Below the pieces are notes generated by a model, which worked only from the letters and a program-made list of their open reading frames with translations, searched no databases and was not told the DNA's origin. Both the position numbers and the translations under genes were made by a program. 64,000 bases of DNA, from positions 768,001 through 832,000 of the forward strand of contig CAVUAK010000001.1 of assembly GCA_963739455.1 (NCBI GenBank). The letters are read 5' to 3'. Origin of the DNA: an uncultured Gemmatimonadales bacterium (GTDB lineage Bacteria > Gemmatimonadota > Gemmatimonadetes > Gemmatimonadales > GWC2-71-9). Shown one piece after another: positions 1 through 64,000 of this stretch. The number at the start of each line of letters is the position of its first letter. Positions within the stretch are counted from its first letter, which is position 1.

Positions 1-1
1 C

Positions 2-247
2 GTGGTCGATCCCGCCCATCAGGGCGAAGGGATCGGCTCAACATTGCTTGGCGAGATGGAGCAGCGGCTTGCGGGCCGCGCGCGCCTGATCGTCGCCGAG
101 ACGGCGGGACGCGATGAGTACGGGCCGACGCGAGCGTTCTACGAGCGCCGTGGCTATCACGCCCAGTCGCGCATTCCCGATTTCTACGCCCCGGGCGACG
201 ATCAGGTCGTCTACGTGAAGTATCTGAGCGCCGCGGTTCGGCCTTAA
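2..247 (+). CDS. GNAT family N-acetyltransferase (C-terminal part, truncated by window edge)
   Basis: VDPAHQGEGIGSTLL acetyl-CoA motif A and RAFYERRGY motif B; no start codon inside the window. Confidence 0.85.
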   Translation: MVDPAHQGEGIGSTLLGEMEQRLAGRARLIVAETAGRDEYGPTRAFYERRGYHAQSRIPDFYAPGDDQVVYVKYLSAAVRP

Positions 248-264
248 GGAGGACGGGTACCGGC

Positions 265-1440
265 ATGGAGACCTGGCAGGAGGTCCTGCGAAAGAACTCG
301 ATCGCTTCCCTCGAAGCGCTCGCCATCAAGTTCGGCCCGGAAAACTTCCCGGAGCTGGACCGGCTGCGCATCGCGGCGGACAATTTCGAGTTCCGCATCT
401 CGCCCGCAATGGTGGACCTCATCAAGGAGCCGAACGACCCGATCTGGCGCCAGTACGTGCCGACGGTCGACGAGCTCGATGTGGTCGATGGGATTGTCGA
501 CTCGCTCAACGAGGACGAGGACAGCCCGGTACCGAACATCACGCACCGCTATCCCGACCGGGCGCTGTTCCTGGTGTCGCCGGTGTGTGCCTCGTACTGC
601 CGCTTCTGCACCCGCCGGCGGAAGGTGGGGGACCCGGAGAAGATCCCGATGTCCCAGTTCGAGTCGGCGTTCCAGTACCTCGAGGAGCACACGGAAATCC
701 GGGACGTGATCATGTCGGGCGGCGATCCGCTGCTCCTCAATGATCGCCGGCTGGACATGATCCTGACCCGGCTCCGGTCGATCAAGCACATCGAGATCAT
801 CCGTATCGGGAGCCGGGTGCCGTGTCACCTGCCCGAGCGGATCACGCCGGAGCTGTGCGAGACGATCAAGAAGCACCACCCGGTATGGATCAACACGCAC
901 TTCAACCACCCGGACGAGCTGACGCCGGCGGCCGTGAAGGCGCTGGGCATGCTGGCGGACGCGGGCATTCCGCTCGGCTGCCAGACGGTGCTCCTCAAGG
1001 GGGTCAATGACAGCCCCGAGGTCATGAAGTCGCTGATGCACCGGCTGATGATGGCCCGGGTGCGGCCGTACTACATCTACATGGCCGACCAGGTGGCGGG
1101 CGCCGAGCACTTCCGGACGACCGTGCAGACCGGGCTCGAGATCATGCACGCGCTTCGGGGATGGACCAGCGGCCTGGCCAACCCGTACTTCGTCATTGAC
1201 GCGCCGGGCGGCGGCGGGAAGATCCCGCTCCTGCCGGAGTACGTCGAGAGCATGAACGAGGAAGAGGTGGTGCTGCGGAACTTCCGGGGCGAGCGGTTCG
1301 TCTACCGGCAGGCGCGGGAAGAGGTGGGGGTCGGGGCGGGATCGTCCGATCCGGAGTACCTGTTCCAGCCGACGCTGCAGCTGAAGAAGTCGCCGCGGAA
1401 GAAGGCGGTGGGAGCAGCGAGGAAGCGAAAGACGGCGTGA
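265..1440 (+). CDS. KamA family radical SAM protein (lysine 2,3-aminomutase-like)
   Basis: HRYPDR, CASYCRFC (CxxxCxxC), SGGDPL, HFNHP, QTVLLKGVND, DAPGGGGKIP with PLP lysine; AAGGAGG SD upstream. Confidence 0.93.
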   Translation: METWQEVLRKNSIASLEALAIKFGPENFPELDRLRIAADNFEFRISPAMVDLIKEPNDPIWRQYVPTVDELDVVDGIVDSLNEDEDSPVPNITHRYPDRALFLVSPVCASYCRFCTRRRKVGDPEKIPMSQFESAFQYLEEHTEIRDVIMSGGDPLLLNDRRLDMILTRLRSIKHIEIIRIGSRVPCHLPERITPELCETIKKHHPVWINTHFNHPDELTPAAVKALGMLADAGIPLGCQTVLLKGVNDSPEVMKSLMHRLMMARVRPYYIYMADQVAGAEHFRTTVQTGLEIMHALRGWTSGLANPYFVIDAPGGGGKIPLLPEYVESMNEEEVVLRNFRGERFVYRQAREEVGVGAGSSDPEYLFQPTLQLKKSPRKKAVGAARKRKTA

Positions 1441-1443
1441 ACT

Positions 1444-1554
1444 GGGACGTGAAGGCGTGAGGACGTGAAGTGGACGGAAAGAGGGGCGGCCCGCATGGAC
1501 CGCCCCTCTTTGTTTCCGCCTGTCAGTCACCTCACGTCCTCACGTCCTCACGCC
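1444..1554. repeat. Inverted arrays of octamer CCTCACGT flanking the terminator
   Basis: GGACGTGA AGGCGTGA GGACGTGA (about 1445-1468) versus CCTCACGT CCTCACGT CCTCACGC (about 1530-1553). Confidence 0.75.
1476..1517. terminator. Probable bidirectional intrinsic terminator between convergent genes
   Basis: AAAGAGGGGCGG...CCGCCCCTCTTTGTTT stem with A/T tails on both sides. Confidence 0.7.
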
Positions 1555-3069
1555 CTACTGCGCAAACTTCACGATCGTCGCGTCCTTGGCCAGGTAGAGG
1601 ATCTCGAGCGCACCGTCCCGGCCGGGCACCATGGCGGCGGTGCGGGTAAGACCGATGAGGCTGTCGACAGTGCTGTAGCGCCAGCGGGGCCCGCTGGTGC
1701 AGACGCTGGAACAGGTGGCGTAGCGCAGGCGGTCGAGACCGTTGTCGAGGAAGATTGCCTGGACGCGGCCGTTCGGGTCCATGGTGACGCCGTTGCCCTT
1801 TCCAACCAATCCCGTCGTCGTGAACTCGAAGCCAGTCCAGTTGGCAACGGTGATGCACGCGCTCAGGCAGGAAGCGTACTTCACGCTGCCCAAGGCACCC
1901 GTGCCACCGAGCGCCGCGTAGTAGGTCACGAGGAGCACATTACCGGGACCGATCGCGATCGAAGGGTTCTGGCCTCCGTCGAATACGGAGACAGGGCCCA
2001 CCAGCCAGGACGCGGTGCCCACGCAGGTGACGGTACAGGTGGCGTACTTGAGGGCCCGGTTGGTGCTGTCCTGGTAGACGACATGCAGGGTGGTCCCATC
2101 GGCAACGATGGCGCTCGTCATGCCGACAAACGGCCCGGTGTCGGGGGTGCCCTGTTCCCAGTTGGCGTCCAGCGCACACAGCCCCGGGCAGCGCGCGTAC
2201 CGGAGAAAGCTGTTGATACCGTCGTAATACGTGGTGTGCACAATGCCGTCCGGCGTCACCGCGATCGACGGATTGATGCCGATCAGGCTGCTGGAGTTGT
2301 CGACGGTGGCGATGGACCAGGAGAGGAGATCGGTACAAGCGGTAGTGCACGTCGCGTACTGGAGTGTCTGCAGCCGGTCACTGCGATAGACCACGTGGAC
2401 CCTGCCCGTCCGGTCGACACCAATGGCGCTGGAAGAACCGATGTTGCCCACGGTATCCACGGCCAGGGTACGCCAATTCCCAGCGAGGGAACAGTTGCTG
2501 GCGCACTCGGCGTAGATGAAGTCGCCATTCGTCGAATCGGCATAGACCGCGTGGAGGCCGCCCGACGAATCGGCAGCGAGCGCCAGGTCCCCGAAGAAGC
2601 TGATGCCGGCCGCGGTGCCGTCGGCCAGCGGAAAGGTGACGATCGGCCGGGTCTTGAAGCTCCAGGTGAATGGCTCGGCCATGACCGACCCGCTGGTGGA
2701 CTGCAGCGAACGGGTAATGGTCGCGTTGTAGGTCATGTTGGGCAACAGCGTCGCGGTGGCCTGGAGCGTGGTGCCGCCGGGAACGAGAATGCGTCGGGAG
2801 ACGTCGACCGCGCCGGGATTCTCAGTGATGACGAAGGACGAGGTCGTGGCGGTCGAGGTGTTGAGCGGCTGGCTGGCGGTGACCGTCACGGGCAGGCCAT
2901 ACGGAGCGAGGAGCGCTCCGGCGGCCGGGGACGGATTCGAGATAACCAGCGGGGTGCCACCGCCGCCACCGCTGTCGGGCGGGGGAAGCGGCACCGGTTC
3001 ATCGCATGCGGCCAACCCGGCAAGGAGCAAGAGGGCAGCGACGCTGCGCCGGTTCCATGGTGAGCTCAT
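1555..3069 (-). CDS. Lipoprotein with Ig-like (Big_5-like) domain and six Cys-containing beta-propeller-like repeats
   Basis: Lipobox LAAC; N-terminal Ig-like domain ending FTWSFKT; six YAxCxxxC...W repeats; GGAGG SD before ATG 3069. Confidence 0.75.
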   Translation of the reverse strand: MSSPWNRRSVAALLLLAGLAACDEPVPLPPPDSGGGGGTPLVISNPSPAAGALLAPYGLPVTVTASQPLNTSTATTSSFVITENPGAVDVSRRILVPGGTTLQATATLLPNMTYNATITRSLQSTSGSVMAEPFTWSFKTRPIVTFPLADGTAAGISFFGDLALAADSSGGLHAVYADSTNGDFIYAECASNCSLAGNWRTLAVDTVGNIGSSSAIGVDRTGRVHVVYRSDRLQTLQYATCTTACTDLLSWSIATVDNSSSLIGINPSIAVTPDGIVHTTYYDGINSFLRYARCPGLCALDANWEQGTPDTGPFVGMTSAIVADGTTLHVVYQDSTNRALKYATCTVTCVGTASWLVGPVSVFDGGQNPSIAIGPGNVLLVTYYAALGGTGALGSVKYASCLSACITVANWTGFEFTTTGLVGKGNGVTMDPNGRVQAIFLDNGLDRLRYATCSSVCTSGPRWRYSTVDSLIGLTRTAAMVPGRDGALEILYLAKDATIVKFAQ

Positions 3070-3126
3070 CAAGTTCCTCCGGCCAGCGGGCCTCGAGTGC
3101 GGTAACACGATATCCAGCCGAAAGAT

Positions 3127-3142
3127 CGCAAGCGACGAGCCG
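3127..3142 (-). promoter_or_regulatory. Candidate sigma54 (-24/-12) promoter
   Basis: Minus strand CGGCTCGTCGCTTGCG = GG-N10-GC with TTGC, about 60 nt upstream of ATG 3069. Confidence 0.4.
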
Positions 3143-3201
3143 GGCTGGGAACTCCAGCAAGAGACCGCTTCGGAGCTATCGTGTAAGTGATGGAATGATA
3201 A

Positions 3202-4812
3202 TTACTTAGCGGTTAACTGCGGCTCCAGGCCCCACCGTTCCACCCCCTCAAGCCAGCTCCAGGGATCGATAACAACCCCGGTGATTCGCCGGGAGACGAC
3301 GGCGGATTGCTCGGGTGTGTAGAGGAACACCGCCGGCACGTCGGCGTTCATGGAATCGAGCACTTCGCGCCAGCGCGGACGCGCGGTCGGAAGCGCGGAT
3401 GCTGAAAGAGCCTCGCCGATGAGGGAGTCGACAACCGGATTGCCGTAGCGACCGTAGTTGAGCGCGCCCCACCCTGCCCTGGTCCATTGATCGACGAGCC
3501 CAAGCGGACTTGGCTCATCGAGATAGGCGCCGATGTACACGTCGAACTTTCCCTCGGCGAGCCGCTGCTGGAAGACGGGAAAATCGACGGCGTCGATCGA
3601 AACGTCCGCGCCGAGCCGGCGCCAGGATTCCTGCAGCGCTTCGGCGAGCAGCTTCCGGCTTGGGCTGGTGGCGGGCACGAGCAGGCCGAAAGCGAGCCGA
3701 GTGGTGCCGTGTCGACGCATGCCCGATGCATCGCGCTTCCAGCCGGCGGCATCGAGAAGCCCGGATGCCGCAGCGGTGTCGAATGGCAGGGTGACGACGC
3801 CGTCACCAGCAATCCACTGCAGCCGGGAGACGGGTCCCTCGGGGACAGCGGCGTTGGGGCCGAAGACGGCGCGGGCCATTGTGGCGCGATCGACCGAGAG
3901 GGTGAGCGCCTGCCGGACCGCGCGATCGGAGAAGCGTGGATCGGGCTTCCCCTTCGCGCCGATGAACTTGAATGCCGCGAACCCGTAGACGGCAGACGGG
4001 TAGGGCATGACGCGAAGCAGCGTGTCGGCGGCGGCGCGGTCGGACTGCGCCGGCGGCCCCGCGTGCTCCAGCAACTCGGCCTCCCCCGAGAGGACCAGGT
4101 TGAGCGCGGCGTCAGGATCGGTGGTGAAGCGCCAGACGAGACGGCGAATGGCTGGTGCCGGTTGCCAGCTGGAGTCAGCGTCCAGCGTGATGGCCGTGCC
4201 GCGCTCCCAGCTGACGCACGCGATAGGGTCCGCTCCCGACCAGGTGCGCGAGGCTCGTGTCGTTGGGCCAGGAGGCGGGTGGCATTCCCGACCAGATGTG
4301 CCTGGGCAGGATGCGCACGTGCCAGGTGGCGTCATACAACTGCTCGGGCGAGTAGCGTGGAAAGTGAATCAGCACCGTGGCGGAATCCGTCGCCTCGGCG
4401 GTAACGCCGGTGAGTGCGGATGCTGCCGCCGTCTCGAGAGTGGAGTCGGTGTATGCAGCGAAGGAAAAGACAACATCGCCTGCCGTCACCGATACGCTGT
4501 CGTGCCAGAGCGCGCCGGGGCGGAGGTGGAAACGCCATGTGAGTGAGTCGACCCGTTCCCATGAATCAGCCAGCGCCGGATGAAACGCGGTGGGGTCGAT
4601 GGTGGCGCCACCGGACCTGAACGTGGCGAGTCTTTCGTAGACGCGATCACTGATGTCGCGACCGACGGTCTCGAACACCAGCGGAGGAAGGATGCTCGCA
4701 GGTTCGCGCACGGCGGCGATGCGGACGGTGCCGCAATCCTGGCACCTGAGATCCGCTCGCTGACACGCCGCCAGGACAAGGATGGCGCAGGCCAGGACCC
4801 GGACTGGCGCAT
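3202..4812 (-). CDS. Peptide/nickel ABC transporter substrate-binding lipoprotein (SBP family 5), apparent frameshifts
   Basis: LAAC lipobox, PALADSWE, WRFHLRPG..WHD, GSGPY, VRQALTLSVDR; halves in ORFs 4175-4879 and 3202-4335 join near 4215; start inferred at ATG 4812 assuming another indel. Confidence 0.8.
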
Positions 4813-5009
4813 TGGCGCCTGCATCGCGATGATGTGGGTGGAACAAAACGTTACACTCCATTCCCGGGTGCCGAAGCATTGGCTACCTGTAACTTATTAC
4901 CGGAAAGCTACTTAGCAAATCTGGCCGAAAGGGAATGCCGCCTGCTTATGGGTGGGTGTCCGGGGCCCGATCAAGGGCCATCCTTCTGACCAGACCCAGA
5001 GGTATCGTC

Positions 5010-5927
5010 ATGCGAAGCACTACTGCTGTTACCCTCGCCGCGAGCGTGATCATTCTCGCCGGCTGTTCCGATGCAGGCACCGGCACGGGCACCTCTGCCG
5101 ACGCGACGGTGCGATTCAATGTGGCGACGTCGAGTGCGCCCGCCGCCGCGGGTGCCGCGCTCAGCGTCAGCGGAGATCCGGAGACGTTCACTGACGGCAC
5201 CAACACGCTGGTGATCGATACCGCGCAGATGGTGCTGCGCGACATCAAGTTCCACCTGGTGGAGACGGCGAGCTGCACGGACGATGGCAACGATGATGGC
5301 CCCAACGGTGGCGGCGCTGACAGCAGCGAGAGCGGTGACGACCATGGCAATCACAGCGGGTCCGATGTGAGGACGGCCGGTTCCCGCATTGCGATGTCGC
5401 ACGATGACGACGGGAATGACAGCGACTGCGATGAGCTCCGGATCGGGCCGTACCTGCTGGACCTGCCGCTGGGTGCCGGTGCAGCGCGGGCCTTCTCGAT
5501 CGAGCTTCCGGCCGGCAGCTACCGCGAGGTGAAGTTCAAGGTGCACAAGGCGACGAACGACAGCGACGCGGCGTTCCTCACCGCGCACCCGGAGTTCGCG
5601 CAGAAGAGCGTGCGAGTGGTCGGCAAGTACAATGGCGTGGCTTTCGTCTTCACCAGCGACGCCACGGCGAGCCAGGAAAACGCGTTCGATCCTGCGCTGG
5701 TGGTGGACGGCACCACGGCCACCGACCTCACGCTGTTCGTGGATCTGTCGACCTGGTTCCTGGTGGATGGCGTGCTGGTAGACCCGGCGCTGGCCAACGA
5801 CCAGCAGCCGCTGTCGAGCCAGGTGAAGAACAACATCAAGGCATCGGTCCGCGCGTTCGAGGACAATGACCGCGACGGCGAGGATGATCACCATGACCAC
5901 GGGAGCGACAATCACGGCCAGGGCTGA
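5010..5927 (+). CDS. Lipoprotein, DUF4382-like, with acidic/His-rich segments
   Basis: LAGC lipobox; ELPAGSYREVKF motif; C-terminal EDNDRDGEDDHHDH. Confidence 0.7.
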   Translation: MRSTTAVTLAASVIILAGCSDAGTGTGTSADATVRFNVATSSAPAAAGAALSVSGDPETFTDGTNTLVIDTAQMVLRDIKFHLVETASCTDDGNDDGPNGGGADSSESGDDHGNHSGSDVRTAGSRIAMSHDDDGNDSDCDELRIGPYLLDLPLGAGAARAFSIELPAGSYREVKFKVHKATNDSDAAFLTAHPEFAQKSVRVVGKYNGVAFVFTSDATASQENAFDPALVVDGTTATDLTLFVDLSTWFLVDGVLVDPALANDQQPLSSQVKNNIKASVRAFEDNDRDGEDDHHDHGSDNHGQG

Positions 5928-5945
5928 CGGGATCCGGAGTCGCGG

Positions 5946-7277
<1,332 letters not shown>

Positions 7278-7305
7278 ATCCGGCAGCAGGCCGGAAGGAT
7301 GCCGC

Positions 7306-7941
7306 ATGTTTTCCAGCGCACGCTTCAGGGTGATGACCGTCGTCATTGCGGTGGCGCTCGCCATCGGCTGCTCGTCGGACTCGGGCGCACCCTCGCCCAA
7401 TGACCCGGGGTCCGAGCGACCACCCGACGGGCTCACCGTCGCGCGACTTGCGGTCACGGCGCCGCCGCTGGAGGAGAACACGGTGTCGTTCTGGGCTGTG
7501 AAGGGCCGGAGTGCGGAGCAGAGGCTCTACTTCCTCGATGAAGGCGGTGGACGGGGGGACGAATACCTCTCGCTCAAGCTGGAGAATGAGTCGTTGAGCC
7601 AGCGACCCGACGGGTCGGCGATCGCCGAGGGCGACTCGGTGCTGATCACGATCACGGTGGAGGATCCGGCGCTGGTGCTGTTCTCGCTGGAGCCCACCGG
7701 GCTCAAGTTCAGCGCTGAGAAGCCGGCCGAACTCAAGATCCGCTATGCGCATGCGGACGATGACTTCAATGAAGACGGCGACGTGGACGGCGAGGACAGT
7801 CACCTGGAGACGATCCTCGGCATCTGGCGTCAGGAGTTGCCGGGCCAGCCGTTCGTGCGCCTGGGCAGCGTGAAGGTGGAGGACGAGGAAGAACTCGAGG
7901 CGAAGCTGAATGGCTTCAGCCGCTACGCGATCGCCTACTGA
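7306..7941 (+). CDS. Hypothetical lipoprotein
   Basis: AIGC lipobox after a hydrophobic stretch; DDDFNEDGDVDGED acidic motif; start may be 7306 or 7333. Confidence 0.7.
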   Translation: MFSSARFRVMTVVIAVALAIGCSSDSGAPSPNDPGSERPPDGLTVARLAVTAPPLEENTVSFWAVKGRSAEQRLYFLDEGGGRGDEYLSLKLENESLSQRPDGSAIAEGDSVLITITVEDPALVLFSLEPTGLKFSAEKPAELKIRYAHADDDFNEDGDVDGEDSHLETILGIWRQELPGQPFVRLGSVKVEDEEELEAKLNGFSRYAIAY

Positions 7942-7949
7942 GTCGATCG

Positions 7950-8939
7950 ATGATCGCGCCCACCGCTGAACCTGACCTCGTCGCGATACTGCGCGCGCTG
8001 CTTGGCGCGGGCCGGTATCGCGAGGTGGTGTCGTCGTGGCTCGCCGCGCCGGCGGCGGACGCGCGCCGCAGCGAGGCGCTGCTGCTGGCGGCGACGGCGT
8101 CGATGCGACTGGGGGACGTGGTGCAGGCGGGAGAACTGGCGGCGGAGGCGGCGGAGGGATTCCGCCTGCGGGCCGACCTGGACGGGCGGCTGCGCGCCCT
8201 CAACCTGCTCGGCGCAGTCGCGTTCGAGCGGGGTGACCTGGATGACGCCGCGAGCCGATTCGAGATGGCGCGCTCGCTGGCGCGGCAGCTGGGCGATACG
8301 CTGTTCGACGCGCACGCGGCCAACAACCTGGCGTCGGTGGCACACCTGCGTGGCGACGCGGTGACGGCGCTGAGCCTCTATCGCGCCGCCCTGCTGGGCT
8401 ACCAGCGTCTCGGCGACCGGCGCGGAACGGCGCAGACATACCACAACCTGGGGCTCGCGTTTCGGGAGCTCGGTGCCTGGCAGGATGCGGACGAGGCGAC
8501 GGTGCAGGCGCTGCGGCATGCGCGGATGGTGGAAGATGCCGCGCTGGCGGCGCTGGCGGTGACGGGTCGCGCAGAGCTCGACGTCGCGCGGGGTGCGCTG
8601 GACGTGGCGTCGCGCGAGCTGGATCGCGCCAGCGAGCTCGCACTGCAGGCAGGCGACCAGATCGGCATCGCCGAGATCGGCCGGGTGCGAGCGGTGGTGG
8701 CACTGCAGCGGAATGACGCGGGGGCGGCGCTGGAGGAGGCACGGGCTGCGGGCTCGATGGCGGAGAGCCAGGGATCGGCGCTGCTGGTGGCGGAGTGTGC
8801 CGCGGCGGAGGCACTGGCGTTGCGACGTCTCGCGCGACGGGGGGAAGCAGATACCGTGCGGGTGAAGGCGGAGGACGGGTTTGCGCGGCTGGGGGCGGCG
8901 GCGCTCGCCGAGCGCTTCAGCCGGGAGTGGGAGCGCTAG
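7950..8939 (+). CDS. Tetratricopeptide repeat protein (MalT-like TPR, no output domain)
   Basis: Repeated ALNLLG/AANNLA/TYHNLG helical TPR motifs. Confidence 0.8.
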   Translation: MIAPTAEPDLVAILRALLGAGRYREVVSSWLAAPAADARRSEALLLAATASMRLGDVVQAGELAAEAAEGFRLRADLDGRLRALNLLGAVAFERGDLDDAASRFEMARSLARQLGDTLFDAHAANNLASVAHLRGDAVTALSLYRAALLGYQRLGDRRGTAQTYHNLGLAFRELGAWQDADEATVQALRHARMVEDAALAALAVTGRAELDVARGALDVASRELDRASELALQAGDQIGIAEIGRVRAVVALQRNDAGAALEEARAAGSMAESQGSALLVAECAAAEALALRRLARRGEADTVRVKAEDGFARLGAAALAERFSREWER

Positions 8940-9927
8940 TAGTGTCGGAGCCTCGTCCATAGCGGGCGATGAACTCGCGCACCAGCAACGTCAGCGGCAC
9001 CGCCAGGATCGTCCCCACCGGCCCGAACACCCATCCCCAGAACAACAGCGAGAAGAACATCTCCACGAAGTTCATCTCGAACCCGTGCTTGATGAGCCGC
9101 GGGCGGATGATGTTGTCATTGATGAAGCTGATGAGCACGTAGCCCACCACCACCATCAGGGCGCGATCCCAGCCGAACTGCAGCAGCGCGATGATAGCGG
9201 GCGGCACCATCGCCAGCACGAAACCCACCACCGGAATGAACGACACGAAGAAGGCGAGCACCCCCCACGTGATCGCAAAGTCGACCCGCAGCACCTCGAG
9301 CAGGACCAGGTTGGCCACGGCGCCGATGAAGGCCATCAGTGCCGTGAGGCGCATGTAAGCCCGGATCTCGCCACCGAACGCCTGGGTCTGCTGCATCCAG
9401 CGCAGGCCGGGCAATCCCGGCGTCCGGCTGTCGCGCACGGCGAGATCGATGAGCATGAAGGCGACAAGAAGCAGGACAAAAATCCCCCGTCCCAGGGTCA
9501 GGATGACGCGGCTCGCCACGGAGGTGGCGGTACCGACAAGCCGGTCGGGATTCAGGAAGCCCAGGGTACTCAGGTGGCTCGTGTCGACGTGCAGGCGGGT
9601 GAGCAGCGCCGTGGTGCTGGCGCCGAGCGAGGCGAGCTGCTGCTGGTAGTGCGGAAGCGTCTGGACGAGTTGGGTGAGCGAGTTGATCAGCAACCCGATG
9701 AGCACGGCCCCGCACACGACGGTGAGTGCCAGGGTGAGGATCGATGCCGCGGCGCCGGAGAGGCCGCGGCGCATGAACCACTGCATCACCGGCGCCAGGC
9801 TCTCGGCCACCACGATGGCCACCATGAACACCGTCAGCACCGGGGCCAGCGACTGCAGGGCGAATACGATGATCGCCGCAGCCGCTGCGCCAAGGAGGAG
9901 GCGCAGCAGGGGTGTCGCCGGGATCAC
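8917..9927 (-). CDS. AI-2E family transporter
   Basis: Multiple TM helices, FVSFIPVVG, DNIIRPRL, FWGWVFGPVGTILAVPLT; GTG start at 9927 inferred. Confidence 0.88.
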   Translation of the reverse strand: MIPATPLLRLLLGAAAAAIIVFALQSLAPVLTVFMVAIVVAESLAPVMQWFMRRGLSGAAASILTLALTVVCGAVLIGLLINSLTQLVQTLPHYQQQLASLGASTTALLTRLHVDTSHLSTLGFLNPDRLVGTATSVASRVILTLGRGIFVLLLVAFMLIDLAVRDSRTPGLPGLRWMQQTQAFGGEIRAYMRLTALMAFIGAVANLVLLEVLRVDFAITWGVLAFFVSFIPVVGFVLAMVPPAIIALLQFGWDRALMVVVGYVLISFINDNIIRPRLIKHGFEMNFVEMFFSLLFWGWVFGPVGTILAVPLTLLVREFIARYGRGSDTTSAPTPG

Positions 9928-9934
9928 GGGCGCG

Positions 9935-11020
<1,086 letters not shown>

Positions 11021-11204
11021 ATTGCTTTATGCTGATCAGACATCAGGGTTGACCGAGCGGATGCTGCGGGCCCGGGGCAGTATCCTATGGCGCGAACGGT
11101 CCGGGCGCCACCGCGGCATAACCACAAGGTTGCTCTGGACAGCCGGACAGGGCCTCACCATGTTTCTCAGCCCTTATCGCCTACCCTGTATCCGAGGATG
11201 TCTT

Positions 11205-11882
11205 ATGCGTCGTTTGTTTGTCCGTACCGTTGCGGCGGCTTCCCTGCTGGCGGCAGCCAGCGCGGCCCCGGCCGCCGCCCAGATCCCGACCTCAGCGTTC
11301 GAGATCACTCCGCTGATCGGCTACGTCTGGGGTGGCGCCTTCCCGACCGCAGGCATCTCGAACGTTCCCAACGGCCGCCTGGTACAGGAGAGCGGGCTCG
11401 GCTGGGGCGTTGAGGCAGGCTTCACGCCGAACGGCAGCAGCTGGTTCGAGCTGACGTACCTGCGCCAGGATAGCGATATCAACTTCGTTGCGACCGGTGG
11501 TGGCTGTCCCGCATTGAACCCGGCCAACTGCTCGTCCACCCTGGCCGTGAACTACATCCATGCCGGCGGCCGCTGGGAGTTTGGCCAGAAGGCCAAGATC
11601 CATCCCTTCCTCGGCGCGGGCCTCGGCGTCACCATCTTCGATCTCGGCGCCCCGGGCGTTGGTTCGAGCACCGACTTCTCGATCTCCGGCCAGGCCGGCG
11701 TCCGCTACATGTTCGGCAAGGCGCAGCGGGTCGGCCTGCGCGGCACGTTCCGCGGCTGGTGGAGCTTCGTGCCGAACGGCCAGGTGGCGGCATGGTGCGG
11801 CTGGTACGGCTGCTTCGCGCAGCAGGCCTCGTCCACCGTGGCGCAGGGTGAAATCTCCGCCGGACTGGTCATCCAGTTCTAG
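11205..11882 (+). CDS. Outer membrane beta-barrel protein
   Basis: Signal peptide ending AAAQ, alternating beta-strands, C-terminal aromatic F (GLVIQF). Confidence 0.8.
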   Translation: MRRLFVRTVAAASLLAAASAAPAAAQIPTSAFEITPLIGYVWGGAFPTAGISNVPNGRLVQESGLGWGVEAGFTPNGSSWFELTYLRQDSDINFVATGGGCPALNPANCSSTLAVNYIHAGGRWEFGQKAKIHPFLGAGLGVTIFDLGAPGVGSSTDFSISGQAGVRYMFGKAQRVGLRGTFRGWWSFVPNGQVAAWCGWYGCFAQQASSTVAQGEISAGLVIQF

Positions 11883-11903
11883 TCCGCCGCGGGTCGAGTT
11901 ACA

Positions 11904-11931
11904 GAAACCCCGGGCGGCGCCCGGGGTTTTC
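11904..11931 (+). terminator. Intrinsic terminator
   Basis: GAAACCCCGGGC-GGC-GCCCGGGGTTTTC hairpin after the stop codon. Confidence 0.75.
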
Positions 11932-11989
11932 TCGTTGGGGGGCAGAGGCCCAGGCCCATTGTGTTCATGACGACATTGCGAGGCACACC

Positions 11990-12241
11990 ATGACTCCAGA
12001 CGAACCACTTCCCGATTTCTCCGACGTCGAGGGCGGCAGCTCGTCCGCCGCTGCGGAGCCGGAAGCGCAGGTCGCACCGCGCACCTACGAAGTGAAGAAG
12101 GGCGACAGCCTGTCGAAGATCGCGAAGCACGTGTACGGCGACGCCGGCAAGTGGAAGGCGATCTTCGCGGCGAACGGCGACCAGCTCAAGGACCCTGACA
12201 AGATCTATCCCGGTCAGGTTCTCACCATTCCAGACGCCTGA
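11990..12241 (+). CDS. Small LysM domain protein
   Basis: YEVKKGDSLSKIAKHVYG...W..IF.AN...DPDKIYPGQVLTIP. Confidence 0.92.
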   Translation: MTPDEPLPDFSDVEGGSSSAAAEPEAQVAPRTYEVKKGDSLSKIAKHVYGDAGKWKAIFAANGDQLKDPDKIYPGQVLTIPDA

Positions 12242-12256
12242 CGGCGAGGAGCGATC

Positions 12257-12712
12257 ATGAAGCCGATCCGTACCCTGTTCGCCGTGACCCTGCTGGCAGC
12301 ACCGCTGCTGGGCACCGCGTGCAAGAAGGAAGCGCCGCCCCCGCCGCCGGCTGAGACGATGGCGCCGGAGCCGACGCCGGCACCGCGGCCGGCGGTGACC
12401 CAGATCGAGCTGGGCAGCTCCGTGGGCGCCGACAAGCGCGTCCTCGCGGCGCGGTCGAGCTTCGGCGTGAAGGACAGCATCATCGCATCGGTTTATACCG
12501 AGAACACTGCACCGGGCGCCGTGCTCACTGCGAAGTGGACGTTCCAGACGGGGCAGACGGTTGATTCCACCAGCCAGACCGTCGCAGCAGCCCCGGCCGT
12601 CACCGAGTTCCACATCGTGAAGAAGAGCGCCTGGCCCGTCGGCCGGTACACCATCGACATCTGGCTCGATGGCACGCCTGCCGGATCGCAGCAGTTCGAT
12701 GTCGTGAAGTAG
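12257..12712 (+). CDS. Hypothetical lipoprotein with Pro-rich linker and Ig-like fold
   Basis: GTAC lipobox; WPVGRYTIDIWLDG; GAGGAG SD. Confidence 0.75.
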   Translation: MKPIRTLFAVTLLAAPLLGTACKKEAPPPPPAETMAPEPTPAPRPAVTQIELGSSVGADKRVLAARSSFGVKDSIIASVYTENTAPGAVLTAKWTFQTGQTVDSTSQTVAAAPAVTEFHIVKKSAWPVGRYTIDIWLDGTPAGSQQFDVVK

Positions 12713-12717
12713 GCTTG

Positions 12718-14775
12718 CTAGGCGTGCTGAAGCTCGGCACGCTCCCTTGACTCCGACGCCACCTTCGTCGTCACCTCCGGTGGTGCCTCGGCGAATCCGT
12801 GGAACTTCTCCTTGTGGGTTCCGCGGCCATGAGTGATGGAATGCAGCGCGGTGGAGTAGCGATAGAGCTCTGCCGCGGGCACGATCGAGCGTACGCGAGT
12901 CAGCCGGCCGTCGCGGTCGGTGCCAAGTATGTGCCCCCGGCGTGCGCTCAAGTCTCCCATCACGTCCCCCAGGGTTTCCTCCGGCGCCCAGGTCTCCACC
13001 TCAATGAGCGGCTCGAGCAGCACGGGGCGGCACTGCGGCGCCACGTTCCTGAACGCCTGGATTCCCGCCATCTTGAACGACATCTCGTTCGAGTCCACGT
13101 CGTGATAGCTGCCGTCGAAGCACTCCACCTCGAAATCGACGACGGGATGGCCCGCGAGCACCCCGCGCAGCGCTGACTCCTGGACACCGCGGTCAACCGC
13201 CGGGATGTACTTGTTCGGGATGACCCCGCCCACCACTTCATCCTTGAAGCGATAACCCTCGCCCCGCGCCAGCGGGCGGATGCGGATCCAGCAGTCGCCA
13301 TACTGCCCGCGCCCGCCGGTCTGCTTCTTGTGCTTCCCCTGCCCTTCTCCACGCGCGCGGAAGGTCTCCCGGTATGCGATCCGGGGACGCGTCAGTTCAG
13401 CAGCCACCCCATAGCGTCGCGCGATGCGGCCGAGAAGCGTCTCGAAGTGCCGCTCGCCCATGCCGTGAATGAGCGTCTGTCCCAGTTCGGAGTTGTACTC
13501 GAAATGGAATGACGGGTCCTCCTCGTGCAGGCGATGCAGTGCGGACGCGAGCTTGTCCTCATCGCCGCGCTTGGTGACCAGGGCCGCCGTGGCCACCGCC
13601 TCGGGAAACTCGATCGGTGGGAGCCGCACCGGTGCATCACGACGGCAGAAGGTGTCACCGGTGTGCGTGTCCTTGAGCTTGGCCACGCAGCCGATATCGC
13701 CGGGCATGAGGCGCTCCACCTCCACGCGTTCCTTCCCCTGCGGCACCGAGAGATGGTTGATCTTCTCGGCGATGCCGTGCTCCGCGTTCCATACCTCGTC
13801 GCCGCTCCGCATCTCGCCGCGATAAAGCCGGAAATAGGTGACGTCACCCACGTGCGGCTCGGAGACCGTCTTGAAGACGCGCCCGAGCAGCGGTGAGTTC
13901 TCGTACTCGCCATTGTTGGGCGGAAGCGGTGCCTCGGCGGCGGACGGCAACAGCTCGACCATTTCCTTGAGCAGCGTGCGAGTGCCGTAGGTGAGGTCGG
14001 AACTGCAGCAGAAGAGGGGCACCACCGCGCCGGTGACCACGGCGTGCTTCATTGCCGCCGTAAACTCCGCGCGGGGGATCTCCTCCCCACCGAGATAGCG
14101 CTCGATGAGGCCGTCGTCGGTGGCGGCCACCGCCTCGAGGAGCTGGTCGGAGTACTGCTTCACCTGCGCCTCGAGCTCCCTCGGCACCGGGACCACCTGG
14201 TACTCCCCGCGCGTGCCCTTGTACTCGTGGCAGTGCCCGGAGAAGAGGTTGACGATGCCGTGGAAGCCGCGCCCGTCGCCCACCGGGACCTCCACCGGCA
14301 CGACGCGCGAGGTGAGGTGCGTGCGCACGTCTTCGTAGACCCGTGCGAAGTCGGCGTTGTCCTTGTCCATCGCCGCCACGACCAGCATCCGTGGCAAGTG
14401 ATAGTGATCGCAGAGCTCCCAGATCTTCTCGGTGCCGACCTCGACGCCTGCGGTGGAACTCAGCACCACGAGCGCGGCGTCCGCGACGCTGAGCGCCGCG
14501 ACGGCTTCACCGAGGTACTCGAGATATCCGGGAGTGTCGAGCAGGTTGATCTTGGTATCGAGCCACTCGGCGTACGCCGGGCCCAGGGTGATGGAGTGCT
14601 GCCGTTCGATTTCGTCGGGGGAGGTATCAGTGAGGGTACTGCCATCCTTGACGCGGCCGTGGCGACGGCTCGAACCGGACACATACGCGAGCGCGTCGAC
14701 CAAGCTGGTCTTGCCGGCGCCCCCGTGGCCAGTGACTGCCACGTTTCGCAGGGCGTTGGGGCCATAGACTTTCAT
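12718..14775 (-). CDS. Elongation factor G-like protein (EF-G2-type paralogue)
   Basis: GHGGAGKT, DTPG, GMGERH, YRET, HKKQTGGRGQYG, DGSYHDVDS, LLEP; G2 reads RQHSI and G4 reads AAMD instead of RGITI/NKMD. Confidence 0.92.
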   Translation of the reverse strand: MKVYGPNALRNVAVTGHGGAGKTSLVDALAYVSGSSRRHGRVKDGSTLTDTSPDEIERQHSITLGPAYAEWLDTKINLLDTPGYLEYLGEAVAALSVADAALVVLSSTAGVEVGTEKIWELCDHYHLPRMLVVAAMDKDNADFARVYEDVRTHLTSRVVPVEVPVGDGRGFHGIVNLFSGHCHEYKGTRGEYQVVPVPRELEAQVKQYSDQLLEAVAATDDGLIERYLGGEEIPRAEFTAAMKHAVVTGAVVPLFCCSSDLTYGTRTLLKEMVELLPSAAEAPLPPNNGEYENSPLLGRVFKTVSEPHVGDVTYFRLYRGEMRSGDEVWNAEHGIAEKINHLSVPQGKERVEVERLMPGDIGCVAKLKDTHTGDTFCRRDAPVRLPPIEFPEAVATAALVTKRGDEDKLASALHRLHEEDPSFHFEYNSELGQTLIHGMGERHFETLLGRIARRYGVAAELTRPRIAYRETFRARGEGQGKHKKQTGGRGQYGDCWIRIRPLARGEGYRFKDEVVGGVIPNKYIPAVDRGVQESALRGVLAGHPVVDFEVECFDGSYHDVDSNEMSFKMAGIQAFRNVAPQCRPVLLEPLIEVETWAPEETLGDVMGDLSARRGHILGTDRDGRLTRVRSIVPAAELYRYSTALHSITHGRGTHKEKFHGFAEAPPEVTTKVASESRERAELQHA

Positions 14776-14826
14776 GGCCTGCACCTCCTTCGGCTGGAGT
14801 CATGTCCATCATGCAGGCCGAAGGAG
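14776..14826 (-). promoter_or_regulatory. SD-sequestering hairpin in the leader of the EF-G-like gene
   Basis: Minus strand CTCCTTCGGC pairs perfectly with GCCGAAGGAG, which contains the SD. Confidence 0.5.
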
Positions 14827-14832
14827 CCGCTG

Positions 14833-15978
14833 TCAAATCCCGCCGCGTGCCTTGAGGATGGCGAGCACCTCCGCGACGGGGAGCGCCGCGACGGTGTGGC
14901 CGTTCGCCGTCTGGGTGGTCGCCATGAAGAGACTGTTGTAGATCGCCTCCTCCGTGGCCTCCGCGACGCCGTCGAAGAGGCCCGACATGTAGTCGTTGCC
15001 GACGTCGGCCTGCGATATGCGTGCGGCACCTCGCGGTCGTCGCACCGCAGGGCTGTTCGAGAATGCGATGATGTAGTCACCCGAGCCGTTGTCCACGCTC
15101 GAGCCGGTGCGACCGATGCCGAGCATCGCGCGGGACGCAAGACGCTTGAGGTTTCGGTCGCTCAATGGGGCATCGGTGGCGACGACCACCATGATCGAGC
15201 CGAGTGGGCCCTTGGCCGGGGCCAGGCTCGAGACTCCAGACTTCCCCAGGATGCGACCGACTGGCACTCCCACGATCGTCAGCTCGGAAGCACCGCCGAA
15301 GTTGGACTGCACCAGCACGCCCACGGTCCAGGTGCTGTCTCCCACCTTCACGACGCGGGATGAGGTGCCGATCCCGCCCTTCCACTCGAACGCAATGGTC
15401 CCGGTGCCGGCACCGACGCTGCCTTCGGCAACCGGACCGGTTGCGGCGGTGGTGAGGGCATGGCGCACATCGGCCTCGGAGACGAGACGCGAGCGGATGG
15501 CGTTGAGGACGTAGCCGTCGTTTGTCTCCCCCACCACGGGGTTGATCGATCGCACCTTGTCCATGCCGGGTTGCTCGAGCATCCAGGTCACCATCGCGTC
15601 GGCGGCGCGCCACACGCAGAGGGTGCAGGTGAGGAGGATCGGCGTCTCCAGTTCACCAAGCTCGGCGACCTGCGTGACCCCGAGCAGCTTTCCGAAGCCG
15701 TTGCCAACGTAGATGGCTGCGGGCACCCGCTCCAGAAAGAGGTTCTGCGAGGTCGGCAGGATCGCGGTGACACCGGTGCGCACCGAGTCGCCGATGACGA
15801 CCGTGGTCTGCCCCACCAGCACTCCGGGGACATCGGTGATGGCGTTGAGCGGACCCACCGGCAGGACGCCGGCGACGACGCCGAGACTGCGGGCTCGGCC
15901 CTGGGCATGGGCCGGCCCGGCGCTCGCCGCCGCGATGGTGAAGATTGCGACCAGTGCACGCGAGTATCGCGATGACAT
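14833..15978 (-). CDS. P1 family peptidase (DmpA-like aminopeptidase), secreted
   Basis: NAITDVPGV.VG, NGFGK, PVVGETND, EGSVGAGTG, KGGIGTSSR, VQSNFG, GSI autocleavage site, GSGDY. Confidence 0.92.
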   Translation of the reverse strand: MSSRYSRALVAIFTIAAASAGPAHAQGRARSLGVVAGVLPVGPLNAITDVPGVLVGQTTVVIGDSVRTGVTAILPTSQNLFLERVPAAIYVGNGFGKLLGVTQVAELGELETPILLTCTLCVWRAADAMVTWMLEQPGMDKVRSINPVVGETNDGYVLNAIRSRLVSEADVRHALTTAATGPVAEGSVGAGTGTIAFEWKGGIGTSSRVVKVGDSTWTVGVLVQSNFGGASELTIVGVPVGRILGKSGVSSLAPAKGPLGSIMVVVATDAPLSDRNLKRLASRAMLGIGRTGSSVDNGSGDYIIAFSNSPAVRRPRGAARISQADVGNDYMSGLFDGVAEATEEAIYNSLFMATTQTANGHTVAALPVAEVLAILKARGGI

Positions 15979-15980
15979 CC

Positions 15981-17144
15981 TCATCTCCTCACGATCTCCG
16001 CAACGAATGGAAGGTGGTCCGATCCATAGTCATCACCCACATGCGCGCCGACAGCCTTCAGCTCGTCATCCAGCAATACGTGATCAATGCGCACCTCGAT
16101 CCAGCCGTTGAGCTTGGTGAATCCCCAGCCGTTGCCGGAGGCGTTGAATGCATCGGTAAGGCCACCCCAGTACTGCTGCCAGATGATGCTCTCGACCGGG
16201 AGGTTGAAGTCACCCAGCACGATCCGCGGTGGCGTCGTCGAGTCGATCCACCGGCGGACGGCGCGTGATTCGGTATCGCGCAGGATGTTGTTCGCGTCGA
16301 TGAGCCGCGGCGCATTGGAGGGATCGGAGAGAAGGTGCTGCACGCCGTGTCGAGGCGTCTCGAGGTGCAGGACAAACACCGTGACCGTGCCGATCGGTGC
16401 CATGACCTCGTAGCGTGCCGCCGCGGCCGACCCGCCCGCTGCCTGGAAGTCCCGTGCTGCCATGCGGCGTGGCGGTGCCCGCAGCGGATACCGGCTCAGG
16501 AAGCAGGTGCCACCTGCGGTATCGACTGCGGCCCAGCCTTCCAGGCTGCCGAGGGCGTCGCGCATGGCCGGACCGCATTCCTGGAACCCGGCGATATCGG
16601 GACGCGTCGCTTCGAGCAGCTCCTTGAGCCGCAGCGACACGACACTCCCGTTCTCGACATTGAAGGTCAGGATGCGAATCGGTGCCTTGGGATGCCAGAG
16701 CGGTGCCGTGCTCAGCCGTCCACCCATGACGGGACCGACCACAATAAGCGCTGCGAGCCCGATGGGGATCAGTGCCTGGCGTCGCCACAAGAGCGCGAGA
16801 GCAGCCAGCAGAGCGACGGGCAGCAACCATGGCCAGCGCCCCGAGTAGATGAGCGCGGTACCCCACCAGGTGCGATCGCCGAAGAAGCGATAGGCCCAGG
16901 CCAGGAAGAGCATGAACATCACGAGCAGCCAACCGACGCCATCGAGCGGCGTCAGGACCACCTTCCGGATCCGGAGGCGCGAGTGCGGTGCGGCACCGCG
17001 GACCCACTGCGCAAGGCGCGCGGTCCGCAGTCGGTCGACCGGGGACTTGCAGACCGGACAGCGTGCCGGCGCCCAGTAGCGACCGGGATCGACGGCAACG
17101 CGATGGCGTCGGGAGCATTGAAAGACGTAGCGGGGTTCAGCCAT
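15981..17144 (-). CDS. Membrane-anchored endonuclease/exonuclease/phosphatase family protein with N-terminal Zn-ribbon
   Basis: LTFNV, FQE, GDFN, IDHV, SDHLP catalytic motifs; three TM segments; N-terminal CxxxH...CPVC. Confidence 0.88.
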   Translation of the reverse strand: MAEPRYVFQCSRRHRVAVDPGRYWAPARCPVCKSPVDRLRTARLAQWVRGAAPHSRLRIRKVVLTPLDGVGWLLVMFMLFLAWAYRFFGDRTWWGTALIYSGRWPWLLPVALLAALALLWRRQALIPIGLAALIVVGPVMGGRLSTAPLWHPKAPIRILTFNVENGSVVSLRLKELLEATRPDIAGFQECGPAMRDALGSLEGWAAVDTAGGTCFLSRYPLRAPPRRMAARDFQAAGGSAAAARYEVMAPIGTVTVFVLHLETPRHGVQHLLSDPSNAPRLIDANNILRDTESRAVRRWIDSTTPPRIVLGDFNLPVESIIWQQYWGGLTDAFNASGNGWGFTKLNGWIEVRIDHVLLDDELKAVGAHVGDDYGSDHLPFVAEIVRR

Positions 17145-17193
17145 AGGCGGCGAAAGGTAGGGCCGTGCCCGTCAAAGCCGGTATACTCCTTAC

Positions 17194-17904
17194 ATGACTT
17201 CACATCGTGTCGCCCTCGTCACCGGTGCCACCGAGGGTATCGGTCGCGCCGTCGCCTTCGCGCTCGGCCGGGCCGGCTGGTCGGTGGGCGTGTGTGCCCG
17301 GACCGCCGACCGGCTCGAACGGCTATTGCTCGAACTGCGCGGCGCCGGCATCCATGCCGATGGCCTTCCCACCGACGTGGGCAACGAGACCCAGGTGAAG
17401 GCACTCACCGCGCACGTCAGCAAGGTGCTCGGCCCGATCGATACGCTGGTGAACAATGCCGGTGTGCTCATCGCGAAGACCATCAGCGAGCTCAGCATTG
17501 AAGACTGGGACGCCACGATGCGCACGAATGTGCGGAGCCTGTTCCTGGTGACACGCGAAGTGCTGCCCGGCATGCGCACCGCCGGACGGGGCGACATCGT
17601 GAATGTGGCGAGCCTGGCAGGCAAGAACGGTTTCATTGGTGGCACCGCATACGTGGCATCCAAGCACGCGGTTCTCGGCTTCAGCAAGGCGCTGATGCTG
17701 GAGGAGCGCAAGAACAACATCCGCGTCATCGCGGTATGTCCGGGATCGGTGGCGACCGCCATGCTCGAGAACCAGCCGCTGCTGCCCTCCAGGCCGGAGA
17801 AGATCCTCCGCGCCGAGGATGTTGCGGAGACGATCCTCACCACGCTGCGCCTGCCTGGCCGCGCGCTGGTGAGCGAGCTCGACATCCGCCCCACCAATCC
17901 GTGA
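17194..17904 (+). CDS. SDR family oxidoreductase
   Basis: TGATEGIG, NNAG, YVASK. Confidence 0.93.
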   Translation: MTSHRVALVTGATEGIGRAVAFALGRAGWSVGVCARTADRLERLLLELRGAGIHADGLPTDVGNETQVKALTAHVSKVLGPIDTLVNNAGVLIAKTISELSIEDWDATMRTNVRSLFLVTREVLPGMRTAGRGDIVNVASLAGKNGFIGGTAYVASKHAVLGFSKALMLEERKNNIRVIAVCPGSVATAMLENQPLLPSRPEKILRAEDVAETILTTLRLPGRALVSELDIRPTNP

Positions 17905-18123
17905 GCCGCATCCCGGACCGGTGGGCGGTGACCCGCTGTGTCTGCCAGCGCATGACCTTCGACAGCCTGCTTCGCCTTGCACGGGAGTACGGCTGGACCA
18001 TTGAGGAGCTGGTGGCGAACACCGGCTGCGGCGACCAGTGCGGCATGTGTCATCCGTACCTCGAGAAGATGCTGGAGACCGGCGAAACCAGGTTTCGCAC
18101 CGTTCCCGTAACGCCCTGGCTGA
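17901..18123 (+). CDS. Bfd-like (2Fe-2S)-binding small protein (3' end uncertain)
   Basis: RCVC...TGCGDQCGMCHPYL; GTG overlaps the SDR stop; frame runs on, suggesting a lost stop or indel near 18110-18123. Confidence 0.7.
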
Positions 18124-18153
18124 CCTTTCCCTGGCTGCGATTACCTTGGGACC

Positions 18154-18498
18154 ATGCACGTCGTTCGGTGACCTTCCTCCGTACCCTCCTGCTGAGCCTG
18201 TTCGTGCTCGGCGGCCCGGGGCTGCCCCTCATCGATGCGGTGGTGTGGCATGGATCGGGATCGCAGCAGGTGGCAGGGTCGCGACTGGACGAGCAAGGTG
18301 CGGCCCGTCCCCACTGCCGATACCTGTTCGCTCGCGGCGCCGATTCCGGTCCCCGGACCAGTGCCGTGCAGTGCTTCCCCGGTACCGGCGGTGCGCGGCA
18401 CCGAGCGCGCTGTTGCTGAGCCTTCGCAGGTCGTTCGCGTCACCATCACCCCTGATCGCAGCACACGTCCTCGAGCCCCGCCCGCATTCTCCGCCTGA
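18154..18498 (+). CDS. DUF2946/CruR/CutF-like leader protein with C-terminal RAPP motif (apparent frameshifts)
   Basis: Hydrophobic N-terminus (FLRTLLLSLFVLGGPG), H-x-D-x-C segment across an indel near 18314, Pro-rich linker, RPRAPPAFSA-stop, 124 nt upstream of a TonB receptor. Confidence 0.65.
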
Positions 18499-18622
18499 CC
18501 TGAGTCACATCCGACACATATCGCAGCGCTGAGCGACCCGTGCTTCACGGGCCGTCGGCATTGCCAGGCCGCTCCTCGACCGACCCTGAACCGGTGGTCT
18601 GGGGCACAGGTGGAGATCACAC

Positions 18623-20907
18623 ATGTACACATTGCTCCTCGCCGTGGCGGTGGCATCTGCCTCGGCCAGCAGTTCGACGCCCGTCGACGCTGCACAGCTC
18701 CGCGGAAAGGTGACTGACTTTCACGGCAATCCCCTGGCGAACGTGCGCGTGACGGTCGTGGAGTTTTCGCGACTGGTCCTGACCGACCAGGAGGGGAACT
18801 ACGCCCTGTCCAGCCTGCCCACCGGCAGCTATACCGTCACCTTCGCACTACTGGGCTTCGGGCCACAGACGCGGAGAATCGTGCTGGGCACGGAGGTCCT
18901 GACGCTCAACGTCACCCTGAACGAATCACTCGTCGAACTGCCGCCGCTGCAGGTCACGGCCAGCCCCAACGGGTCGAGTGCGCTCACGTCGCCCCAGCCG
19001 GTGTCGGTCCTGAGCGGGGCACGCCTTCAGGCCGATCACACCGCCAACCTGGGCGAGACGATCGACAAGATCTCCGGGCGTCTCGGCGTGGACCACCGGT
19101 GCCGGGATCGGCAAGCCGGTGATCCGCGGGCTGTCGTCGAACAACGTGCTGGTCCTCGCGAATGGCCAGCGCACCGACACCCAGCAGTTTGCCGACGAGC
19201 ACAGCCCCAACATCGAGACGTCCGGCGCCGAGCGAATCGAGGTGATCAAGGGACCGGCGAGCGTGCTGTACGGTTCGGACGCGGTGGGTGGCGTGGTGAA
19301 CATCATTCCGCCTGCCATCCCCGATGCGATCGGGGTGAAGGGGAGTGTCGGCGGCAAGGTGCTTGGTGCCTATGGGACGAACAACACCAACCCCGACGGG
19401 AGCCTGCTGCTGAATGGTGCCAGCGGTGGCTTCGGCTTCCGGGCGGCACTGGTCGGCCGGAACGCCGACAACATCGAGACGCCGGTCGGTACGCTGTACA
19501 ACACCGGCTTCTCGACCGTGGATGGAAGCGTCGGAGCGGGATACAAGGGAACATGGGGCACGGTGAAGGCGTCGTACACGCATCGCTATGAGACGCTGCA
19601 ACTGATGGACGAGGACCCTGCCGCCACGCCGTTCCAGCACGTCACCGACAACCGCTTCAACATCGGTGTTGTAGCCCCCACAGGCGGTGCCTCGCGGATC
19701 GAGGCCAACCTCGGCTTTGACAGCAACCGGCGACGCGAGTTCGAGTCGGCGGGCGACACTGAGGCTGACGTCGCCTCAGGACTGCAGAACAGTCTCTGGA
19801 CCAGCGACGTCCACTACCACAACAACCCGATCGGCCCCTTTGCCGGAACGCTCGGCGTGCAGGGCTATCACAATGGCTGGGATCGATTCGGCACCGAGAA
19901 GTTCCTCCCCCCGAACCAGGCCTTCGGCATCGGCGTGTTCGGGTTCGAGCAGGCCGACGTGGGCCGGTTCACGCTCTCGTTCGGGTTGCGGTACGACTTC
20001 CGGCAACTGGATGTGGACGAGGCGGAGGTGGGCCGGGAGGATCGTAATCGCATCGTTCCGGAGCAGACCCGGACGCTACAACTCGGTGACCGGCAACATC
20101 GGCGCGCTCTACCACATCGGGCAGTCGGTTGCGATTGTGGCCAACCTGGGCCGCGCCTTCCGGGCGCCGAATATCTTCGAACTCTTCGGCTATGGTGTTC
20201 ACGAGGGGGTACCGCAGTTCGTCATCGGCAACGACTCGCTGCAGAACCAGACCTCATGGACCACGGACCTGGCGCTGCGGGTACAGAGCGGGCGGGTCCA
20301 GCTGGAGGCAGGCGGATTCTACACCCCGATTCATGACTTCATCTATTCCAACCCGACGTCCGGGCGAGATACGAGCTCAACGGACCCGGAGGCCTCGGGG
20401 CTGCAGGAATTCGTGATTACCCAGGGCGATGCACTGTTCTACGGGTTCGAGGTGGGCGCAGACTACCACCCGACCCACTGGCTGGAGCTTGGCGCCGGCA
20501 GCGATTACACCTACGCGCAGAACCGGGTGCTGGACCAGCCGATCCCGTGGATTGCGCCGTTGCGCGTGCGCTACTCGGCGAAGGTGACCGGTGGCAGCGG
20601 GACCTGGTATCGTGCCCCGTACTTCTCGGTGAGCGGATCGACGGTCATGGCCAAGGTCGCATACCGCGTCGACCCGAACGAGCTCGAGCCCGGAACCCCG
20701 ATTCCCGGCGGCTACACGCTCGTCAGTCTCGGCGCGGGCGCGCAACTGGCGGTCGGTGGCCAGGTGATCTCCGTCGATCTCGACCTGCTCAACGCCTTCA
20801 ACCAGCAGTACGTCTGGTTCCTCAATCGCTACCGCAACTTCGTCGAGGACAGCCGGAATCTCGGCATGGGCCGCAACTTCATGCTGCGGCTGGCGTGGAC
20901 CTTCTGA
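18623..20907 (+). CDS. TonB-dependent receptor with N-terminal carboxypeptidase-like regulatory domain (two apparent frameshifts)
   Basis: Signal peptide; plug motifs IRGLS, ERIEVIKGPASVLYGSDAVGGVVNII; NLGRAFRAP; C-terminal GRNFMLRLAWTF; indels near 19078 and 20072. Confidence 0.9.
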
Positions 20908-20964
20908 GTGGCGGGCGGGTTGGCCTCCTGTGAAGCTGTGACCCGCTGGGACGTCCTAGGATCC

Positions 20965-21537
20965 ATGAAGCCAATCAATGCGACCGGACGCGTCCTCTGC
21001 TTCGCGGCCCTCGCCGTTGCAGCCACTGGCTGCAGCGGCGACAATGGGCCGGTGAAGGAGCCGGAGACGCCGGAGCTCATCAACCAGGTGACGCTCACCC
21101 TCATGCGACGACAGGACAGCACCTTCCAGCACGCCACCATCGTGGACCCTGACGGGCCCGGCCCGCTGCCCTGGCGGGACCAGGCCGGGGCGTTGCACGT
21201 CGTGCCCAACGCTTCGTACACTGCGACCATCACCCTCACGAACTCGACCACGTCACCGCCGGTGGATGTCACGCCGCTCATCAACTCCAGGAAATTGCAG
21301 CACCGCTTCTTCTACACCATGCTGCCGGAGAATGGCGTCATCGCGACGGACCTGACCATCGACAGCAACAGCGCGGAATACGGCGAGGCATTTGCCATTC
21401 ATGTGCCGGCCGATGTCGAGTTGCGAAGCTGGACGCTGGAGGTGCTGCTCAGTCACTACGAGGGAGATACGAAGGGAAACGGCCTGGTGCCCGGGTCACT
21501 GGCCGACGTGGACGTGACCTTCGTGCTAACGACCTGA
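20965..21537 (+). CDS. Lipoprotein resembling TonB-receptor-associated putative metal-binding lipoproteins
   Basis: ATGC lipobox; PELINQVTLTL...DPDGPG, HRFFY, LSH motifs; directly downstream of the TonB receptor. Confidence 0.65.
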   Translation: MKPINATGRVLCFAALAVAATGCSGDNGPVKEPETPELINQVTLTLMRRQDSTFQHATIVDPDGPGPLPWRDQAGALHVVPNASYTATITLTNSTTSPPVDVTPLINSRKLQHRFFYTMLPENGVIATDLTIDSNSAEYGEAFAIHVPADVELRSWTLEVLLSHYEGDTKGNGLVPGSLADVDVTFVLTT

Positions 21538-21540
21538 CGG

Positions 21541-22119
21541 TCACTGGAGGGCCACCTCCTGGACCTTGGTGCTGCCCGGCACGAAGTAGAGGGAATAGCG
21601 CCTTTCATTTGCCACGTTGAGCAGGTTCACGATGTTCTGCTGGCTCGGGAACACCTCGAAGAGCAGGTCATTGCGTACGCCGAGTCTTCCTGGTGCCTTC
21701 GCGACCGGATATTCCACGATGAACCAGATCATCGGCTGGCCCTGCTCGTCGGTCTCGATGCCCGAGGCCTGGACGGAACCCTTGAGCCGGGCGCCGTCGG
21801 CCTCCACCCATACCCGCTCCGCCAGGTAGCCGGCGAAAAGGGAGTCGGTATCCTTGCTGGTGCCGAGGTCGAGCTTCTGCAGCTTGTAGAACCTGGCCAG
21901 CCCCGCCTGCAGGTCGTCCTTGAAAAGGCGAACACGGGAGACGATGGCGGCACTGTCCACCGCCATGCGGGTGAGGGTGACGTGGACGTCATGAGTCGGC
22001 AGTCGACTGTCGGCAGTCGGCAGAGAGCCTGCAGTCATCGAAAGGACAAATGCTCCCAGGCCCCAGAGCGGCCGACTGATGACTTTCTGCCGACTGCCGA
22101 CCGCCGACTGACGACTCAA
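21541..22119 (-). CDS. DUF6702-like secreted protein
   Basis: HDVHVTLT...RLFKDDL...NDLLFEVFPSQQNIV pattern downstream of the M1 peptidase; TTG start at 22119 inferred. Confidence 0.7.
   Translation of the reverse strand: MSRQSAVGSRQKVISRPLWGLGAFVLSMTAGSLPTADSRLPTHDVHVTLTRMAVDSAAIVSRVRLFKDDLQAGLARFYKLQKLDLGTSKDTDSLFAGYLAERVWVEADGARLKGSVQASGIETDEQGQPMIWFIVEYPVAKAPGRLGVRNDLLFEVFPSQQNIVNLLNVANERRYSLYFVPGSTKVQEVALQ
21994..22116. repeat. Inverted GACTGCC/GACTGAC heptamer arrays inside the 5' end of the DUF6702 gene
   Basis: AGTCGGC AGTCGAC TGTCGGC AGTCGGC (21994-22021) versus CTGCC GACTGCC GACCGCC GACTGAC GACT (22086-22115). Confidence 0.8.
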
Positions 22120-22120
22120 C

Positions 22121-24229
22121 TCACGATACTCCGGCACCTTCAGCGGTCCACGTGTTGTTCTCCCGGTTCACGTCAGCAAAGACTTCGTTCGGGTCCACCA
22201 CAACCTTGGTCACCACCTTGTCGGTGAAGAACCCGTATTGGTGCTTGAGCTCGTTCTGGCGCCAGGCATCGGCCGGTATCTTCACGAACTCGGTGGTGCC
22301 GTCGGAATATGTGACGTTCATCTGCACCGGCAGCAGGATGCCACCCTTGTTCTCGATGGTGATCCGCACGTAGTTCTTGCCGCGCGCCGTCGTGCCGATC
22401 AGTGAATCGGCCGACTGCTCCTCCACCGACGTCACCGCCTGGTCGTTGGCATAGGTGGTGAAGAACCAGCCACGCCAGAAATAGTTGAGCTGCTCGCCGC
22501 CGCCCTCCTCCAGCGAGCGGAAGAAGTCCGCCGGCTGCGGCTGCTTGAACGCCCACTTGGTGGAGTATTCGCGAAACGCCTGGTCGAACAGCTCCGGGCC
22601 CATGATCTGTTCCCGCAGCATCACGAGGCCTGCCGCCGGCTTGCCGTACCCGTTGTTGCCGAACGCGCGGTGGATCTCCTCCGACTCGGTCATGATCGGT
22701 ACCTGGTCGGGGTCCTGCATGTACTTCACGATGTTCTTGGCGGGGCCGCGATTGCTCGGATAGCCCTTCTCCCAGTCCTGCTCCGCGTAGTACTGCAGGA
22801 AGCTGTTCAGGCCCTCGTCCATCCAGGTCCACTTCCGCTCATCGGACGCCACGATCATCGGGAACCAGTTGTGTCCCACCTCGTGAATCGTCACCGAGAT
22901 CAGGGCATGCTCCACCTGCGGGGTGTATGAGCCGTCAGGCTGCGGGCGCGCGCCGCAGAAGGCGATCATCGGGTATTCCATGCCGAACACCGGGCCATGG
23001 ATGTTTGACGCCTTCGGGTACGGGTACGGGAACGCCATGCGCCCGTAGCTCTTCATCGTCTGGATGATGGCCTTGGTCGATACCTTGTCCCAGAGCGGCA
23101 TCGCGTCGCGCGGGTAGAGTGAGTGCATCTCGATCGGCTTTTGCTCCGGCTTGTACTTGAAGCCGGCGGCGTCCCACACGAACGTCTTCGACGACGCCCA
23201 GGCGAAGTCGCGGACGTTCTCCGCCCGGAAGTGCCAGGTGAGCGGCGCCGTGCCCGCGGGGCGTGAGCCGGGCGTCATCACCTCATCCGCATTGATGATG
23301 AACTTCGGCGTCTCCGAGGTGAATGCCTCCGCCAGGCGGGAGCGCTGTGTTGACGTGAGCACTTCAGTGGGGTTCACGATCACGCCGGTGCCTTGCACGA
23401 TATGGTCGTGCGGCACCGTCAGGCTCACGTCGTAGTTGCCGAAGTTGAGGTAGAACTCGCCCTGGCCCAGGAACTGGTCGGTCTGCCAGCCGTTCACGTC
23501 GTCGTACACCGATGCGCGCGGATACCACTGCGCCATCTCGTAGAGCCATCCGTCCTTCACCAGCTCCCGCACGCCGCGCCCGTTACGACTGTTCTCGGGT
23601 ACGGCGTACGACCAGTCGATCTCCAGCACCGCCGACGCACCCGATGCGAGTGGCGTGGGCAGCGGAATCTTCACCAGGGTTCCGTTGATCACGTAGGGCA
23701 CATCGACCAGTTGCGCCTTCCCCCTGGCGCTCGCCGGCACCTGTACCTGCACCCGCCCGAGACGGTATCCGCCATCGAACGGCTCGGGCAGCAGGAACTT
23801 GCGTGCTTGCGGGCTGATCTTCGCCGGCAGCGCCGACTCGGACGCGATCGTGCGGCTCACCTTGGGATCGTCGATGTTCTGGTCCAGCTGGAACCAGAGG
23901 TACGGCAGCGCGTCGGGCGAGTTGTTGTGATAGGTGACGCGCTCGACGCCGGTGAGCCGGTGTGCCGCTGTATCCAGTGAGGCGCGGATGCTGTAGTCCA
24001 CGCGCTGTTGCCAGTACCGGGGCCCTGGCGATCCGCTTGCCGTACGCACGTCGTTGGGATCGGGCCACTCCTCGATGGCGCGGAAGTTGGACTGGTTGGT
24101 CTTCGGGTTGGGGCCGGCGTTGAGCCACTGCTGCGCCGCGGCGGGCCGGGCACCAACTGAGACGAGGAGCACCAGTCCGGCGACGGCGCGGACAGGACAA
24201 AGGCGAGGTACCATCAGCATGCGGGACAT
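22121..24229 (-). CDS. M1 family metallopeptidase, secreted
   Basis: GMEYP, HEVGHNWF...WMDEG zinc motif; YWQQRVDY N-terminus. Confidence 0.93.
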   Translation of the reverse strand: MSRMLMVPRLCPVRAVAGLVLLVSVGARPAAAQQWLNAGPNPKTNQSNFRAIEEWPDPNDVRTASGSPGPRYWQQRVDYSIRASLDTAAHRLTGVERVTYHNNSPDALPYLWFQLDQNIDDPKVSRTIASESALPAKISPQARKFLLPEPFDGGYRLGRVQVQVPASARGKAQLVDVPYVINGTLVKIPLPTPLASGASAVLEIDWSYAVPENSRNGRGVRELVKDGWLYEMAQWYPRASVYDDVNGWQTDQFLGQGEFYLNFGNYDVSLTVPHDHIVQGTGVIVNPTEVLTSTQRSRLAEAFTSETPKFIINADEVMTPGSRPAGTAPLTWHFRAENVRDFAWASSKTFVWDAAGFKYKPEQKPIEMHSLYPRDAMPLWDKVSTKAIIQTMKSYGRMAFPYPYPKASNIHGPVFGMEYPMIAFCGARPQPDGSYTPQVEHALISVTIHEVGHNWFPMIVASDERKWTWMDEGLNSFLQYYAEQDWEKGYPSNRGPAKNIVKYMQDPDQVPIMTESEEIHRAFGNNGYGKPAAGLVMLREQIMGPELFDQAFREYSTKWAFKQPQPADFFRSLEEGGGEQLNYFWRGWFFTTYANDQAVTSVEEQSADSLIGTTARGKNYVRITIENKGGILLPVQMNVTYSDGTTEFVKIPADAWRQNELKHQYGFFTDKVVTKVVVDPNEVFADVNRENNTWTAEGAGVS

Positions 24230-24233
24230 CCGT

Positions 24234-24836
24234 TCAGGAGACAGGGTTCAGTCGATCAATGATCATGGTCATGGCGACGGCCATCGTGCCACCGCAGAGA
24301 ATCAGCACCCACTCGCGACGCGTGAGACGGAGCACCCGCACCGCGAGCACGCCAAGCAGCATCACGATGGCGACGATGAACAGCTGCCCCACCTCGAGGC
24401 CGACGTTGAAGGCAAGCAATGGTTTCACGATCGATTCCTCACCGCCCAGCAGGCTCCGGAGGAAGGTGGAGAATCCCAGCCCGTGAATCAGCCCGAACGC
24501 GGCCGCGAGAAGGTACTGCGGTAGCTGTGATCCTGTGGGACCGCCGTCCTCAGTGTCCCCCTTCGACAGCACGATCGCGGCAATGCTCGTAAGCACGATG
24601 GTGACGGGGATCAGCACCTCGACCAGCTGCGAGTTCACCCGGACCAGGTCGAGCGTGGCCAGCGCCAGCGTCACCGAGTGACCCAGGGTGAATGCCGTCA
24701 CCAGCCAGATCAGCCGGCGCCACGCCACCGGCGGGTACGCCGCCGTCAGCGCTGCCACGAACAGGATGTGGTCGTACGCCCGCGGATCGGCGATATGGCC
24801 AAAACCGAGGCGGAGATACACCAGGAATTCGGACAG
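24234..24836 (-). CDS. HupE/UreJ family protein
   Basis: GFGHI...DHILF, TAFTLGHSVTL, FGLIHGLGF, FNVGLEVGQ; AAGGAGGAG SD precedes CTG at 24836 (alternative GTG 24821). Confidence 0.9.
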   Translation of the reverse strand: MSEFLVYLRLGFGHIADPRAYDHILFVAALTAAYPPVAWRRLIWLVTAFTLGHSVTLALATLDLVRVNSQLVEVLIPVTIVLTSIAAIVLSKGDTEDGGPTGSQLPQYLLAAAFGLIHGLGFSTFLRSLLGGEESIVKPLLAFNVGLEVGQLFIVAIVMLLGVLAVRVLRLTRREWVLILCGGTMAVAMTMIIDRLNPVS

Positions 24837-24887
24837 GGGGACTCCTCCTTGCCGTAGTACGCCCCTCGGACCGGGGTGGTTTCGGGT

Positions 24888-26981
24888 TCACAGAATGCCC
24901 CACAGGAACCGCCCGGCGTCCACCCCGAACCGCCACCCGCCCTCCTTGAATCCATACGCGACGTCGAACCGCAGGACGTCGAACAGCATCAGGAACCCGA
25001 TGCCCAGCGACGGATAGCACCCGTTCTCCGCCGACCCCCCATTCTCGGCCACCCGCTCCGCAACGCAGATCACCGTGCCGTACGGTGCCAGCGTCGCCTG
25101 CGCCGGGCTCTTCCCATACTTGAGCAGCGGCAACGCGAAGAACGGGACCGGAATCCGGACCTCCACACGCTGCGAGATCCCGTACTGCGCAGCAAACGCA
25201 TGAAACGCGTTGCCCGGACCGGTCACCATGCCGCCCAATCGCACCAGTTCCTGGCTCGGCACGGAGCCGCCGCCAACCGCGCCGGCGTGGGTCTCGAGAT
25301 GCAGCAGTGGCGATCCGATCGGACGATCGTACACCAGCGCCCCCGCCACGCGGGCAACCAGCGCGTTGGGCGAGCCGTCGCGCGGATCAACGCCCTCGAG
25401 GCGCCCGTTCACGCTCCAGCCCATCGTGCTCCCCGAGGTCCCGATGGCGGTGCGCTGCCTTGTCAGCGTCACGTCGAGCCGGATGGCGTCGAGTGGCACC
25501 GCCGGGATCGTTGGACCGTACGTTCCGCTCCATGGCGTCGCATTGACGCTCAGGCTGTCCTGTCGCTCGACCGCAAGACGCCCATCCCAGGTGTACAGGC
25601 CGCCCGGCTCGAAGCGCACACCGATCCCCGCCGCGTACACGTCATACGGACCGGTGTCATCCTGGCCGAAGAGCTGCGCCGCAATCGTGTTCCGTACACC
25701 AGAGACCTCGGCCACATCCCCTGCCAGCCGATACTCACGCCCACCGAACGCCGAGAGCCGCCACATGGGCTTCGCCCGCCACGATAACTCCAGCCCACCC
25801 TTCACTTGCTCGTCACTGAACCCATACGCCACGCGCGCACCAAGTCGCCATCCGCGCATCAACCCCACACTCCCGCCGAGCCCGATACCGACGCCTTCTA
25901 CACGATTGACCCTGAAGAAGTCGGAGATGCCCTGCCCGCCAATCGACGCACCCTGCGCCCGCTCGAGCACCTGCTGCTGCACCAGCCCCTCGGCCTGGCG
26001 CGTCACCGATTGTATCTCGGCAGTCGATAGCGCCTGATCGGCCGGGGCCAGCGCCGCCATGATCGGTTCCTGCCACTGGTACTTGTCGCGCTCCTCCTTC
26101 GGAGCGACGACGATGCGATTCGACGGATTGGACACGATAGTGCGGCCGGTGACGGCGAGCGGCGGCGGTGACGTCGCGCTGTCCGCATACGCAACATGAT
26201 CGGTGACCAGCCAGCGCGCGCGCACGATGCCCTTGATCGGGAAGTCGAACCAGGTGCTGCCGCGCACCACTTCGAGTTCCTGGCGATATGGGAGCCAGTA
26301 TCGCCCGTCGACGAGCAGGTTCTCCAGCACGAGGGTCAGGCTTTCGATCCTCGCATCGAGAATCGCGGCTCGGGTGAAGGTGACCGATAGCCGTACCAGG
26401 TCGCCCGTCGCCCGGTCGAGGTACATGCTGCCGACCATGCCGGGGTCCTCGGGATTGCGCGGCCGAAGCAGAAGCTCGTACGCCTCCACCCGGCGGCCCG
26501 GAACGGCGATCGATAGCGAATCGGCAATGGCAAATTCGTAGCCCGCCCGCCCTGCCGCTGAGAGCGGATGCGGCAGGTCGCGCACATCGTTGCCGTCACC
26601 CAGCCGGATGCGATCACCGAGGTTGTTGGTGACCACGCCATACCGATCATTGTAGAAGCCGACATCTCCCGGCAGCAGCATCGTGTCGCGCCGGCCGATG
26701 AGCCGCTGCTGGGTGACGCCCGGCGCCTGCCAGCGTATCAGCGACGCCAGCTCCACCAGCTTCACTACCCGCGGCGGCAGCACGGTGGAATTGCCCAGGT
26801 CCACAAGGAACTGCAGCGTCCCCGCGCCGTTCCCGGTCCAGGCGCGAAGCGTCGAGTCCACATGGGCCCGCCGTGCCACGGCGCGATCCACCATGGCGTT
26901 GGCAGCCGGGCTGTCCCACGCCTGGGCGCTCAACGGCCGGCTCGACGCCATGAGAATCGCCGTCAGCACGAACACCGACAT
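24888..26981 (-). CDS. Large secreted/outer membrane protein with C-terminal beta-barrel-like region
   Basis: Signal peptide (LSAQA), RVNRVEG.G.G and LRFDVAYG barrel-like strands; start uncertain. Confidence 0.65.
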   Translation of the reverse strand: MSVFVLTAILMASSRPLSAQAWDSPAANAMVDRAVARRAHVDSTLRAWTGNGAGTLQFLVDLGNSTVLPPRVVKLVELASLIRWQAPGVTQQRLIGRRDTMLLPGDVGFYNDRYGVVTNNLGDRIRLGDGNDVRDLPHPLSAAGRAGYEFAIADSLSIAVPGRRVEAYELLLRPRNPEDPGMVGSMYLDRATGDLVRLSVTFTRAAILDARIESLTLVLENLLVDGRYWLPYRQELEVVRGSTWFDFPIKGIVRARWLVTDHVAYADSATSPPPLAVTGRTIVSNPSNRIVVAPKEERDKYQWQEPIMAALAPADQALSTAEIQSVTRQAEGLVQQQVLERAQGASIGGQGISDFFRVNRVEGVGIGLGGSVGLMRGWRLGARVAYGFSDEQVKGGLELSWRAKPMWRLSAFGGREYRLAGDVAEVSGVRNTIAAQLFGQDDTGPYDVYAAGIGVRFEPGGLYTWDGRLAVERQDSLSVNATPWSGTYGPTIPAVPLDAIRLDVTLTRQRTAIGTSGSTMGWSVNGRLEGVDPRDGSPNALVARVAGALVYDRPIGSPLLHLETHAGAVGGGSVPSQELVRLGGMVTGPGNAFHAFAAQYGISQRVEVRIPVPFFALPLLKYGKSPAQATLAPYGTVICVAERVAENGGSAENGCYPSLGIGFLMLFDVLRFDVAYGFKEGGWRFGVDAGRFLWGIL

Positions 26982-27073
26982 CCGGAGAAATACGGATTGC
27001 CGGATGACCGCCCGGGGGTATCCTTCTCGTCCCTTGGTCAGATGTCTCAACCTCAAGCTGCTACGGGATTTAC

Positions 27074-28190
27074 GTGTTCAATTCCATCTGGTCGCCGACT
27101 CGTGCAGCACTCGCCACGTCCGCCACGGCACTGCTCCTCATGGCCTGCGGCGGCAAGTCGTCCGAAGGCGCTGCCGCGCCCAAGCCGGCCGCGACCTCGG
27201 CTGCATCGACCACGTTCTGGAAGCCCGACTCCGGTGAGCGTCACCTGCGGAACATCCGCCAGCTGACCTTCGGCGGCAACAATGCCGAGTCGTATTTCTC
27301 GCGCGACAGCAAGCAGCTGATCTTCCAGCGTCAGGAAAAGGTCGACGCCGGCTGCGACCAGCAGTATCTCATGAATGCCGACGGCTCCAACATGCGCCGC
27401 GTGTCGAACGGCGACGGCCGCACCACCTGCGGCTTCTTCTACGACGGCGACAAGCGCATCCTGTACAGCAGCACCTTCAAGCACGACAAGGCCTGCCCCA
27501 TTCCGCCGGACAAGTCACAGGGCTACGTCTGGCCGATCGGCTATCTCGAGATCTACACCTCGAAGCTCGATGGTTCGGACCTGAAGCCAGCTGACGAACA
27601 ATGGCACCTACAACGCCGAAACGACGGTCTCGGCGGACGGGAAGAGGCTGATCTTCACCAGCACGATGCACGGGGACATCGACCTCTACACGATGAACCC
27701 CGACGGCAGCGACCTGAAGCAGATCACCACCCGCATCGGTTACGACGGTGGCGCCTGGTTCTCGCCCGACGGCAAGAGCATCGTGTGGCGCGCGGCATAT
27801 CCCAAGACCGCCGCCGACACCGCGGACTACGAGAAGCTCCTCAAGGATCATCTCGTGCGTCCGTCGCGCACCGAGGTGTGGATCGCCAACGCCGACGGCA
27901 CCAACCCGCGCCAGATCACCAATCTCGGCGGCGCCAATTTCGCCCCGGTGTTCACGCCCGACGGCAAGAAGATCATCTTCTCGTCCAACTACAAGAACCC
28001 CCGCAGCGGCGCGTTCGACCTCTACCTGATCAATGTTGACGGCACCGGACTCGAGGCGGTCACCACCAACCCCGAGTTCGATTCCTTCCCCATGTTCAGC
28101 TACGACTACAAGCACCTGGTCTGGGCCTCGAACCGGCATGGCAAGCAGCCGGGGGAGACGGACTTGTTCATTGCGGAGTGGGTCGAGTAG
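27074..28190 (+). CDS. TolB-like PD40 beta-propeller lipoprotein (apparent frameshift near 27588)
   Basis: LMAC lipobox; RQLTFGGNNAESYFS, FSPDGK/FTPDGK repeats. Confidence 0.88.
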
Positions 28191-28199
28191 CCTTCGGGC

Positions 28200-28424
28200 A
28201 TGCCGACCTACACCTACGAGACCCTCTCCCCCGCCCCGCGCCGGTTCGACGTGCGCCAGTCGTTCAGCGACCCGCCGCTCGAGCAGGATCCCGAGACCGG
28301 CGAGCCGGTACGCCGGGTGATCAGCGGCGGCGCAGCGCTCCTCACCTCGAAGGAGAGCAGCAAGGTGGGTGAGCCGCCGGTGTCGGGTGGAGGATGCGGC
28401 AGCAGCTGCGGCTGTGGACACTGA
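28200..28424 (+). CDS. FmdB-like zinc-ribbon family small protein (Cys-less ribbon, Cys-rich tail)
   Basis: MPTYTY...QSFSDPPL..DPETGEPVRRVIS; tail CGSSCGCGH. Confidence 0.75.
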   Translation: MPTYTYETLSPAPRRFDVRQSFSDPPLEQDPETGEPVRRVISGGAALLTSKESSKVGEPPVSGGGCGSSCGCGH

Positions 28425-28446
28425 GCCCACGCCGCTCCGGCGACTG

Positions 28447-29043
28447 GTGCCTCCGAGGGCGCTCCTGGCGAGCGCCCTTCTTTTTGCCCTCGCGTGCGCG
28501 CTCGACAGCTGGGCGTATCAGCACCTCCACGTGGACGACGTCTACGGCAAGGACTGGGGACGACTGCTCCGGATCGCCGGCTTCGTCCCCACCTGGATGC
28601 TCGGATCGCTCGCCCTCATCCTGCACGATCGCGGACCGGCGTCCCCGGCGCCACGCCGTTTCTGGTGGCGCGGGATGCTCCTCACCCTCGCACCGATCGT
28701 CTCCGGCCTCATCTGCGAGGTGCTCAAGATCCTGCTCCGCCGCGAGCGACCCAACCTCCATGAGGGCGCCTACTACTGGCGCAGCTTCACCGATCATCCC
28801 TGGAGCACGGGGAACATCGGGCTGCCGAGCAGCCATACCATGGTGGCGTTCGCCGGCGCTGGCATGGCGAGCTATCTCTTTCCGCGTACCTGGCCGGCGT
28901 GGATACTGCTCGCCGCCGGCTGCGCTTTCACGCGCGTTGCGGCGCAGGCACATTTTCTGAGTGACGTCACGCTGGCAGGGATTGCGGGGCTCTTCGTCGC
29001 GCGACTGATTTGGACCTTCCTCCGACCGACCCTCGAGAGGTAA
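28447..29043 (+). CDS. PAP2 family phosphatase
   Basis: KILLRRERP, LPSSH, TRVAAQAHFLSDV; start uncertain. Confidence 0.85.
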   Translation: MPPRALLASALLFALACALDSWAYQHLHVDDVYGKDWGRLLRIAGFVPTWMLGSLALILHDRGPASPAPRRFWWRGMLLTLAPIVSGLICEVLKILLRRERPNLHEGAYYWRSFTDHPWSTGNIGLPSSHTMVAFAGAGMASYLFPRTWPAWILLAAGCAFTRVAAQAHFLSDVTLAGIAGLFVARLIWTFLRPTLER

Positions 29044-29050
29044 CACCGCA

Positions 29051-31163
29051 ATGCAGTTCCGTTCGCCGTTCGCGCTCGTCGCGCTCATGCTCGCCCTTGC
29101 CGCACCATCCCCGGCCCAGCAGGCCCCCGCGAGCCGCGAGTACCCCGGCCTCGAAACCGGCAAGATGTGGCAGTTCGACGTCCCGCCACTCGACTACTGG
29201 AACAAGCGCTTCGGCTTCACGCCCCCCGCCGGCTGGCTCGATCACGCCCGGCTCTCCGCACTGCGCTATGCCGGCAACTGCTCTGCCTCCTTCGTGTCGG
29301 GCCAGGGCCTGGTGATGACCAATCACCACTGCGCCCGCGAGTGCATCGAGAGTGTCAACCAGGAAGGCGAGGACCTGCTCGGCAACGGCTTCGTCGCCGC
29401 GAGCATGGCCGATGAACGGAAGTGCAAGACCGTCTATCTCGACCAGCTGCAGGAGATCACGGACGTCACGTCTCGTGTGCAGGACGCCATCGGCAAGGCT
29501 GCTCCCACCGAGGCGTCCCGGCTCAAGGCCGTGACGATCGGCGAGATCGAGCAGGCCTGCGTCGCCGCCAACACCGACGCCTTCTGCCAGGTCGTCACCC
29601 TCTATCGCGGCGGCCAGTACAAGCTCTACCGCTTCCGCCGCTACACCGATGTACGCCTGGTCATGGCGCCCGAGAGCCAGATGGCCTTCTTCGGCGGCGA
29701 CCCCGACAATTTCACCTACCCGCGCTACGATCTCGACATGTCGTTCGTGCGCGCCTACGTCGACGGCAAGCCCGCTGCAACCGACAGAGCACTTCGCCTG
29801 GAGCAAGGCCGGCGCGAAGGAAGACGACCTCATCTTCGTCATCGGCAATCCCGGCTCCACCGGCCGGCTCAACACGATGTCCCAGCTCAAGTACCTGCGC
29901 GACGTCTCCTATCCCGGCCAGATGAACACGCTCGACCGCCGCATCGCCATCACCGAGCAGCTCTCCACCATCACGGACGAGCGCGCCAAGGCCCTCCGCA
30001 ACCAGCTCTTCAGCCTGCAGAACTCGCGCAAGGCGATCGGTGGCTACCAGGCCGGCTTGCTCGACCCGAAGCTGATGGCGCAGAAGGCTGCCTGGGAGGC
30101 CGACTTCCGGAAGCGCGTCGCGGCGAACCCCGAGTACCAGCTCAAGTACGGCAAGGCCTGGGGCGAGATCGCGCTCGTGCAGCAGGAGCTGCGCGCCACC
30201 GCTGCCAAGCGGCGGCTCTACACCTTCAACGCCGACCTGAGCCGCCTCCTGCCAACCGCAGGAATGTTCGTGCGCTACAACGACGAGATGGCGAATCCCG
30301 GACTCGTTGCGCCTTCCGCTCTATCGCGACAGCAACCGCAAGGCGCTCGAGATCGCCATGGTGGCAGGGGCGCCGATCGACACTATCGCCGAACGGCTCT
30401 GGCTCACCGCCTGGTTCGGTGCGCTGGAAAGGGAACTGCCGCCCACCGACCCGATCCGCCGCGCGGCACTCGGTGGCGGACGCCTGCCGCCGCCGCCGAG
30501 TACATGCTGGCGAACACGATACTGATAGCGCCCGAACGGCGTCTCACCCTCTTCCAGAGTGGCGAAACCGGCATCGCGGCGTCGAAGGACCCGTTCATCG
30601 TCCTCGCGCGCGTCATCGACCCGCTCGATCGCAGCATCACGAAGCAGGTGCAGGCGCTCGCCAGCCGGGAGAGCGCGGCCACTGAACTTGTCGCGAAGGC
30701 CCTCCTCGCCACCTACGGCAACAGCGTGGCACCCGATGCCACCTTCTCGCTGCGCATCAGCGACGGCCAGCCGAAGCGCTACCCGATGAACGGCACCTTC
30801 GCGCCACCGTTCACCACCTTCTACGGGCTCTACGACCGGAGCATCGGCTTCGCGTCCGCCGGCCCCTGGGTCCTTCCGCAGCGCTGGCAGGACCGTAAGG
30901 ACTCGCTGGCGCTGGCCACGCCGTTCAACGTGGCGTCCACCAACGACATCATCGGTGGAAATTCCGGCAGCCCGGTCATCAACAAGGATGCCGAAGTGGT
31001 GGGGCTCATCTTCGACGGCAACATCGAGGGACTGCCGAACCGGTTCCTCTTCACCGAGTACCAGGCGCGTGCCGTCTACCTCGATTCACGCGGTATCGTC
31101 GAGGCTCTGCGCAGCATCTACGGCGCGCGCTGGATCGCCGATGAACTCACTGGCGCCAACTGA
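29051..31163 (+). CDS. S46 family dipeptidyl peptidase (three apparent frameshifts)
   Basis: CSASFVS...MTNHHC, FGGDPDNF.YPR, PDATFSLR, DIIGGNSGSP, FDGN; indels near 29787, 30295 and 30478. Confidence 0.9.
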
Positions 31164-31170
31164 TGACTTT

Positions 31171-31214
31171 CTGACGACTGACGACTGCCGACTGACGACT
31201 GCCGACTGCCGACT
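31171..31214 (+). repeat. Six tandem CTG(A/C)CGA heptamers in the intergenic gap
   Basis: CTGACGA CTGACGA CTGCCGA CTGACGA CTGCCGA CTGCCGA. Confidence 0.9.
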
Positions 31215-31215
31215 C

Positions 31216-31704
31216 ATGGTTCCTATGCGCCTTCTCCTGACCCTCGCCGCACTCCTCGCGCCCACCGCTATTTCCGCGCAGGACTCCGCCGGCCTGCCCA
31301 TGCCCCAGATCACTCACGTCGATCCCGCAATCGAGCAACAGATCGTCGCCATCCGCGATACTGCCTGGCGCGCCTACTTCGCCAATGACCAGGTCACCAT
31401 GGGGCGGATCTTCCCCGCAAACTTCATCTCCATCGGCTGGAGCGGCGGACCCTGGCTCGACCGCGCCGGCACCCTCGCCGACGCCGCGAGCTTCGCCTCG
31501 CACGGCGGCAGCCTCGTGGCACTCGAGTTCCCCCACACCGAGATCCAGCTCTTCGAGGACGTGGCGGTGGTCTACAGCATGTATGTGGTGGAGTTCAACT
31601 ACGACGGCATTACGTCGCGTCAGTCGGGGCGGGCTACGGAAGTCTTCCAGAAGAAGGATGGGCACTGGGTGCACCCATCCTGGCACCTCGATTCAGGTAA
31701 GTAG
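31216..31704 (+). CDS. Secreted NTF2-like/DUF4440 protein
   Basis: Signal peptide; WRAYFAND, GRATEVF...W.HPSWHLDS. Confidence 0.8.
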   Translation: MVPMRLLLTLAALLAPTAISAQDSAGLPMPQITHVDPAIEQQIVAIRDTAWRAYFANDQVTMGRIFPANFISIGWSGGPWLDRAGTLADAASFASHGGSLVALEFPHTEIQLFEDVAVVYSMYVVEFNYDGITSRQSGRATEVFQKKDGHWVHPSWHLDSGK

Positions 31705-31714
31705 CGCCCGCGCG

Positions 31715-33220
31715 CTAGCCCCGGAGCGCCCGCGGAGATCCCTCGAGTGGGACCCCGACCCGCAACAGCTCAACCCACGGCGCGATGCCATCCGCCACCT
31801 GCTGTGCCATGGCGAGATGCAGGCGGGTAAACGCATCCGGTGCACCTGTGGTAAGGATCAGCGCCCCGCTGATCACACCCCCAGCCCTGAGCGGAAACAC
31901 CAGCTCGATCTCGGCACCGCCTCCCATCACCCCGTGCGGTACCTCCCCGCTGATCACCTTGCTGACCACCGCATGACTCACCGGCGTCGACGTGATCTCG
32001 CCGATATGCCGATGATCGCCCGGCACCAGCAGCACGACGCGGTCAGGCTGCTCAGTCCGTAGCGCGAGCCGCACTCGATGAAACGGCAGCAGTGCGGTCG
32101 CTTCCGCCATGTACTCCCGGAGCGCCGTCGAGAAGTCCGGCACTGTGGCCAGGATCGTTGCCATCCGCCGAAGCTGCGTCGGGATCGCGTTGGACGACCC
32201 GAGCTGAGCCCGGATGATCTTGAGCTGGCTGGTCTGCACCAGCGCCTCCACTCGGCTCGCGATCCAAGGCCCGAGGCGACCAAGCAGCTCCGCGTCGTAT
32301 CCGTCGTACACCCCCACCGCGTCACCGCCCAGCAGCAGGTAGCCCACCAACCGCTCCGCGACGACGAGGCGCACACCAATCGCCGAGCGCACCGCGCCAT
32401 TCCGGTCGCTCTCCGCCCAGCCGGTCCAGCCCGCTTCCATCAGCGCGTCGGCGAGCAGCACGCTGTCGCGCCCCGCGAATGCCGCCGGAGGGTCGAGCAG
32501 GTCGCGCGGCACGATGAGCGAGCTGTCGCTCCACAAGCCACCCTCCTCGTGCGCGCTCAGCCTGTACACCTGCTCCGGTGACGCACCGGGCACGAAGATG
32601 TCGAGCCGTTCGTGCGGAATCAGCCGGTCGAGTGCAGCACTCGCACCGCGCGCAAACCCGCGCGGCGTGTGCGCCAGTCGTGTTGCGGCAGCGAGCACAT
32701 CGATGACGCCGATCTCCGGGTGCGGCTCGACGTCCGGCCGATCGGGATCGGCGAGCCGCCCGAGCGTTGGCGCGATGCGCCGCGCGACGGCACCCAGGCG
32801 CTGCCGCGTCTCCGAATCGTGCATGTTGGGCGCAAAGGACGCGACGAGCAGCAGCCCCACATCATTCCGTTCAGTGCGACACGCGAAGCACGACACCGAC
32901 CCGTAGCCCGCATCCCGGATCACCGACTCCAGAAGCGCCAGCTGCGGCGCGCCAATCCTCGGCGACGGCAGCGGCACCCGCAGTTCATCCTCGGCGAGCG
33001 CTGCCGGACCCACCAGCGCCGCACCCCCCGAGACCGGATAGTGCCAGATCGCGAGAAGGTCATGGGGAATCTCCACGCCGACCACGTTGCTGAGCGCCTC
33101 GTACCAGGTCGTCAGCACCGAGGTCTCGCGCAGCGATTCCTCCGGACCAGGCACCGGAATCACGAGTTCATTGAGGTTGGGTTGCATGCAACGGACAAGT
33201 GCACGACGTATGCCGACCAT
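31715..33220 (-). CDS. Tandem GAF-like domain protein without output domain
   Basis: Three GAF-like segments (VRSAIGVRL...VGYLLLG; VFPLRAGGVISGALIL...AQQVADGIAPW); start could be 33188. Confidence 0.65.
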   Translation of the reverse strand: MVGIRRALVRCMQPNLNELVIPVPGPEESLRETSVLTTWYEALSNVVGVEIPHDLLAIWHYPVSGGAALVGPAALAEDELRVPLPSPRIGAPQLALLESVIRDAGYGSVSCFACRTERNDVGLLLVASFAPNMHDSETRQRLGAVARRIAPTLGRLADPDRPDVEPHPEIGVIDVLAAATRLAHTPRGFARGASAALDRLIPHERLDIFVPGASPEQVYRLSAHEEGGLWSDSSLIVPRDLLDPPAAFAGRDSVLLADALMEAGWTGWAESDRNGAVRSAIGVRLVVAERLVGYLLLGGDAVGVYDGYDAELLGRLGPWIASRVEALVQTSQLKIIRAQLGSSNAIPTQLRRMATILATVPDFSTALREYMAEATALLPFHRVRLALRTEQPDRVVLLVPGDHRHIGEITSTPVSHAVVSKVISGEVPHGVMGGGAEIELVFPLRAGGVISGALILTTGAPDAFTRLHLAMAQQVADGIAPWVELLRVGVPLEGSPRALRG

Positions 33221-33244
33221 GGTAGCACACGCAAGCGCTTGTCT

Positions 33245-33261
33245 CGCAATATCTTAGCCAA
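33245..33261 (-). promoter_or_regulatory. Candidate sigma54 (-24/-12) promoter of the GAF gene
   Basis: Minus strand TTGGCTAAGATATTGCG = TGGC-N7-TTGC. Confidence 0.5.
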
Positions 33262-33309
33262 GTACGCCCACCCAACATTCAGCCCCGCCCGGCTCCCCGT
33301 TGCCGCGTC

Positions 33310-33338
33310 TTGCGCCTTATACCCCCCACCCCTATTTT
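33310..33338 (+). promoter_or_regulatory. Sigma70-type promoter with CsoR-like C-tract operator
   Basis: TTGCGC-N17-TATTTT; spacer contains TATACCCCCCACCCCTAT; 30 nt upstream of copZ in an operon containing csoR. Confidence 0.6.
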
Positions 33339-33367
33339 ACCATCCGTTGACCTTATCGGAGCTCCAC

Positions 33368-33577
33368 ATGACCCCGCTCGCACTCAGTATCAACGGCATG
33401 TCCTGCGGGCATTGCCTCAACGCTGTCCGTAACGCGCTGAGCGATACACCGGGCGTGACAGTCGAGTCGGTGCGCATTGGCCGAGCTGACGTGCAATACG
33501 ATCCGTCCATCACCACGCCCGACCAGATCGCCTCCGCCGTCACTGATGCCGGCTACGAAGCCGCCCATGTCGGATAG
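33368..33577 (+). CDS. copZ: Copper chaperone (HMA domain)
   Basis: GMSCGHC...DAGY; GGAG SD. Confidence 0.9.
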
Positions 33578-35870
33578 GCACGACCACCTCACGACTTCAC
33601 GTCCTCACGCCCTCACGTCCACACCTCCAGACGCAGGCGCTGCGCGCCTGCGTCTGGAGGTGACCGGAATGACCTGCGCCGCCTGCAGCAGCCGCATCCA
33701 GCGCGTGCTCGAGCATACCGCCGGCGTCAGCAGTGCCAACGTCAACCTCATGACCAATACCGCCGCCATCGAGTTCAATCCGGCGGTCACCGGCACAAGT
33801 CAGCTCATCACCGCCGTCGAGAAGGCCGGCTATGGCGCGCGCGTGCCTGTCGCGTCCCACGAGCATCACCATCCCGCAACGCATGATCACGCCGCCGGCA
33901 TCAAGCCCTGGGTCCCCCTCGGCCTCTTCGCCGTCGCGATGGTCATCTCCATGCACCTCGATGGCCCATCCGCATCGATCTGGCGCTGGACGCTGCTCGC
34001 GCTGACGCTCCCCGTCGTACTGATCCACGGTCGCCATTTCTACGTGCGCGCCTGGGCTGCCGCGAGGCACCGCGCGGCCGACATGAACACGCTCATTGCA
34101 CTCGGTACCGGCGCGGCCCTGCTCTTCAGCATCGCCACCACTGTCGCCGCGGGCTGGTTCGAGCAACACGGCATCGCCCCCGCCGTCTATTACGAAGCGG
34201 TCATCGGCATCATTGCGCTCGTCGTCACCGGACAGTGGTTGGAGGAACGCGCCAAGGGCCGCGCCTCGGCGGCGCTCGATCGCCTGCTCGCGCTGCGTCC
34301 CCAGACGGTGCGTGTGGTGCGCGCCGGCGGCGATGAGGAAATCGCCATCGCACAACTGGCCATGGGTGACGAATTCCGTGTGCGCCCCGGCGAATCCATT
34401 GCGGCCGACGGCGCCATCGTGGATGGTCAGGGCAGCATCGACGAATCGATGCTCACCGGCGAGCCACTCCCCGTCGAGCGGCACACTGGAGACGAGGTCG
34501 TGGGCGGCACCGTCAACCGCACCGGCGCCCTCCGCGTGCGCGCGACGCGCATCGGCGCCGACTCGGTACTGGCCCGCATCATCCGCCTGGTGCGCGAGGC
34601 GCAGGAGACGCGGGCACCCATCCAGCGCCTCGCTGATCGCGTTGCCGGCATCTTCGTGCCGGTGGTGGTGCTCATCGCCCTCGGTGCAGCTGCCGCCTGG
34701 TATTTCGCCGGTCCGGAGCCGCACCTCCTCAACGCACTCGTCGCCGCCGTCGCCGTCCTCATCATTGCCTGCCCCTGTGCCATGGGACTCGCGGTTCCCA
34801 CCGCCGTCATGGTTGGCACCGGGCGCGGCGCTGAACTCGGCATCCTGGTCCGCGGCGGTGAGGCCATCGAGCGCGGCGAGAAGATCGACCTGGTGCTGCT
34901 CGACAAGACCGGCACCATCACCGAGGGCCGCCCGCGCGTCACCGCGGTTGAGCTCACCCGCGGCTCTCCGGTGGACCGCGATACACTCCTCGTCCTCACC
35001 GCCGCCGTCGAGCAGGCCAGCGAGCACCCTCTGGCCGACGCAGTACTCTCCGCAGTGCCCACAGGCACTGTCCTGCCGCAGGTCGCAGGTCTCGATGTCT
35101 CCGTCGGTCGTGGTATCGCGGGCACGGTGAGCGGGCGCCGGGTGGCCGTAGGCAACGCTGACTTCATGCAGGCCATCGGCGTCGCCACCACCGAGCTCGA
35201 CACCGTCGCGTCGCAGCACGCGGCGCTCGCCGCCACACCGGTGTTCGTCTCGGTTGACGGAGCCCTTGCCGGCGTGCTTGCCATCGCAGACCCCGTCCGC
35301 GCTACCAGCGCCGAGGCGATCAGGGCACTCCGTGAGCGCGGGCTGCAGGTAGTGCTTCTCACTGGAGACCGGCGCGATACCGCCAACGCCGTCGCCCGTC
35401 AGGTCGGCATCGACGTGGTAGAGGCGCAGGTGTCGCCCGACCGGAAGCTGGATGTGGTGCGGAAGTACCAGGAACAGGGACGCCGCGTCGCAATGGTGGG
35501 AGACGGGCTCAACGATGCACCCGCACTCGCCCAGGCCGATCTCGGCGTCGCCATGGGTGCTGGCACCGATGTCGCCCTCGAGACGGCGAGCGTGACGCTG
35601 CTTCGCAACGACTTGCGCAGCGTCCCCCAGGCGCTGGCGCTGGTGAAGCAGACCATGCGCGTCATCCGCCAGAATCTTGGCTGGGCCTTCATCTACAACG
35701 TGATCTGCATTCCCGTCGCTGCGGGCGTTCTCTATCCGTTCCTCGGTCTTCGCCTCACGCCCACCATGGCCGCCGCCGCGATGGCGTTGAGCAGCGTCAG
35801 CGTCGTGGCCAACAGCCTCAGGCTGAAGCGGTTCCGCTCGAGTGACGATTCACTTACGACTCACGACTGA
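33567..35870 (+). CDS. copA: Copper-translocating P1B-type ATPase
   Basis: MTCAAC, TGEP, CPC, DKTGT, SEHP, GDGLND, YN...P, MALSS. Confidence 0.95.
33587..33620 (+). repeat. Four CCTCACGT-type octamers in the copA 5' end
   Basis: CCTCACGA CTTCACGT CCTCACGC CCTCACGT. Confidence 0.75.
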
Positions 35871-35884
35871 CGACTCATGACTGA
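35853..35884 (+). repeat. Heptamer array spanning the copA stop and csoR start
   Basis: CTTACGA CTCACGA CTGACGA CTCATGA. Confidence 0.7.
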
Positions 35885-36176
35885 AAACCGCCACGCCGAT
35901 ATCACGCCCGAGACCAAGCAGGCAGTCCTCAATCGCCTCCGTCGTATCGAGGGACAGGTCCGTGGCCTGCAGCGCATGGTCGAGGAAGAGCGCTACTGCG
36001 CCGATGTGCTGACCCAGGTGCAGTCGGTACAGGAGGCGTTGCGGGGAGTCGGGCGTGAGATGCTGGACAACCACCTGCGGCATTGCACTACTGCGGCGTT
36101 GCGCTCGAACGATCCCGCCCGCGCCGAGGAGATCTATCAGGAACTCCTCGAACTCGCCTGGCGCTCCGCCCGCTAG
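35877..36176 (+). CDS. csoR: CsoR family metal-sensitive repressor
   Basis: RLRRIEGQVRGLQRM...YCADVL...HLRHC. Confidence 0.93.
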   Translation: MTENRHADITPETKQAVLNRLRRIEGQVRGLQRMVEEERYCADVLTQVQSVQEALRGVGREMLDNHLRHCTTAALRSNDPARAEEIYQELLELAWRSAR

Positions 36177-36201
36177 CACCAATCTCGATTCAAGGGCCCG
36201 C

Positions 36202-37743
36202 TCACCGCTCACCGCTCACACTGTTCGTGCGTTGGAACGCTGAGCCCGCCCGGAAGTCCACGCCCGTCCCCGCCGCCCCAAAGTACGTCCCCGCAGCATA
36301 GAGCAGTTCTACCTCTTCCACCGCTCCTCCCATTGGCATGCTCGCAACGAACTCGTCGCTCGGTCCATGGTACCGCGTAGCCAGGTACTCATGAAATGCC
36401 TTGCTCCCCTGCTGCCCATTCCCGATGGCGCCGGAGAGAATGAACGACGGCACACCCGCCATCAGCAGCGACCATGCATCCGAGCTCCGCACCACCATCT
36501 TCGCCAGCCCACCCGTCTCGAGCGTCCTCCCCTGCACTGCGACCAATCGCTCGAAGACTGAATCCGCATCAGTGAGCCCCGCACCGACGAACCCCGCCGA
36601 GTTACCGCGGTCGTAGAGCACGATCACGTCGAGGTTGAACTCGGCAACCGTTTGCGCCAGCGGCACCAGCGGCGTGCGCGTGTACTGTCGTGATCCCGCC
36701 AGTCCCATCTCCTCGGCAGTGGTCGCCAGGAACAGAATGCTGCGATCAGGGCGCGGTCCCGATGCAAAGGCACGGGCCAGCTCGATCATTCCCGCCGTCC
36801 CGCTCGCGTTGTCAATCGCCCCGTTGCAGATCTCGTCGGCTGCGCCGATGCGGCAGTGGCCGAAGCTGTCCCAGTGCGCCGTATACAGGATGTATTCACT
36901 TGGCTGGCGCGCGCCCTTGAGTACACCCGCCACGTTGTGGCTGGTGAACTCCGTGATTTCGGTACTGACCTTCGCGTCGGCACGCAGGGGCACCGCCAGG
37001 GCCTGAAACTCGGGCGCCGCCGCCTTCGCCTCGAGCTCGCTCAGCCGCATTCCAGCTGCCTCGAGCACGCCTGCCGCCGCGGATTCGCTGATGACCCCAT
37101 GCACGATCACGGCCGGATCCGACGCCAGCGTCGTCACCCCGCTCTCGAAGGCCGCCTTCCGTTGCGTGAAGGCATTGTCCGCCACGACGACAAGCGCGCC
37201 GCGGGCTCCCGCCGTCGCCAGTATCGCGAGTCGCGTCACCCCGTCGGTGGCCTGCGGCTGCGGCGTACCCGGCGGGTCGCTGTCGCGATACAGCACCAGC
37301 GCACCTTCCATCCCCGTCCTCCCCGCCTTCCCCGCCTTCCCCGCCCTCAAATACCCTCCCCACACGACCGGAACATTGTTCAGCTGGACCGACGGACCTT
37401 TTCCCACCAGCGCCACGGCATCGCTAAGGTCCGTCGTCACCCCCGTCGACCCGCGAACCACCAGGCTCGCCCGCTGCATCCGCCGAGTGACCAGCTTCAC
37501 CGGCTGGAGCCACGCATTCCCGGCTCCAGGCGCCAGGCCAACCTCGGTGAATCGGCTGATGATGAAATCGGTGGTGGTCCGCTCGCTCGGCGTGCCGGGC
37601 TTCCGGCCGGCGAACGAGTCGGAGGAAAGCACCTGCATGTCCGTCCGTATCCGATCACCGGAGATGTCCGGCGCTGATTGGGCACGCGCGGACGCGCTGG
37701 CCGCGAGTGACACGCTCGCCGCCAGGGCCGCGACCCGGCTCAT
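36202..37743 (-). CDS. M28 family peptidase, secreted
   Basis: GRKPGT, AHWD, GAIDNASG, AEEMGL, NLD, YHGPSD; ATG 37743 begins the signal peptide. Confidence 0.9.
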   Translation of the reverse strand: MSRVAALAASVSLAASASARAQSAPDISGDRIRTDMQVLSSDSFAGRKPGTPSERTTTDFIISRFTEVGLAPGAGNAWLQPVKLVTRRMQRASLVVRGSTGVTTDLSDAVALVGKGPSVQLNNVPVVWGGYLRAGKAGKAGRTGMEGALVLYRDSDPPGTPQPQATDGVTRLAILATAGARGALVVVADNAFTQRKAAFESGVTTLASDPAVIVHGVISESAAAGVLEAAGMRLSELEAKAAAPEFQALAVPLRADAKVSTEITEFTSHNVAGVLKGARQPSEYILYTAHWDSFGHCRIGAADEICNGAIDNASGTAGMIELARAFASGPRPDRSILFLATTAEEMGLAGSRQYTRTPLVPLAQTVAEFNLDVIVLYDRGNSAGFVGAGLTDADSVFERLVAVQGRTLETGGLAKMVVRSSDAWSLLMAGVPSFILSGAIGNGQQGSKAFHEYLATRYHGPSDEFVASMPMGGAVEEVELLYAAGTYFGAAGTGVDFRAGSAFQRTNSVSGER

Positions 37744-37788
37744 CGAGTGCAGTTGCGCTCTCACGACCAGAAGATAGGCTTGTGTACC

Positions 37789-39018
37789 ATGACCCTCGAT
37801 CGCCGTACATTTCTCTCTGCCGCCACGTCCCTCGCGGCCACTGCCGCCCTTGGGCCCACCAGCCCGACTCCACCAACGCAACCCACAAGCTTTGGCCCCG
37901 ACGACCCGCTCGGCGTGCGCGGTGACTTTCCCATCACTGCCAGCCGCACTTATCTCAACACCGCGTACATCGCGCCCATCCCGAAGCAGGTGCTCGCAGC
38001 GGGCCAGGACTTCATGGAGATGCGCGCCCGCCAGCCGCTCAGCGTCGGTGACCTCCTCCGCAAGGTCGGCGCAACGCGCACCAGCTTTGCCCGCCTCATC
38101 AATGCCTCGCCCGATGAGGTTGGTCTCCTGTACACCACCACGGAAGGCGAGAACATCGTCGCCGGCTCCATCGCGTGGGTACCCGGCGACAACGTGGTCA
38201 TCGACGACCTGCACTACGAAGCCGCCTTCGTGCTCTATCGCCAGCTCGAGGCCCGACACGGCATCGAGCTTCGCATTGCCCGGAACCGCGATGGCGTCGT
38301 TGAGGCGAAGGACATGGCGCCGCTCATTGACGCGCGCACCAGGCTCGTGTCGGTGGCCTGGGTCTCGCCCGTGAATGGCTACCGCCATGACATGCGGTCC
38401 ATCGCCGACCTCGCTCATGCTCATGGTGCATTGCTCTACGCCGATGCCATTCAGGCCATCGGCATGTTCCCCATCGATGTCGAGGCATCTGGCGTCGACG
38501 CGCTCTGCTGCGGCACGTACAAGTGGCTCGTTGCCGGATTCGGCGTGGCGCCCTTCTACGTACGGCGCTCGGTACTCGACCGCATCCAGCCCGATCGCGT
38601 TGGTGCCTTCAGCGTCGAGCGCGAATTGCCCGACCAGCATTTCGAGTTGAGGACGAAGACCGCCGGAAAGTTCACCTACGCCACGCTCCCCTTCGCCGAG
38701 GTCTATCAGCTCGCTGCGGCATTGGACTACCTGGAGAAGGTCGGCGTCCCCCGCATTGAGCTACACACCGTAGCGCTTGCCCAGCGCCTGCAGGAAGGGC
38801 TCCTGGCTCAGGGCTACCGCCTCTTCACCCCACCGGAGACGAAGACCTCGATCGTCACGTTTCGTCTTTCGAGGGATCCCGCTGAGCTGGGTGCCGCACT
38901 CGCCGCCGCGCGCATCGACGTCACCGTGAGGGAGCACGAGGTGCGTGTTTCGGCCGCACTATTCAACACCGAGGACGATATCGATGGTTTTCTTGCCGTG
39001 ACACGGGGCCGCACCTAG
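37789..39018 (+). CDS. Aminotransferase class V PLP enzyme with Tat signal
   Basis: DRRTFL twin-arginine motif; YLNTA, ADAIQAIG, GTYKWL. Confidence 0.88.
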   Translation: MTLDRRTFLSAATSLAATAALGPTSPTPPTQPTSFGPDDPLGVRGDFPITASRTYLNTAYIAPIPKQVLAAGQDFMEMRARQPLSVGDLLRKVGATRTSFARLINASPDEVGLLYTTTEGENIVAGSIAWVPGDNVVIDDLHYEAAFVLYRQLEARHGIELRIARNRDGVVEAKDMAPLIDARTRLVSVAWVSPVNGYRHDMRSIADLAHAHGALLYADAIQAIGMFPIDVEASGVDALCCGTYKWLVAGFGVAPFYVRRSVLDRIQPDRVGAFSVERELPDQHFELRTKTAGKFTYATLPFAEVYQLAAALDYLEKVGVPRIELHTVALAQRLQEGLLAQGYRLFTPPETKTSIVTFRLSRDPAELGAALAAARIDVTVREHEVRVSAALFNTEDDIDGFLAVTRGRT

Positions 39019-39072
39019 CCTCCTCACCCCTCACGCAGTCGCAGTTCCTCCTTACGCTGTTTGAGTCCCTCC

Positions 39073-40602
39073 TCACGCAGTTTGTTGCTGCATCCTCAGC
39101 CCGTCTCCAACAACAGACCTCGCCGCAAAAAGCACGAGCACCCCTCCCACCATCGCCACGATCGGCAGCAGGAACATTGCGTACTCCAGGCCGAACCGGT
39201 CCGACAGCGCCCCTACCAGCGGAAACGCGATGGCATCTCCCGCCAGGTGAATGAAGAAGAGGTACGCGCCCACCACCGTCCCACCGATCGCGGGCGGCAC
39301 CACGTCGAAGATCGTGGCACTCAACGGACCGTTGTACCACGTCAGGAAGAAGAACGCCGCGCAGAACACGGGAATGAACACCTCGATGTCCCGGATGGTC
39401 AGCAGCCAGATCGCGAGCGGTGCTCCAACCAGGAACCCCGCCCCCGCCACCAGCGGGCGCGCCGAGGGAAACCGCTTCCGAAGTGCGTCAGCGATGGCGC
39501 CCCCCGCCAGCGTTCCGGCGATCCCGAAGATCAAGCCGTACTTCCCGAGCAGCAGTGTCACCGCCCCCACCGAGAGGCCCAGTTCCCGGGACATGAAGCT
39601 CGGAGCCCAACCGATGATCCCGTTCATGCCGAATGAGATGAGCGCCCCACCGGCAAACACATAGAGCAGCGTCGGGGTTCGCAGTACCGTCCGCGCCGCA
39701 TCGGCAAGCCCCACCGAAGCCGTGGTGAACGCCGCATCCTCATCGCTGCCGTCCGGCGTGTCGCTCCCGCCGGCGCGACGCACCCAGCGGCGCACATCCA
39801 GCGCAAGGCCGATCGCCGCCAGCGTGCCCAGCGCTGCCGCATCGGCCGAGGTGTCCTTCCCCAGCGTGATGTGAAATCCGAGCGCCGCCACCGAACCAGC
39901 CGCGAGACCGAGCAGGAGGTAGCGGAAGCTCGACCCGAGTGCAGCACCACCCGCGCGCAGCTCCTTTATCGTGGCGCCGAAGGACAGCAGTCCCCCCGCT
40001 CGCGCCGGGTCGATCAGTCGCGCCGCCAGCGCGCCGATGACGAACCCCGGCAACCCCAGCGTCAGGAACGCCACTCGCCAGCCGTAGGCCACACCCAATT
40101 GCCCGGCGATCAGGATGCCGAGTACTCCGCCCAGTGGAATGCCTGCCATGAACACGCCCATCGCAAGCGCTCGCCGCGGTCCCTCGAAGTAGGTCGCCAC
40201 CAGCGATGTCGATGCCGCGCCCGCCGCGGCACCACCGAGTCCTACTCCTGCGCGCGTCAGCAACAGCGGGAGGAATCCGCGCACCAGCCCGCCCGCGCTC
40301 GTGCAGATGCTCCAGAGACCCACGCCCGCCGCGATGACCGCCGGCCGCGAGCGCATGTCGCTCAGCACCCCCAGCGGCAGCGACGCAATCGAGAACACGA
40401 GGACGTAGGCGGAAGCGAGCCACCCCAGGTGCGCGTCCGTCAGCGACAGGTCGCGCTTGAGTGGCTCGAAGAGCGCAAAGATGGCATTGCGCTCGACGTA
40501 GTTGAGGAGGTTGATGACGGTGAGCAACCCCAGGGCCCACGCCTGCCCACTGCCGACTGACTGACGACTGCCAACTGACGACTGCCCACTCAGCGCCGCC
40601 AC
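39073..40602 (-). CDS. MFS transporter (spinster-like)
   Basis: INLLNYVER, GVLSDMRSR motif A, GAIADALR; multiple TM helices. Confidence 0.9.
   Translation of the reverse strand: MAALSGQSSVGSRQSVGSGQAWALGLLTVINLLNYVERNAIFALFEPLKRDLSLTDAHLGWLASAYVLVFSIASLPLGVLSDMRSRPAVIAAGVGLWSICTSAGGLVRGFLPLLLTRAGVGLGGAAAGAASTSLVATYFEGPRRALAMGVFMAGIPLGGVLGILIAGQLGVAYGWRVAFLTLGLPGFVIGALAARLIDPARAGGLLSFGATIKELRAGGAALGSSFRYLLLGLAAGSVAALGFHITLGKDTSADAAALGTLAAIGLALDVRRWVRRAGGSDTPDGSDEDAAFTTASVGLADAARTVLRTPTLLYVFAGGALISFGMNGIIGWAPSFMSRELGLSVGAVTLLLGKYGLIFGIAGTLAGGAIADALRKRFPSARPLVAGAGFLVGAPLAIWLLTIRDIEVFIPVFCAAFFFLTWYNGPLSATIFDVVPPAIGGTVVGAYLFFIHLAGDAIAFPLVGALSDRFGLEYAMFLLPIVAMVGGVLVLFAARSVVGDGLRMQQQTA
40543..40590. 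repeat. CTG(A/C)CGA-type heptamer array in the MFS 5' end
   Basis: CTGCCCA CTGCCGA CTGA CTGACGA CTGCCAA CTGACGA CTGCCCA; reads SGQSSVGSRQSVGSGQ on the minus strand. Confidence 0.8.
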
Positions 40603-41619
40603 TCAGTCTCCCAGCACGTACGCAAACACCAGCGGCGCCACGATCGTCGCATCACTCTGGATCATGAACTTGGGCGTGTCCACGTCCAGCTTGCCCCACG
40701 TGATCTTCTCGTTCGGCACTGCACCCGAATACCCGCCATAGCTCGTCGACGCATCCGAGATCTGCGCGAAGTACCCCCAGAACGGTACGTCCTCCATCTG
40801 GAGATCCTGCACCATCGCCGGCACCGCACAGATCGCGAAGTCACCCGCGATCCCGCCGCCCACCTGGAAGAACCCGACGCTCGGCTTGTCCAGCACCGCG
40901 TCCCCGCCCTTCGCCTTCTTCTTGGCGACGTTGTACCCGCTCGCATCCAGGTACCAGCGCATCAGGTGCTCCATCTGCTCCGTGCCGCTCTTCACGCACT
41001 GATGATGCTTCACCTCGCCCCGGAACACCGCCGCCGCGAACATGTTGCCCGTCGTCGAGTCTTCCCAGCCCGGGGAATACACCGGGATGCCCTTTTCCCA
41101 CGCCGCCAGCAGCCACGAGTTCGCCGCCGGGATCTGGTAGTGCTCCTCCATCGCGCCGTTGGCGAAGATGTCCTGCAGGTACTCCGCCTCGAACTTCCGC
41201 TCCCCGGTGTCGGCCGCCTTCTTCCACCGGTCGATCAGCTTCCGCTCCAGGTTCCGCATCACCGACTCCGGGATCGCCGTGTCGGTTACCCGGTTGAATC
41301 CCGCCTCGTACAGCTCCTTCTCATCCTCCACCGAGAGCGCGCGGTAGTCCTCGATGATCTTGTAGTCGTTGTACGCGAGGAGGTTGAACAGGTCTTCCTC
41401 GAGATTGGCGCCGGTACAGCAGATCCCGTGCACCATGTCCGCCCGGATCATCCGGGCCAGGATCTGCCCCAGCTTCGCCGTGCTCATGGCACCCGCCAGG
41501 GTCACCAGCATCTTCCCGCCCGCCTTGATGTGATTCTCGTAGCCGCGCGACGCGGCCACCGTCTCGCGGGCGTTGAAATGGAGGAAGTGCTGGTCGAGAA
41601 AAGTCCGAACGCTCGTCAT
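40603..41619 (-). CDS. Deoxyhypusine synthase family protein
   Basis: LAGAMST, TGANLEED, NRVTDT, WEDST.GN, GGGIAGDF, YGGYSGAVPNEKITWGK, SDATI. Confidence 0.92.
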   Translation of the reverse strand: MTSVRTFLDQHFLHFNARETVAASRGYENHIKAGGKMLVTLAGAMSTAKLGQILARMIRADMVHGICCTGANLEEDLFNLLAYNDYKIIEDYRALSVEDEKELYEAGFNRVTDTAIPESVMRNLERKLIDRWKKAADTGERKFEAEYLQDIFANGAMEEHYQIPAANSWLLAAWEKGIPVYSPGWEDSTTGNMFAAAVFRGEVKHHQCVKSGTEQMEHLMRWYLDASGYNVAKKKAKGGDAVLDKPSVGFFQVGGGIAGDFAICAVPAMVQDLQMEDVPFWGYFAQISDASTSYGGYSGAVPNEKITWGKLDVDTPKFMIQSDATIVAPLVFAYVLGD

Positions 41620-41652
41620 TTGCTTGGAATCCCGTTTGTCTGTCGTATTACT

Positions 41653-41700
41653 TCCCCGCCCTCCCCGCCCTCCCCGCCCTCTACGCCCTTCGCGCCCTCG
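41653..41700. repeat. CCCCGCCCT nonamer array (further copies at about 37312-37347 and 56921-56948)
   Basis: TCCCCGCCC x3 plus degenerate copies around the LOG stop codon. Confidence 0.75.
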
Positions 41701-42430
41701 CATCCAGCACGATCTTCACCGCTTCCTTCGGATCATCCGTCACATGAAACAGGTTGAGGTCCGTCGCACTGATGTTGCCGGCGGTCACGGCGGTGTTCTT
41801 CAGCCAGTCCACCATCCCCTGCCAGTAGCTCTTGCCGAACAGGATGACGGGGAAGTTGCTCACCTTCCCCGTCTGGATCAGCGTCAGTGCCTCGAACAGC
41901 TCGTCCAGTGTGCCGTACCCGCCCGGGAAAACGATGAAGGCCGTCGAGTACTTCACGAACATCGTCTTCCGCACGAAGAAGAACTTGAAGTAGAGCGCCC
42001 GGTTCGCGAACGCGTTGCCGCGTTGCTCGAATGGCAACTCGATGTTGCAGCCGATGGAGAGCCCTCCCCCCTCCGCCGCACCCTTGTTGCCCGCCTCCAT
42101 GATCCCCGGACCCCCGCCCGTGATCACCGGGATGTGTTGCTCCGCCAGCAGGCGGCTCGTCTCCCGCGTCAGCTCGTAGTACGGCGTCCCTTCCTTGGTG
42201 CGCGCCGACCCGAAGATCGTCACCCCGCCCTGCACGTCAGCCAGGTTGTCGAACCCCCAGATGAACTCTCCCATGATCCGCAGTACCCGCCACGAATCGC
42301 TGACCTGCACCGCCTGTTCCCGCTCCTGGGGCGTCGGGACATGATGCAACAGCTGTTCGTCTTCGGTACCGAGCGGCGTCGCGGAGTTGAGCCGGAATGG
42401 CATCGGGGTGGGGATCGGGCCTTGGGTCAT
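41681..42430 (-). CDS. LOG/TIGR00730 family Rossmann-fold protein
   Basis: FGSAR, TGGGPGIMEA.N.GA, LPFEQ, FFVRK, PGGYGTLDE. Confidence 0.92.
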   Translation of the reverse strand: MTQGPIPTPMPFRLNSATPLGTEDEQLLHHVPTPQEREQAVQVSDSWRVLRIMGEFIWGFDNLADVQGGVTIFGSARTKEGTPYYELTRETSRLLAEQHIPVITGGGPGIMEAGNKGAAEGGGLSIGCNIELPFEQRGNAFANRALYFKFFFVRKTMFVKYSTAFIVFPGGYGTLDELFEALTLIQTGKVSNFPVILFGKSYWQGMVDWLKNTAVTAGNISATDLNLFHVTDDPKEAVKIVLDARARRA

Positions 42431-43575
42431 GGCGACAGGTGCTCCAGGAGTGCGCGATAGTCGTCGGGCACGTTGTAGAAGTACGGTGAAACGCGAACGT
42501 GACCCGGCCGCGCATCGGTGATGATCCCCGCCACCGCCAGGCTGCGTACGTCGCGCGCCGGGTCATCGCTCGGCAGCATCACGATCCCGCTCCGCTCCGC
42601 GGCTGTCGCTGCCACCTTTGGCTTGAAGCCCCGTTCGCGCGCCAGTGCCACCAGGTCTTCGGTCAGGGCGGAGGTTTCCTGCCGCACCGCCGCAATGCCG
42701 ATCTCTTCCAGCAACTCGAGCCCGCCGAGCTGCGCGTATACCGGCATCAGCGCCGGCGTGCCGCTCTCCAGCCGCCGCGCATCGTCGTGCAACTCGAGCA
42801 CGTTCGGATCGAAGCGGAACTGCTCCCGGTGACTGAACCACCCCGCCGCCTGCGGTGACAGTGATGGAAGGAGCTCCGCGCGCGCATACATGAACGCGAT
42901 GCCGGTGCCGCCCAGCAGCCACTTGAGGCCGCCGCTGGCATAGAAGTCCACGTCGAGCGCCGCCACATCCACCGGGATCTGCCCCGCCGCCTGGTATCCG
43001 TCGATCAGCGCCAGCGCCCCGCGCTTGTGCGCAATGTCGGCGATGGCCCCGGCGTCCTGGATGTGCCCGCTGGTGAAGAACACGTGACTCGTCGCCACCA
43101 GCGCCGTGCGATCGTCGATGGCCCGTTCGTACAGCTCCAGCGGCACCTTGATGCCGTCGGGGCTCTGCAGCACGACGACTTCGATACCTTTTGGCACCTT
43201 CGCCAGCCACTGGTACGCAATCGTCGGGAAGTCGAGCGACGTCACCACCACCTTCGGGCGACGGCTGTAGTCCAGCGACTCGGCGATGCTGGTCAGGGCG
43301 CTCGAGATGTTCGGGTGCAGCGCGATGGTTCCCGCCGGTGCTCCCACCACTCGGCCGTACCCTGCCCGCAGGTCGGCCAGCGCCTGCCACCAGGTGTCGT
43401 ACCACGCCGACGCGCCCCGCGTCTCCCACTGGTCCAGGTACGTGTTCACCCGCGCCCGCGACCGCCGCGACAGTGCCCCCAGCGAGCAGCTGTTCAGGTA
43501 CACCGAGTGCCGGAAGATCGGGAACTCTTCGCGATACCGTACGGCGAGTGACGTTGCCAGCGGGCGCACGGTCAT
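42427..43575 (-). CDS. Aminotransferase class V PLP enzyme (kynureninase-like)
   Basis: YLNSCSLG, W..RG..AW...W, DFPT, DGYQAAG, GGLKWLLGG, ESGTP. Confidence 0.85.
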   Translation of the reverse strand: MTVRPLATSLAVRYREEFPIFRHSVYLNSCSLGALSRRSRARVNTYLDQWETRGASAWYDTWWQALADLRAGYGRVVGAPAGTIALHPNISSALTSIAESLDYSRRPKVVVTSLDFPTIAYQWLAKVPKGIEVVVLQSPDGIKVPLELYERAIDDRTALVATSHVFFTSGHIQDAGAIADIAHKRGALALIDGYQAAGQIPVDVAALDVDFYASGGLKWLLGGTGIAFMYARAELLPSLSPQAAGWFSHREQFRFDPNVLELHDDARRLESGTPALMPVYAQLGGLELLEEIGIAAVRQETSALTEDLVALARERGFKPKVAATAAERSGIVMLPSDDPARDVRSLAVAGIITDARPGHVRVSPYFYNVPDDYRALLEHLSP

Positions 43576-43610
43576 AGGGTGCCAAATATACTGCGTTATC
43601 TTGTTTGCTC

Positions 43611-43917
43611 ATGGCCGCCACACAGGGTGCTCCACACGAGGGCTGGGAGGGTCGCTACCCCGGCAGTTGGCCCGCCCTTACCGCCACGCTCGCGCTTCGC
43701 GGCCTGGTCAATCCCCGTCTCGCCATCGACCTGCTGCGGACTGCCTGGGCCTTTCGCCGCCGCCGCTGGCTCACCCGCTTTCCCTTTCTTCCCCTGCCCG
43801 ACGAGACCTATCTCCGCTGGCGCATGTACACCGCCTATGGAGACGAAGCCGCTGTTCCCCCAGCTGAGGACGTCGATCCGTTTCGCCCGTTGGCGCCGGG
43901 AGACGATGCACCTGTAG
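43611..43917 (+). CDS. Small hypothetical protein (apparent frameshift near 43875)
   Basis: RRRWLTRFPFLPLPDETYLRWRMYTAYG; plausible end IRFARWRRETMHL in a shifted frame. Confidence 0.55.
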
Positions 43918-43919
43918 GG

Positions 43920-43946
43920 CCGACTGCCGACTGCCGACTGTCGACT
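43920..43946 (+). repeat. GACTGCC heptamer array before ndh
   Basis: CC GACTGCC GACTGCC GACTGTC GACT. Confidence 0.8.
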
Positions 43947-43958
43947 ATTTTCCAGATC

Positions 43959-45264
43959 ATGGCTAACAAGCTTCCCAACGTGGTAATCGTGGGCGCCGGC
44001 TTCGGCGGCATGTACGCTGCCCGCGAACTGGGCGCGACGCCCGTCTGCGTCACCGTCATCGACCGGCACAACCACCACCTGTTCCAGCCGATGCTCTACC
44101 AGGTGGCCGGCGCCGCCCTCAATCCGTCCGACATCGCCGCGCCGATTCGCAGCACCCTTCGGCGGGAGCCCAACACCGAGGTCATCCTGGCCGACGTCGA
44201 CCGGATCCTGCCGGCGGAGAAGAAGATACTGTTGACCGATGGTAGTAGCATGCAGTACGACTACCTGATTCTGGCTCCGGGAATCATCACGTCCTACTAC
44301 GGCAAGGACGAGGCGTGGGCACCACTCGCCCCGGGGCTCAAGACCCTGGACGACGCCCTCGATATCCGGCAGCGCGTGCTCCTCGCCTTCGAGCAGGCTG
44401 AGCGTGAGGCCGACGCCGCCAGGCGTCACGCGCATCTCACGTTCGTGGTGGTTGGCGGCGGCCCTACCGGCGTCGAGATGGCCGCCACAATCGCCGAGCT
44501 GCGGCGATACACCCTGGCGCGCGATTTCAGGCACATCGATCCGCGTGAGGCGACGGTGATGCTGCTCGAGGGCGGGCCCCGCATCCTGCCCACCTATCCC
44601 GAGGAGTCTCAGCGCCAAGGCCAAGGCCAACCTTCGCGGGCTCGGCGTCGAGGTGCGCGAGAACATGCTGGTGAGCAACATCAAGCCTGGCTACATCGAG
44701 GCCGCCGGTTGGACCATTCCCACGCACACGGTGGTGTGGGCAGCCGGCATGCGCGGCTGCCCGCTGCTCGAATCGCTCGGCACGCCGCTCGACCGCATGG
44801 GCCGCGCGATCGTCGAGCCCGACTGCACCATCCCCGGGTTCCCCGAGGTGTTTGTCATTGGTGATGCGGCGCATTTCGAGGATCCCGCGCAGGGCATTCT
44901 TCCCGGCGTGGCACCCACCGCCATGCAGATGGGGCGCTACGTCGCGCGCACCATTGCGGGAGACTTGAAGGGAAGGCCGCGCGCACCATTCAAGTACTTC
45001 GACAAGGGCCAGCTTGCCGTCATCGGCCGCGGCCAGGCAGTGGCCAGCATCTGGAAGTTCCGCTTCTCCGGGATCATTGCCTGGTTCATCTGGGCCTTCG
45101 TGCACATCGCCTTCCTGATCGGGTTCAGGAATCGCGTGCTCGTCATGCTGCAGTGGGCCTGGTCGTACTTCAACTACGAGCGCGGCGCTCGCCTCATCAC
45201 CGGCACCGAGCCGCCGCCCACCACCAGCGCACCCTCTTCGGCGCGTCGCGAAGTCCGCGGATGA
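43959..45264 (+). CDS. ndh: Type II NADH dehydrogenase (apparent frameshift near 44608)
   Basis: GAGFGG, FQPMLYQVA, GLKTLDDA, GGGPTGVE, WAAG, IGD, YFDKG.LA.IGR. Confidence 0.9.
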
Positions 45265-46208
45265 CCACGCCGCCTGCGCCCGTCGTCTCCACCGACGAGC
45301 TCAAGGCGTACGCCCTCTCACTTGGCTTTGTGGCCTGCGGCATCGCCGATCTCTCCCCTACCCCGCACGGCGACGTTCTCGACCGCTGGCTGGCTGCCGG
45401 ATACGGCGGCGTCATGCGCTACATCAATCGGCAGGCGAAGAAGCGGAAGGACCCCAGTCGGATAGATCACCGTGGCAAGTCAGCTGTTGTTATTATCGAT
45501 AGCTACTACTACACGGAAGACCAAGAACAGCAGCGGTTTAAGATTGCACGCTACGCCCGGGGCGAAGACTACCACCTCGTAACCATGCGCCGCCTCGAGC
45601 TCCTGGCCGACTGGCTCATAGCGCACGGTGCCACCTGGGCCCGACCCTTCGCCGATGCTGGTCCCGTCCCCGAGCGCGAACTCGCCCAGCGCGCCGGCCT
45701 GGGGTGGATCGGCAAGAACACCATGCTGCTCCGGCCAGGCGTTGGCTCCTGGTTCGTAATCGGCAGTGTTATCAATGACTTGGCGCTTCCAGCGGATGCT
45801 CCATTCGAGACTGATCACTGTGGTAGTTGCACTCGCTGCCTCGACGCCTGTCCGACCGGTGCTTTTGTAGAGCCAAGGCTCCTCGACGCCACTCGGTGCC
45901 TGTCCTACCAGACAATCGAGCACCGCGGTCCCATCCCAGCCGACATTGCCTCCCGTATGGAGGGATGGATCTTCGGCTGCGACATCTGCAACGAGGTCTG
46001 CCCCTGGAACCAGCGATTCGCTGAGCCGTCCCAGATCGCCGCGTTCGAGCCCCGGAACGCCGTCGACCTGGACGACCCGGACTGCTTCAACCGGCTCTCC
46101 CCGGAGGATTTCGAGGCCCTGTTCGCCGACACCGCGCTCGCCCGGCCCGGGCTCGAGCGCATGCGCCGGAACACCAGGGCAGCCACCACAGGGGCCTCCC
46201 GCCCATAG
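45261..46208 (+). CDS. queG: tRNA epoxyqueuosine(34) reductase
   Basis: ARYARGEDYH, AGLGWIGKN, CGSCTRCLDACPT, GCDICNEVCPWN. Confidence 0.95.
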   Translation: MTTPPAPVVSTDELKAYALSLGFVACGIADLSPTPHGDVLDRWLAAGYGGVMRYINRQAKKRKDPSRIDHRGKSAVVIIDSYYYTEDQEQQRFKIARYARGEDYHLVTMRRLELLADWLIAHGATWARPFADAGPVPERELAQRAGLGWIGKNTMLLRPGVGSWFVIGSVINDLALPADAPFETDHCGSCTRCLDACPTGAFVEPRLLDATRCLSYQTIEHRGPIPADIASRMEGWIFGCDICNEVCPWNQRFAEPSQIAAFEPRNAVDLDDPDCFNRLSPEDFEALFADTALARPGLERMRRNTRAATTGASRP

Positions 46209-46315
46209 TCCTTCGGTAGCCTTGCGCCCGGCCCCGACGGGCGGCAACCTATCCCTCGTAGTCCAAGCTGGAGTGCAGGTACCTCGCTCGACCCACACGA
46301 ACCCAGGAACAACTT

Positions 46316-46582
46316 ATGGATCCGACCAGCCTTCTCATCCAGGCCATCTCCGGTGCTGCCGGCGGCAACATCGGCGGACTGCTCAACAAGGCACGGTCCT
46401 ACGGACCGCTGGCAAACACTGTGATGGGACTCCTGGGTGGTGTGGGCGGAGGGCAGGCGCTCGGCGGCGTGCTCACGGGGCTGCTCGGCGGCAACGCCAT
46501 GCTCGGAAACGTCGCCGCGTCGTTGATCGGCGGTATCCTGATCCCGCTCATTGCCGGTTTCTTCAAGAAGCCTGCGGCATAG
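46316..46582 (+). CDS. Small Gly-rich membrane protein
   Basis: LIQAISGAAGGN...GLLGGVGGGQ; AGGA SD; terminator follows. Confidence 0.75.
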   Translation: MDPTSLLIQAISGAAGGNIGGLLNKARSYGPLANTVMGLLGGVGGGQALGGVLTGLLGGNAMLGNVAASLIGGILIPLIAGFFKKPAA

Positions 46583-46608
46583 GCCACAGTCGAACGTTTT
46601 CAGCTTGA

Positions 46609-46647
46609 GCAAAGCGCGCCGCCCGGATTCGGGGGGCGCGCTTTTGC
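46609..46647 (+). terminator. Intrinsic terminator
   Basis: AAAGCGCGCC...GGCGCGCTTTT hairpin. Confidence 0.7.
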
Positions 46648-46691
46648 ATGCGGGGCAGGGAACTGGACGCCGCGAGATCGGTATCTGGGGG

Positions 46692-47153
46692 ATGACCCAC
46701 CACCTGCTCCACACCTCGATGCACCTCTCCCTCCCTCGTCCAGCGGTCTTCGCCTTCTTCGCCGACGCCGCCAACCTCGAGGCAATCACTCCTCCTGAAC
46801 TCCACTTCCATATCTCCACTCCACTCCCCATCGCGATGCAGAAGGGCGCGATCATCGACTACCGCCTCCGTCTCCACGGCATTCCCTTCTCCTGGCGCAC
46901 CAGGATCGCTGAGTGGGAGCCGCCCCTCCGGTTTGTGGATGAGCAGGTTCGTGGCCCGTACGCGCTCTGGGAACACACGCACACCTTTACCAACGCGCCC
47001 GATGGCGGCACCATGGTTCAGGACACGGTGCGCTACCAGCTCCCGTTGGGTTCGCTGGGGGCTTTGGCCCTTTCCCTGGTCACCCGCGACTTGGCTCGGA
47101 TTTTCGGGTATAGGGAGGTGAGAGTCCGACAGCTACTGACCACTGCCGACTGA
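46692..47153 (+). CDS. SRPBCC family protein
   Basis: VFAFF...NL..ITPP, FVDEQVRGPY..WEHTH.F, IF.YR. Confidence 0.88.
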   Translation: MTHHLLHTSMHLSLPRPAVFAFFADAANLEAITPPELHFHISTPLPIAMQKGAIIDYRLRLHGIPFSWRTRIAEWEPPLRFVDEQVRGPYALWEHTHTFTNAPDGGTMVQDTVRYQLPLGSLGALALSLVTRDLARIFGYREVRVRQLLTTAD

Positions 47154-47183
47154 CTGACGACAGTCGACTGTCGACTGCCGACT
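47135..47183 (+). repeat. GACTG(C/A/T)C heptamer array over the SRPBCC stop
   Basis: CTGACCA CTGCCGA CTGA CTGACGA CAGTCGA CTGTCGA CTGCCGA. Confidence 0.75.
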
Positions 47184-47282
47184 CGGTTCTCTGTGACGGG
47201 AGTCACCAATGACCATGATCGGGTCGGCAATTGGTGATCTGGCGCACTACGCAAATGCCTTGCCTCAATTAGTGTTAGCCCG

Positions 47283-47391
47283 CCTTCGGCAGCCGCCAAC
47301 TCCGCGCGCGGCAGCCGGATTCGAGGTCGACGCGCAGCAGCGCGGGCTTCGGATCGAAATCTTCAAGGATGCGGACAAGTCGCTGTTAAGG
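47283..47391 (+). promoter_or_regulatory. Candidate structured 5' leader RNA
   Basis: GATTCGAGGTC/GGCTTCGGATC 11-bp stem with 3 G-U pairs plus CGCGC/GCGCG; outer pairing CCTT-C-GGCAGC/GCTGTTAAGG covers the start of the SD. Confidence 0.4.
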
Positions 47392-47402
47392 GAGACAATT
47401 GC

Positions 47403-48296
47403 ATGCGTAAGCTGATGCTGGCAGGCCTTCTCATCATGACGGCTGGTTGCGCCAGCCGGAAGGATCTGGAGAAGGCACAGAGTGAGGCGACTTCTCTCGC
47501 CGCCGAGAAGGACAGTCTGTTGAGCGAAGTCCTCGCAACGAGCAAGCTCGTCAGCGACGTCAACAGCGAGCTCGCCAAGGCCAAGGGCCTGGGTGTGAGT
47601 CCGACCACGACGAGCGAGGGCACCACCGCCTCGAGCGCCGCCGAAGATCGTCAGATCCTGCTCGGCAAGATCCGTGAGGCGGTGGCCCGCCTCAACGAGA
47701 GCGAAGCGCAGCTCGAGCGCACCAAGGCCCGCATCGGCTCGCTGGAGCGCAAGGACGCGCGGCTCCTGAAGCAGATCGACGACTTCCAGAAGCAGATCGC
47801 CGAACTGCGTACCAACATCGAGGCGCAGCAGACCACGATCGAGGAGCAGAAGACCACGATCGTTGCCCAGAAGGTCCAGATCGAGCAGCTCGGCGCGCAG
47901 GTCGAGACGGTCACCGTCAAGAACCGCCAGCTCGCCGACAGTGTCACGCTCGTCAGCAACGAGGCCAACAAGGTGTTCCTGGCCATCGGCACCAAGGACT
48001 CGCTCCGTGACAAGGGTGTCATCGTCCAGGAAGGCAAGAAGTTCCTGGTGTTCGGTGGCAAGCAGACCGTCCCGGCGCGTGAGCTCAACCCGGCCGCGTT
48101 CCAGGTGCTCGATGCCCGCACCGACCGCAGCATCACGCTGCCCGAGGGCAAGAAGTACAAGATCGTGTCCCGTCAGGACCCGAAGCTCCTTCAGCCGGGC
48201 CCGGACGATAAGGGCAAGCTCGTTGGCACCCAGACGATCACGTCTCCCGGCGAGTTCTGGGGTGCGTCCAAGTACCTGATCATCGTCGAAGATTGA
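47403..48296 (+). CDS. Coiled-coil lipoprotein
   Basis: TAGC lipobox, long heptad region, C-terminal IGTKDSL...FWGASKYLIIV domain. Confidence 0.8.
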   Translation: MRKLMLAGLLIMTAGCASRKDLEKAQSEATSLAAEKDSLLSEVLATSKLVSDVNSELAKAKGLGVSPTTTSEGTTASSAAEDRQILLGKIREAVARLNESEAQLERTKARIGSLERKDARLLKQIDDFQKQIAELRTNIEAQQTTIEEQKTTIVAQKVQIEQLGAQVETVTVKNRQLADSVTLVSNEANKVFLAIGTKDSLRDKGVIVQEGKKFLVFGGKQTVPARELNPAAFQVLDARTDRSITLPEGKKYKIVSRQDPKLLQPGPDDKGKLVGTQTITSPGEFWGASKYLIIVED

Positions 48297-48304
48297 TCAA
48301 CTTC

Positions 48305-48910
48305 ATGAACGGCACCGCGCAGGCCCGAAGCTGGGCCTGCGCGGTGTTTTTCTTGTCGGTCATCGTTGCCGCTCCCGCGTGGGCCCAGGCCCCGTCGGTT
48401 GAGCAGCAGGTGGCCGGCGCACTCCTCATCGCGCCCGATTCCATGCGGGCCGGCGCGCGGGTGCTGGGATGGCAGGGCGGGGAACTGGTCGAGATCCGGA
48501 AGGGCACCAACGAACTCACCTGCCTGGCGGACGATCCATCAACAGAGCGTTTCCAGGTGGCGTGCTACCAGCAGTCGCTCGAGCCGTTCATGGCGCGGGG
48601 CAGGGAACTGCATAAGCTGAAACTGTCCCACACGCAGGTGGACAGTGCTCGTCTCGCGGACATCAAGGCGGGCCGGTGGAGCATGCCCTCGAGCCCAGCG
48701 GCGCTCTACAACATGGTGGCGCCGAAGGACAGCATCGATGCGGCCACTGGCCTTCCGCGCGGCAATGGCACCCGCTGGTATGTCGTCTACATGCCGTATG
48801 CGACTGTGGCTTCGTCCGGCTTCTCCACTGCGGCGGATGGTTCGGGAAGGCCGTGGCTCATGAATCCCGGCGAACCGTGGGCGCATCTCATGGTGACGCC
48901 GAAGAGCTGA
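48305..48910 (+). CDS. Secreted hypothetical protein
   Basis: Signal peptide ending AWAQA; KGTNELTCLAD...ACY...PWLM.PG...AHLM; start uncertain. Confidence 0.7.
   Translation: MNGTAQARSWACAVFFLSVIVAAPAWAQAPSVEQQVAGALLIAPDSMRAGARVLGWQGGELVEIRKGTNELTCLADDPSTERFQVACYQQSLEPFMARGRELHKLKLSHTQVDSARLADIKAGRWSMPSSPAALYNMVAPKDSIDAATGLPRGNGTRWYVVYMPYATVASSGFSTAADGSGRPWLMNPGEPWAHLMVTPKS
48313..48351 (+). terminator. Intrinsic terminator overlapping the start of the next ORF
   Basis: 14-bp perfect stem CACCGCGCAGGCCC/GGGCCTGCGCGGTG followed by TTTTT. Confidence 0.75.
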
Positions 48911-48930
48911 GCGAACTACCGGAACAGAGC

Positions 48931-48962
48931 AGGCCCCCACGTCAATCGACTGGGGGCTTTTT
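48931..48962 (+). terminator. Intrinsic terminator
   Basis: AGGCCCCCA...TGGGGGCTTTTT. Confidence 0.65.
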
Positions 48963-49127
48963 CGCAGCCGGGGTTTCACAACGATGCGCTTTGATCCAGT
49001 CCGCGAAGTACCGCACCGAATTCCCGTACACCGTCACGCCGCACAGCCTGCACGTCACCGCATGCGTGTGCCCCTGCGCGGCCTCCGCACTCTCCGGGGC
49101 CACCGGGCGGATATCCGTGTTCTTCAT
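48942..49127 (-). CDS. Putative 61-aa zinc-finger microprotein
   Basis: CRLC-x18-HRC; ATGA overlap with the DoxX stop. Confidence 0.5.
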   Translation of the reverse strand: MKNTDIRPVAPESAEAAQGHTHAVTCRLCGVTVYGNSVRYFADWIKAHRCETPAAKKPPVD

Positions 49128-49696
49128 CGTGGCCATTGGCGCCAGTCCGCGACGATCAATCCCGTCAGCAGCAGCCCGGCTGCGAGCGCGCTCGCCGCAC
49201 TCACCCACGCCACCCGCACCACCCCGAGTCCCACCAGCACCACTCCGGCAATCGCCAGCCACGTGAACTGGGAACTGAACTCCCCCACCGATGGCCCGGC
49301 ATTCTCTCCCGCACCTCCATCGATCAGCGGCAGCAGCTTCGCCCGGTCATGCCACACCAGCACCAGCGTCATCAGCAGGAACACCCCGACAGCGTAGGGT
49401 GTGCCCCGCCAGTGGAGCGCCGTGGTGATCACGATGATGCTCATCAGCATCGGCACCAGCATCAACGCCCCGATCGTCGCGAACCGTCGCGTCAGTAGCA
49501 GCAGGCCGGCGCCCACCTCCGATACCGCGATGAATCGCGCGAAGAGCGCCAGCCCGTGCGGCGCGAGCCGGTACTCCAGGTCGGCTGGTCCCATCGAGTT
49601 CGGAAACCCCGGAATGAGCTTCGCCAGCCCCGAGAACACGAACAGCAGCCCGAGGAACCAGCGCAGACCGACGATCAGGAGTGACGGCTTACCCAT
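49124..49696 (-). CDS. DoxX family membrane protein
   Basis: [30 protein letters not shown]. Confidence 0.8.
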
Positions 49697-50084
49697 CGGC
49701 TCTCTTCCGCATCTCCGCCACACGCGCCTTCGCGATCCGCTTCACCAGCGCCAGCGGCGGTGCCTTGTCCAATGGAAACTGGATCGTCCCCTTCGAGGTC
49801 TTGTACTTGTTGATGTCGGCACCGATGGCCCGCCGCGCTCCCGCTGTCAGCGGATAAACCGAGGTGTGGTTCTTCCACGCCGCGTACCAGAGCAGCATCC
49901 GTCCGTTGAGCTTGAAGGACGGAATTCCGTAGCTCACCCCGTGCACCGCCTCCGGCGCAGCGGCACGAATGGCCGCGCCGATCTTCTTCAGGTCCCGTCG
50001 AGCACCTGGCGGCAACGCCGCGAAGTAGGCCCGGAGTCGCACCTTGTCCCGTTGCGCGTCAGCCCCTGGTCTCTTGATGGGCAT
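49689..50084 (-). CDS. DUF1801/YdhG-like protein
   Basis: Y...LP....L..I...IRAAAPEA...[20 protein letters not shown]. Confidence 0.88.
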
Positions 50085-50129
50085 GGACTCATTCCTTCCT
50101 CGGCAACACTCCATGGGCTCAGAGGCCGA

Positions 50130-50290
50130 AACTTACACCGTTTATCGGCAAACTATACTATGACATTCTGTGCCAGTAAGTAAATGTATACGTTGACATT
50201 TACAATCCTAATGTAATAGTATAATATGACTTACAGTTGCCGTAGCCGCCTGCCTCATCGGCAGTTAAACTACTGGAGAATATGACGTTA
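50130..50290. promoter_or_regulatory. AT-rich divergent promoter region
   Basis: TTGACA at 50193 with TAGTAT (spacer 18) and TATAAT (spacer 21); TTACA-N7-TGTAA inverted repeat. Confidence 0.55.
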
Positions 50291-50298
50291 TGCCTGTC

Positions 50299-50757
50299 AT
50301 GTCAAAGCTCGCACTTCGCCAGCTCGATCAAATCTACGATCGAATCAGGAAGCTCGACATATCTCCCCCCCGTACAGGATGGCTCCGCTCCATGCGGGGC
50401 GCCCTGGGCATGTCCATGCACCAGCTTGGCAACCGGATGGGATTGCCCCGTCAGACCGTCGACGCCCTCGAAAAGCGTGAGGCCAATGGCACCGTGACGC
50501 TCAACACCCTGCGCCAAGCCGCCAATGCCCTCGACGCCGACCTGGTCTACGCCATCGTGCCTCGGCAATCACTCTCTCGTACAATCGAGGCGCAAGCCCG
50601 CCGGAAGGCTCTCGCCGAGCTGCGGCGAATTGCTCACACCATGCACCTGGAAGATCAGGCAGTCGGCGAAAGGGAAGCAGCCCTTCAATTGAAGGAAAGA
50701 ACGAACGAGCTGCTGCAGACACGGCCACGCTCGCTGTGGGACGCCGAACAGGAATGA
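50299..50757 (+). CDS. Mobile mystery protein A (Xre-HTH)
   Basis: GWLRSMRGALGMS..QLG.RMG, E..G.VTL.TL..AA.AL, HTM.LEDQ. Confidence 0.88.
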   Translation: MSKLALRQLDQIYDRIRKLDISPPRTGWLRSMRGALGMSMHQLGNRMGLPRQTVDALEKREANGTVTLNTLRQAANALDADLVYAIVPRQSLSRTIEAQARRKALAELRRIAHTMHLEDQAVGEREAALQLKERTNELLQTRPRSLWDAEQE

Positions 50758-50767
50758 GCCGGCTCGC

Positions 50768-51358
50768 ATGACGGAAGAGTCAATTCACCATCCCGGCGCC
50801 GATGGAGCCACCCTCCTCGATGCCGGCGATCTCGACGACCTGATCCCCCCACACATCACGACGCGGCGGGAACTGAACGAGTGGGAGCAGGCAAACATCT
50901 TTGCCGCCCTGCCTTGGCTTGGCCGCTCCAGGAACATCTTCACCGACCACTTTGTGCGGTCCCTGCACGCCCGAATGTTCGGGCAGACCTGGAAGTGGGC
51001 CGGACAGTTTCGGCGCGCCAATACCAACATCGGGGCCCACTGGGAACAAGTCCCGATTCTGGTCCGGCAGCTCCTCGCCGACACCGAGCACTGGATCGCG
51101 CACACCACTTACAGCCACGACGAGATCGGCGCCCGCTTTCATCATCGGCTCGTGACAATCCATCCCTTTCCCAACGGCAACGGGCGCCACGGCAGGTTGA
51201 TGACTGATCAGTTGATGCGGTACCTGGGCGATCCGCTTTTTACCTGGGGCTCCGGGTCCCTGGACGCCGCCGGTACCGCTCGCACCCACTACCTCGAAGC
51301 GTTGAGGGCCGCCGACCTCGGGGACCATGCCGCGCTGCTCGCGTTCGTGCGAACGTAG
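50768..51358 (+). CDS. Mobile mystery protein B (Fic domain)
   Basis: ELNEWEQANI, LH.RMFG..WKWAG.FR, IHPFPNGNGRHGR. Confidence 0.9.
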   Translation: MTEESIHHPGADGATLLDAGDLDDLIPPHITTRRELNEWEQANIFAALPWLGRSRNIFTDHFVRSLHARMFGQTWKWAGQFRRANTNIGAHWEQVPILVRQLLADTEHWIAHTTYSHDEIGARFHHRLVTIHPFPNGNGRHGRLMTDQLMRYLGDPLFTWGSGSLDAAGTARTHYLEALRAADLGDHAALLAFVRT

Positions 51359-51469
51359 CCCAACCCCCACTACGCCCACCCGCCTTACCCGCCCTCAATG
51401 AGCCGTTAGGGGCCAAGACTGCGCCCTGTATATCAGAGCCACCACGTCTTCCCCCATCAGGAGTAGGCC

Positions 51470-52402
51470 ATGACCCGTTCACCCGCCTTGCATGCTGCCG
51501 TCGCAGCGGCGCTGTTCCTCGCCGCCTGCGGGGGTGACGACAACAGCCCGCCGCCGAGCGAGAACACGACCCAGGACTACATCACCGCCGTATCCGCCAC
51601 CGTGGGAGCTGCGTCGGCACGGACCGGTCTGCCCCGGTTCGTCGATGGGATCAAGCTCAAGCCCCAGACCGTGCAGCGCTTCTCGCTGGTAATGCCTCCC
51701 GTAACGGCGGTCTACTACCCGGGCACGCCGCCCGCCTCCAGCGGCGGATTGACCGCCCAGGCCACACCCAACAGCACACCGCTGTTGGGCCAGCCGTTCC
51801 GCTACCTCGTGGCGGCATCAGGCGCCTTCACCATCGTCTACCTGGCCGTCGACGACCTGGACGGATACTGGCAACTGACCCTCCCGTCCGGCGTGGACCA
51901 GCTCGAGCTGGTGATCACCCTGGCCAATACGCCACCATCCACCGATTTCCAGTTGCGGTCGATCCTGGGCTATGAGGGAGGCGTGAGCCAGCCGATCACC
52001 CTGCGGGTGCAGCCGGGCGACCTCTCCCAGTCGGACATCGCGGCGACGCTCCGGTGGACCGGCGCCAGCGACGTCGACCTGCACATCATCGACGGCAAGG
52101 GTCAGGAGGTCGCCTGGGACAGCCCGACGACCCCGGAAGGCGGGCGACTCGACCTCGATTCCAACCCCGCCTGCGAGATCGACAACGTCAACCAGGAAAT
52201 CATCTCGTGGCCGGCTGGCGGGGCTCCCGCAGGTGGCTATCGCGTCTTCGTGCAGTACTACGATGACTGCGGTATTCCGTCGAGCGCCTACAACGTGACG
52301 CTGGCCGTCAAGAACCGCGCGGTGCAGACATTCTCCGGAACGTTCACCGGAGCTGGCGGTCCGGCAGTCGCGGACACCGTCGCAAGAATTACCTGGCCGT
52401 AA
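51470..52402 (+). CDS. YfaP/DUF2135-like lipoprotein
   Basis: LAAC lipobox; W...DVDLHI, GGRLDLDSN..C, E.I.W, YRVFVQYY. Confidence 0.75.
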   Translation: MTRSPALHAAVAAALFLAACGGDDNSPPPSENTTQDYITAVSATVGAASARTGLPRFVDGIKLKPQTVQRFSLVMPPVTAVYYPGTPPASSGGLTAQATPNSTPLLGQPFRYLVAASGAFTIVYLAVDDLDGYWQLTLPSGVDQLELVITLANTPPSTDFQLRSILGYEGGVSQPITLRVQPGDLSQSDIAATLRWTGASDVDLHIIDGKGQEVAWDSPTTPEGGRLDLDSNPACEIDNVNQEIISWPAGGAPAGGYRVFVQYYDDCGIPSSAYNVTLAVKNRAVQTFSGTFTGAGGPAVADTVARITWP

Positions 52403-52485
52403 CAGGCAACGATCACGGCGGTAGAATGTCAGGGGCGGCAGGCGCAGTGCCTGCCGCCCCGTGCCATTGGCGCTAGCTTTCCCCC

Positions 52486-52866
52486 ATGATCTCGAACCTC
52501 CACAGCATCGCCATCTTCGTCTCCGACATCGATCGCGCCCTCGCCTTCTACCGCGACACGTTGGGCCTCCCCCTCATTCGGCAGGGATCCTTCGGCGGCG
52601 AGTTCCTCGAGGACGCCCCGCACCTGGGCGTGCACCCCGCCGTACATCCCGAGGCGAAGAAACTGGTCGGCCGCGAAACCGGCCTCACCTTCCACGTTCC
52701 CAACCTGGTCCATGTGGCTGGCATCCTCCACGATCGCGGCGTCACCTTCGTCCGCGAACCCACGAAAATGGGCTTCGGTGTCATGGCCATGATCGCCGAC
52801 CCCGACGGCAACATCTTCGCCCTCTGGGACGACGAGACACCGGAAGACGACCACGCCCATGGCTGA
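52486..52866 (+). CDS. VOC family protein
   Basis: IFVSDIDRALAFYRDTLGL, ADPDGN. Confidence 0.9.
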   Translation: MISNLHSIAIFVSDIDRALAFYRDTLGLPLIRQGSFGGEFLEDAPHLGVHPAVHPEAKKLVGRETGLTFHVPNLVHVAGILHDRGVTFVREPTKMGFGVMAMIADPDGNIFALWDDETPEDDHAHG

Positions 52867-53924
52867 ACCACGCCGGCACTTCGCCAGCGACAACTGGGCT
52901 GGCGTGCATCCGGAAATTCTCGCAGCCATTACCGCCGCCAACGCTGGCCACGCGCCGAGCTACGGCGATGACGCCATCACCGCGCGCGCCACGGCGCGCA
53001 TCCAGGCCCTCTTCGGCGCACCCGTCGCCGTGCAGTTCGTCTTCAACGGCACCGCCGCCAATGTCCTGGGCCTCGCCTCCGTCCTCGAGCCCTGGCAATC
53101 CGTCATCTGTTCCGACGTGGCCCATCTCGAGGTAGACGAGTGCGGCGCCTGGGAACATCACGCCGGCAGCAAGCTCCTCACCGTCCCCACCACCGATGGC
53201 AAGCTCACGCCGAAATTGGTGGAGTCACGTCTCACCGGAATCGGCGACGTGCATCGCACGTCAGCCCGCCGCCATTTCCATCACCCAGGCCACCGAGTAC
53301 GGCACCGTCTACACCGTAGACGAAATCGCCGCACTCGCCCGGCTCGCACGTGAACATGGCCTGCTGCTCCACATGGACGGTGCCCGTCTCGCGAATGCCG
53401 CTGCCTCGCTGAACCTCCCGCTCGGCGCATTCACAATCGCCGCCGGTGTAGACATCCTGACCTTCGGCGGCACCAAGAACGGTCTCCTGGGTGGCGAAGC
53501 CGTCATCTTCGCCGACTCTGAGCGCGCCGCGAATTTCGGGTTCGTGCGGAAGCAGGGCATGCAGCTCGCCTCCAAGATGCGATTCGTCGCTGCCCAGTTC
53601 GAGGCCCTCCTCACCAATGATCTCTGGCTCCGGAGCGCTAACCACGCCAACCAGATGGCGCAGCACCTCCATGAGAGGGTTCGAGCCATTCCCGGGGTAG
53701 AGGTGACACAGCGGGTGCAGGCCAACGCAGTCTTTGCGCGCATCCCGACAGCAGCCATCGCCCCCCTGCAGCAGCGCTTCAATTTTCTCCTCTGGAATGA
53801 CCGCGCGTCGGAGGTTCGCTGGATGACCGCGTTCGACACCACCGCTGAAGACGTTGACGCTTTCGCCGCCGCCATCGCGCTCGAGCTGGGCCGCGTCAAT
53901 TCCGCCGCGGGAGCGGTGCGATGA
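52859..53924 (+). CDS. ltaE: Low-specificity L-threonine aldolase (apparent frameshift near 53260)
   Basis: FASDN, YGDD, GTAAN, HMDGARLANA, FGGTKNG, LASKMRF. Confidence 0.88.
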
Positions 53925-54685
53925 ACGCCGCGTGGGACACCCTCTGCTCCATCTGGTCATGGTTTGTGCTCGGCGCATCCATGCTCGTCTGGCTCCCGCT
54001 CATGGCCCTGATTCGCCTCTTCACCAAACGGTCCGATCCCGGCCGCTACTGGGTTGGCTACATGTTCCGCCAGCTCGGCGTCCTCATGGCCACCCTGAAC
54101 CCGCTCTGGCAGTTCAGGATTTCCGGCACCATGCCCAAGGACCCGCGTCGCCCGTACCTCGTCGTCTCGAATCACGAATCCTTCGTGGACATCCTGCTCA
54201 TCAGCCACCTGCCCTGGGAAATGAAGTGGCTCAGCAAGGCTGAACTCTTCCGCATTCCCGTGCTCGGCTGGCTCATGCGCCTCGCTGGAGACATTCCCGT
54301 CGATCGCGGCAATCCCCGCTCCGCCGCCGAGGCGATGGTGCGCTGCAAGGAGATCCTCAAGCAGAAGGTCTCGGTCATCATCTTTCCCGAGGGCACTCGC
54401 TCGGAAACAGATGAAATGCTGCCGTTCAAGGACGGCGCCTTCCGTCTCGCCATCGATGCCGGCGTTGACATCCTTCCCCTCGCCGTGAGCGGTGCCGCGA
54501 CGGCACTCCGCAAGCACGACTGGCGACTTGGGCGGTCGATAGCAGAAGTGAAGGTGCTCGAGCCGGTGTCCACGCAGGGCTTGGCCCGCGCCGACATTCC
54601 CGCCCTGCGTGATCGCGTCTGGCAGATGATTGCTGCGGAGAGGGACCTGATGCGAGGTCTCCAGCGGGGAACTGCGGCCAGCTAG
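53921..54685 (+). CDS. plsC: 1-acyl-sn-glycerol-3-phosphate acyltransferase
   Basis: NHESFVD, KAEL, FPEGTRS, PFKDGAF. Confidence 0.88.
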   Translation: MNAAWDTLCSIWSWFVLGASMLVWLPLMALIRLFTKRSDPGRYWVGYMFRQLGVLMATLNPLWQFRISGTMPKDPRRPYLVVSNHESFVDILLISHLPWEMKWLSKAELFRIPVLGWLMRLAGDIPVDRGNPRSAAEAMVRCKEILKQKVSVIIFPEGTRSETDEMLPFKDGAFRLAIDAGVDILPLAVSGAATALRKHDWRLGRSIAEVKVLEPVSTQGLARADIPALRDRVWQMIAAERDLMRGLQRGTAAS

Positions 54686-55941
54686 CGCTTCTGCACCGTG
54701 AAATCGCCGGGGCGTTTCCCCGGCACCACAACCCACCCTGCATTGAGTGTCACCCGCCACCCGGCGCCGCTGATGCCATCAGCACCCGGCGCCGCCACTC
54801 GCGCCTCGCTGAAGCTGGAATTCACCATCGCCCCGCTCGAGTCGGCATCCAGCACGCCCCACCGGTCACTCAGCCGGAATGGCCGGTATACCGTGCCTAC
54901 GCCGGGGAGCGGTTCAACCTTGTTCGGGTCGAACGACATGTTCATCTCCGCCAGCGGCAACCGGAGCGTGGGTCCGCTCACGTAGCGGAGTCGCAGCGAA
55001 TCCTGCTTCGCCACCTGCGCGGCGTACTGCGCCCGCTCGGTCGCCTCGATTTCCGCGAGGCCGTACGCCGCAAACCGGGCACCATCCTGGGGCACCCCGA
55101 CGGTATCGATCCCCATCGCCGCGGCCGCCATGTATGCCAGGTCGCTCCCGGAATTGACCCTCCGCCGCCATCCCGGGTCCACGATGTCCAGCAGCAGTGC
55201 CCACGCCGTTCCTGTGGCATAGGGGAAGGACCGCATCAGCGAGCCGCCCTGCTCCAGCCGTGACAGTCGCTCGCGCCCGACCCGCAGGCGCTCACTCGGC
55301 GCCACGACCACAGCGATCCCGGTGTACTCCGCCAGCCCCTCCGTCAATTCCAGCGGTCGCTCGGTGCTGTCACTCCCCGGCAGCGCCGCTCGGCGCCGCT
55401 GCCGTGCAGCGAATGCATCGGCCATCGCGCGCCGCTGCGCTGGACCCGACGACGCGAGCGCCGCACTCAACGCGCGCCCTTCCACCTTGAGCCATGTGCG
55501 CCCGGCCAGTGTGGCGAGCTGCGGATTGTCGGGAGACCTGAGCGGAATTCCAAGGCGCGCCTGCACTGAGTGCCACACCTCGTGCATCAGCAGGATGCCG
55601 CGCTCGATGGAATCGGCCGGAAGCGGCATCAGCACCATCGCCCACGCGCGACCGCCCCAGCGCATCGCCGTGTTTGCCACCTGTACGCTGTCACCCAACC
55701 TGGCGGTGTAGAAGCCCTGCTCACGCACCATGAGCCCCGCGCTATCGGCGACGGTGCCCAGGGCCTGTCGCGAGCGTGGATCGACAACCAGTAGAGGAGT
55801 GGTGAGCGGTATTCCCCAGAGGCGACCGTCGTCACGCGCCGCGTACGCGGCCGCTTCGCGCGTCGCGCGGGCCGCAAGCGCGGTATCACCCGCCGACTGA
55901 AGCGGGCTGCCGAGGGTCAGGACTATGAAAAGGGAGAGCAT
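54682..55941 (-). CDS. Secreted protein with gluzincin-like zinc motif
   Basis: Signal peptide; HEVWH and downstream EGLAEY. Confidence 0.65.
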   Translation of the reverse strand: MLSLFIVLTLGSPLQSAGDTALAARATREAAAYAARDDGRLWGIPLTTPLLVVDPRSRQALGTVADSAGLMVREQGFYTARLGDSVQVANTAMRWGGRAWAMVLMPLPADSIERGILLMHEVWHSVQARLGIPLRSPDNPQLATLAGRTWLKVEGRALSAALASSGPAQRRAMADAFAARQRRRAALPGSDSTERPLELTEGLAEYTGIAVVVAPSERLRVGRERLSRLEQGGSLMRSFPYATGTAWALLLDIVDPGWRRRVNSGSDLAYMAAAAMGIDTVGVPQDGARFAAYGLAEIEATERAQYAAQVAKQDSLRLRYVSGPTLRLPLAEMNMSFDPNKVEPLPGVGTVYRPFRLSDRWGVLDADSSGAMVNSSFSEARVAAPGADGISGAGWRVTLNAGWVVVPGKRPGDFTVQKR

Positions 55942-55985
55942 CTAGAGAGAAATGCGCGGGAGCTACTGATAGTCGCGGCCAGCGA

Positions 55986-56106
55986 GGCGGGTCGGGGTGG
56001 TCCCCCCGAGACCACCGTCTGCGGCGGCACGGACGCAAGAGCCTGGCTTTGCGGAGGTATTTCCAAGCCGCAGCGGGTGGTCGAGAGGGGACCACCCCGA
56101 CCAGCC
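55986..56106. repeat. REPIN-like nested palindrome
   Basis: Two about 40-nt inverted arms, each containing GGTGGTC-N7-GACCACC, separated by a 41-nt spacer. Confidence 0.7.
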
Positions 56107-56128
56107 TGCGCGCCCCGCGCCCTCGCGC

Positions 56129-56865
56129 CTACCTGCGTCCGAACTCCGCGTCCGCTTCAGCAGCCGCGGCCTGCAGCAGCGCGACCTTGCCCGGATCCAC
56201 CGCTCCACCCGTCACCCCCACCGGCGTCCGCCCATACAACTGCTCGAACAAGCTCAACGCCGCGAGATACGACCCCATCAGCGCCGGGTGAAACCCGTCA
56301 CTCCCATACAACTGCAGCGATTCATCCCGCCGCCATGCCGCGCGCCACGCCTCACCGGCGGGCACCAGGATCCCGCCCACCGCTGCCGCAGCATTCGAGT
56401 ACGACATCCGCACCGAGTCCCGCGCCGCGGGACGAGTCGACTCCGGCCACACCATGAGCAGTGCCACGCGTGCACCATGCTGCCCCGCGAGCTCCGCAAA
56501 CTTGCGCGTACTCGCCAGCAGGTCGGCCTGGCTCTCCGGCAACGCCGACGGTCCCTGCTGCAGTACGACGATATCCCAGGTCGCCTTGCCGGATCATCCC
56601 CTGGGCGGCACCCTCGGTCCAGTGATCCCCCAGCGAATAGCCGCTCGCGGATGACACGACCCACCACCAGCGGGGCGGCATCCGTTGATGCGGCCACCTG
56701 CGCCGTCATCCCTGGAAGGTCGTTGTCGAAGGTGAGACTGTTGCCGACGAAAAGCACGCGAAGCTGCGCGCCCGAGAACGGGGGAGCGGGTTCATTGTCG
56801 CTGCCGCAGCTGACCAGCAGCAGCAGGCACAGGGCAGAGCCTCGTACTCGGGGCAGAAAATGCAT
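56129..56865 (-). CDS. SGNH/GDSL-like hydrolase lipoprotein (apparent frameshifts near 56645 and 56580)
   Basis: LVSC lipobox, VLFVGNSLT, VPAGEAW, DGFHP...GSYL. Confidence 0.8.
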
Positions 56866-56949
56866 GCGGTCGCAGGGAAGGGGATTCCTTCCCTACGACC
56901 GCACCACAACCTCAGTTTCCTCCCCGCCCTCCCCGCCCTCCCCGGCTTC

Positions 56950-57201
56950 TTACGCCGCAGTCTTGCCCTTCGTAAAGAGCCGGTAGACCAGCAGCAGCAC
57001 CACCGCGCCAATCGTCGATGCAATGAACCCCGCCGCCTGCCCATCCTGGTAATGCCCGATGCTGCGGCCCAGGAACGTGCCCACGAATGAACCCGCGATG
57101 CCCAGCAGGATGGTGATGATCCACCCACCCGGATCCTTACCCGGCGTCAGGAACTTCGCGGCCGCACCGGCTAGAAACCCGATCAGGAGCGTATATAGCA
57201 C
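56950..57201 (-). CDS. GlsB/YeaQ/YmgE family membrane protein
   Basis: IGFLAGAAAK.L.PG.DPGG...TILLGIAGS.VG. Confidence 0.9.
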   Translation of the reverse strand: MLYTLLIGFLAGAAAKFLTPGKDPGGWIITILLGIAGSFVGTFLGRSIGHYQDGQAAGFIASTIGAVVLLLVYRLFTKGKTAA

Positions 57202-57263
57202 AAGTACCTCTCAAGAAGGAAAATTGAATGTGCGCCGCGGTGCGCCCGACCGCAAGCAACGGC

Positions 57264-57860
57264 CTACTGACGACTGCCTGCGGGCTGCGACTGCGACGCT
57301 CCAGCGTCTGCCTCCAGCGCTGGTACCCCCTCAGGCAGAGCAGCAGGAAACACCCATATAGCACCGCGGTCGGCACCAGGTGCTTCGTCCAGTATACCCC
57401 GATGGCAATCACATCGATCGCGGCCCAGAGGAGCCAGTTCTCCAGGTACTTCTTCGCCAGCATCCACTGTGCTACCAGGCTGAACGCGGTGATGCCCGAA
57501 TCCCAGTAGGGCAGCGCCTGGTCGGTGTATCGCCGCAGCACCGTCCCCAGCACCACCGTCCCCGCTGCCCCGACCGCCATGCATGCCGCGAGCACCCGGG
57601 ACGGAGTCCGGCTCACCTCGACCCCACCCTTGTCCTCGCCCCCGCGCACCCACTCGTACCAGCCGTAGAACTGCAGCACGAAGTAGATCACCTGCAGTCC
57701 CGGCATCCGCGTAGAGCTTTACCCGCGCGAACACGGCGAAGTAGAGCGCCACCATGACCGCGCCGACCGGCCACCCTCGCCAGTCCTCGCGCACGTTGAG
57801 CCACACGCTGACCAGGCCCAGCACGGCCGCAACCCACTCGACCCCATGCATCATGGTCAT
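57264..57860 (-). CDS. pnuC: PnuC family nicotinamide riboside/vitamin transporter (apparent frameshifts; 3' end uncertain)
   Basis: WPVG, LYAD..LQ, YGWYEW, PYWDS, AQWMLAKKYLENW.LW..ID; indel near 57700. Confidence 0.85.
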   Translation of the reverse strand: MTMMHGVEWVAAVLGLVSVWLNVREDWRGWPVGAVMVALYFAVFARVKLYADAGTAGDLLRAAVLRLVRVGARGRGQGWGRGEPDSVPGARGMHGGRGSGDGGAGDGAAAIHRPGAALLGFGHHRVQPGSTVDAGEEVPGELAPLGRDRCDCHRGILDEAPGADRGAIWVFPAALPEGVPALEADAGASQSQPAGSRQ

Positions 57861-58780
57861 TCTGCCGCTCGACCCAGCGCCGCCGGCGCCCTGACACCGC
57901 CAACCAGGCCGGCCAGGAGCAGGAGCGTCAGCACATAGGGAAGCACCAGGAAGAGCTGATAAGGCACGGGGAGACCCATCGACTGGAAGACGAACTGCAG
58001 GGCAGTGGCCCCGCCGAAGAGTAGTGCCGCGCCCAGCACGCCCACCGGATGCCAGCGGCCCAGCACCACGATCGCGATCGCGATGAATCCCCGGCCCGCC
58101 GTCATTCGCTCGGCGAACGTGCCCACCTGGGCCAGCACCAGCGTGCCGCCCGCGAGGCCCGCAAACACTCCGCCGGCGAGTGTCGCCCCGAACTGCAGCC
58201 GCCGCACCGCCACGCCAGCCGCGCGCGCGCGTTCGGGCGACTCCCCAACGGCGCGCAGAGCCAGCCCGGTGCGAGTCCGGAACAGGAACCACCAGCAGAG
58301 TGGGACGGCGACCAGCGCGATGTAGGTGGTCACTGGCTGGTCGAACAGCGCCGGGCCGAGGAACGGCACCCCTGCGAGAGCCCGGGAATACGCACCGGCC
58401 CCAGTGTCGGCAGCGACAGACCCGCACCCGCCGATCCGAATGCCGCCTGGTACACTGCACCCGTCAGCCCGACGGCAAGCAGTGTCATGGCCGTTCCGGT
58501 GATGATCTGGTCCGCTCTGGCGCCGATCGCCACCAGCGCGAAGACCATCGCGATGGCCAGCCCCGCCGCCGCGCTCGCTGCCAGTCCCGCCCACGCCCCA
58601 CCACTCGCCGCGCCCAGGGCCGCTGCGAGCGCCCCGGAGAGCATCGCGCCCTCGATCCCGAGATTGATCACGCCACCCCGCTCCGCGAGCATCTCGCCCA
58701 GCGCTGCCAGCAGCAGCGGCGTCGCGATCCGCACGGTGGCGGACGAGGAACCCGTCGATCATCCCGGTATCGAGCATCAT
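57857..58780 (-). CDS. Nucleoside-type ABC transporter permease (apparent frameshifts)
   Basis: TPLLLAALGE..AERGGVINLGIEG.M, LRAVGE, GRGFIAIA..V.G.W, PYVLTL. Confidence 0.88.
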   Translation of the reverse strand: MMLDTGMIDGFLVRHRADRDAAAAGSAGRDARGAGWRDQSRDRGRDALRGARSGPGRGEWWGVGGTGSERGGGAGHRDGLRAGGDRRQSGPDHHRNGHDTACRRADGCSVPGGIRIGGCGSVAADTGAGAYSRALAGVPFLGPALFDQPVTTYIALVAVPLCWWFLFRTRTGLALRAVGESPERARAAGVAVRRLQFGATLAGGVFAGLAGGTLVLAQVGTFAERMTAGRGFIAIAIVVLGRWHPVGVLGAALLFGGATALQFVFQSMGLPVPYQLFLVLPYVLTLLLLAGLVGGVRAPAALGRAAE

Positions 58781-59817
58781 GCCATCACCACGTCACGACG
58801 GCGTGCGCAGAATGTATCGGCCAGCAGCACTGCGATGATCGTCACCGCTTCCGCCACGTACACCGCCACCGCCGGCACCCCGACGTCGCGCTGCATCGCC
58901 CCGGCTCCCGCCTCGAGCGCACCGAACAGGATTGCACTCGCGATAATGCCAACGGGAGACTGGCGCGCCAGTAGTGCCACCGCGATCGCGGTGAACCCGT
59001 ACCCCGGCGACAGGTTGGGATAGAGCGCGTAGCTCACGCCACCCACCTCCACTCCGCCCGCGAGCCCCGCGAACGCGCCCGACACCAGCAGCGCCATGGC
59101 CCCGATGCGCTGGACGCGCAGGCCGCCTGTCACTCGCGCCGCCACTGGTCCCCGGCCGACCGCGCGCAACTCGAAGCCGAGCATCGTGCGGCGGAACAGG
59201 TACCACACCAGGAGGCAGCAGGCGAGCGCAATCACGATTCCGAGGTGCAGTCGCGTCCCCGGCAGTACCGGCAACCGCGCGGAGATGGGCAGCTGGTCAC
59301 TCTGCGGATAGATGTGCTGCGACTCCTGCAGCGGACCCTGCACCATGAAGCTCACCAGCGCTTCCGCCACGAAGTTGAGCAGCAGGGTGCTGATCACCTC
59401 GAGCACACCGAATCGGAGTCGCAGCCAGGCCGGCACTGCCACCCACAGGGCACCCGCCCCGAACGCCACCGCCAGTACCAGCGGAATCGCCGCGATCGCC
59501 GGCCACCCGCCGAGCTTGAGACCGATCCACGTCGCCGCAATGGCACCGGCATAGAACTGCCCCTCGCCCCCGATGTTCAGCACCCCGGCCCGGAGACCGA
59601 TGGTGAAGCCGAGCGCAATGAGCATGAGCGGGATCGCGCGCAACAGCGTTCCCGACGTGAAAGCGTACCAGCTCCCGAACGCGCCGCGATACATGGCGCC
59701 GAGCGCGGCCACGGGATCGTAGCCGCTCGCCGCGAAGAACAGCGCGAGCACCGCGAGCCCTGCGCCCAGCGACAGAATTGGCAGCAGTGCGCCGGGCGCG
59801 CGCGCGCTAGAAGGCAC
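58777..59817 (-). CDS. Nucleoside-type ABC transporter permease
   Basis: LNIGGEGQ, EVISTLLLNF, GYGFTAIAVALLA...P. Confidence 0.9.
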   Translation of the reverse strand: MPSSARAPGALLPILSLGAGLAVLALFFAASGYDPVAALGAMYRGAFGSWYAFTSGTLLRAIPLMLIALGFTIGLRAGVLNIGGEGQFYAGAIAATWIGLKLGGWPAIAAIPLVLAVAFGAGALWVAVPAWLRLRFGVLEVISTLLLNFVAEALVSFMVQGPLQESQHIYPQSDQLPISARLPVLPGTRLHLGIVIALACCLLVWYLFRRTMLGFELRAVGRGPVAARVTGGLRVQRIGAMALLVSGAFAGLAGGVEVGGVSYALYPNLSPGYGFTAIAVALLARQSPVGIIASAILFGALEAGAGAMQRDVGVPAVAVYVAEAVTIIAVLLADTFCARRRDVVMA

Positions 59818-61315
59818 GCGGCGCCTCGGAACCAAGCATGAGCGCGCCAATTTCCGCCCGCGTCGCTCCAGCGGCGGCCTCCCGCAGTGTCCCCCGCACC
59901 ATCACCACAATCCGCTGCCCCAGCGCAATCACTTCATCCAGGTCGTTCGAGTACAGCAGCACCGCCACCCCACGCGCCGCCGCCTCGCGCAGCCGTTCAT
60001 GAACTTCCCGCGTCGCCAGCACATCCAACCCCCGCGTCGGGTTCTCCGCGATGAGCACTTCCGGCAGCCGCTCCAGTGCCCGCGCGATGATCAGCTTCTG
60101 CTGGTTCCCGCCGCTCAGCGTTGCCGCCGCCACGTCCGGCCCCGCCGCGCGAACCCCGAACTCCTCGATCATCTCGCCCGTGCGCCGACGCGCCGCTCTT
60201 CCAGTCGAGCCGCCCCCGCTTCACCCAGTCGGCCGATCGCCCCAGTCCCAGCACCACATTCTCGGTCAGCGAAAGCTCCGGGATCAATCCCTCGGTTGTC
60301 CGGTCCTCCGGAATGAACGCGATCGGCTGTGATACCTCGCGCGTGCCCCGGAACACCGGCAGAACCCCCGCAATCGCGCGCAACAGCTCCCGCTGCCCGC
60401 TGCCCTCAATCCCCGCCATCGCGACGATCTCTCCCGCGCGCATCCCGAGCGACGCCTGCCTCACCGCCATCCCCAGCCCCGAGTCCCGCGCCACTTCGAG
60501 CCCCGCGACATGCACCCGTCTCGGCGCATCCTCCACGACGAACCGGGTCGGCTTCGGCTCATCCAGGCTGGTGGCTTCCCCAATCATCGCCTGCGTCAAC
60601 TCTCGAATCCCGCTCGCTGCTTCCTGTTCCCTGTTCCCTGTTCCCTGTTCCCGCAGTTCCTTCTCCAGCACCACACTCCCCCTGCGCAGCACCGTCACCC
60701 GGTCCGCCCCCCGAGCGCTTCATCCAGCTTGTGCGTGATGAGCACCACTGCGCCGCCTGCCTCCGCAAACGCCCGCGCCCGTGCCAGCAGCTCCTCTACC
60801 TCGCTCGGCGCCAGCACCCCGGTGGGCTCATCCAGCAGCAGCACCCGCGCATCCGCTGCGAGTGCCTTCACGATCTCCAGTCGCTGCAGCAGTGCCACCG
60901 GCAAGCTGCCAGCCCGGGCGTCGGGATCGAGCTGGAGGTTGAGCCGATCCGTCAGGGTACTCACCCGGGTCTTCAATTCCCGCGGACGCACATCCCACCC
61001 GGCAAAGAGCGCGATGTTCTCCGCCACCGTGAGCGCCGGGATCGACGTGAAGTGCTGGTGCACCAGGCCGACGCCCGCCTCTCGCGCGTCGCGCGGCGAG
61101 CGCAGTCGCCTCGCGATGCCGTCGATGAGGATCTCCCCCGCGTCCGGGGACAACATTCCCGCGGCCACGTGCATCAACGTTGTCTTCCCCGCGCCATTTT
61201 CCCCCAGCAACGCATGCACCTCACCGGCGCGCACGACAAGACCGGCACCCGTGAGCGCCTGCACCGTGCCGAATCGCTTGTGGATGTTGCGGAGTTCGAG
61301 AATCGGCCCGGTCAC
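59807..61315 (-). CDS. Sugar/nucleoside ABC transporter ATP-binding protein (apparent frameshifts near 60712 and 60195)
   Basis: GENGAGKTT, LLDEPT, ITHKL, IPEDR, LSGGNQQK, NPTRGLD. Confidence 0.9.
60623..60660. repeat. CCCTGTT/GGGAACA heptamer array inside the ABC ATPase linker
   Basis: CCTGTTC x4; encodes EQGTGNREQE on the minus strand. Confidence 0.8.
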
Positions 61316-62094
61316 ATGCCGGTGGGATGATCGTGGAAGGCGTACGGCAGGCCGAACCTGGCGCCGAGGTGCTCCGCGAGCGCTCGCACCCCCACCGTCT
61401 CCGTGGCATAGTGCCCGGCGTGAAACACGTTCACCCCGAACTCCATCGCATCGAAGTAGGTGTGATGCGGACCCTCACCGGTAATGAAGGTGTCGAGCCC
61501 GGCGTCGCGCGCCTCCTTCACCATCGTGCCGGCACCACCCGTCACGATGCCCACACGCTGTACCTTGGCCGGGCCACCGGCAATGAGGCGCGGGGGCTCC
61601 GACAGGCCGAGTACTGCCATGAGACGGGCCGAGATCGCCTCGCGTGTTGCCGCATCCGGTGGCGCGAGACCCCAAACGCCGATCGGGTTTCCGCGATGAC
61701 TGCCGAATGGTCCCTGCAGTTCCAGCCCAAGCAGTCGCGCCAGCACCGCATTATTGCCCACCTCGGCGTGCGCATCGAGCGGCAGGTGTGACGAGTACAC
61801 CGCGACATCATGGGTGATCAGTGCGCGAAGCCGGCGGAACCGCCGCCCCGTGACCGGGAGGTTGCCGTCGAAGAAGAGACCGTGATGCACCAGCAGCAGC
61901 GGTGAACCTCCGAGTGCCGCCACACCATCGATGGTTGCCTGCGAGGCATCCACCGCCGCCACGATCCGGTCGATGGTGCCGCTGTTCTCCACCTGGAGGC
62001 CGTTCACCGCGCCCTCGTAGTCCGGCACCTCGCGGACGCGCAGGTACCCATCCAGGTACGCCACCACCTCGGCGAGGGCCACCGCCTGGCTCAC
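61312..62094 (-). CDS. Nif3-like dinuclear metal centre protein (DUF34)
   Basis: NGLQV, AVDAS, VHHG, HLPLDAH..VGNN, ITGE, GHYATE. Confidence 0.93.
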   Translation of the reverse strand: MSQAVALAEVVAYLDGYLRVREVPDYEGAVNGLQVENSGTIDRIVAAVDASQATIDGVAALGGSPLLLVHHGLFFDGNLPVTGRRFRRLRALITHDVAVYSSHLPLDAHAEVGNNAVLARLLGLELQGPFGSHRGNPIGVWGLAPPDAATREAISARLMAVLGLSEPPRLIAGGPAKVQRVGIVTGGAGTMVKEARDAGLDTFITGEGPHHTYFDAMEFGVNVFHAGHYATETVGVRALAEHLGARFGLPYAFHDHPTGM

Positions 62095-63099
62095 TTGGAG
62101 CCCTTGGCAGCGCGCGATGCGCGCATCGGCCTGGGCGGCTCCGCCGGGCGCAGCGTGCCCGCAATGATCGAGTCGCGCGCGGATTGCATCTGCGCCCCGA
62201 GATCAGGCGGCAGGCTCCCCGCAAACGCTGGGTTCGGTTCGTAGCGCACCACGCCACCCTCGAGTCCGAACACGATCACGCGGGGCTTGAAGTGCCCCTT
62301 CTGGACCTCGCGTGCTACCGCGAGGAATGCCCGCGGCAGGTCGATCATCGCCGATCCCGGAACCTGCGCCGGCGCCAGTCCCGACTGGTCTGCATTCGCA
62401 CCGAACACCAGTACCCCAGGCGTCTCCTTCGCCGCCTGGAACACCCCGAGCGCCGCCGCATCGGCATTGTGGTGGAACACATCCACTCCCGACGCGGATC
62501 AGCGCCAGCGCTGCTTCGCGCCCGAGTGCCGCATCATCCCAGTTGTTGAGGTAGGTGGACCGGCTCTGCACCGCTGGATTCACTGCCCGGGCCCCGTTCA
62601 CCCACCCGTCGTATGCCGCTTTCACCGGCGGCAGCTCCACACCACCCACGAACCCGATGGTGTTCGACCTGGTCAGTCGCCCTGCCACCATCCCTGCGAG
62701 GTAGCTCGCCTCTTCCAGCCGGAAGATGAGCGGTGCTACATTGTGCAGCGTGCGGGCACCCGATGTGACAATGAAGACAGTGCGCGGATACTCGACGCTC
62801 ACCCGCTCCGCGGCATCCTGGAACTCGTATCCGTGCGCGAACACCAGCGGGTAGCCCTGTGCCGCATAGGCACGCAGTGCTTCCTCCTGCGACGCCGGGG
62901 TCCGCGCCTCCACATGACTCACCATCACATCGAGCGAGTCGTGGATCGCCTCCAGCCCGTGATACGCCCCTGAGTTCCACGCAGCATCGGTAATCGAGCC
63001 CGGCGTGATCAGCCCTACCCGGAAGCCCTCCGGTGGTGCGGGGGCCCGCGTGCACGCCGCGAGGGCCAGCAGTGCGCTGAGCCAGCGAGCGGACCTCAC
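62091..63099 (-). CDS. BMP family ABC substrate-binding lipoprotein (apparent frameshift near 62485)
   Basis: LAAC lipobox, GSITDAAWN, HGYEF, SYLAG.VA, GFVGG, DV..HNAD; GTGA overlap with bactofilin. Confidence 0.88.
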
Positions 63100-63497
63100 G
63101 ACGACGCGCGCGTCTCCGTGTCCATCCGTACCTCGCCAGTTACCCGGGCTCCCTCCAGGATCGCAATGCGCTGCGTCATGATGTCGCCATCGATGACCGC
63201 CGTCGCCTGAAGCTCCACCCGCTCGGAGGCGTGAATGGTGCCCTTCACCTGGCCACCGATGACGCATTCCTTGGTGTGCAGGTCACCCTCCACCATCGAG
63301 CCGGGCGCCACCAGGATCTGGCTCCCCGCGCGGATCGTCCCCTTCACCTTTCCCTCGACCTTCACCACCCCCTCGGCCTCCAGGTCACCCGTGACCGTGA
63401 GGTCGTGCGCCACGATCGACAGCGGCATCTGGTCGCTGGCACGCCGGCGGGGAGCCTCGCTCGAGCCTTCCTTGCTTCCGGTAAAGATCGACATCAC
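63096..63497 (-). CDS. Bactofilin (polymer-forming cytoskeletal protein)
   Basis: Beta-helix repeats VTGDL/VKGTI/VEGDL/IDGDI. Confidence 0.92.
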   Translation of the reverse strand: MMSIFTGSKEGSSEAPRRRASDQMPLSIVAHDLTVTGDLEAEGVVKVEGKVKGTIRAGSQILVAPGSMVEGDLHTKECVIGGQVKGTIHASERVELQATAVIDGDIMTQRIAILEGARVTGEVRMDTETRASS

Positions 63498-64000
63498 CCC
63501 TCCTGTTTCACGAGCGTAAGCGGATCGATGGCGGCTCCCTTGAGCCGGATCTCGAAGTGCAGGTGCGGCGCGCTCGATCGACCGCTATTGCCGGCGAGGC
63601 CGATGACCTCGCCCGGTTCGATCGTGGCGCCCTTGTGAGTCACGATGCGGGACAGGTGCCCGTACAGCGTCTGGTACTCGTCCGGATGCTGGATCAGCAC
63701 GAAGTTCCCGAACTCCGGGTCCTGGCCCGCGTCCAGCACCGTCCCACCGCCGGCGGCGCGCACGATGCTTCCCGTGGCCACCGCGATGTCCACCCCTTCG
63801 TGCGGGCCATCGGGATCGGTCGCTGAACGGCCGCGCGTCATGTAGCTGGGATCGTCGAGCGGCCAGAACGCCGGCACCGACGCGCCGGTGGGGAAGCGGC
63901 GTGACAGCGCGGTGTTGGCCCGTACCGGAGGGGCCAGCGGCAGTGTTGAGGAGCCGCGTCCCAGCGCCGGCATCACGTCGCCGCCGATCATGCCGCGCAC
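63494..64000 (-). CDS. M23 family metallopeptidase (C-terminal part, truncated by window edge)
   Basis: HEGVD, TLYGHL, GNSGRSSAPHLHFEI. Confidence 0.92.
   Translation of the reverse strand: MRGMIGGDVMPALGRGSSTLPLAPPVRANTALSRRFPTGASVPAFWPLDDPSYMTRGRSATDPDGPHEGVDIAVATGSIVRAAGGGTVLDAGQDPEFGNFVLIQHPDEYQTLYGHLSRIVTHKGATIEPGEVIGLAGNSGRSSAPHLHFEIRLKGAAIDPLTLVKQEG

Follow-up and report, generated by a model that had tools for sequence, protein, structure and literature searches.

Sensing of a metal through a stalled ribosome has been demonstrated for copper, in the leader peptides CruR (PMC9426467) and CutF (bioRxiv 10.1101/2025.02.05.636593). CruR (Bp2923) of Bordetella pertussis is the prototype of the Pfam family DUF2946/PF11162 (PMC9426467), and its arrest at an RAPP motif has been seen by toeprint (PMC12992588). 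In RAPP arrest peptides of the ApdA/ApdP/CruR type the arrest depends on the Arg, and the two Pro codons occupy the P and A sites. CutF of Rhodobacter capsulatus is a Sec-targeted nascent sensor whose stall unmasks the downstream ribosome-binding site, and in both respects resembles what we propose below; it differs in stalling at PPP, in depending on EF-P and in being induced by Cu to switch on detoxification, whereas the leader described here carries RAPP and precedes an importer (bioRxiv 10.1101/2025.02.05.636593). CutF-like proteins have been grouped into 29 sequence clusters; their sites are Cys, His or mixed, they lie in front of TolC/CzcA and TonB genes, and leaders with His only or with both Cys and His, as well as metals other than copper, have been proposed already (PMC9973294). 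A DUF2946 gene also heads the zinc-induced czrCBA operon of Caulobacter (PMC4176598). SecM, ApdA and ApdP share RAGP/RAPP arrest and release by force with the scheme proposed here, but monitor protein export and have no metal motif (PMC12992588).

A proteome-wide RAPP/RGPP survey indicates that signal-bearing RAPP uORFs before TonB receptors are general in Gram-negative bacteria (PMC12992588). Its source table includes at least nine RAPP uORFs before receptors labelled 'zinc-regulated' and, by eye, at least one apparent member of the family described below (MBA3498232.1); in the part of that paper covered here, neither the family nor its ligands, a role for zinc or an anti-Shine-Dalgarno codon bias is described. 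The term 'Gemmatimonad' is absent from the main text of PMC12992588, and neither 'Gemmatimonad' nor 'zinc' occurs in that of PMC9973294. In the open-licence literature we found no paper on a zinc-sensing arrest peptide, on such sensing in Gemmatimonadota or on this leader family. RAPP leaders before TonB receptors are a published class; new here are that the codons of RAPP and of the tail behind it are biased toward the anti-Shine-Dalgarno word CTCC, and that in a model a ribosome stalled there makes the receptor's start site cheaper to open.

The leader gene and its locus

We analysed a 64,000-nucleotide stretch (the window) of the genome of an uncultured Gemmatimonadales bacterium. The features of the locus, all on the plus strand, are as follows.

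18154..18498, +, leader gene (uORF) of 114 codons, read across two apparent assembly indels (DNA alignment, intact orthologues, family-profile matches to both halves)
18168..18251, +, hydrophobic signal/anchor segment ending in D-A-x3-H (hydropathy; one frame from 18168)
18312..18327, +, H-A-D-T-C candidate metal motif, spanning the extra base 18315 (homologue conservation)
18328..18471, +, Pro/Ala-rich spacer of 48 codons, conserved in length and free in sequence (homologue spacing)
18472..18483, +, R-A-P-P predicted arrest motif (read directly; arrest by analogy with RAPP in CruR and others)
18487..18492, +, predicted anti-Shine-Dalgarno UUCUCC in the leader's last codons (pairing probability 1.0; would lie inside the footprint of a ribosome stalled at RAPP)
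18537..18551, +, CCCGTG/CACGGG hairpin (18537-42 / 18546-51), tip of the intergenic arm (folding; not an intrinsic terminator)
18612..18616, +, receptor Shine-Dalgarno sequence (SD) GGAGA (read directly)
18623..20907, +, ZnuD-like TonB-dependent receptor with an N-terminal carboxypeptidase-regulatory-like domain (Pfam; ZnuD is the best PDB match)
20965..21537, +, predicted lipoprotein without a Pfam family, likely co-transcribed with the receptor (start placed from a lipobox-like sequence)

The start codon ATG (18154) and the stop TGA (18496-98) were read directly. RAPP is followed by four codons, the stop and then 124 nt to the receptor ATG at 18623. Asp 18234-36 and His 18249-51, at the end of the hydrophobic segment, are candidate membrane-proximal ligands; the segment reaches a Kyte-Doolittle 19-residue maximum of 1.88, and 78 of 97 leaders reach 1.6 or more. 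The candidate metal motif consists of CAC (His, 18312-14), the extra T at 18315 and next-frame Ala-Asp-Thr-Cys (18316-18327). A preliminary description of this DNA had joined two frames into a protein with a signal/TM segment, H-A-D-T-C, a Pro-rich spacer and RAPP, and each of these elements was found where it had been placed.

Frame breaks in the leader and the receptor

A DNA alignment with three congeners gave one extra base at 18315 and 1 or 4 missing bases at 18158-59, two indels that cancel in length. The single indel first proposed near 18314 thus corresponds to the extra T at 18315, while a second, at which the preliminary description had only hinted, is also needed. Because the alignment with the three congeners places both indels, the reading with His is right and an extra C in the homopolymer does not explain the break; the alternative placement of the extra base in the C run, which would remove the His, was ruled out in this way. 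Congeners G008 and G006 have an intact, single-ORF leader of 114 aa, and in four other few-contig congeners (G001, G003, G007, G009) the leader is broken, each time at a different place. A programmed frameshift was ruled out because the congeners are intact or broken elsewhere. Synonymous changes predominated in each of the two frames. Compared with the intact G008 copy, 24 codons of the first frame are identical, 17 differ synonymously and 8 non-synonymously, with 19 of 30 changes at third positions, and two tested pieces of the second frame have 10/6/4 and 15/4/4 codons in the same order.

The receptor is interrupted likewise. It lies in three frames relative to an intact 764-aa orthologue, which it matches in three HSPs at 76-82%, with breaks at about 19072 and at 20023-20075, and a near-identical public contig has one base fewer at 19072. 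The frame breaks in the leader are most likely assembly errors, which for 18315 we infer from the alignment, as neither a read of the two sequencing runs compared nor a contig spans that base.

The six frames of this genome contain 174 instances of RAPP one to six codons ahead of a stop, and 177 of AAPP. RAPP near a stop is thus not beyond chance on its own, and the case for the leader rests on its relatives and their conservation.

Conservation of the leader family

We searched 41 genomes for the receptor, which gave 30 loci, and leaders were sought upstream of these, i.e. they were found independently of leader sequence. The 13 closest receptor loci (46-100% identical, the window's own included) comprise two without upstream DNA and eleven with it, and in 10 of the eleven an ORF ends in RAPP three to four codons before its stop; the eleventh, without a leader, is the second of two tandem receptors. 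The preliminary description had named beforehand the absence of such an ORF from orthologous loci as evidence that would overturn it, and these loci do not bear that out. The 17 more distant loci have one leader of the same family, two H-x3-C-x2-C leaders (L014 and L019, with RSPP or RGPP 46 residues after the first Cys) and none in 14 cases. The latter two leaders (L014:587-946, + strand, and L019:3161-3598, - strand) bridge the family to canonical DUF2946, yet have no Pfam DUF2946 match.

A five-sequence profile retrieved 77 proteins, in which the His and Cys of H-x-[DE]-x-C are present in 77/77, the D/E in 76/77 and a RAPP end in 74, all 74 with a Cys-to-Arg distance of 46-48, although this count is partly circular as the profile itself contains these motifs. 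A 46-sequence profile gave a family of 462 clusters at 50% identity; 142 of the best 150 clusters were new, and of these 134 end in RAPP-like motifs and 132 have H-x3-C at 46-49 residues. Among 100 intact genomic leaders, H-x3-C is present in 97, D/E in the middle of the motif in 66 and the D/E..H that ends the hydrophobic segment in 96, and the spacer is 46-49 residues long. The Asp of H-A-D-T-C is less fixed than the His and Cys. CxxC was found in none of the 132 representatives with H-x3-C and in none of the 100 intact leaders, so that the replacement of CxxC by His/Asp/Cys, originally proposed for one locus, holds across the family.

At E 0.01 the family profile matched 108 of 401 genomes from the phylum, including 86 of 166 in the window's own taxonomic family; matches in other families of the phylum were mostly weak (E above about 1e-9). 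One leader-family match is labelled Gemmatimonadales, and the two nearest Atlas clusters are mostly Gemmatimonadota. Judged by these profiles, the leader family is a Gemmatimonadota family made up of a hydrophobic segment, D/E-x4-H, H-x3-C, 46-49 residues and RAPP. Pfam and NCBIfam gave no name for the leader. A structure model of one homologue (P0003) has helices at 3-21 and 24-35 followed by disorder (mean pLDDT 66, pTM 0.28); it gives no information on the metal site and no support either way for a mechanism. The analysis confirms that the leader is a real, unannotated and probably regulatory gene.

Relationship to DUF2946 and CutF-like leaders

The leader resembles CruR in being a small uORF with an export signal, a Cys motif, RAPP a few codons before the stop and a long spacer in front of the gene for a TonB-dependent importer, and in both a stall would be expected to mean that the importer is ON. 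The spacing also agrees, the 45 residues after the CruR Cys motif being equivalent to the leader's 48 after its Cys when counted from the fourth position of C-x-x-x (PMC9426467). The differences are that the leader has one Cys (H-x3-C) and no CxxC, that an extra D/E-x4-H ends its hydrophobic segment, that its receptor is ZnuD-like rather than copper-related and that its host belongs to the Gemmatimonadota. In addition, RAPP is written in rare codons forming an anti-Shine-Dalgarno sequence in the leader family, and in frequent codons in CruR.

As had been suggested at the outset, we compared the leaders with the DUF2946 profile. Of 46 family members 14 matched weakly (best E 9e-4), whereas the window's pieces and the close intact orthologues gave no match, and the Pfam gathering cut-off of 23.7 bits was not reached. 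Since it has no CxxC and does not reach this score, the leader is not filed as DUF2946, but it keeps DUF2946-type features, i.e. the C-terminal RAPP, the spacing of ~45 residues and the N-terminal hydrophobic segment. Canonical DUF2946-type leaders with H-A-D-H-C-x2-C appear in the source table of PMC12992588, which makes the leader's site the first half of a known motif; its single Cys matches the first Cys of H-x3-C-x2-C, at the spacing found in CruR. The variant site first described is therefore real as His/Asp/Cys without CxxC, and is better regarded as half of the canonical DUF2946 site than as an unrelated one. DUF2946/CruR leaders head copper-homeostasis operons and respond to copper; the genes adjoining the family's leaders are ZnuD-like, ZnuAB or CzcCBA-type.

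CutF-like proteins were defined by a length below 150 aa, PP within the last 15 residues, a signal peptide, a same-strand gene within 1000 nt and a Cys/His site (PMC9973294). The leader falls within this definition, with 114 aa, RAPP four residues from the end, a hydrophobic N-terminus and a gap of 124 nt.

Genes downstream of the leaders

Profile comparison of the window's receptor with solved structures gave ZnuD as the best match, extending over the whole length (E 2e-67), followed by a match at 7e-37 and by the copper receptor OprC at 2e-25; against the NCBIfam ZnuD model it scored 119 bits, far below the cut-off of 950. The high-affinity zinc site of ZnuD consists of Asp99, His100, Glu340 and His499 (PMC4557270). 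In the alignment with ZnuD of Neisseria meningitidis (PDB 4RDR), Asp99, His100 and His499 fall on Glu, His and His in the window's receptor, i.e. three of the four plug and loop ligands are kept directly, and Glu340 lies five columns from a Glu that is invariant in the receptors. The window's receptor lacks ZnuD's long His/Asp-rich loop 3 and has the additional N-terminal carboxypeptidase-like domain. On these matches it is probably a ZnuD-like, zinc-type importer rather than an OprC-like one. The nearest Atlas clusters to the lipoprotein encoded behind it are unnamed Bacteroidota proteins, with DUF4625 only at 0.80, and similar-looking lipoprotein genes follow related receptors in L072 and L081.

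The survey of downstream genes covered the 30 loci found with the receptor, the best 30 loci of the leader family and 60 regions chosen from the remaining strong matches. This gave 121 hit units with 107 distinct leaders ending in RAPP/RGPP and one without. Of the 107, 41 precede a receptor of the window's type and 14 a receptor of a second type, 27 a porin-like gene and 16 a TolC-like gene; the remaining 9 were unassigned. Where longer loci were inspected, genes of the ZnuA and ABC-3 families come after the porin-like gene, and three His ligands are present in 6/6 ZnuA-type binding proteins examined. A three-His site in such binding proteins marks zinc rather than Mn/Fe. The TolC-like genes are followed by CzcB and CusA/CzcA, over the cut-off in both of the two cases tested. 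The preliminary description had named Zn, Ni or Co as the possible metals; with the ZnuD-like receptor and the three-His ABC partners, zinc is the best supported of the three.

Two observations concern the downstream genes themselves. An exported protein of ~455 aa with a coiled N-terminal part and no Pfam/NCBIfam match (L066:640-1992 and 26 other loci) is the porin-like first gene of the ZnuA-ZnuB operons, and is a candidate zinc porin. In several genomes (L065, L073, L069, L077 and L078) a CzcCBA-type pump neighbours an uptake gene, and each of the two has a leader of its own.

Predicted RNA pairing between the arrest codons and the downstream start site

Folding of 18460-18640 predicted that leader codons 18487-92 pair with the receptor SD (z -2.2). 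Across the family, the first Pro codon of RAPP is CCT in 48 of 107 leaders and the Ala codon is GCT in 34 of 102, each compared with a background of 6-11%. CTCC is present in the stall window of 82/107 leaders, compared with 37 expected and a maximum of 58 in 200,000 simulations; it peaks at the Ala-Pro-Pro codons (positions +4 and +7), and was found in 143 of 428 upstream control windows. Excluding 21 of the 107 loci with an uncertain start or class and six with no clear SD left 80 for folding, in 42 of which the SD was predicted to pair with the stall window (41/72 uptake-type, 1/8 efflux-type). Own window/SD pairs were more stable than swapped ones, and remained so when the set was thinned to 42 de-replicated uptake loci (-18.1 vs -14.9 kcal/mol; 0/50,000 permutations), although the p-values of such statistics overstate the significance because the loci are kin and not independent.

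We modelled the consequences of a ribosome stalled at RAPP. The model predicted that the cost of opening the start site would fall by 3.1, 3.1, 4.3 and 5.1 kcal/mol in the four main downstream classes (87 loci), compared with a control value of -0.1 kcal/mol in 73 gene pairs of this genome. At the window locus the predicted cost fell from 14.5 to 6.4 kcal/mol, and this difference of 8.1 was matched by 1 of the 73 controls. Synonymous recoding lowered the cost in 67/87 loci; at the window recoded versions gave 8.3 +/- 2.1 kcal/mol, and 0/30 were as high as the real codons. The modelled effect was small in two close orthologues (0.7 and 1.1 kcal/mol), the receptor SD at the window was still 67% paired with the ribosome in place, and in a simple duplex test at this locus the real codons did no better than recoded ones (p 0.3). 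When seven congeners were folded to a consensus, with two short spacers misaligned, the central hairpin alone was recovered; the fold missed the helix between the anti-Shine-Dalgarno and SD sequences and had an unfavourable covariation term. Base-by-base covariation was weak: TCTCC accompanies the SD GGAGA in 11/25 loci vs 4/40 others, a comparison confounded by kinship, and the bases flanking TCTCC/GGAGA gave no clear covariation pattern. The CCCGTG/CACGGG hairpin to which attention was first drawn is present in the 124-nt spacer, but forms only the inner arm of the fold, the predicted switch being made of the last leader codons and the SD.

Efflux-type (TolC/CzcCBA) start sites were likewise predicted to be opened by the stall (mean 5.1 kcal/mol, n=11); an opposite RNA logic for the efflux operons was sought by the modelled stall and not found, and the own SD match of the efflux-type leaders was not better than chance.

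Rfam searches of 16500-22500 gave no credible riboswitch or known-RNA match, and no sigma-70 promoter or plus-strand terminator was found by scanning. The 3' ends of the leaders are rich in C across the family (46% C, 25% G), as would also suit a Rho loading site. With the same stall and sensor, the output could be mainly Rho-dependent termination, the C-rich end serving as a rut site and SD pairing being secondary. This is how CruR, the closest tested relative, which also precedes a TonB receptor across a long spacer, works (PMC9426467), and the 124-nt spacer at the window has no intrinsic terminator. A rut site, however, would not have to match the SD of its own locus, yet own window/SD pairs are the more stable; nor does it account for CTCC peaking at the Ala-Pro-Pro codons, and CruR differs in having RAPP in frequent codons. 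We regard Rho as rather unlikely to be the main output, and the two outputs can coexist.

Proposed mechanism and alternatives

We hold with high confidence that the leader is a metal-responsive arrest leader. By analogy with the systems above, we favour on balance the more specific reading that it is a cis-acting, zinc-responsive ribosome-arrest switch in front of the ZnuD-like receptor, in which zinc would release the stall. The gene, the conservation of its parts and their spacing, the metal-transport neighbours and the codon bias toward the anti-Shine-Dalgarno word are observed; Sec targeting, arrest, zinc bridging and pull, and closure of the SD are inferred from CruR, CutF and SecM. In the proposed sequence of events the hydrophobic N-terminus would take the ribosome to the Sec translocon, and the ribosome would stall at RAPP when the Cys is ~50 residues away from the active site, roughly at the point of reaching the periplasm. 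The lengths of the ribosome tunnel and translocon together place a residue ~50 from the active site near the periplasmic exit. At low zinc, the stalled ribosome would cover the anti-Shine-Dalgarno sequence in the leader's last codons, the receptor start site would open and the importer would be made. Translational coupling of this kind is established for SecM, where the stalled ribosome opens the start site of the next gene. When zinc is present, it could bridge the membrane-proximal Asp/His and the emerging His/Cys, and the resulting pull would release the stall; the anti-Shine-Dalgarno sequence would then pair with the SD and receptor translation would stop, possibly reinforced by Rho.

The 16 of 107 leaders that precede the TolC-like genes of CzcCBA-type pumps have the same ligands and spacing as the others. 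If zinc releases the stall, the opening of efflux start sites by a stall runs opposite to what zinc efflux calls for. Either the stall at the pump leaders is prolonged by metal, as in CutF, or the pumps are expressed at low metal. The zinc reading also has against it that the porin-ZnuA-ZnuB operon of this genome is not preceded by a leader of the family. This bears on the alternative that another metal (Ni, Co, Mn or Cu) is sensed, or that metal strengthens the stall, at least before the CzcCBA pumps. Cu induces the stall in CutF (bioRxiv 10.1101/2025.02.05.636593), and His-rich CutF-like leaders have been linked to Ni/Co genes (PMC9973294). In the leader tree, which was built quickly from few columns and left many forks open, the pump leaders are sister to receptor leaders of the same genomes (G026, G032), in a six-row clade with SH-aLRT 98. 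Copper genes (CopC, CopD, Sco) lie a few kb downstream in 3/18 long loci, and 45/100 intact leaders have an extra upstream Cys. Against this, the receptor in the window resembles ZnuD and not OprC, three-His sites are found in the ABC partners of the family, and an importer whose expression is induced by metal would follow an unusual logic. We consider this alternative unlikely, and retain zinc-dependent release of the stall as the preferred reading.

Two further explanations are very improbable. An arrest peptide could monitor Sec/YidC export capacity or the thiol redox state with no metal sensed, and for such monitoring ApdA, ApdP and SecM combine an export signal with RAPP-like motifs (PMC12992588). 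However, the four main downstream classes, which account for 98/107 loci, all consist of genes for outer-membrane transporters, and three of the classes are linked to metal transport; no sec gene turned up in them, and the His and Cys are invariant at a fixed distance. That the leader is a true pseudogene in this strain, or its motif a chance occurrence, would fit the two frame breaks and the genome-wide frequency of RAPP, but not the compensating indels, the similarly broken receptor, one of whose extra bases is absent from a near-identical contig, the congeners intact or broken elsewhere or the mostly synonymous changes.

A broader proposal is that in Gemmatimonadales the nascent chain is the main zinc sensor, i.e. 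that a single-Cys His/Asp/Cys leader, copied before each zinc-uptake and heavy-metal-efflux operon, replaces Zur, its arrest codons doubling as an anti-Shine-Dalgarno sequence and near-identical leaders acting with opposite signs on importers and pumps. We regard this proposal as doubtful. Exactly one strong Fur-family gene is present in 16 of 19 genomes of the family, two in one and none in two, and the Fur-family protein of the window's genome matches iron Fur structures best. A shared AT-rich palindrome (Zur/Fur-like box) preceded 1 of 97 leaders in a crude scan.

The family is a clean test case: its natural variants number in the hundreds, its ligands and spacing are fixed, its targets are of the zinc type and its arrest codons contain a predicted RNA switch. 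From it one could learn how the loss of a cysteine moves a scaffold from one metal to another, and how importers and pumps might both be driven by a single sensor. Such regulators are lost from annotation in error-prone assemblies.

Further observations at the leader loci

The genome's own porin-like/ZnuA/ZnuB operon (G000:C3:454900-458175; L135, L137) has no RAPP leader and a non-coding stretch of ~200 nt in front of it, with no Rfam match. In L072 (oriented 8201) RAPP is followed by 23 further leader codons, the last of them 21 nt short of the receptor, probably through a lost or mis-read stop. Directly before the leader in the window, and in congeners too, a small Cys-containing gene (17901-18111, +) overlaps the stop of an SDR gene; it has a weak BFD-like [2Fe-2S] match (E 2e-4, below the cut-off) and seemingly another indel near its end. 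On the other side, HupE/UreJ-2, peptidase M1 and DUF6702 genes (21541-24821, - strand) converge on the receptor operon.
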